A stretch of 32,000 bases of DNA from the NCBI GenBank assembly GCA_028710695.1, contig JAQTTP010000001.1, positions 1-32,000 on the forward strand. The letters run 5' to 3'. Every line of letters begins with the position of its first letter. The first letter of the stretch is position 1. Position numbers and translations under genes: made by a program. Source of the stretch: Candidatus Iainarchaeum sp. (GTDB taxonomy: Archaea; Iainarchaeota; Iainarchaeia; Iainarchaeales; 0-14-0-20-30-16). Below the pieces are notes generated by a model, which saw nothing but the letters and a program-made list of their open reading frames with translations, did not search any database and was not told the DNA's origin. Positions 1-32,000 of this stretch are shown here, one piece after another.

Positions 1-50
1 GCAGACATGGAAAATGACCCTTTATCTTTAGCCATACTTGGGTTCTGCAT
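1..50 (-). CDS. 5' end of an unidentified CDS that runs off the window start (partial)
   Basis: Minus-strand ATG at 48-50, with GGAGG (57-61, minus sense) 6 nt upstream. The frame stays open to position 1 (MQNPSMAKDKGSFSMS...). Only 16 codons are visible. Confidence 0.25.
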   Translation of the reverse strand, partial: MQNPSMAKDKGSFSMS

Positions 51-126
51 ACATATCCTCCTTTTTGAAAAAAGAACAGCTTTTACTTATTTCAGAATAA
101 TTATAATTTAGACTATTAGAAATTTT

Positions 127-252
127 TCAATATTGTTGATCTACTTTAGAAAAAAGTGCATTGGCTTTTGAATTTATAAAATTATAGTCCAAGTGCGTTA
201 TTAAAATTGCAAAGAGCGAAACGATTGCTAAAAAAATTATTAAAAATTCCAT
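127..252 (-). CDS. possible 41-aa small membrane protein
   Basis: Hand-translated ORF MEFLIIFLAIVSLFAILITHLDYNFINSKANALFSKVDQQY. It has one hydrophobic helix and starts 13 nt downstream of the stop of the 266-718 gene on the same strand. It falls below the ORF-track length cutoff and has no clear SD. Confidence 0.2.
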   Translation of the reverse strand: MEFLIIFLAIVSLFAILITHLDYNFINSKANALFSKVDQQY

Positions 253-265
253 TGTGATTTGGCCT

Positions 266-718
266 TTAAACGATAACTTGCCCACTATAAACCGCTCCTT
301 GGCTTATTAAAACTTTTTTGTCCTTGTTTTCAAGAGTGTTGAGAAAAACATATTGATAGTTTATGTAATCTACCAATCCAAGTGAAACTACTTCAATTAA
401 TAACTCTGTTTTGAAATTAGATGTATCAAACCCCTCAGATAAAAGAAATACTTGAAAGGCAGCATCATAAGCTAGTTTAAGGGCAGATCTATTTTGTGTT
501 ACAAGAAGCCCTTTTTCAATAGTTTTTTTGATAAAAAATGAAACATTATTTTCTAAGATTGTTTGGTCTGTTACCACATTAGAATATGTGATGTAATCTT
601 CAATTAGTTTTTGTTCTTTGTAAGAGTTATGAGAATATACAAAGAAAATTGTTAATAAAATTAAAAAAGCAAGAATTACAAAATACAATACAAAAAAACC
701 TTTATTCAAGATAATCAA
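266..718 (-). CDS. hypothetical membrane-anchored protein (one N-terminal TM helix)
   Basis: 150-aa ORF with hydrophobic N-terminus FFVLYFVILAFLILLTIFFVY. Its start overlaps the stop of the upstream gene by 17 nt, suggesting an operon. No recognisable family. Confidence 0.6.
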   Translation of the reverse strand: MIILNKGFFVLYFVILAFLILLTIFFVYSHNSYKEQKLIEDYITYSNVVTDQTILENNVSFFIKKTIEKGLLVTQNRSALKLAYDAAFQVFLLSEGFDTSNFKTELLIEVVSLGLVDYINYQYVFLNTLENKDKKVLISQGAVYSGQVIV

Positions 719-1517
719 AGCTTACATCATTAAATGAATACTTTTTTGTCCTTATTGTCAAATTCTTAGGAGAATATTCTGACCAGATATCTTTTTCATA
801 ACCTAAGTAATCGTTGTAATTTTCAGAATTAACTAAATCTATTATTAGAACTCTTTTCTTATACTTGGTTAATACAAATGCATGGCGCGAAAAGTCGCTT
901 AACTCAACAGAATAAACTTTTGTGTCACTTCCACCAAGAGCAATTAAAATTGAGCAAATTAAAATCGAAAGATCAAATGCATCTCCAGCTCTTGCTTCAA
1001 TTATATCTTTTGGAGCAAGCCAATATTTATTTGATAAATTTAGATCAGTAATTGTATAATTTTTTCGTAAATAATCATAAAGATTTTTTACTGCTTGAAG
1101 ATAATCATTTTCATAATCATAATTTTCAGGCATTATTTCTTGTTTTATACTTAAAACACTCAGATCATTTGGCAAAATAAGTTTCTTTAAATCTTCTAAA
1201 CCAAAGCTCTGTTCGTGCAGATATTTGTTAATTATTGCTTTAAGAAGTTTATTTTGAATCCCATAGTTTTTATTCTGATCTTCATTTTCTTTTAGTGCTT
1301 CTTTTAGGGTATTAAGTTCGTGCCGTAATTTTGCGGGGTTGTTCTGTTGTAAGAATTTAATTTTTTCTTTAAGGACAAGAATTTCTTTTTCGTATTTATC
1401 TTTTTTTGCAGAATTATTTGTTCTTTTTATTAGATCTTCTGTTTCTGTAATTTTCTTCCAAAGCCTCTGCTCTTGCTCGAAAAGAGGCAGATCACTGGAT
1501 AGTATTTTCTCAAGCAT
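702..1517 (-). CDS. coiled-coil protein with a degenerate transglutaminase-like core (Cys replaced by Ala)
   Basis: 271-aa ORF. The C-terminal segment GDAFDLSILICSILIALG...RHAFVL...IIDLV aligns by eye with the transglutaminase-core pattern GxCxdfA(x10)G...HAW...D, but has Ala at the nucleophile position. The N-terminus is charged and helical, with no signal peptide. Confidence 0.55.
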   Translation of the reverse strand: MLEKILSSDLPLFEQEQRLWKKITETEDLIKRTNNSAKKDKYEKEILVLKEKIKFLQQNNPAKLRHELNTLKEALKENEDQNKNYGIQNKLLKAIINKYLHEQSFGLEDLKKLILPNDLSVLSIKQEIMPENYDYENDYLQAVKNLYDYLRKNYTITDLNLSNKYWLAPKDIIEARAGDAFDLSILICSILIALGGSDTKVYSVELSDFSRHAFVLTKYKKRVLIIDLVNSENYNDYLGYEKDIWSEYSPKNLTIRTKKYSFNDVSFDYLE

Positions 1518-1578
1518 TATAGAATATTATGTAGAAAGATATATAAGTTTATATATAAAGTGTGCAAATTAAGATAAT

Positions 1579-2043
1579 ATGCGAATACTTATTACTGGAG
1601 TTCCAGGCACAGGAAAGACAACAATTGCAAAAGAACTTTCAAATGAATTAAAGATTCCTTTGTATGATATTAAGAAGTTTACAAAGGCAAAAGATGTTGA
1701 TATCGCAAGTTTGAAACGGAAAACAGAAAAAGAATTAAAGGGCAAAAAAGATTGGATTTTAGAAGGACATATTTTCTGCGAGTATAAAACAAATGCTAAT
1801 TTTGTGTTCTTGTTTGACACTAGTGAAACAAAGCTTAGAGAAATTTATAAAAAAAGAAAATACTTGCCAGTGAAAATAGAAGAAAACATTTTTTGTAAAA
1901 ACATTAATTATTTTGAAAAGAAACTTGGAAAATTCTACAAAAAAATATACACTCTAGAAACAGAAAAAGATATCAAAAAAAATATTTGTAAGATTAAAAA
2001 AATCTTACAAAAAGAATTGGTAGTAAATAAAAACAGCCAATAA
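1579..2043 (+). CDS. AK6/Fap7-family putative adenylate kinase / nucleoside-triphosphatase
   Basis: 154 aa. N-terminal P-loop MRILITGVPGTGKTT. Small size and the EGH motif are typical of archaeal COG1936-type kinases. Confidence 0.75.
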   Translation: MRILITGVPGTGKTTIAKELSNELKIPLYDIKKFTKAKDVDIASLKRKTEKELKGKKDWILEGHIFCEYKTNANFVFLFDTSETKLREIYKKRKYLPVKIEENIFCKNINYFEKKLGKFYKKIYTLETEKDIKKNICKIKKILQKELVVNKNSQ

Positions 2044-3207
2044 TATTAGTACTACAAAACCAACTATATACAAGGTATAATTGCTCGTTGATTCTGAGAA
2101 ATAAAATTCTGTACAGCTCAGTTCTTTTGTGTTTTCATTCAAATACATTTCTCCACAAACTTTTTTTGTGTCGAAGTTATCAAAAGAATACTCAAAATTC
2201 ATTTCTTTTACTTCTTTACTGCCCATTGCTATTTTGTTATTCATTATTTCCTTGTTATCAACTTTTACTAGCAAATTGAACTCTTTTATTTCTGAAGATT
2301 TATTATAACAGCCAACAGTAATATTTGCTTTTTCTTTTAAGCTATATTCTACCTTACTTGTGCCCATTTCACAGTCAATATCATCAAGATAATTCTTTGC
2401 ATTTACAATTATTGGATTAGATAATTCAACAAATTTATAATTATCATAAGTATATTCTGCTCTTGCAGGTGGAATCAAAAAATATTTATCTGTTTTTGAC
2501 TTAAAATAATAAGTAATATTTACTGGCTCATTTACTGCTGCAGAACCAACATAAGATACTACTCCACCAAGCATTTTTATTTCAGTATTAACATCAAAAT
2601 TGTTGTAAGCCAAAGTAATGGTTGCTGGAACATAACCCTCATTTTCTAGTGCTAAATCCACTTTTACTGTTTCATCAACTAAGAATAAAGTTTTTTCTAA
2701 AGATTTAGAGAAATTCCCTTTTCCAGAAAAATAAGGCATGATAAATGATCCTATTTTTGACCCTGGAAGCATTTCTAATTCATATACGGATCCAGAAACA
2801 TATCCACAGATTTTTAGTTGCAAGGAGTTTTGATCTCTATAATTTTCTAAAAATACAACTTTTCTTCCATTTTGGAAATCTTTAAATTCTAAGGTTTCTC
2901 TCATAAAATACCCTGAAATTGCCTTATACTTTACTAATTCATCATTAATATATAATTGTAAATAACTTTGGCTTTCTATCTCTGGAGTAAATTTAATATA
3001 TAGATCCAAAGCAAGAATTCCATCATTTGCCTTCAAAAAAGAGTATTTCTCCTGAGAAATATCAAAAGTACTGCACACATTATTAGATTCTAGGGTCGTT
3101 TTAAAAGAGTTAGAATCAGACAATGCATAAGATGGCCCAGTCAGTTCTGAGAACGACAAAGGCAATAAGCACAAAAATAATATTAAAAATAACACTTTAG
3201 TTCGCAT
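2005..3207 (-). CDS. secreted or surface protein with signal peptide and C-terminal TM anchor (hypothetical)
   Basis: 400 aa. N-terminal signal-like MRTKVLFLILFLCLLPLSFS and C-terminal helix YIVGFVVLILLAVFIYY. No recognisable catalytic motif. Confidence 0.7.
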   Translation of the reverse strand: MRTKVLFLILFLCLLPLSFSELTGPSYALSDSNSFKTTLESNNVCSTFDISQEKYSFLKANDGILALDLYIKFTPEIESQSYLQLYINDELVKYKAISGYFMRETLEFKDFQNGRKVVFLENYRDQNSLQLKICGYVSGSVYELEMLPGSKIGSFIMPYFSGKGNFSKSLEKTLFLVDETVKVDLALENEGYVPATITLAYNNFDVNTEIKMLGGVVSYVGSAAVNEPVNITYYFKSKTDKYFLIPPARAEYTYDNYKFVELSNPIIVNAKNYLDDIDCEMGTSKVEYSLKEKANITVGCYNKSSEIKEFNLLVKVDNKEIMNNKIAMGSKEVKEMNFEYSFDNFDTKKVCGEMYLNENTKELSCTEFYFSESTSNYTLYIVGFVVLILLAVFIYYQFFL

Positions 3208-3259
3208 AATATAAATACGGAAACAATGTTTTTATATCTTTTCACATAAATCATATACA

Positions 3260-3586
3260 ATGGCCTACAAAAAGTCGAAAAGATCTGATTTTCAAGAAGT
3301 TGCAAGGGAAAGGATAGATTATCTCTTAAAACAGATCAATACTACTAAAGATCCACTCTTTGCATCTAATTGTGCAAAACTTATCTCAAAACTATGCTTA
3401 AAGCACAATGTAAGGCTTGAGAAGGACGAAAAGGTTTTTTGTAAATCCTGTTTTTCATGCTTTTCTTTAGAAAAACCAAAAATAAGAATAAAAACAATTA
3501 AGAAAAATGGCCAAGAATATCTTCAGAAGAGAACAATCTGCGCAAGATGTTCAAAAACTACTACTAGAAACTATAAAAAAGAATAA
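3260..3586 (+). CDS. rnp4: RNase P protein component 4 (Rpp21/Rpr2 family)
   Basis: 108 aa, basic. The N-terminal helix region RERIDYLLKQ and a zinc ribbon (CKSC...CARC) give the typical archaeal Rpr2 layout. Confidence 0.75.
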   Translation: MAYKKSKRSDFQEVARERIDYLLKQINTTKDPLFASNCAKLISKLCLKHNVRLEKDEKVFCKSCFSCFSLEKPKIRIKTIKKNGQEYLQKRTICARCSKTTTRNYKKE

Positions 3587-3601
3587 AAAAGAAAAAAAGA
3601 G

Positions 3602-6600
3602 TTACTTGTTCTTAGGGAATAGTAAGAACAATGCAACCAATATCAATATTATTATTAATGGTGTCATAAACCCTGATGGCAAGAAGCTACTACTTGAACT
3701 TGCAGCATTTCCCGCAACAGGCATAATTGGCACTGTTGCTGCTTTTACTGTGCTTGTAGTTGTTGTTTGCCCACCGCCAAAGATCTTAGATAGAACAAAT
3801 AATAGTATTGCAAGTAAAGCAACAGGTATTCCCAGACCTAAACCTGCACCAGCAAATTTCTTAAAGCCGGAACCAAATCCATCTTCTGGCTTTTTATCGC
3901 TGCCGCCCTCTTTTTTTCCGTCATCTTTACCTTTATCTTTATCGTCCTTTTCTTTTTCTTCTGGTTGGCCTCTATCTTCTTCGCCAGGTTCTCTTGGAGG
4001 TCTTCCACCGCCATCTTCAAAGCCTTCTTCACCAGGACCTCTGCCGCCGCCGACATTGTTGTTATTATTGTTGTTAATTGGTGGCCAACCGCCTGGACCA
4101 CCAGGACCATATCCACCTGGGCCGTATCCCCCTGGGCCCCAACCGCCCTGTCCGCCGCCACCTGCGCCGTTTCTAATAATAAGTTCTCTTAGTTCGTTTA
4201 TTTGGGCTTGGATTGCGTCTGTATCTTCTCTTGTTGCACCATTACGAACCAAATCATCAAGATTGCCTTCCATTCTTGCCAATCTTTCATTTAGCTCTTC
4301 TCTAATTACATTTCTTAATATCTCTGCGATCGCGTGGTTATTAGCATCAAGCTTTCCATCAATTGCATCTAAACGCTCCGCAATAAGCCTAAATGCTTCT
4401 TCAATACCCTCGGTTCTCTCTGCTTCGCCTTCTAATAACTCTCTTAATTCTTCAACTATTTCTTTAATTTCTGCGTCAGTTTCTGTTCCTTTTGAGATTT
4501 TATCTAATACATCAAGGATTTCTTCTTTACCATCATCAATCTTTTTCTCTAAATCAGTCATTCTTTTGCCAAGGTCATCGTGCATTCCAGACAAAGTTGT
4601 AAGAATGTCTTCTCTATTTTGAACTGTCATTTCAGTCAAAGCATCTAACTTTTCTTCAAGTTTCTTTACAAACTTAGGATCAAGCTCAGCAATCTTTTCA
4701 ATTACTTTGTCCCCGGCTTCTTTTATCTTGTCTAAAAGCAGATCCACTCCAACATCCGCACCCTCTCTGATCTCTTGCATACACTCTTTTACTACTGCAT
4801 CAAAGTGCTCCAAGGATAAGAAGTGACCTTCTAACAAACCCAAGTTCTGAAGAACCTTTCTTGTATTTTCGTCAAGGCTCTTAACACTCTTGTTAATTTC
4901 AAATAAACGGGCATCAAAGATCTCACTCATTGCCTCTTTAAGTTCTATTTTTGCGGTCTCTGCATCTTCACGTACCATATCAAGTTTCTTAATTACTTCG
5001 TCGTGCCTTTCTTTTGATGCAGATCTTAATTCATCAACCAATTCATTCAAACCTTGTAGCTTTCCAGGAATTTCATCTATTCTGTTAACTCCGTCTTTTA
5101 TTGCTTCTGCTAAAGCTTTGTTTGTTTTTGCAACTTCCTCTAATTGGTCTCTTGTTAACTTTCCTTCGCTTTCTAATGTGGCAGTTACATTCTTTACAAA
5201 TCTGTCCACAATTTCGGACACCATGGTTATACCTCTTACTTGCCTCTCTGCTTGTGATTTATCCATGGCATCTACAAATTCTTTCAAAGATCCCAATGAC
5301 TGCTCTACTCTTGCAAGCCCTTGTTCCAAATCTTTTCCTTTTAATTTTGTAAGCTCAATAAGTTCTCTCTGTAATCTAACCATCTTTCCAGTTAGTACTC
5401 TGCTCTTATCTAAACTATCTCTTAACACAGAAATTCTGCTAGTTAATCTTTGTTCTATGGCCTCACGGTCTTCTTTTGACCAATTAGATCTTCTTCTGCT
5501 ACTGTCCTCATGCCGCCTTAACTGATCTTTTAAGCTCCTTGCAGTTTCATCTTCTATGAATTCTATTCCTGTTTTCTCTACTTCTTTTTCTGCTTCTTTT
5601 GGAGCAATTAGTTTAGGTTCTTCTTCTGGCTTTTTATCTTGTTTTTCTCTGGACCGTCTTGCTTCCGCCGCTTCAGGACTTTCAAGCAGTTTTCTTTCTG
5701 GTCTACCAAGCAATAATTTTCTGTCAGGCCTTTCTAATTGTGGTCCTCTTGTTGAAACTGTTCTTTTTTCTGCAGGCAACAAATTTGTTTGTAAACCTAG
5801 ATAATGCCTTATACGGCTTTCAAGATATTTAAATGCTGAATCTGGGCCTTCTTTTTCAAATAACTCTCTAAATCTGGTATCTTCGGACTTTAGAATTCTC
5901 TCTGCTTCTTTTGTTCCAAACTTGTCTACCAAATTTTCTAGTTTTTTAACTAAAATTAAATATCTTTCTTGCTGTTCACGATCCAAAACAACGTTCTTTG
6001 CTCTCATTTCTCTTACAAGTTCTAATCTTTCGCTTTCTAAAGATTGTTTAGGAGTAAGCTTTGCAACATACTTATTTATTTCATCAGATTGTTTTCTCAA
6101 TTCATTATAAAGATCTTTCACATATTTTACATCAAGCATCTTTGGCCTACCAAGTAACTGAAGCCTTCTAGTTGTGTCAGACATAAATTCCTCTATTTGC
6201 ATTCTAAGCTGGCCCAATGCTTGCCTTTTTTCGTCCATACTTCTTTTACTATTTCCAATTTCCATCATTGTTCTTCTTATTTTTGTAGGCATAAATTTTG
6301 ACATATTATCTAAAGATCTTGCATTTCTCTCTGGGTCTTTCATTAATTCAAAAAACTTTTCAAACATAAATTTTGGCGGCTCTTTGTCAAATTCTACTTT
6401 TAGATCATTCCACGCAGACAAGCTTCTTTTTTGAGATTCATCATATCTTTCTTCAACAACCCCGCGCATCCTTGCATCGATGGAATCCCTTAACCTATCC
6501 AATTCTATTGCTTGCTCTTTTGACATTTCCCTATTTCTCGTTTTCATTGTTAGATCTATTTTTCTAATCAATTCCGCAAGTAATCTGTTGCTTTCTATAC

Positions 6601-7147
6601 CTTTGCCCTTAGTTATAAATAAAAACTCTTGACCAATACTGGATATTGCGTCTCCTATTTTTTGTATTTGTTCTTTTTTTACTTTTGCTTGTTCTCCAGA
6701 TATTTTCTTACTTCTTTCTAAATCAGCTACACGCCTTGAACTTGTTAGCTCTTTAATCTTTGTAGCAGTTTCTTCTAAAACTCTTAATTGCTTTGCAAAT
6801 ACTTCCTTCTTGCCTTTTTTTGCTTTATTGTATTTTTTAGAAAGCTCTTTAAGTTTTTCAGCAACTTTTGCATACTCTTTGTTTAATTCAGAAACAGATA
6901 ATCTTTCTAGTTTTGAGTGGTATGTGTCTATACTTGTTCTGGCTTTAACTGCTTTTTTTATAATTCGTGGACTTACTCTTTCTATTCCTTTTCTAATCCC
7001 AAAACGGCCTTGAGCCTCAAGCCCTTTCTTGGCAAAGCCTTCTCTTTCTTTGCCCAATTCCTTTTTAGGTCTAACTACAGACCTTTGATCTGCAGCTCTT
7101 TTTTCTAAAGCAGCCCTTTCAGCAATAGTATTTCGTCTTACAGCCAT
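3602..7147 (-). CDS. giant coiled-coil protein with Gly/Pro/Asn low-complexity tail and C-terminal TM hairpin (hypothetical)
   Basis: The ORF track gives 3602-7156 from a GTG. An in-frame ATG at 7145-7147 (MAVRRN...) is the more likely start. About 1000 aa are heptad-like and rich in E/K/L/R. These are followed by GGWGPGGYGPGGYGPGGPGGW, then N7, an acidic/basic stretch, and two hydrophobic helices (GIPVALLAILLFVL and PLIIILILVALFLLF). No signal peptide. Confidence 0.85.
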   Translation of the reverse strand: MAVRRNTIAERAALEKRAADQRSVVRPKKELGKEREGFAKKGLEAQGRFGIRKGIERVSPRIIKKAVKARTSIDTYHSKLERLSVSELNKEYAKVAEKLKELSKKYNKAKKGKKEVFAKQLRVLEETATKIKELTSSRRVADLERSKKISGEQAKVKKEQIQKIGDAISSIGQEFLFITKGKGIESNRLLAELIRKIDLTMKTRNREMSKEQAIELDRLRDSIDARMRGVVEERYDESQKRSLSAWNDLKVEFDKEPPKFMFEKFFELMKDPERNARSLDNMSKFMPTKIRRTMMEIGNSKRSMDEKRQALGQLRMQIEEFMSDTTRRLQLLGRPKMLDVKYVKDLYNELRKQSDEINKYVAKLTPKQSLESERLELVREMRAKNVVLDREQQERYLILVKKLENLVDKFGTKEAERILKSEDTRFRELFEKEGPDSAFKYLESRIRHYLGLQTNLLPAEKRTVSTRGPQLERPDRKLLLGRPERKLLESPEAAEARRSREKQDKKPEEEPKLIAPKEAEKEVEKTGIEFIEDETARSLKDQLRRHEDSSRRRSNWSKEDREAIEQRLTSRISVLRDSLDKSRVLTGKMVRLQRELIELTKLKGKDLEQGLARVEQSLGSLKEFVDAMDKSQAERQVRGITMVSEIVDRFVKNVTATLESEGKLTRDQLEEVAKTNKALAEAIKDGVNRIDEIPGKLQGLNELVDELRSASKERHDEVIKKLDMVREDAETAKIELKEAMSEIFDARLFEINKSVKSLDENTRKVLQNLGLLEGHFLSLEHFDAVVKECMQEIREGADVGVDLLLDKIKEAGDKVIEKIAELDPKFVKKLEEKLDALTEMTVQNREDILTTLSGMHDDLGKRMTDLEKKIDDGKEEILDVLDKISKGTETDAEIKEIVEELRELLEGEAERTEGIEEAFRLIAERLDAIDGKLDANNHAIAEILRNVIREELNERLARMEGNLDDLVRNGATREDTDAIQAQINELRELIIRNGAGGGGQGGWGPGGYGPGGYGPGGPGGWPPINNNNNNNVGGGRGPGEEGFEDGGGRPPREPGEEDRGQPEEKEKDDKDKGKDDGKKEGGSDKKPEDGFGSGFKKFAGAGLGLGIPVALLAILLFVLSKIFGGGQTTTTSTVKAATVPIMPVAGNAASSSSSFLPSGFMTPLIIILILVALFLLFPKNK

Positions 7148-7195
7148 AACACACACCTTATATAAATATATATTTTGTTACCTTTTTATTCCTTT

Positions 7196-7807
7196 CTAAA
7201 AATGATCTTTACTTTCTGACTTAGATCCTGAAGATCCAAGTATAAATAAAATTCCTAAAATTACAATCGCAAATATCAAAAGTTCCCCATTGCCTTTGCT
7301 TGATAATACATCTTTAGTCACAAAAAACAAAAGAGCAAACATTGCAACAACAAAAAAGCCAAGCCTCATATTGCCGTTTGATAATAACTTGGTAAAAACA
7401 TTTGATTTGTGCCCGTGACCAAAAACAGATTCCCCTGCTCTGCGCTCTTCCCGCTCACTGCTGGATTCTTCACTTGTAGAAAATAGCTCTTTACCTTCTT
7501 CTTTCTCTCTTTTATTTCCTTTCTTTTCATTTTCCATTTTATTATAGCCAGATTCTTTCTTTTTAGATTTTTCTGAATCATCATGCTCTTCTGCTTGTTT
7601 ATTCGATTCTGTTTTTGATTTTAGCTTTTTAATAAGTGCAAAAAATTCGCTTTTTTCTAGGTCTCCGTTCTGATATGCTTTTTTTATGTCTCTTTCAATT
7701 ATTTTTGGTGGCTCTTTCTCTTTTTTCACTCTCTCTAAAAAACGAGCATATTTAGTTACTGGCCTTGGTGTTTCCGCCCTTGCTTTTCTACCAGACTCAA
7801 AAACCAT
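7196..7807 (-). CDS. hypothetical protein: cytoplasmic N-domain, charged linker, C-terminal TM hairpin
   Basis: 203 aa. It sits directly upstream of the giant gene on the same strand, 48 nt from the ATG at 7147. It has a K/E/S-rich linker and two C-terminal helices (FFVVAMFALLFFV and LLIFAIVILGILFIL). Confidence 0.7.
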   Translation of the reverse strand: MVFESGRKARAETPRPVTKYARFLERVKKEKEPPKIIERDIKKAYQNGDLEKSEFFALIKKLKSKTESNKQAEEHDDSEKSKKKESGYNKMENEKKGNKREKEEGKELFSTSEESSSEREERRAGESVFGHGHKSNVFTKLLSNGNMRLGFFVVAMFALLFFVTKDVLSSKGNGELLIFAIVILGILFILGSSGSKSESKDHF

Positions 7808-7877
7808 ACAAACTACCTAGAAAACATTTTTACTGCAATCAATTATAAATAAAAAGAGTATATTTATATATGTATCC

Positions 7878-9686
7878 ATGACAAAAATTTACTTTCGGCA
7901 CGACAACTACAGAGAGGAACAAAATGCCCTTGTAAAAGACATCGCAAAAGTCTTACAAGAAAACAAGACTGGGTTGTTTGAGGCGCCCACAGGGCTAGGA
8001 AAAACTGATGCTGCCCTTGCGACCGCAATTTCTTATACCGAAAAAAAAACTATTTTCTTTGTCACCCCAAAAACTTCACAGCATAAAATTGCTTTAGATG
8101 TTGTTAAAGGGTTGAACAGAAAGTATTCTCTTGATTTAAAGGCAGTAAACATACTTGGAAAACAAAAAATGTGCTCAGAAATCCCACTTATGAATAATGC
8201 ACGCGGGTTTTACGAGTTTTGTGAAAGCAAAATGAGAAGCAATAATTGCCAAGCATATAAAAATTTTAAAACCAAAAATTACAACAAAAATATTTTTCTT
8301 GAAAATGAATTAAGTGCAGAAGATATTCTAGAATTTGGAATTGGAAACAAAGTTTGTCCATACGAATTAGCAATAGAATTATGCAAAAAAGCAAATGTGA
8401 TAGTTTGTGACTACAATTATCTTTTCAATAATAAAATTCGTGAAGCATTTTTTCAAAAAACTGGCAAAGAATTGGGGGACAGTGTAATAATTGTAGATGA
8501 AGCACACAACTTGGCAGACAGGATTAGGTCTAATTCGTCTTATGCATTAAATAAAAAAATGATTGCGCAAGCAATAAAAGAAGCAGACATTATTGATAGT
8601 AAAGAGTTCTTAGAGCTTTCTGAAAAACTAAAGCAAGTCTCCGAATTGTTTAAAGAAAAATATAAAGATTCCGAGTTTTTGGTTGAAAAAGATTTGTTTA
8701 AGGATATTTTTTCAAAGTTTGAAGAATTACCAACATTGGAAGCTGAGCACATAAAAGAAATTGCAAAAAAAACAAAAGAAGGAGAATTAATTTTGCCTTA
8801 TGTTTATTCATTTTTTTCAAATTGGTTTGAAAATCACAAATCAATTATTAGATTTTTCAAAACAGAAAACGACAAAGATTATAATTTAGTTTTAAAATTT
8901 TTGGATCCATCTTTTGTAACAAAAACTGTTTTTGAAAATGCAAATTCGGCAATATTAATGTCTGGAACTCTTTCACCATTTAAAATGTATGTTGATATTT
9001 TGGGTTTACCAAAAGACACGCTTTGTTTTAAGTACAATAGCCCATTCCCAAAAGAAAATAAACTTGTAATGTATGATGATTCTTTTAGCACAAAATATGA
9101 ATTACGAAATAATCACGACACAGAAGAAATAACTAACAAAATTGCAAGTATAATAAATGAAATTTCTGGAAATGTTGCAATATTTTTACCATCACACGGC
9201 CTGGCTGCAGAATTTTATAATTCATTGTCCAGAAAAACTGTAAAAAAGATTTATATGCAAGATAAAAATGCACAAAAATCAAAAAAGATTGTGGATGATT
9301 TCAAAAAATCAAGAGGCTTGGGATCTGTACTTATTGGTGTTTTAGGAGGATCATTTTCTGAAGGATTAGATTTTCCCGGAGAAGAGCTTGTTGGTGTTTT
9401 CGTCTTAGGCATTCCATTTCCAGAGCCAACATTAGAAATTAAAGAATTGATAAAATATTATGACGAAAGATTCGGGAATGGCTGGAATTACGGATATACA
9501 TATCCAACAATTTCAAAAGTTGTGCAAGCCACAGGAAGAGTAATAAGAACACATACAGACAGAGGCTTTGTTGTGTTGATAGATCAACGTTATACTTGGA
9601 AAAAGTATTCTGATTTGCTCCCTGATGACTTAAGGCCAAACACTTTAATGTCAAACAAATTAATTGAAAGTTTTTTTAAGAATTAA
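7878..9686 (+). CDS. xpd: XPD/Rad3-family Fe-S DNA helicase
   Basis: 602 aa. Helicase motif I APTGLGKT, motif II DEAHNL, and four cysteines in the expected Fe-S insert (MCSE, FCES, NCQA, VCPYE). Confidence 0.9.
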   Translation: MTKIYFRHDNYREEQNALVKDIAKVLQENKTGLFEAPTGLGKTDAALATAISYTEKKTIFFVTPKTSQHKIALDVVKGLNRKYSLDLKAVNILGKQKMCSEIPLMNNARGFYEFCESKMRSNNCQAYKNFKTKNYNKNIFLENELSAEDILEFGIGNKVCPYELAIELCKKANVIVCDYNYLFNNKIREAFFQKTGKELGDSVIIVDEAHNLADRIRSNSSYALNKKMIAQAIKEADIIDSKEFLELSEKLKQVSELFKEKYKDSEFLVEKDLFKDIFSKFEELPTLEAEHIKEIAKKTKEGELILPYVYSFFSNWFENHKSIIRFFKTENDKDYNLVLKFLDPSFVTKTVFENANSAILMSGTLSPFKMYVDILGLPKDTLCFKYNSPFPKENKLVMYDDSFSTKYELRNNHDTEEITNKIASIINEISGNVAIFLPSHGLAAEFYNSLSRKTVKKIYMQDKNAQKSKKIVDDFKKSRGLGSVLIGVLGGSFSEGLDFPGEELVGVFVLGIPFPEPTLEIKELIKYYDERFGNGWNYGYTYPTISKVVQATGRVIRTHTDRGFVVLIDQRYTWKKYSDLLPDDLRPNTLMSNKLIESFFKN

Positions 9687-9700
9687 TTTTTGGCAAGCAA

Positions 9701-10474
9701 TTATAAAACTAGTACAGAAAGGATAACTCCAAACAAAATAAATGGGCCGAAAACTGGGAGATTTCTGTAAACTATTACTTCTGCAATCTTGTTTTCTTTT
9801 AATTTTGCCAATAACTTTTTATCGAAAAGCTTTGTGCCTGATTTGCCTAAACATTGCATATCTATAATGTCATCTTCTAGAATTTTATCTACTTTTATTT
9901 TGTGTGAAAAATCAAGATAAAAGTATTTCTGGAAAAGCAAAACAAATAAACAAACAAATAATAACAAGGCCGCAAGAATAGCCAATTCAACCCTATAAGA
10001 AAGAATTAAAAAAAACCCGCTTGCAAGACCAACCAATAAAGCAAGACAAAAATATATGGCTGTTTTTGCAATACCTTCTTTTAAATAATATTTTTTTGAA
10101 AAGAATGAATAAAAGAATTTGAATCCAAAGAATAATCCTGCTGACGCAGCCGCAACAAAAAACACTGGCAAAATAAACACAAATTTACCATACATTGGAA
10201 CAAGCAAGGAAAGACCCATAAAATATTTTATGTCCCCCCCACCAATTTTTCCATATCTGTAAAGAGGATAAAATATTACAAATACTGCGGCAGCGGAAAT
10301 CAAGCCAATATACCACGAACTTTTAAACGGAAGCAAAATCAGCCCAGCAATAATCATTGGATAGGTTATCCAGTCATAAATGTAAGTTGTTTTGTAATCA
10401 AAATAAGCAGCAAGAGAAGAAAAGAAAACAGTTAATCCAATTGAAATAAGTGTAACTATATCCATTTCAGTCAC
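9701..10474 (-). CDS. A24-family prepilin/preflagellin peptidase (FlaK/PibD-like)
   Basis: 257 aa, polytopic membrane protein. It has an N-proximal Asp region (YFDYKTTYIYDWITYP) and a GGGDIKY (GxGD) motif. Its start overlaps the srp54 stop by 4 nt. Confidence 0.85.
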   Translation of the reverse strand: MTEMDIVTLISIGLTVFFSSLAAYFDYKTTYIYDWITYPMIIAGLILLPFKSSWYIGLISAAAVFVIFYPLYRYGKIGGGDIKYFMGLSLLVPMYGKFVFILPVFFVAAASAGLFFGFKFFYSFFSKKYYLKEGIAKTAIYFCLALLVGLASGFFLILSYRVELAILAALLLFVCLFVLLFQKYFYLDFSHKIKVDKILEDDIIDMQCLGKSGTKLFDKKLLAKLKENKIAEVIVYRNLPVFGPFILFGVILSVLVL

Positions 10475-11823
10475 TTTAATTTAAATTTCATCTTCTTTCT
10501 TTGCATTTTCATTATTTTTTTATCAAAGCCAAGTTTGGACATCATTTCTTTTGGATCCAAATTATCTTTTTCTGACAAAGAGCCAAGATTTTCTGCATTT
10601 GAAAACATATCTTTCATCATGTTGTACTGCTTTAGTAGATCTCTAACATCTTTTTCGTATGTTCCAGAACCTTTTGCAATTCTGTTTACTCTACTGCTCT
10701 TCAAAACATCTGGGTTTTTTCTTTCATACTCAGTCATACTGTCCAAAATGTGTTCATATTTTTTGAATTTATCATCTGCCATATCCATTACATTCTTGTC
10801 TATTTTTCCAATACCCAACATGCCCGCAAGTTTTGTAAAAGATCCAGCTTTTTTCAGAGTTTTCATCTGCTTTTTGAAATCATTTAGATCAAAATGTTTT
10901 AAGTTTAAGTCTCCAGATTCTAAATCAGAAAACTTTTCCATTAACTCTTGCAGATCACCATAACCCATTATTTTTGACAAATAACGTACTGGGTCAAAAG
11001 TAGTAATATCTTCTAATTTTTCACCAGTTCCAATAAAATAAACTGGCGCTTTTGTTTTTTTACAAGCAATTAGGGCAGATCCACCTTTTCCAGATCCATC
11101 CATTTTTGTTATTACAATTCCATTAATGTCCAAAATAGACGAAAATCCATCAACTTCTTTTTTTGCTATCTGGCCTATATCTGCAGACAAAACTAAAAAA
11201 GAATAATCAGGTTTAAACAAGTTATTTATTTTTGAAAGTTCTTGTTTCAATTCATCATCAAGAGAACTTCGGCCTGCAGAATCCAAAATAATTAAATCAC
11301 ATTTTGAAAGTTCTTTTAGCCCATTTTTAACAATTGAACCAATATCTTTTGAAGTTTCAGAATAAGAAATTGTGTCCAAATTATTTTTTTTAATGCTTTG
11401 GACTATTTGTTCATAAGCACCAGGCCTGTAAATATCTGCGCCGATTATTCCTACTTTTTTATTAAATTTTTTACTATAATAATTTGCTAATTTTACTGCA
11501 GAGGTTGTTTTTCCACTACCATACAAACCACACAATAAGATTCTTTTGGGATTTTGTGGAATTTCTGCAGTTGTTCCAAATATTTCTGCCAATAAATCGT
11601 ATACTTTTTTTATAAAATATTCTTTTGGACTTATTTCATCGGGAACTTTTTCGCTTGCAAGGTTTTCAACTTGCTTAGATAAATCAAATACAACTTCGAT
11701 ATCAACGTCAGAGGCAATTAAAGTTCTTTGCAATTCTTTGTTAAATTCTGCAATGTTATCCTTTGTTAAGAACTGCTTACTAGAGAACTTGTCAAATATT
11801 TCCCTTAATTTATCTCCAAGCAT
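10471..11823 (-). CDS. srp54: signal recognition particle protein SRP54
   Basis: 450 aa. NG domain with GLYGSGKTT, DSAGR and TKMDG motifs, plus a Met-rich C-terminal M domain. Confidence 0.95.
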   Translation of the reverse strand: MLGDKLREIFDKFSSKQFLTKDNIAEFNKELQRTLIASDVDIEVVFDLSKQVENLASEKVPDEISPKEYFIKKVYDLLAEIFGTTAEIPQNPKRILLCGLYGSGKTTSAVKLANYYSKKFNKKVGIIGADIYRPGAYEQIVQSIKKNNLDTISYSETSKDIGSIVKNGLKELSKCDLIILDSAGRSSLDDELKQELSKINNLFKPDYSFLVLSADIGQIAKKEVDGFSSILDINGIVITKMDGSGKGGSALIACKKTKAPVYFIGTGEKLEDITTFDPVRYLSKIMGYGDLQELMEKFSDLESGDLNLKHFDLNDFKKQMKTLKKAGSFTKLAGMLGIGKIDKNVMDMADDKFKKYEHILDSMTEYERKNPDVLKSSRVNRIAKGSGTYEKDVRDLLKQYNMMKDMFSNAENLGSLSEKDNLDPKEMMSKLGFDKKIMKMQRKKMKFKLK

Positions 11824-11875
11824 ATAATATCTGTATGATAGATAATTAATAAAAAGAATTGGTCTATATTTATAT

Positions 11876-12766
11876 ATGCCTAAACCTTTGAAAATTGGAA
11901 GAGAAAGAATTACTTGTGGGAATGAAATTATATCCCGGAGGCAGGGAAGAAAACTTATCGAACTTATGAGGCGACATCAAGACCATGGAGAAGTAGTTCC
12001 GCTATTAAAGAAAGTAGGGCAATATGTAAGAGTAAAAACAGTACAATTTTCAAATCCAGCAAAGTTAATAGTACATAATTCTACCGGATCACTACACAAT
12101 GCCGCTTTATGGAGTACTATTAAACTGTATATTTCAAATATCCGAAAAAGGGATCCGAGAACACTTCCTATTCTTTTAAATGAATTGGCAGAAACATTGA
12201 GGACCGCAAATGCAAGTATAGATTTAGGAACAGCAAGAATTACTTCTAACAAGAAAGAAAACGGCGCGAATTTACAACTTATTTTGGGGGAGCTAGAGAA
12301 AAGGGATGCTTTTGTGTACAAATGGGGAATTCCCGAGATATATGCTCAAAAAGAATCAAACACAACAATATTGGATTTACATTCTCATCCAGAAAGATCT
12401 CCTTTTTCTTTGGGGGATTTAACACTTGCGCTAAATCAAGATAATAATGTGGGCATAATAATTCCGCACAGAAATTCATATGAATTAATTGTAATTCCAG
12501 GAAAAGCTGGGTTAGAAAAAGCAATTATACTATATAAAATAAGACTAAACTACATAGAACAAGAAATTGCACGAGGCAGAAGGCCTTTACAAACAGAACT
12601 ACGTGGAATTACAAATTATTTTTCTTTTTTAAGAACATTTTTACGAAAACAGTTAGTCAGAAAACGGCTCTCTTACGAGGAATACAAAAGAGCAATCACT
12701 ATTTTAGATACCCCCACAAAAGCATTTAATCTAAAACAATTAAGGGAATTAAATATTGCAAAATAA
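11876..12766 (+). CDS. basic orphan protein with a JAMM/MPN+-like motif
   Basis: 296 aa. Residues H169-D181 read HSHPERSPFSLGD (nt 12380-12418). This resembles the JAMM signature HxHx7SxxD with a spacer one residue shorter. The rest of the protein is unrecognised. Confidence 0.55.
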   Translation: MPKPLKIGRERITCGNEIISRRQGRKLIELMRRHQDHGEVVPLLKKVGQYVRVKTVQFSNPAKLIVHNSTGSLHNAALWSTIKLYISNIRKRDPRTLPILLNELAETLRTANASIDLGTARITSNKKENGANLQLILGELEKRDAFVYKWGIPEIYAQKESNTTILDLHSHPERSPFSLGDLTLALNQDNNVGIIIPHRNSYELIVIPGKAGLEKAIILYKIRLNYIEQEIARGRRPLQTELRGITNYFSFLRTFLRKQLVRKRLSYEEYKRAITILDTPTKAFNLKQLRELNIAK

Positions 12767-12786
12767 AAAAAGAAAAAATAAAACCC

Positions 12787-13488
12787 CTACTCAAATTTAG
12801 GAGGGTCTTCAAAATAATATTTTACTGTTGCTTTTAACAAACCAAGATAAATTGGTTCCTCTTCTTTTCTTAGGCTTGCAAAGTTGATTTTTACAACTGT
12901 GTCTTTGTCCTTTTTTTCAATAGAATAATTTTTTATTTTTTCTTTTGGCAAAGCCGCAGAAATAAATTTTTCTATTCTTTCTTTACCAGTTGGAATTAAT
13001 TTTAATTTATAATAAACTTCTATTTTGTGGTTTGCAAACGGAGAATTAAAATCTACTAGAACTCTTCCACCAGTAACACTTTTTACAGTTCCAACTCTGC
13101 CATCGGCATTAACTTGTAGCCCAACAAAAGGGTTAATTTTATTGTCTCTAAAATCGCTAGCAGCAATTACTCTTAGCAATTCTGCTTTTCTTATTCCATA
13201 TGCATCTTTAGGTTCTAAAACTAGGTAAAATTCTTCTCCAACTTTTAGAGTTTTTAATTTTTCTTCAGTTTTTCTAAAAGCAGAACCAACACCTTCTAGA
13301 ACTACTTTTTCACCATTGAAAAACAAGGCAGGATTATTTGATTTTACATTACTTTCAATAACTTTTCCAACAGTCAAATCTTTAATGTAATAGTCAACAA
13401 CATAAATTCCTTTGACTTCTTTCTTAACGTCTTTTTTTGATTCCACTTTAACACTTTCTTTATTTTCTTCTTGTTTCTTTACTACCAT
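12787..13488 (-). CDS. FKBP-type peptidyl-prolyl cis-trans isomerase (archaeal long, SlyD-like form)
   Basis: 233 aa. FKBP core ending in PKDAYG, an insert-in-flap region, and GGRVLVDFNSPFANHKIEVYYKL matching the VDFNHPLAGK-type motif. Confidence 0.8.
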   Translation of the reverse strand: MVVKKQEENKESVKVESKKDVKKEVKGIYVVDYYIKDLTVGKVIESNVKSNNPALFFNGEKVVLEGVGSAFRKTEEKLKTLKVGEEFYLVLEPKDAYGIRKAELLRVIAASDFRDNKINPFVGLQVNADGRVGTVKSVTGGRVLVDFNSPFANHKIEVYYKLKLIPTGKERIEKFISAALPKEKIKNYSIEKKDKDTVVKINFASLRKEEEPIYLGLLKATVKYYFEDPPKFE

Positions 13489-13499
13489 TAAATCACCTA

Positions 13500-15014
13500 T
13501 TATTTTTTTACCTTTTTATCATCAACTTCAATTCCTTCAGGCCTCAATAAAGGGAATATTACACATTCTCTCATTGGCCTATTCATTAATGTTGCAAATA
13601 ATCTTTCTGAAACACCAAATCCACATGCCGGCGGCATACCATATTTCAAGGCTTCAATGAAATCTTTATCATGGTCTTGCGCTTCAACATCGCCTTGTGC
13701 TTTTAACTTGGCTTGTCTCTCAAATCTTCCTTCTTGGTCAATTGGATCATTTAATTCAGAATAACCATTTCCAATTTCGCTTCCAGCAAGGATAACTTGG
13801 AACTGTTCAACTTTTCTTGGATCCTCTTTTTTTCTTTTTGCAAGAGGAGATAATTCAACTGGTTGGCCAACTAAAAATCCAGGGCCAGACAATTGCTTTC
13901 TACAATGTTTCCACAGAACATCAATTAATCTCCATTTGTCTACTTTTGGATCATACACCATACCAAGTTCATCAAGTTTTTTCTTTATTTCTTTTTCTGT
14001 TGCTTTGTAAATATCAATTCCTGTTTTTTCTTTTATAACTTTTTCAAAGTCATATTTTTCCCATTTTTTTGACATATCTACTTTGTAACCTTTTGATTCA
14101 AATTTCAATGTCCCTAAAACTGCTTTTGTTACTTCTTTATACATCTCTTCAACTAATTCCATTCCGTTGTCATAATTTGCATAGCCCCAATAAAATTCCA
14201 TTTGGGTATAATCCTGCAAATGCTCCATATCCATTCCTTCATTTCTAAATTGCCTACCAAGTTCAAATGTTTTTTCATAGCCGGCAACTAGAAGTCTTTT
14301 TTGCCACAATTCACCCATTGAAATACGCAAATAAACATTAATGTCCAAAGCGTTATGGTGTGTTTTAAATGGTTCTGCTGATGCACCACCTGCGGAATTC
14401 TCAAGCACAGGAGTTTCAACTTCCAAAAATCCGTTTTTAACTAAAAAGTTTCTAATTGTGCCCCAAAAAATCTGTTTTTTTACAAATAATTCTTTTACTT
14501 CTTGGTCCATTATTATGTCCAAATATCTTTTTCTAAATTTGTCTTCTTCATCTTTTAAACCATGAAATTTATCTGGCAATGGCAAGATAGATTTTGAAAG
14601 AATTTGCAATTCATTTGCCAAAACAGAAAGTTCTCCTGTTTTTGTTTGCATTACTTCTCCCTTAACACCAATTATGTCCCCGGCATCTGTTTTTTTGAAC
14701 AATGCCATTGTTTTTTCAGGTGTTTCGTCCTTTTGAAAAATTACTTGAATAAATCCTTTAAAATCTTGCAATTTAACGAAATTTAGCTTTCCAAACTCTC
14801 TTTTCGTCATCATTCGGCCAGCAACAACAACTGTTTTTCCGCTTTTTTCATCATTTTTAAGTTTAGAAAAATCCCCAATAATATCAGAAGTCCAAACACG
14901 TTTTCCAGTAATTTCGAACTTACTTGGGAATGATTCAATTCCTTCAGCGTTCATATCAGCTATTTTCTTTAGCCTTTGATCAACAATTTGCTGTCCTCTT
15001 CCTTTTGATTCCAT
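13500..15014 (-). CDS. lysS: lysyl-tRNA synthetase, class II
   Basis: 504 aa. N-terminal OB anticodon-binding region, class IIb motif 2 (FRNEGMD...MEFY), and a C-terminal ALKYGMPPACGFGVSERL...FP motif typical of LysRS-II. Confidence 0.9.
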   Translation of the reverse strand: MESKGRGQQIVDQRLKKIADMNAEGIESFPSKFEITGKRVWTSDIIGDFSKLKNDEKSGKTVVVAGRMMTKREFGKLNFVKLQDFKGFIQVIFQKDETPEKTMALFKKTDAGDIIGVKGEVMQTKTGELSVLANELQILSKSILPLPDKFHGLKDEEDKFRKRYLDIIMDQEVKELFVKKQIFWGTIRNFLVKNGFLEVETPVLENSAGGASAEPFKTHHNALDINVYLRISMGELWQKRLLVAGYEKTFELGRQFRNEGMDMEHLQDYTQMEFYWGYANYDNGMELVEEMYKEVTKAVLGTLKFESKGYKVDMSKKWEKYDFEKVIKEKTGIDIYKATEKEIKKKLDELGMVYDPKVDKWRLIDVLWKHCRKQLSGPGFLVGQPVELSPLAKRKKEDPRKVEQFQVILAGSEIGNGYSELNDPIDQEGRFERQAKLKAQGDVEAQDHDKDFIEALKYGMPPACGFGVSERLFATLMNRPMRECVIFPLLRPEGIEVDDKKVKK

Positions 15015-15100
15015 GATAAAAATATTGGGGTATAGGATTTATAAATGATTGCTACAAGTAATATATATAATACTTAACTGTAACACTTACTGGGATAAAC

Positions 15101-15508
15101 ATGGAAAATTACGACAAATTATTAGACAAGGCTTTTGAAAAAATCAAATCTAGCAAAGAAACTGAGGGCCGTTTCGAACTTATAGAACCTGACTCTTTAA
15201 TTCAAGGAAAAAAGACATTAATTAAAAATTTACAAGCAATTGCAAAAAATTTAAACAGAGACATAAACCACATTGCAAAATATTTTGCAAAAGAAACTGG
15301 TGCTGTTGGAAATTTGGATGGTGGAAAATTAATACTTAATAGTGCAATTTTACAAACAAAAATAAAATTGATTTACAATAATTATCTTGATGCTTATGTT
15401 TTTTGTAAACAATGTAAAAAACCAGACACAAAATTCCTGACTGAAAAAGGAGCACAAGTAATTAAATGTGAAGCTTGCGGTGCAATGACTTCAGTAAAAA
15501 AGATTTGA
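15101..15508 (+). CDS. eif2b: translation initiation factor aIF2 beta subunit
   Basis: 135 aa. Conserved core and C-terminal zinc ribbon CKQCKKPDT...CEACG. Confidence 0.9.
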   Translation: MENYDKLLDKAFEKIKSSKETEGRFELIEPDSLIQGKKTLIKNLQAIAKNLNRDINHIAKYFAKETGAVGNLDGGKLILNSAILQTKIKLIYNNYLDAYVFCKQCKKPDTKFLTEKGAQVIKCEACGAMTSVKKI

Positions 15509-15517
15509 GGTGAATAG

Positions 15518-15829
15518 TTGACAGAAGAAATTTCAAATGAATTTAGTTTAAAGATGCCAAACCAAAAAAACAACGAGCATTTAGCAATTGTAACTTTACA
15601 AACTGGTGCTGAATTTTTAAAAGCAATGTGCGACGACAAGATAGAAAGATCTTGTAGAGTTCCTGGAAGATTAAGAAGAAAAATTTGGCTAAGAGAAAAT
15701 GATGTAGTTATAATAAAAATTTGGGAGTATGATCCAAAAAAAGCAGATATTATTTGGAAGTATTACCCACACCAAGTAAAAAGATTAAGAGCAACAGGCG
15801 CCTTACAAGGAATAGATATTCCTGAATGA
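15518..15829 (+). CDS. eif1a: translation initiation factor aIF1A
   Basis: 103 aa. OB-fold signature RVPGRLRRKIWLRENDVVIIKIWEYD...KADIIWKY. The TTG start at 15518 lies 4 nt after a strong SD, GAGGTGA (15507-15513). Confidence 0.88.
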   Translation: MTEEISNEFSLKMPNQKNNEHLAIVTLQTGAEFLKAMCDDKIERSCRVPGRLRRKIWLRENDVVIIKIWEYDPKKADIIWKYYPHQVKRLRATGALQGIDIPE

Positions 15830-15856
15830 TTTAGGCCTTGCAACTATGTGATATTT

Positions 15857-17446
15857 ATGGACGTTAAACCAGTAGTTTCTAAACATTTCAAAGATTACAG
15901 CCTAATAAAGCCAAAAAATAAAGGCTTTGGAGATTTAACAATTGTAATAAAAGAGCCTGAAGAAAAAAAGATTAAAATCTTGAAAAAAGATCTTGAAAAG
16001 TTTGAGGGAATCGAAAAGGTTGAACAAAAAGGGCTATTTCTAAACATTTTTTACGAACCAATCCCATATTTTTATAATTCTAAAAAAACAAAAAAAGGCA
16101 ATGTAAAAACAATGATAGAATATTCTCAACCAAACCCAAATAAAGAAATGCATGTTGGCCACTTAAGAGGCGCGATATTGGGGGAGGCACTAGCAAGAAT
16201 AGTTGAACAAAGGCAAACAGTAATTAGGGCAACATTGTACAACGATAAAGGCATACATATGTCAAAAACAATTTTGGGATATTTAGAAAATAAAAACAAA
16301 AAAGAAGATACTCCAAAGTTCATCAATGATTGTTATACGATTTATTCTAAATTAGAGGAACAAGATGAAAAATATAAAGACCTTGCTCAAGAAATTTTGG
16401 TTAAATGGGAAAACAAAGACAAAGAAACTTGGAAAATCTGGCAGAACATAAGAGATATTTCAATTAAAGGTTTCCATGATGTTTACAGATTGTTAGACAT
16501 TAAATTTGATGCGGAATATTATGAAAGCGAAGTTTATGAAGCAGGAAGAAAGGCAGTTCTTGAAAAATACAACGAGGGAATTGTAGAAATTGACAGAAGT
16601 GGAAATTATATAGTAAGATTAGATTCTTTACCAGAAAAAGTTGTTTTAAGGGCAGATAATACGACAATTTATGCCACCGCAGACATTGCACTTACTGAAA
16701 AAAAGTTTACTGATTATAATTTAGACAGAAGTATTACAGTTACAGATAATGCACAAAATTTATACTTCAAACAGCTTGCAGAAATTCTAAAAAAATTCAA
16801 ATATAATTTTGGGGATAAATTCGAGCACGTAGGATATGGCACAGTAACTTTAAAAACCGGAAAAATGAGCAGCAGAAAAGGAAATATAATTACTGTTTTT
16901 GATTTTTACAATACTTTATTTGCAGAGGCATATAAACAAACAAAAGGAAAGAGGCCAGATTTATCAGAAAAAGAAGTTAATGCTATTGCAGAAGGCGTTA
17001 CTTTAGCAGCAATGAAATATTACATTCTAAAATACGATGCAAAAGTAGATATGGTTTTTGACTTAGAAAAAAGTTTGGACTTAAAAGGTGACACAGGCCC
17101 GTACTTGTTGTACAATTATGTAAGAACAAAAAGTATTATAGAAAAATCAAAAATAAAACCGACAACAATCACAGAAGTATACACAGAAAAAGAAAAAGAA
17201 GTTCTAAGAATGCTTTCAGAATTCAATACAAAAATCGATGACTGTGTTAAGCATTTGACAACACATTTCTTAGCAAAATATTTGTATGATTTGACTTCTT
17301 TATTGAATTCTTATTATGAAGAAACAAAAATAATTGACAACGATCTCAAAAAAATGAAGAATAGAATTTCTTTGTTGAATGAGGCAAATTCCATAATAAA
17401 AGATGGGTTAAATTTATTAGGAATAAAAGTAGTTGAAGAAATTTAA
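15857..17446 (+). CDS. argS: arginyl-tRNA synthetase
   Basis: Class I HIGH-type motif (PNPNKEMHVGHLRG), an MSSRKG (KMSKS-like) motif and a C-terminal anticodon-binding (DALR-type) domain. The track starts at GTG 15848; I prefer the ATG at 15857 (MDVKP). Confidence 0.9.
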   Translation: MDVKPVVSKHFKDYSLIKPKNKGFGDLTIVIKEPEEKKIKILKKDLEKFEGIEKVEQKGLFLNIFYEPIPYFYNSKKTKKGNVKTMIEYSQPNPNKEMHVGHLRGAILGEALARIVEQRQTVIRATLYNDKGIHMSKTILGYLENKNKKEDTPKFINDCYTIYSKLEEQDEKYKDLAQEILVKWENKDKETWKIWQNIRDISIKGFHDVYRLLDIKFDAEYYESEVYEAGRKAVLEKYNEGIVEIDRSGNYIVRLDSLPEKVVLRADNTTIYATADIALTEKKFTDYNLDRSITVTDNAQNLYFKQLAEILKKFKYNFGDKFEHVGYGTVTLKTGKMSSRKGNIITVFDFYNTLFAEAYKQTKGKRPDLSEKEVNAIAEGVTLAAMKYYILKYDAKVDMVFDLEKSLDLKGDTGPYLLYNYVRTKSIIEKSKIKPTTITEVYTEKEKEVLRMLSEFNTKIDDCVKHLTTHFLAKYLYDLTSLLNSYYEETKIIDNDLKKMKNRISLLNEANSIIKDGLNLLGIKVVEEI

Positions 17447-17453
17447 TTTTATC

Positions 17454-18140
17454 TTAATCAAAAGATATTTCTAAATCTCTTGCAACTCTATCTATTTTCT
17501 TTATCATTTCATTTTCAGTATAAACTGTTATCACATAATTTCTATGGAAAATAAGTTTCAAATTATGAGATTCAATAACAAAGTTTTTCATATTTTGACT
17601 ATATGCATATTCAATTAATTTTGGCAAGACAGTATAGCTAGCTCTCAAATAAGGGCCATCTTTTGCTACCCCCAACTTTTTTACAAAGTCGTCTGTTTTC
17701 ATGTCGCCAATAAATTCTGGCTTAAAAATATAACTTTCTGCAAATCCATCTAAAGATCCCGACAAAAATGCAAATATCTTCTGCGGATCTTGTACTTTAT
17801 ATTTTCTTATAGTTCTGTAGGTTTCTAAAAATAGAGCTACTTCTCTCAATTTTAGACTTACACTTGTGATTTGACTTTGTAAATCTATTAAGTCACTATA
17901 AAAATTACCGTAGTTTTCTAATAAGGCAGTTGTTTTTATGATCTGGCCAACTACTTTCTTGTCTTCGTTGCTCAAAGTTGTTTTTGACTTCAATTCATCG
18001 AAATATTTATGGACTTCTTGAAAATAAGTGATTATGGCTTCCATTTCGCTAAAGGTCTTACGACTTTTAGTTAAATTTTTTTCTATCTTCTTTATACTAT
18101 CCTTAACTATAGTCTTATCTAGAACCATTTTACACCACAT
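17454..18140 (-). CDS. hypothetical cytoplasmic protein
   Basis: 228-aa ORF with no TM segment and no recognisable motif. The start may be the second Met (18128). Confidence 0.55.
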   Translation of the reverse strand: MWCKMVLDKTIVKDSIKKIEKNLTKSRKTFSEMEAIITYFQEVHKYFDELKSKTTLSNEDKKVVGQIIKTTALLENYGNFYSDLIDLQSQITSVSLKLREVALFLETYRTIRKYKVQDPQKIFAFLSGSLDGFAESYIFKPEFIGDMKTDDFVKKLGVAKDGPYLRASYTVLPKLIEYAYSQNMKNFVIESHNLKLIFHRNYVITVYTENEMIKKIDRVARDLEISFD

Positions 18141-18182
18141 AAAATATAGAAGTAGAGGGCTTTTAAAATTATGCCAAACCGG

Positions 18183-18788
18183 TTACTTTGGGGCATAAGG
18201 ATTTATGTTCAGGTTAGAGGAGTCAATTTTTGCTTTAACGGCGTCACCCAAAGCATCAGTGTCAAAGAATAAGTCTAAGAAGTATTTACAGGTATTGTAG
18301 CCTGTGTCTTTTGTTGTAGAGATTATTACTTTGTTGTCATAAAGAATTATTTCATCGATATCATTATTTGAATTATATTCTACAAGGAAATTACTTGCTT
18401 TTGCGGCATCACATTCTTCCAAAGTGTAGGAAAGGTATTGTTTAGTCTTTGAATCATATCCTGCACAAAAAGTTACTTCTTGTTCCTTAACTTTGTAAAG
18501 AGATAGAACATTTTTGTCATTTCCGCTTAAAACCATACTATAGAGCAGGCTACAACCATACTCATTACCGTTTTTTTCTTGCTCAGAAATATCTGTAAAA
18601 AAAGTCCAATCATTGTTATCCACATATTTTCCCAGAAGTTCTTTAATGTTGCTATCAGATTTAAACATTATCCCTTGCTCGTTTACTTCGTTAATATATT
18701 TTTTCTCTTGGGCATAGGCATAATAATAGATTAATATTGCAATTATTAGAACCAATAGAACAATTATAATGATCTTCTTTTTATCCAT
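18183..18788 (-). CDS. hypothetical exported or membrane-anchored protein
   Basis: The track starts at GTG 18797; an ATG at 18786-18788 (MDKKKIIIIVLLVLIIAILIYYY...) is more likely. One N-terminal hydrophobic helix and four Cys in the ectodomain. Confidence 0.6.
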   Translation of the reverse strand: MDKKKIIIIVLLVLIIAILIYYYAYAQEKKYINEVNEQGIMFKSDSNIKELLGKYVDNNDWTFFTDISEQEKNGNEYGCSLLYSMVLSGNDKNVLSLYKVKEQEVTFCAGYDSKTKQYLSYTLEECDAAKASNFLVEYNSNNDIDEIILYDNKVIISTTKDTGYNTCKYFLDLFFDTDALGDAVKAKIDSSNLNINPYAPK

Positions 18789-18810
18789 AAAAATCACAAA
18801 ATATAAGATC

Positions 18811-18890
18811 CCTGTGCCTTTATGGCACTTTTTTCTTTCTTTTGGTGAGGTTAAGATTTTCTTTCTTTTCCAAAAAGAAAGAAAAGGTTA
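18811..18890 (-). terminator. three-part tRNA-Asp 3' trailer: U/A hairpin, second A-tract, GC hairpin
   Basis: Minus sense: UUUUCUUUCUUUU-UGG-AAAAGAAAGAAAA (13-bp perfect stem, 18857-18885). Then a 13-nt spacer ending UCACC. Then AAAAGAAAGAAAAAA (18829-18843). Then GUGCC-AUAAA-GGCAC (18814-18828). The oligo-U runs fit archaeal termination. Confidence 0.5.
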
Positions 18891-18962
18891 CGCCCAAACC
18901 GGGAATCGAACCCGGATCGCAACCGTGACAGGGTTGCATCATAGCCATTAGACCATTTGGGC
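18891..18962 (-). tRNA. tRNA-Asp (anticodon GTC)
   Basis: Hand-folded 72-nt cloverleaf: acceptor GCCCAAA/TTTGGGC plus discriminator G, anticodon arm CAACC-CTGTCAC-GGTTG, T arm CCGGG-TTCGATT-CCCGG. No intron and no encoded CCA. Confidence 0.9.
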
Positions 18963-19032
18963 CCGGGATTTTTAAAAAAAATCCTAGGTTGGCAAAAAGA
19001 CCATATCTTCGCGACAAGTCGCTTGATATTCC
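18963..19032 (-). promoter_or_regulatory. conserved structured 5' leader of tRNA-Asp (copy 1 of 2)
   Basis: Minus sense: GGAAUAUC-[AAGCGACUUGUCGCGAA]-GAUAUGGUCUUUUUGCCAACCUAGGAUUUUUUUUAAAAAUCCCGG, abutting tRNA position 1. It is near-identical to 30290-30350. A TATA-like TTTTTTATATA (19055-19065) sits about 22 nt upstream of the block. Confidence 0.6.
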
Positions 19033-19131
19033 AGATTACCTAGAAAAGGTAAAGTATATAAAAAATATTTTCCTATGAATCTGTTTTTAAAGGTTATCTA
19101 TGTCTTTCTTGGTTTTTACCCCTATTTGCAT

Positions 19132-19701
19132 CTATTTAACTATATAATAGACTCCTGCTAAAAAGCCACCACTAAGAGCAGTAATCAACTGAATTAGGCT
19201 CATAGGCAACAACATGGCTTGCGGGACAATGCTAAATGTAACAAATAGAATAGTTACCACAAAAAGCAGAGCAGACTTTGCTGTGCCACCCAAAAACACA
19301 GTTAAGAAATAATTTTTGCTTTTTAAAACTTTAAAAGTTCGAATTATATAAACAAACAAAAAGTTTGATGCCCAAATAAAAGGCATTAAATAAATAAGAT
19401 ATATTGATAATGGCCCAAAAACAATTCCTGAAATCATAGTTCCAAAAGCAGGGAGCAATATAACTGGAAGAATTTTTTTATATTCGTAGTTTAAGGCACA
19501 ATATGCCAATGCAGCATTTACTACTGTTCCAATTAATAATTGATTTGGAAAAAAAGTAATTTTACTAAAAAATATTGGCACAAAAAAGGCAATACAAGCC
19601 ATAAAAAGCAGGTCAATTTTTTCAGATTTAAAAAATTTGAAATAAGAATTAGTATCCTTGTACAAAAATTGATATTTGTATTTTCTAAGCAATTTGTGCA
19701 T
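19132..19701 (-). CDS. polytopic membrane protein (about 5 TM), function unknown
   Basis: 189-aa ORF with repeated hydrophobic helices. It resembles small-substrate uptake or ECF S-component-like proteins only in general shape, so no family is assigned. Confidence 0.65.
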   Translation of the reverse strand: MHKLLRKYKYQFLYKDTNSYFKFFKSEKIDLLFMACIAFFVPIFFSKITFFPNQLLIGTVVNAALAYCALNYEYKKILPVILLPAFGTMISGIVFGPLSIYLIYLMPFIWASNFLFVYIIRTFKVLKSKNYFLTVFLGGTAKSALLFVVTILFVTFSIVPQAMLLPMSLIQLITALSGGFLAGVYYIVK

Positions 19702-19732
19702 AAAGTATATTACTCATTGCATATTTAAAAGA

Positions 19733-20563
19733 TTATCTTATTTCCATATTTCCTGATGGTAATTGTTTTACAAAGTCGTCCAAAGTCAGATATTTTGCAT
19801 CATTTGTTTTTAGGAATCCAAAGAATTTGGAGTTCAATTTTTTGGCAGCATCCCCTTTTTTTAATCTTCCTTGTAAAACTTGCAAAATTTCTGTTTTTGC
19901 ATTTTTCTTTACTGCAGATTCGGATCCAGAAAATGGCAGATAAATTTTTTCAGATTCAAAAAACTTTGAAATATCTAACAATGAAAAAGATAGCCTAAGA
20001 TCCATACTTTTATACCACTTTCTTTCGCCCCTTATTACAAATGATCCTTTTGGCAAATATTCTCCGGGCCCAGGGGTTTTTGAAACTTGGTCCGGGCTAA
20101 TAGAATAAACATCTATTGATCCAAATCCTTCTTTCCAAGCTTTAGAAAAACAGCCAGCAAATAAAGCGGCATCATTAAGATCAACTTCTTTTGCTTTGGA
20201 ACCGCCTTTTAGCAAAACAAAGGCAGCACCTTGTATGTTTGTGTGGAACGCAACATCATCTTTTTCAAGATATTTTTTTATTAGAAGTTCGTTTGTTGTT
20301 GAATCTCTACCCGCCACAATTAGATGCCCGTTAGTGGAAATACTCCAATAAAATTTTTCAAACCAAAACATAGTTCTTTTTGCTTTAGCAATGGATTTTT
20401 CTTTAGTTATGGAGCTTTTTGCATTTTCTGTGCGTAGCTTTTTTTCTAGGTCCGCTCTAGCCACAAGTGCAGATTCTGACTTCTTTTTGTTCTTTTTAGA
20501 AGAAAGATAATATTCCTGCGCGCTTTTGTAAACTGAATCGTAAAGGCCAATTTCAATATCCAT
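19733..20563 (-). CDS. NFACT-R (DUF814) domain protein, C-terminal-half homologue of NEMF/Rqc2/FbpA
   Basis: 276 aa. WFEKFYWSISTNGHLIVAGRDSTTNELLIKKYLEKDDVAFHTNIQGAAFVLLK and the later QVSKTPGPGEYLPKGSFVIRGE match the conserved NFACT-R region. No NFACT-N domain is present in this ORF. Confidence 0.8.
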   Translation of the reverse strand: MDIEIGLYDSVYKSAQEYYLSSKKNKKKSESALVARADLEKKLRTENAKSSITKEKSIAKAKRTMFWFEKFYWSISTNGHLIVAGRDSTTNELLIKKYLEKDDVAFHTNIQGAAFVLLKGGSKAKEVDLNDAALFAGCFSKAWKEGFGSIDVYSISPDQVSKTPGPGEYLPKGSFVIRGERKWYKSMDLRLSFSLLDISKFFESEKIYLPFSGSESAVKKNAKTEILQVLQGRLKKGDAAKKLNSKFFGFLKTNDAKYLTLDDFVKQLPSGNMEIR

Positions 20564-20637
20564 AAAGATTACCTATACTAATATAATAAACAAAAATATT
20601 TATATATAAAAAAGCTATTTATAGAGAATAGAGAGAA

Positions 20638-21393
20638 ATGGGTGAAATTATGTCATTAGAAAGAATTCCAACAGGTATTAAGGGTTTGGACGAGCTTATT
20701 GAGGGCGGAATCCCAAAAAACAGAACTATTTTGGTTGCTGGTGCAACAGGTTCTGGGAAAACAATATTTTCTATGCAATTTTTATATAATGGAATTATGG
20801 AAAGCAATGAGCCAGGGGTTTACGTTACTTTGGACGAAAGGCCAGATCTTATAAGAGAGGATATGGAAAACTTTGGCTGGGATGTAAAAGACCTAGAAGA
20901 ACAAAGAAAACTAGTTATCGTTGATGCTTCTATAGGGAGATTAGGACTTCCCTCAAACGAGGAACACGCAATAGTAGATACTAGCTTTGACTACAAAAAG
21001 CTTATGCTGGAAACAATTAAAGCCTGTAAGTCAGTTGGAGCAAAGAGGTTAGTAATAGACTCTGTTGCAACTATGGGTATGTATTTCAAGAATCCTGATG
21101 ATGCAAGACTTGCAATATTAGAAATGGTCTACATGTTTTCAAAAATTGGAGTTACTACTCTTATGGTCTCAGAGATTGAGCAGGATACAAAAAAATACAG
21201 TAGATTTGGAGTAGAAGAGTTTGTAACAGATGGTGCATTTATACTGAAGTATCTTGATACTGGTGTTCAAGGGATAAACCGAACATTCTTAGTAAGAAAA
21301 ATGAGGGGAACAAACCACTCATCAGATATACACCCTTTAGAAATAAACAAGAAAGGCATCGAGATAACAAAAATAGAACAATACGGCATCTAA
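20638..21393 (+). CDS. single-domain KaiC/RadA-like RecA-superfamily ATPase
   Basis: 251 aa. GIKGLDELIEGGIPKNRTILVAGATGSGKT (Walker A) and RLVIDSV (Walker B). Confidence 0.85.
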   Translation: MGEIMSLERIPTGIKGLDELIEGGIPKNRTILVAGATGSGKTIFSMQFLYNGIMESNEPGVYVTLDERPDLIREDMENFGWDVKDLEEQRKLVIVDASIGRLGLPSNEEHAIVDTSFDYKKLMLETIKACKSVGAKRLVIDSVATMGMYFKNPDDARLAILEMVYMFSKIGVTTLMVSEIEQDTKKYSRFGVEEFVTDGAFILKYLDTGVQGINRTFLVRKMRGTNHSSDIHPLEINKKGIEITKIEQYGI

Positions 21394-22130
21394 AGAAGCA
21401 AAATAAGGCCTACAATTACAATAACTAATACCAATAACTTAAGCCAAACAAGTTTGCCTTTAAAAAACCAAGAAATTACTTCAAAAAGCAGTTTGGATAA
21501 ATACAAGAAAATGTGCCCCAAATACTTAAAAAAACCAAGTGGGCTCTTTATTTCAGACACCATATTAGAAAAAAGAGTCAAATTACCCCTGTCTTTTAAG
21601 CCATCTATGGCTCCTTCTAAAAAATCAAAGCCAGATAGGGCTGTTTTGTTAGTTGCTACGATAGATATTTTGTAATCCTTGTCTAATTTAAGGCCTATTT
21701 CCCAAATTGGTAAATAAACAAGCTCAACTTCTGTTATGAAGTGCTTATCTTTTTCTTCCAGTAAATAAGGCAATTTGTAGTTTAACAGGTCCAAAGCCTT
21801 GTTTTCTTGGCTAATCTTTGGCGTTATAATCTGTGGCTTATAAAGTTTATATTCTTCTAAAGTTAATAATTTATCCAGCTCCATACGTTCTGACTTTATT
21901 GCATTACAGAACTCTTTGTTATCTAAAACGATCTCTGAATTGCCAGCATTAAGGAAGCCAGTGCCTTTCTTTTTACCATGATGGTATTCAAAGACCCAAA
22001 ATGGAATATAATACAAATCAAATGCAGGGGTATCGTAATCAGATAAATCTGTGCCTTTTTTCGATAACAAACCGTCTAGATACTCATTCATGTCTTGTGG
22101 AGAAATAGTATTTAAAAAAGTAGAACGCAA
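21390..22130 (-). CDS. hypothetical protein with duplicated YxPxW motif and C-terminal TM helix
   Basis: 246-aa ORF from TTG 22130, with an alternative ATG at 22091. It contains LYYIPFWVFEY and LVYLPIWEIGL about 90 residues apart, plus a C-terminal helix WLKLLVLVIVIVGLILLL. It lies directly downstream of sepF on the same strand. Confidence 0.55.
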   Translation of the reverse strand: MRSTFLNTISPQDMNEYLDGLLSKKGTDLSDYDTPAFDLYYIPFWVFEYHHGKKKGTGFLNAGNSEIVLDNKEFCNAIKSERMELDKLLTLEEYKLYKPQIITPKISQENKALDLLNYKLPYLLEEKDKHFITEVELVYLPIWEIGLKLDKDYKISIVATNKTALSGFDFLEGAIDGLKDRGNLTLFSNMVSEIKSPLGFFKYLGHIFLYLSKLLFEVISWFFKGKLVWLKLLVLVIVIVGLILLL

Positions 22131-22165
22131 TCAGTACACCCAACAAAGATTATGGGAAAGAAGGT

Positions 22166-22525
22166 TTACTTCTTCCTCTTTATTATCTTTATTTTTGTTG
22201 GAGTTAAAATAACTTGCTCTTCGGAAATTCTTGCGATGTCTCCGTCGATTTCAGTAACAAATCTCTTTAACTTAGCCATTTGTTCCTTTAGTCTTACTGG
22301 GCTTCTCTTAACTAAGTCCCCTACGTTCAACAAAATTATGTTTCCGTCCTTTAGTTCTTTAGCAACAGACTTCAAATCTGTGTCTGCCTTTAAAACCATT
22401 GGCTTAACATATGCGTCAGCATCATCGTACATTTCTTCTTCAGAAACATCCAAATTGTTTAGGAAGTCTTCAATGTCAACTTCTTCTGACTTTGATTTTT
22501 TTAACATTTTTTCTATAAATGCCAT
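22166..22525 (-). CDS. sepF: cell-division protein SepF (DUF552 family)
   Basis: 119 aa. Short amphipathic N-terminus MAFIEKMLKK, an acidic linker, then a core (VKPMVLKADTDLKSVAKELKDGNIILLNVGDL...FVTEIDGDIARISEEQVILTP) with the SepF pattern. SD GGAGGGG (22531-22537) lies 5 nt before the ATG. Confidence 0.8.
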   Translation of the reverse strand: MAFIEKMLKKSKSEEVDIEDFLNNLDVSEEEMYDDADAYVKPMVLKADTDLKSVAKELKDGNIILLNVGDLVKRSPVRLKEQMAKLKRFVTEIDGDIARISEEQVILTPTKIKIIKRKK

Positions 22526-22596
22526 TTATACCCCTCCAGATAAGTATCACATTTTTAATCTGATAAAACATAGCTGTTAATATTTATAAATATATT

Positions 22597-22657
22597 GCAC
22601 CCGCAAGGGTTTCTTTTGATGGACCGGAGCTTTTCTTTTTGAAAGAAAAGCTTAGTA
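22597..22657 (-). terminator. three-part tRNA-Lys 3' trailer: U/A hairpin, second A-tract, GC hairpin
   Basis: Minus sense: AGCUUUUCUUU-CAA-AAAGAAAAGCU (11-bp perfect stem, 22628-22652). Then a 10-nt spacer ending CAUC. Then AAAAGAAA. Then ACCC-UUGC-GGGU (22599-22610). Confidence 0.45.
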
Positions 22658-22731
22658 TGAGTTCGCGGGGATTCGGACCCCGGACACCTGGCTTAAAAGG
22701 CCAGTGCTCTACCAAGCTGAGCTACGAACCC
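22658..22731 (-). tRNA. tRNA-Lys (anticodon TTT)
   Basis: Hand-folded 74-nt cloverleaf: acceptor GGGTTCG/CGAACTC plus A, D arm GCTC-AGCTTGGTA-GAGC, anticodon arm CTGGC-CTTTTAA-GCCAG, T arm CGGGG-TCCGAAT-CCCCG. Confidence 0.92.
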
Positions 22732-22763
22732 ACTTTCTAAAAGAAATTCGATAATATCTCTTT

Positions 22764-22783
22764 CTTTATAAATATTTATAAAG
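22764..22783. promoter_or_regulatory. perfect 20-nt palindrome holding two head-to-head TATA boxes (candidate bidirectional promoter for tRNA-Lys and mutS)
   Basis: CTTTATAAATATTTATAAAG equals its own reverse complement. Its edge lies 33 nt from the tRNA-Lys 5' end (22731) and about 50 nt from the mutS ATG (22833). Confidence 0.4.
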
Positions 22784-22832
22784 GTATACATGAATCAAAA
22801 GCAATATAAAACAATTTTCCTAATTTGTATAT

Positions 22833-25280
22833 ATGGATGATTTAACCCCCGCAATGAAGCAGTTTGTAAAAGTAAAAAGAGAATATCCTACTTCCTTGCT
22901 TCTATTCAGAATGGGCGATTTTTATGAAACTTTCTTTGATGATGCTAAAATTGCGTCCAAGGTTTTAAACATTACACTTACAAAAAGAGGGGCGCAAGGG
23001 GTTCCACTTGCGGGAATACCATACCACGCTTTAGATAATTACCTGGCAAAGCTTGTTAAGGCCGGGTATACAGTAACTATAGTAGAACAAATGGAAGATC
23101 CAAAACTTGCAAAAGGCCGACTAGTAAAAAGAGATGTTTTACGGACAATCACGCCTGGAACCGTATTAAATGGAGACTTTTTAGACTCAAAAACAAATAA
23201 TTACATTGTAAGCCTGTGTTTATCTGAAAAAGTTGGACTAACTGTGTCCGATATTTCCACTGGAGAATTTAAGGTTACAGAACTAAATGATTTAGAAGAA
23301 CTAGTACACGAATTGATAAAAATACAGCCCGCAGAAATAATTTTGCCAGACAATACAAGTGACAATATTATTAATAGAATTAAAAAAGTTACAAATTCTA
23401 CAATCACTCCTTTTTCATTTATATTTTTTAATAAAGAATTTGGATTAGAAGAACTAAAAAACCATTTTAATGTTCTATCCCTGGACGGATTTGAAATTAG
23501 TAACAAGGATCTAATTATTGCATCTGCAGGGGCACTATTATATTATTTTAGAATAACTCAAAAAAGCAGAATAAACCACATAAAGACAGTAAAGAAATAC
23601 AGCATACATGAATTCATGTATTTAGATTCGCAGACTGTGCAAAATTTAGAACTTATAGAAAATAATTTTGACAGAACAAGAAAGCATACTTTGTTAGGTG
23701 TTTTAGATAATACAAATACATCTATGGGCGCAAGGATGTTAAAAAGAGAGATTTTGAGGCCATTGTTAAATAAACACAAAATTGACGCGAGACTAAATAA
23801 AGTTGAAACAATAATAAACTCCCAGTTATATTATGACATCGCAGATATTCTAAAACAAATTCCAGATATTGAGAGAATACTTTCAAAAATATCAATGAAC
23901 ACCGCAAATGCAAGAGATTTAATTGGCTTAAAGAATGCAATATTTGTTTTGCCACAGCTAAAATCATTTTGTGAAAAAATCGAGAATTTTAATTTTGAAT
24001 TAAACCAAGATATTTTAGATATTGGAAAACTTATTGACACAAGCATAGTTAACGAACCACCAATGTTACTAAGGGATGGCGGAATTATAAAAAGAGGATT
24101 TAACCAAATAATTGACGAATTAAAAGATATAAAAGAAAATATAAGTGACAAAATTCTAGCAATCGAAAAAAGCGAACGTGAAAAAACCAACATAAAAGGT
24201 TTAAAAGTAAAATACAACAGAATCTTTGGTTATTTTATTGAAATTCCCAAGGCAAATGAAAAAGTTCCAGAAAATTATCTTAGAAAACAAACATTAGTAA
24301 ATGCAGAAAGATACATCACTGAAGAATTAAAACAGTTGGAAGACACGTATTTAAGTTCTGAAGAAAAAGCAAAAACTTTGGAATACGATTTATTCTTTAA
24401 AATTGTTGAAGAAATTAATACAAAGATTGTTGATTTGTACAATGTCACTAAAGGGATTGAAGAAATTGATTTTTTTAATTCAATGGCAATAACTGCAATA
24501 AAAAACAATTATGTAAAACCAATAATTTCAGAAAACTATAACTTGGAAATAACTAATGGACGACACCCAGTTATAGAAAAGATTGAAGAAAATGAATTCA
24601 TAAAAAATAATTTGTTCTTAGACAAAAACGAACAGAACATTATGATTTTGACTGGCCCAAACATGGCAGGAAAATCAACATACTTAAGACAAAATGCATT
24701 AATAATTTTAATGGCCCAAATGGGCTCTTTTGTCCCTGCAGAAAAGGCAAACATAGGATTAATAGACAGAATTTTTACAAGAATTGGTGCGAGAGATAAT
24801 CTTGCAATGGGTCAAAGTACATTTATGGTAGAAATGAATGAGGTTGCAAATATTTTAAATAATGCAACCGAAAAAAGTTTTATTATTTTAGATGAAGTTG
24901 GAAGAGGAACTTCTACTTTTGATGGGCTAAGCATTGCCTGGGCAGTAGTTGAATATATTTTTGAAAACATAAAAGCAAAAACTTTGTTTGCAACACACTA
25001 TTACCAAATTACCGAGTTAGAAGAAAAGTTTGCGGGAATAAAAAATTATCATATTTCAGTAAAGGAACATAATGGAGACATAATATTTTTGAGAAAAATT
25101 CTACGTGGAAGTATTGATAAAAGTTATGGAATAGAAGTTGCAAAGCTTGCAGGAATTCCAAAAGCAGTTATTGAAAGAGCAAAAGTAATTGAGTCACAAA
25201 TGGAATTAAATATTAACAAAAAAGAAACAGCACCAGAAATTACAGTAAAAAAACTTGTTGGCCAGAAGACTTTATTCTAA
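22833..25280 (+). CDS. mutS: DNA mismatch repair protein MutS (bacterial MutS1 type)
   Basis: 815 aa. N-terminal mismatch-binding signature LTPAMKQF...LLLFRMGDFYETFFDDA, Walker A GPNMAGKST, and ILDEVGRGTSTFDG plus the helix-turn-helix C-terminus. Confidence 0.93.
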   Translation: MDDLTPAMKQFVKVKREYPTSLLLFRMGDFYETFFDDAKIASKVLNITLTKRGAQGVPLAGIPYHALDNYLAKLVKAGYTVTIVEQMEDPKLAKGRLVKRDVLRTITPGTVLNGDFLDSKTNNYIVSLCLSEKVGLTVSDISTGEFKVTELNDLEELVHELIKIQPAEIILPDNTSDNIINRIKKVTNSTITPFSFIFFNKEFGLEELKNHFNVLSLDGFEISNKDLIIASAGALLYYFRITQKSRINHIKTVKKYSIHEFMYLDSQTVQNLELIENNFDRTRKHTLLGVLDNTNTSMGARMLKREILRPLLNKHKIDARLNKVETIINSQLYYDIADILKQIPDIERILSKISMNTANARDLIGLKNAIFVLPQLKSFCEKIENFNFELNQDILDIGKLIDTSIVNEPPMLLRDGGIIKRGFNQIIDELKDIKENISDKILAIEKSEREKTNIKGLKVKYNRIFGYFIEIPKANEKVPENYLRKQTLVNAERYITEELKQLEDTYLSSEEKAKTLEYDLFFKIVEEINTKIVDLYNVTKGIEEIDFFNSMAITAIKNNYVKPIISENYNLEITNGRHPVIEKIEENEFIKNNLFLDKNEQNIMILTGPNMAGKSTYLRQNALIILMAQMGSFVPAEKANIGLIDRIFTRIGARDNLAMGQSTFMVEMNEVANILNNATEKSFIILDEVGRGTSTFDGLSIAWAVVEYIFENIKAKTLFATHYYQITELEEKFAGIKNYHISVKEHNGDIIFLRKILRGSIDKSYGIEVAKLAGIPKAVIERAKVIESQMELNINKKETAPEITVKKLVGQKTLF

Positions 25281-25323
25281 AAAGTAAGATTTATATACTT
25301 GTTTTGCATATATATTCCGCTAA

Positions 25324-32000: not shown

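What the first reader, a model, noticed from the sequence alone, without database searches (positions are those of the whole stretch)
18963..19066. Conserved 5' leader shared by two different tRNA genes 11 kb apart (tRNA-Asp copy)
Directly upstream of tRNA-Asp is a 70-nt block. The same block recurs upstream of tRNA-Gly (30290-30350), although the tRNA bodies and the TATA regions further upstream differ. In plus-strand sequence the shared parts are ccgggattttt, an A-run (8 vs 6), tcctaggttggcaaaa, one a/t substitution, gaccatatc, a variable insert, then gatattcc. In RNA sense the block folds into two hairpins. The first has a conserved base stem AUAUC/GAUAU, with an apical part that differs completely but stays self-complementary: GCGAC..GUCGC here, CC..GG in the other copy. 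The second is GGAUUUUU/AAAAAUCC, ending 3-4 nt before tRNA position 1. A TATA-like box (19055-19065) sits about 22 nt upstream, so transcription would start at about the first nucleotide of the block. That makes the block a transcribed leader rather than the promoter. A conserved, structured pre-tRNA leader of this kind is not something I recognise.
Basis: seen in the sequence. Interest (0 to 1): 0.7.

Follow-up and report, generated by a model that had tools for sequence, protein, structure and literature searches.

The report
Conserved hairpin leader before archaeal tRNAs
Two unrelated tRNA genes in this DPANN archaeon share a near-identical 60-70 nt upstream block, and its core, a GC-clamped T-run/A-run hairpin ending 2-4 nt before the tRNA, sits in front of 8 of 10 tRNA genes sampled in related lineages, so it looks like an undescribed signal for tRNA production or processing.

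Summary
Outside one variable insert and a T-run length difference, 50 of 51 positions are identical between the flanks of tRNA-Asp (18963-19032) and tRNA-Gly (30290-30350). tRNA-Lys lacks the block.

The window is a 'Candidatus ainarchaeum' MAG (DPANN). Relatives show this is not a private repeat. A GC-clamped T5-8/A5-6 hairpin ending 2-4 nt before tRNA +1 precedes Asp, Gly, Glu, Arg and Ser genes in four lineages, which is 8 of 10 tRNAs. Clamp pairs covary (GGA/TCC, GCC/GGC, GGC/GCC). A U-run-GGC(C)ARAC motif lies at -38 to -25.

Between two lineages the 39-nt Gly leader core is 37/39 identical, while the tRNA bodies are 78% identical. A covariance model found no copy away from tRNAs in 145 kb, and Rfam has no match.

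Canonical TATA boxes lie 49-186 nt upstream. No box A sits at -26 from +1. A relative encodes RNase P proteins. The block is therefore most likely a transcribed, structured pre-tRNA leader. No transcript data exist, and a DNA-level role is not excluded.

In this genome the Asp and Gly leaders appear to have been homogenised. Function is unknown. The best guess is a cis element acting at the RNase P cleavage site.

The parts
18963..19032 (-). Full leader block upstream of tRNA-Asp (70 nt): H1, U-run motif, H2 and the linker CGG
   Evidence: Sequence read. Alignment to the Gly copy. CM hit of 56.4 bits at 18963-19008.
19003..19029 (-). Hairpin H1 of the Asp copy: AUAUC-aa-GCGAC-uu-GUCGC-gaa-GAUAU
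   Evidence: RNAfold minimum-free-energy and centroid structures. The stem base is identical in the Gly copy and the apex differs.
18985..18998 (-). U-run motif TTTTTGCCAACCTA, at about -36 to -23 from tRNA +1. Clade consensus is T4-6 G(G)C(C)A(A/G)AC.
   Evidence: Exact 22-mer repeat. The same motif occurs in the L020 Gly, L028 Gly and Arg, and L007 Glu leaders.
18966..18984 (-). Hairpin H2 of the Asp copy: GGA-T8 / A5-TCC, followed by the linker CGG (18963-18965) before tRNA +1
   Evidence: Covariation across relatives.
19055..19065 (-). TATA-like box TTTTTTATATA, 22 nt upstream of the block. Implied start of transcription is about -70 to -72, which is the block start.
   Evidence: This is an inference from archaeal promoter geometry, with box A about 26 nt upstream of the start (PMC3491384).
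18891..18962 (-). tRNA-Asp(GTC)
   Evidence: ARAGORN. Rfam RF00005, 62 bits.
30290..30350 (-). Full leader block upstream of tRNA-Gly (61 nt)
   Evidence: CM hit of 50.6 bits at 30290-30334.
30329..30347 (-). Hairpin H1 of the Gly copy: AUAUCCC-ucugu-GGGAUAU
   Evidence: RNAfold.
30311..30324 (-). U-run motif ATTTTGCCAACCTA of the Gly copy
30294..30310 (-). Hairpin H2 of the Gly copy: GGA-T6 / A5-TCC, followed by the linker CGGA (30290-30293)
30366..30374 (-). TATA-like GATATAATA upstream of the Gly block. Implied start of transcription is about -54, a few nt inside the block.
   Evidence: inference.
30218..30289 (-). tRNA-Gly(GCC)
   Evidence: ARAGORN. Rfam, 67.5 bits.

Best explanation
The block is the transcribed 5' leader of the pre-tRNA. 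It belongs to a leader module shared by several tRNA genes in one clade of Iainarchaeia-type DPANN archaea.

The conserved core has three parts:
- a U-run followed by GGC(C)A(A/G)AC, about 38-25 nt before tRNA +1
- a hairpin whose 5' arm is a U-run and whose 3' arm is an A-run, closed by a 2-3 bp G/C clamp
- a 2-4 nt single-stranded linker, then tRNA position 1

Transcription starts from a canonical TATA promoter further upstream. In the window this is roughly at the first base of the block, where a 5'-terminal hairpin H1 forms.

The leader folds on its own and leaves the cloverleaf undisturbed. It places a stable helix and a short linker right at the RNase P cleavage site. RNase P then removes it.

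I infer that it acts in cis on 5'-end maturation or pre-tRNA folding and stability. It would keep a long leader from interfering with the tRNA, present or define the cleavage site, and possibly recruit a U-run-binding factor.

In this genome the Asp and Gly leaders have additionally been homogenised by gene conversion or leader swapping. That is why they are nearly identical.

Shown: the element exists, it is tRNA-specific, it is conserved, the helix covaries, and there is no promoter at -26. Inferred: it is transcribed, it acts at the RNA level, and it has a processing role.
For: 1. Repeat and structure in the window.

2. Clade-wide presence, at loci found independently of the motif:
- L020 (MutS synteny): Gly TTTTTGGCCAACCTAGCCTTTTTTctAAAAAGGCCGGA|tRNA, and Asp GCCTTTTTTTTgAAAAAAGGCag|tRNA
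- L007 Glu: GCCTTTTTggtAAAAAGGCtaga|tRNA
- L028 Arg: GTTTTTGGCAGACCGTACCTTTTTTctAAAAAGGCGGG|tRNA, and Ser: CTAGGCTTTTTTAAAAAGCCTTG|tRNA
In total 8 of 10 tRNAs in four lineages carry the hairpin. Only Lys lacks it, in two lineages.

3. Specificity. GC-clamped T5+/A5+ hairpins gave 13 hits in 86 kb. Ten are the tRNA-flank elements. The CM found no non-tRNA copy in 145 kb, and it recovered the untrained L020 Asp leader at E = 0.0024.

4. Helix. All cells are paired. Two pair positions show double changes: CG:4/GC:3 and CG:5/AU:2. RNAalifold independently predicts the same 8 bp.

5. Constraint. The L020 and L028 Gly leader cores are 37/39 identical, and both differences are in the loop. Their tRNA bodies are 78% identical, and the flanks cannot be aligned.

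6. Transcribed rather than promoter. The region -31 to -23 from +1 has only 3-5 of 9 A/T and no box A. Canonical TATA-like 8-mers lie 49-186 nt upstream and imply starts upstream of H2 at every locus. In L020 Gly the only TATA in a 60-nt intergenic space implies a start at about -27.

7. RNase P is expected. A relative (L026) encodes Rpr2/RPP21 (32.1 bits) and Pop5 (24.3 bits).

8. T5-T7 runs occur about 3.5 per kb inside ORFs, so the leader's U-run need not terminate transcription.
Against: - There are no RNA-seq or 5'-end data. The transcription start is inferred only from TATA spacing.
- Every helix is also a DNA palindrome, and nothing distinguishes an RNA role from a DNA role. No informative G-U pairs occur in the main stem.
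- Covariation rests on two pair positions and few independent events. In control (a), 7 of 500 shuffles matched the observed score, and the sequences are related.
- The T8 run in the Asp leader is rare in ORFs (1 per 27 kb) and could terminate transcription.
- A close relative (L016) has a degenerate H2 at tRNA-Asp, so the hairpin is not indispensable.
- In L020 Gly the conserved TTTTTGG would lie just upstream of the inferred start, which fits a DNA-level role for that part.
- L022/L023 were found with a pattern that required the hairpin, which is ascertainment bias. L022 is the same JGI contig as L028, so the L028 Gly leader carries this bias too.
- The sample is small: 10 tRNAs in 4 lineages.
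Confidence: 0.5

Rival explanations
1. The element acts in DNA. The short palindromes (TTGGCCAA, CCTAGG/CTAG and the T-run/A-run palindrome) would be binding sites for a regulator of tRNA genes. Alternatively they would form an A/T-tract insulator or bidirectional oligo-T terminator that shields the tRNA gene from neighbouring transcription. The position would be fixed relative to the gene start rather than to an RNA processing site.
For: - The sequence itself is conserved, not only the pairing. GGCCAACCTAG is invariant between L020 and L028.
- All ten hairpins are of the 'T-run first' type, which presents a T-run to polymerases coming from either direction.
- tRNA 3' flanks carry the same type of T/A palindrome.
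- In L020 Gly the TTTTTGG part lies upstream of the inferred start.
Against: - T5-T7 runs are common inside ORFs, at 3.5 per kb, so they are poor terminators here.
- GC-clamped T/A hairpins are not found at the ends of protein-coding genes.
- An efficient terminator 4 nt before a single-copy essential tRNA, doubled in L028 Gly and L020 Asp, would block tRNA synthesis from the only visible promoters.
- Loop lengths and T/A run lengths vary (0-3 nt loops, T5-8). This suits a hairpin better than a dimeric protein site.
- The H1 arms keep their sequence while their spacing differs by 8 nt.
Confidence: 0.2
2. The leader is a product in its own right. RNase P cleavage at the tRNA 5' end would release a stable 60-70 nt RNA with two protective hairpins. 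Its single-stranded conserved stretch (UUUUUGCCAACCUAG) would act in trans or bind a protein such as an Sm-like archaeal protein. The tRNA would serve as its 3'-end processing signal.
For: - A conserved single-stranded segment lies between two hairpins.
- The core is at least as conserved as the tRNA body.
- The U-run motif R-U4-6-GG resembles an Sm site lying between stem-loops (own knowledge).
- SmAPs co-precipitate with RNase P RNA in A. fulgidus (review PMC3710371).
- Dicistronic tRNA-sRNA precursors exist in N. equitans (PMC3491384).
- The tandem duplication of the whole unit in L028 is easy to tolerate for an sRNA array.
Against: - No target or partner was identified.
- The motif differs between tRNA types: CCAACCUAG in Gly, GCAGACC in Glu and Arg, CGCAACU in Asp.
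- The motif is partly predicted to sit in a small hairpin loop.
- No Sm gene was found in the fragments available (uninformative).
- No box C/D motifs occur in the block (read directly from the sequence).
Confidence: 0.15
3. The identity is a neutral by-product with no function. Recent gene conversion or duplication would have copied one tRNA's upstream region in front of another, and A/T palindromes would arise easily in a 31% GC genome.
For: - The window Asp leader is 91% identical to the window Gly leader but 54-65% identical to orthologous Asp leaders. A copying event therefore did occur.
- L016 has lost H2 at Asp.
- Tandem duplications of the unit occur.
Against: - The hairpin sits at the same 2-4 nt distance from +1 at five tRNA species in four lineages.
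- Clamp pairs covary.
- The Gly core is 37/39 identical between lineages whose tRNA bodies are 78% identical and whose flanks cannot be aligned.
- Such hairpins are essentially absent elsewhere.
Confidence: 0.1
4. The block is a miniature mobile element (MITE-like or REP-like) that happens to insert upstream of tRNA genes.
For: - Two near-identical copies lie 11 kb apart.
- A Logan contig ends within the repeated region of the Gly locus.
Against: - No copy occurs away from tRNA genes in 145 kb.
- There are no terminal inverted repeats or target-site duplications. The ends are GGAATATC... and ...AATCCCGG (read directly from the sequence).
- The element is present at the orthologous position in relatives.
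- It is absent from the phage and plasmid collections, and no true copy was found in the viral contigs (only chance hits).
Confidence: 0.03

Closest known systems
Nanoarchaeum equitans tRNA gene promoters (leaderless tRNAs, no RNase P; Randau et al. 2008, summarised in PMC3491384)
   Same: Both are DPANN archaea. In both, a conserved sequence lies at a fixed distance upstream of many different tRNA genes, and T-stretches lie downstream.
   Different: In N. equitans the conserved element is box A (TTTAAA), 26 nt before a transcription start that coincides with tRNA +1, and no leader exists. Here -31 to -23 is GC-rich (CCAACCTA, 3-5 of 9 A/T). Canonical TATA boxes are 49-186 nt upstream. The conserved element is a hairpin at -4 to -22. 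A relative encodes RNase P proteins.
Ordinary pre-tRNA 5' leaders removed by RNase P (bacteria, archaea, eukaryotes)
   Same: The block sits between the promoter and tRNA +1 and is expected to be removed by RNase P. It folds independently of the cloverleaf.
   Different: To my knowledge, known leaders are short or idiosyncratic and are not conserved between different tRNA genes. This one is a shared sequence-and-structure module, with a helix ending 2-4 nt from the cleavage site. Its core is at least as conserved as the tRNA body.
Archaeal oligo-T terminators and bidirectional terminators
   Same: T-runs of 5-8 occur on both strands. The same T/A-palindrome style is found in the tRNA 3' trailers.
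   Different: The element lies 4 nt upstream of an essential gene, downstream of its only visible promoter. It is not found at the ends of protein-coding genes. T5-7 runs are frequent inside ORFs.
Eukaryotic Sm site (RAU4-6GR between two stem-loops) and archaeal SmAP U-rich binding
   Same: R-U4-6-G(G) lies between two hairpins. SmAPs are linked to RNase P RNA (PMC3710371).
   Different: The A is usually missing (GUUUUUGG, CUUUUUGC). The next base is often C. No binding was shown. The resemblance is recalled from memory and was not tested.
Dicistronic tRNA-sRNA precursors (N. equitans tRNA-C/D box sRNA; PMC3491384)
   Same: A second structured RNA is joined directly to a tRNA, so tRNA processing would create its end.
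   Different: In N. equitans the sRNA lies downstream of the tRNA and has C/D boxes. Here the extra RNA is upstream and has no C/D or H/ACA boxes and no Rfam match.

Membership tests
N. equitans-type leaderless tRNA promoter | Box A (TTTAAA/TATA-like) centred about 26 nt upstream of tRNA position +1 | tested here: not met
   The region -31 to -23 is GCCAACCTA, CCAACCTAG, GCAGACCGT and similar (3-5 of 9 A/T) at all 8 hairpin-bearing tRNAs. The nearest all-A/T TATA-like 8-mers are 49-186 nt upstream.
N. equitans-type leaderless tRNA promoter | Absence of RNase P from the organism | tested here: not met
   A relative, L026 (MutS 57% identical), encodes Rpr2/RPP21 (32.1 bits, cut-off 29.3) and Pop5/Rpp14 (24.3 bits, cut-off 23). 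The contig carrying P0025 shows the same. The window's own genome could not be examined beyond 42 kb.
Dispersed repeat / MITE / REP-like element | Copies scattered at sites unrelated to tRNA genes | tested here: not met
   CM R1 over 145 kb of the window plus relatives gave significant hits only directly upstream of tRNA genes. The generic hairpin scan agrees.
Dispersed repeat / MITE / REP-like element | Terminal inverted repeats and target-site duplication | tested here: not met
   The block ends are GGAATATC... and ...AAATCCCGG. They are not inverted repeats of each other, and no flanking direct repeat is present (read).
Archaeal intrinsic (oligo-T) terminator | T-run of 5 or more on the non-template strand | tested here: met
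   T8 at Asp and T6 at Gly on the sense strand, and T5 on the opposite strand.
Archaeal intrinsic (oligo-T) terminator | Located at the 3' ends of transcription units in general | tested here: not met
   GC-clamped T/A hairpins occur at tRNA 5' flanks (10 of 13 hits) and not at the ends of protein-coding genes. T5-7 runs are common inside ORFs.
Any Rfam family (release 15) | Match at the gathering score, or any suggestive E-value, over the block | tested here: not met
   Only tRNA matched at gathering. The E-value scans of both loci gave no hit over the leader. The only weak hits nearby were miRNA and sRNA noise over the trailers and one over the TATA region upstream of the Asp block.
Bulge-helix-bulge substrate of the archaeal splicing endonuclease | Two 3-nt bulges on opposite strands separated by a 4-bp helix, formed by leader-trailer or intra-leader pairing | tested here: not met
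   Predicted folds of leader + tRNA + trailer show independent hairpins and only 2-3 bp of leader-trailer contact. No BHB geometry is present.
Sm-site-like protein platform | Single-stranded R-A-U(4-6)-G-R flanked by stem-loops | tested here: inconclusive
   Instances are CAUUUUGC, CUUUUUGC, GUUUUUGG, GGUUUUUGG and AGUUUUUGG between hairpins. The A is mostly absent, and the run is partly in a predicted small hairpin loop.
Sm-site-like protein platform | Binding by an Sm-like archaeal protein encoded by the organism | not testable with these tools
   A tblastn with a recalled SmAP sequence found nothing in the fragments held. The genome is not available to these tools.
C/D box sRNA co-transcribed with a tRNA | Box C (RUGAUGA) and box D (CUGA) in the extra RNA | tested here: not met
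   Neither motif occurs in the two window blocks (read). No snoRNA-type Rfam hit covers the block.
Transcribed pre-tRNA 5' leader | Transcription start upstream of the element | not testable with these tools
   Only inferred from TATA spacing. No transcript data are available.

The most novel reading that the evidence does not exclude
A clade of DPANN archaea uses a dedicated, conserved cis-acting RNA module in the 5' leaders of most of its pre-tRNAs. The module is a U-run/Sm-site-like motif plus a clamp-closed U/A hairpin abutting the cleavage site. It would recruit or position the 5'-maturation machinery, for example a reduced RNase P or an Sm-like chaperone, or it would yield a functional leader-derived small RNA. 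That would be a new class of tRNA-biogenesis signal that co-evolves within each genome.
Probability: 0.25. Interest if true: 0.8.

Novelty: new variant of a known kind. Interest (0 to 1): 0.62.

Why it matters
Pre-tRNA leaders are usually treated as disposable and unconserved. RNase P is thought to recognise the tRNA body.

A leader module shared by different tRNA genes would point to an extra, leader-encoded layer in tRNA biogenesis in genome-reduced archaea. Here the module is kept at a fixed 2-4 nt from the cleavage site, keeps its pairing through compensatory changes, and is at least as conserved as the tRNA itself.

DPANN archaea already include the only organism reported to live without RNase P (stated as of 2012 in PMC3491384). 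The finding also gives a simple, searchable signature, a covariance model, for surveying DPANN genomes. It gives a concrete substrate pair, with and without the hairpin, for RNase P biochemistry.

If the element instead acts in DNA, it would be a tRNA-gene-specific regulatory or insulating site. That is also undescribed in archaea.

Tried and rejected
- **GTDB genome scan.** The 19-mer TTGCCAACCTAGGATTTTT gave 5 hits, all in bacteria and at about the chance expectation. The source species is not among the representatives.
- **JGI metagenome scan.** The exact 22-mer gave nothing. A second scan with a degenerate hairpin pattern gave two true loci.
- **Viral-contig scans.** Two degenerate patterns gave only chance hits in coding sequence.
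- **Phage and plasmid BLAST.** Searching with the leader found nothing relevant.
- **Distant homologues of the 189-aa neighbour gene.** Loci L007-L015 have no conserved synteny. They were useful only for the L007 tRNA-Glu.
- **P0025 contig.** No DNA was available.
- **Promoter reading.** I checked for box A at -26 from +1 and rejected it. The idea that the first T-run (TTTTTGG) is a TATA box giving a start in the A-run is unlikely, because the genome uses canonical TATA boxes, for example 21 nt before the MutS ATG.
- **Terminator objection.** The idea that a T8 run in a leader must terminate transcription is weakened by T5-T7 runs occurring 3.5 per kb inside ORFs with no depletion beyond base composition.
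- **Leader-trailer processing stem or BHB.** Not found.
- **Leader complementarity to the tRNA body.** UUGCCAA in the window leaders equals the tRNA-Gly anticodon loop. No equivalent exists for Asp, Glu or Arg, so I treat this as coincidence.
- **SmAP gene search in held fragments.** Nothing found.
- **RNase P RNA in held fragments.** None found.
Full report
**What is there**

The window carries three tRNA genes, all on the minus strand: Asp(GTC) at 18891-18962, Lys(TTT) at 22657-22732 and Gly(GCC) at 30218-30289.

Read in tRNA sense, the block consists of:
- GGAATATC
- a variable insert, 17 nt in Asp and 9 nt in Gly
- GATATGGTC
- one T/A difference
- TTTTGCCAACCTAGGA
- a T-run of 8 (Asp) or 6 (Gly)
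- AAAAATCCCGG
- then 0 or 1 nt before tRNA +1

Outside the insert and the T-run length, 50 of 51 positions are identical. The tRNA bodies are only 63% identical, and the flanks beyond the block do not align. The central 22-mer occurs exactly twice in 32 kb, with none expected by chance. tRNA-Lys has no such block.

RNAfold predicts three hairpins:
- H1: AUAUC/GAUAU, with an apex that differs between the two copies
- a weak 3-bp helix around the first U-run
- H2: GGAUUUUU/AAAAAUCC, ending 3-4 nt before +1

The leader and the cloverleaf fold independently.

**Whose genome it is**

A neighbouring protein is 100% identical to a hypothetical protein of a 'Candidatus ainarchaeum sp.' MAG, on a 238-kb contig. 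G+C is about 31%. Neither the exact 22-mer nor the 19-mer core of the block has a true match in the GTDB representative genomes (5 chance hits) or in JGI metagenomes.

**Relatives**

- **L020.** A syntenic relative found through MutS (78% identical; NCBI GCA_964480435.1) has the same three tRNAs in the same order.
  - Its tRNA-Gly leader reads TTTTTGGCCAACCTAG-CCTTTTTT-ct-AAAAAGG-CCGGA|tRNA. This is the 3' half of the block, with the stem changed from GGA/TCC to GCC/GGC. There is no H1.
  - Its tRNA-Asp leader reads TTTTTTCGCAACTT-GCCTTTTTTTT-g-AAAAAAGGC-ag|tRNA, with a second copy of the hairpin about 60 nt upstream.
  - Its tRNA-Lys has nothing comparable.
- **L022/L028.** A degenerate-pattern scan of JGI metagenomes found a third lineage. 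It has a clearly different tRNA-Gly body, preceded by two tandem 76-nt copies of the module. The same arrangement is present in five independent assemblies. Extending that contig showed two more cases: tRNA-Arg(TCT) preceded by GTTTTTGGCAGACCGT-ACCTTTTTT-ct-AAAAAGG-CGGG, and tRNA-Ser(GGA) preceded by CACTAG-GCTTTTTT-AAAAAGC-CTTG.
- **L007.** A more distant relative has GGTTTTTGGCAGACAGT-GCCTTTTT-ggt-AAAAAGGC-TAGA before tRNA-Glu.
- **L016.** A close relative (neighbour protein 88% identical) has a diverged Asp leader in which H2 has decayed.

Overall, 8 of 10 tRNA genes in four lineages carry the hairpin 2-4 nt before +1.

**Specificity**

A covariance model was built from five leaders and run over 145 kb of the window plus relatives. 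It scored only tRNA-flanking sites. It also recovered the L020 Asp leader, which was not in the training set (22.7 bits, E = 0.0024). The next hit was the A/T hairpin of the Gly trailer at E = 0.015.

A generic scan looked for T5+ / 0-4 nt / A5+ with complementary flanking triplets. It found 13 sites in 86 kb. Ten are the tRNA-flank elements. The other three have weak clamps.

**Structure and constraint**

On the five-sequence alignment every cell of the 8-bp helix is paired, and two pairs show changes on both sides. RNAalifold on seven leaders independently predicts the same helix, with CG:4/GC:3 at one pair and CG:5/AU:2 at the next.

This covariation is real but thin. It rests on few events, and 7 of 500 shuffles matched the observed score.

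Stronger evidence for selection comes from the Gly core. It is 37/39 identical between L020 and L028, and both differences are in the loop. Their tRNA bodies are 78% identical, and the sequence on either side of the leader-tRNA unit cannot be aligned. The Glu leader of L007 and the Arg leader of L028 are 78% identical although they belong to different tRNAs and different organisms.

**Why the two window copies are nearly identical**

The window Asp leader is 91% identical to the window Gly leader, but only 54-65% identical to the orthologous Asp leaders of L020 and L016.

- Its 3' half is of the 'Gly type' (GCCAACCTAG ... CCGG) rather than the 'Asp type' (CGCAACT ... GGCAG).
- H1 (GGAATATC ... 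GATATGG with an AAGCGA apex) resembles the Asp leader of L017 (GGTTATCAAGCGAATGCGAAGATAGCC).

The two leaders in this genome have therefore exchanged sequence, by gene conversion or leader swapping. The 70-nt identity is a local event laid over a clade-wide architecture.

**Leader or promoter?**

The organism uses canonical TATA boxes. One example is AATATAAAA, 21 nt before the MutS start codon.

At all eight hairpin-bearing tRNAs the region -31 to -23 from +1 is GC-rich, with 3-5 of 9 A/T. It has no box A, unlike N. equitans, where TTTAAA lies 26 nt before a start that coincides with tRNA +1 (PMC3491384).

The nearest canonical TATA-like 8-mers lie 49-186 nt upstream. They imply starts upstream of H2 in every case:
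- about -70 to -72 for window Asp, which is exactly the block start
- about -54 for window Gly
- about -27 for L020 Gly, where the intergenic space leaves no alternative

Relatives encode the RNase P proteins Rpr2/RPP21 and Pop5, so leader removal by RNase P is expected.

The one objection is that oligo-T is the archaeal termination signal. It is weakened because T5-T7 runs occur 3.5 times per kb inside ORFs here, with no depletion beyond base composition. T8 is rare, however.

I therefore consider the transcribed-leader reading the best supported, at roughly three in four. It remains an inference, and every helix is also a DNA palindrome.

**How it probably works**

My best account, with confidence about 0.5, has the following steps:
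1. Transcription starts at a canonical promoter.
2. The leader folds into its own hairpins.
3. H2 plus a 2-4 nt linker sits at the RNase P site.
4. The module acts in cis on 5' maturation, or on pre-tRNA folding and stability, and is then removed.

Rival explanations:
- A DNA-level operator or insulator (0.2).
- A released leader RNA or protein platform (0.15). The U-run motif between two hairpins recalls an Sm site, and SmAPs co-precipitate with RNase P RNA (PMC3710371).
- A neutral by-product of copying (0.1).
- A mobile element (0.03).

**Comparison with what is known**

No Rfam family matches. The element is not the N. equitans promoter arrangement, since two defining features were tested and not met. 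It is not a BHB substrate, not a C/D sRNA and not a dispersed repeat. It works most like an ordinary RNase P-removed leader, but it differs in being a conserved sequence-and-structure module shared by different tRNA genes. I found no description of such a module in the papers searched. I rate it a new variant of a known kind.

**Limits**

- Two loci (L022, L023) were found with a pattern that required the hairpin. L022 is the same contig as L028, so the L028 Gly leader is not an independent find.
- No expression data exist.
- Covariation events are few.

Noticed in passing
window 18814-18890 (Asp), 30138-30217 (Gly), 22600-22656 (Lys), minus strand: The 3' trailers of all three tRNAs share one architecture. 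A perfect T-rich/A-rich hairpin follows the discriminator (for example CCTTTTCTTTCTTTTTggAAAAGAAAGAAAA). Next comes YCAYCAAAAGAAA, then a GC hairpin (GTGCCataaaGGCAC, GGGGCataaaGCCCC, CCCttgcGGG). Read on the plus strand, the GC hairpin followed by a T-run looks like a terminator facing the tRNA. L016 has the same layout.
   Followed up: partly
window 19083-19096 (minus); also L016 ~455-470, L017 ~902-915, L020 ~5420-5433: A conserved AACCTTTAAAAACA box lies just after the stop codon of the gene upstream of tRNA-Asp, in four lineages. It is a second TATA-like element about 20-25 nt upstream of the TTTTTTATATA box, so the true promoter of tRNA-Asp is ambiguous.
   Followed up: no
L028 11964-12120 (minus); L020 5288-5370 (minus): The leader module is tandemly duplicated. 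There are two 76-nt units before tRNA-Gly in L028, identical in five independent assemblies (L028-L032). The hairpin is duplicated about 60 nt apart before tRNA-Asp in L020.
   Followed up: partly
window 19008-19024; L016 ~533-550; L017 ~965-985; L007 15119-15130: An AAGCGA(A)GC motif recurs in the 5' part of Asp and Glu leaders across lineages. It resembles the very stable GCGAAGC mini-hairpin (own knowledge).
   Followed up: no
L028 ~1333-1362 (minus); window 19025-19032 and 30342-30349: GAATATCC occurs at the inferred transcription start of the window Asp and Gly leaders. It also occurs as a tandem AGAATATCCTGAT x2 repeat in the L028 tRNA-Arg leader. It may be a shared initiator-region motif.
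   Followed up: no
window 25324-29106 (+): A 1260-aa ORF next to MutS has no Pfam match. It is conserved at the same length and position in the relative L020.
   Followed up: no
L026 8064-8683 (minus); contig of P0025: In relatives whose MutS is 55-57% identical, the RNase P protein genes Rpr2/RPP21 and Pop5/Rpp14 sit in a cluster next to ribosomal protein L15e and MutS-MutL. The window's MutS has no MutL gene next to it; the unannotated 1260-aa ORF follows instead. The tRNA-Lys gene lies just upstream of MutS.
   Followed up: partly
window 59-76: The only other T-run/A-run hairpin in the window is CTTTTTTcAAAAAG with a weak clamp. It lies directly before a GGAGG + ATG gene start, not near a tRNA.
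   Followed up: no
L011 12386-12432: In a more distant DPANN lineage, tRNA-Leu is preceded by a different hairpin (GTGAATgaatttATTCAC) ending 3 nt before +1, and by a second hairpin upstream. Helices next to the cleavage site may be more widespread than the T/A type.
   Followed up: no
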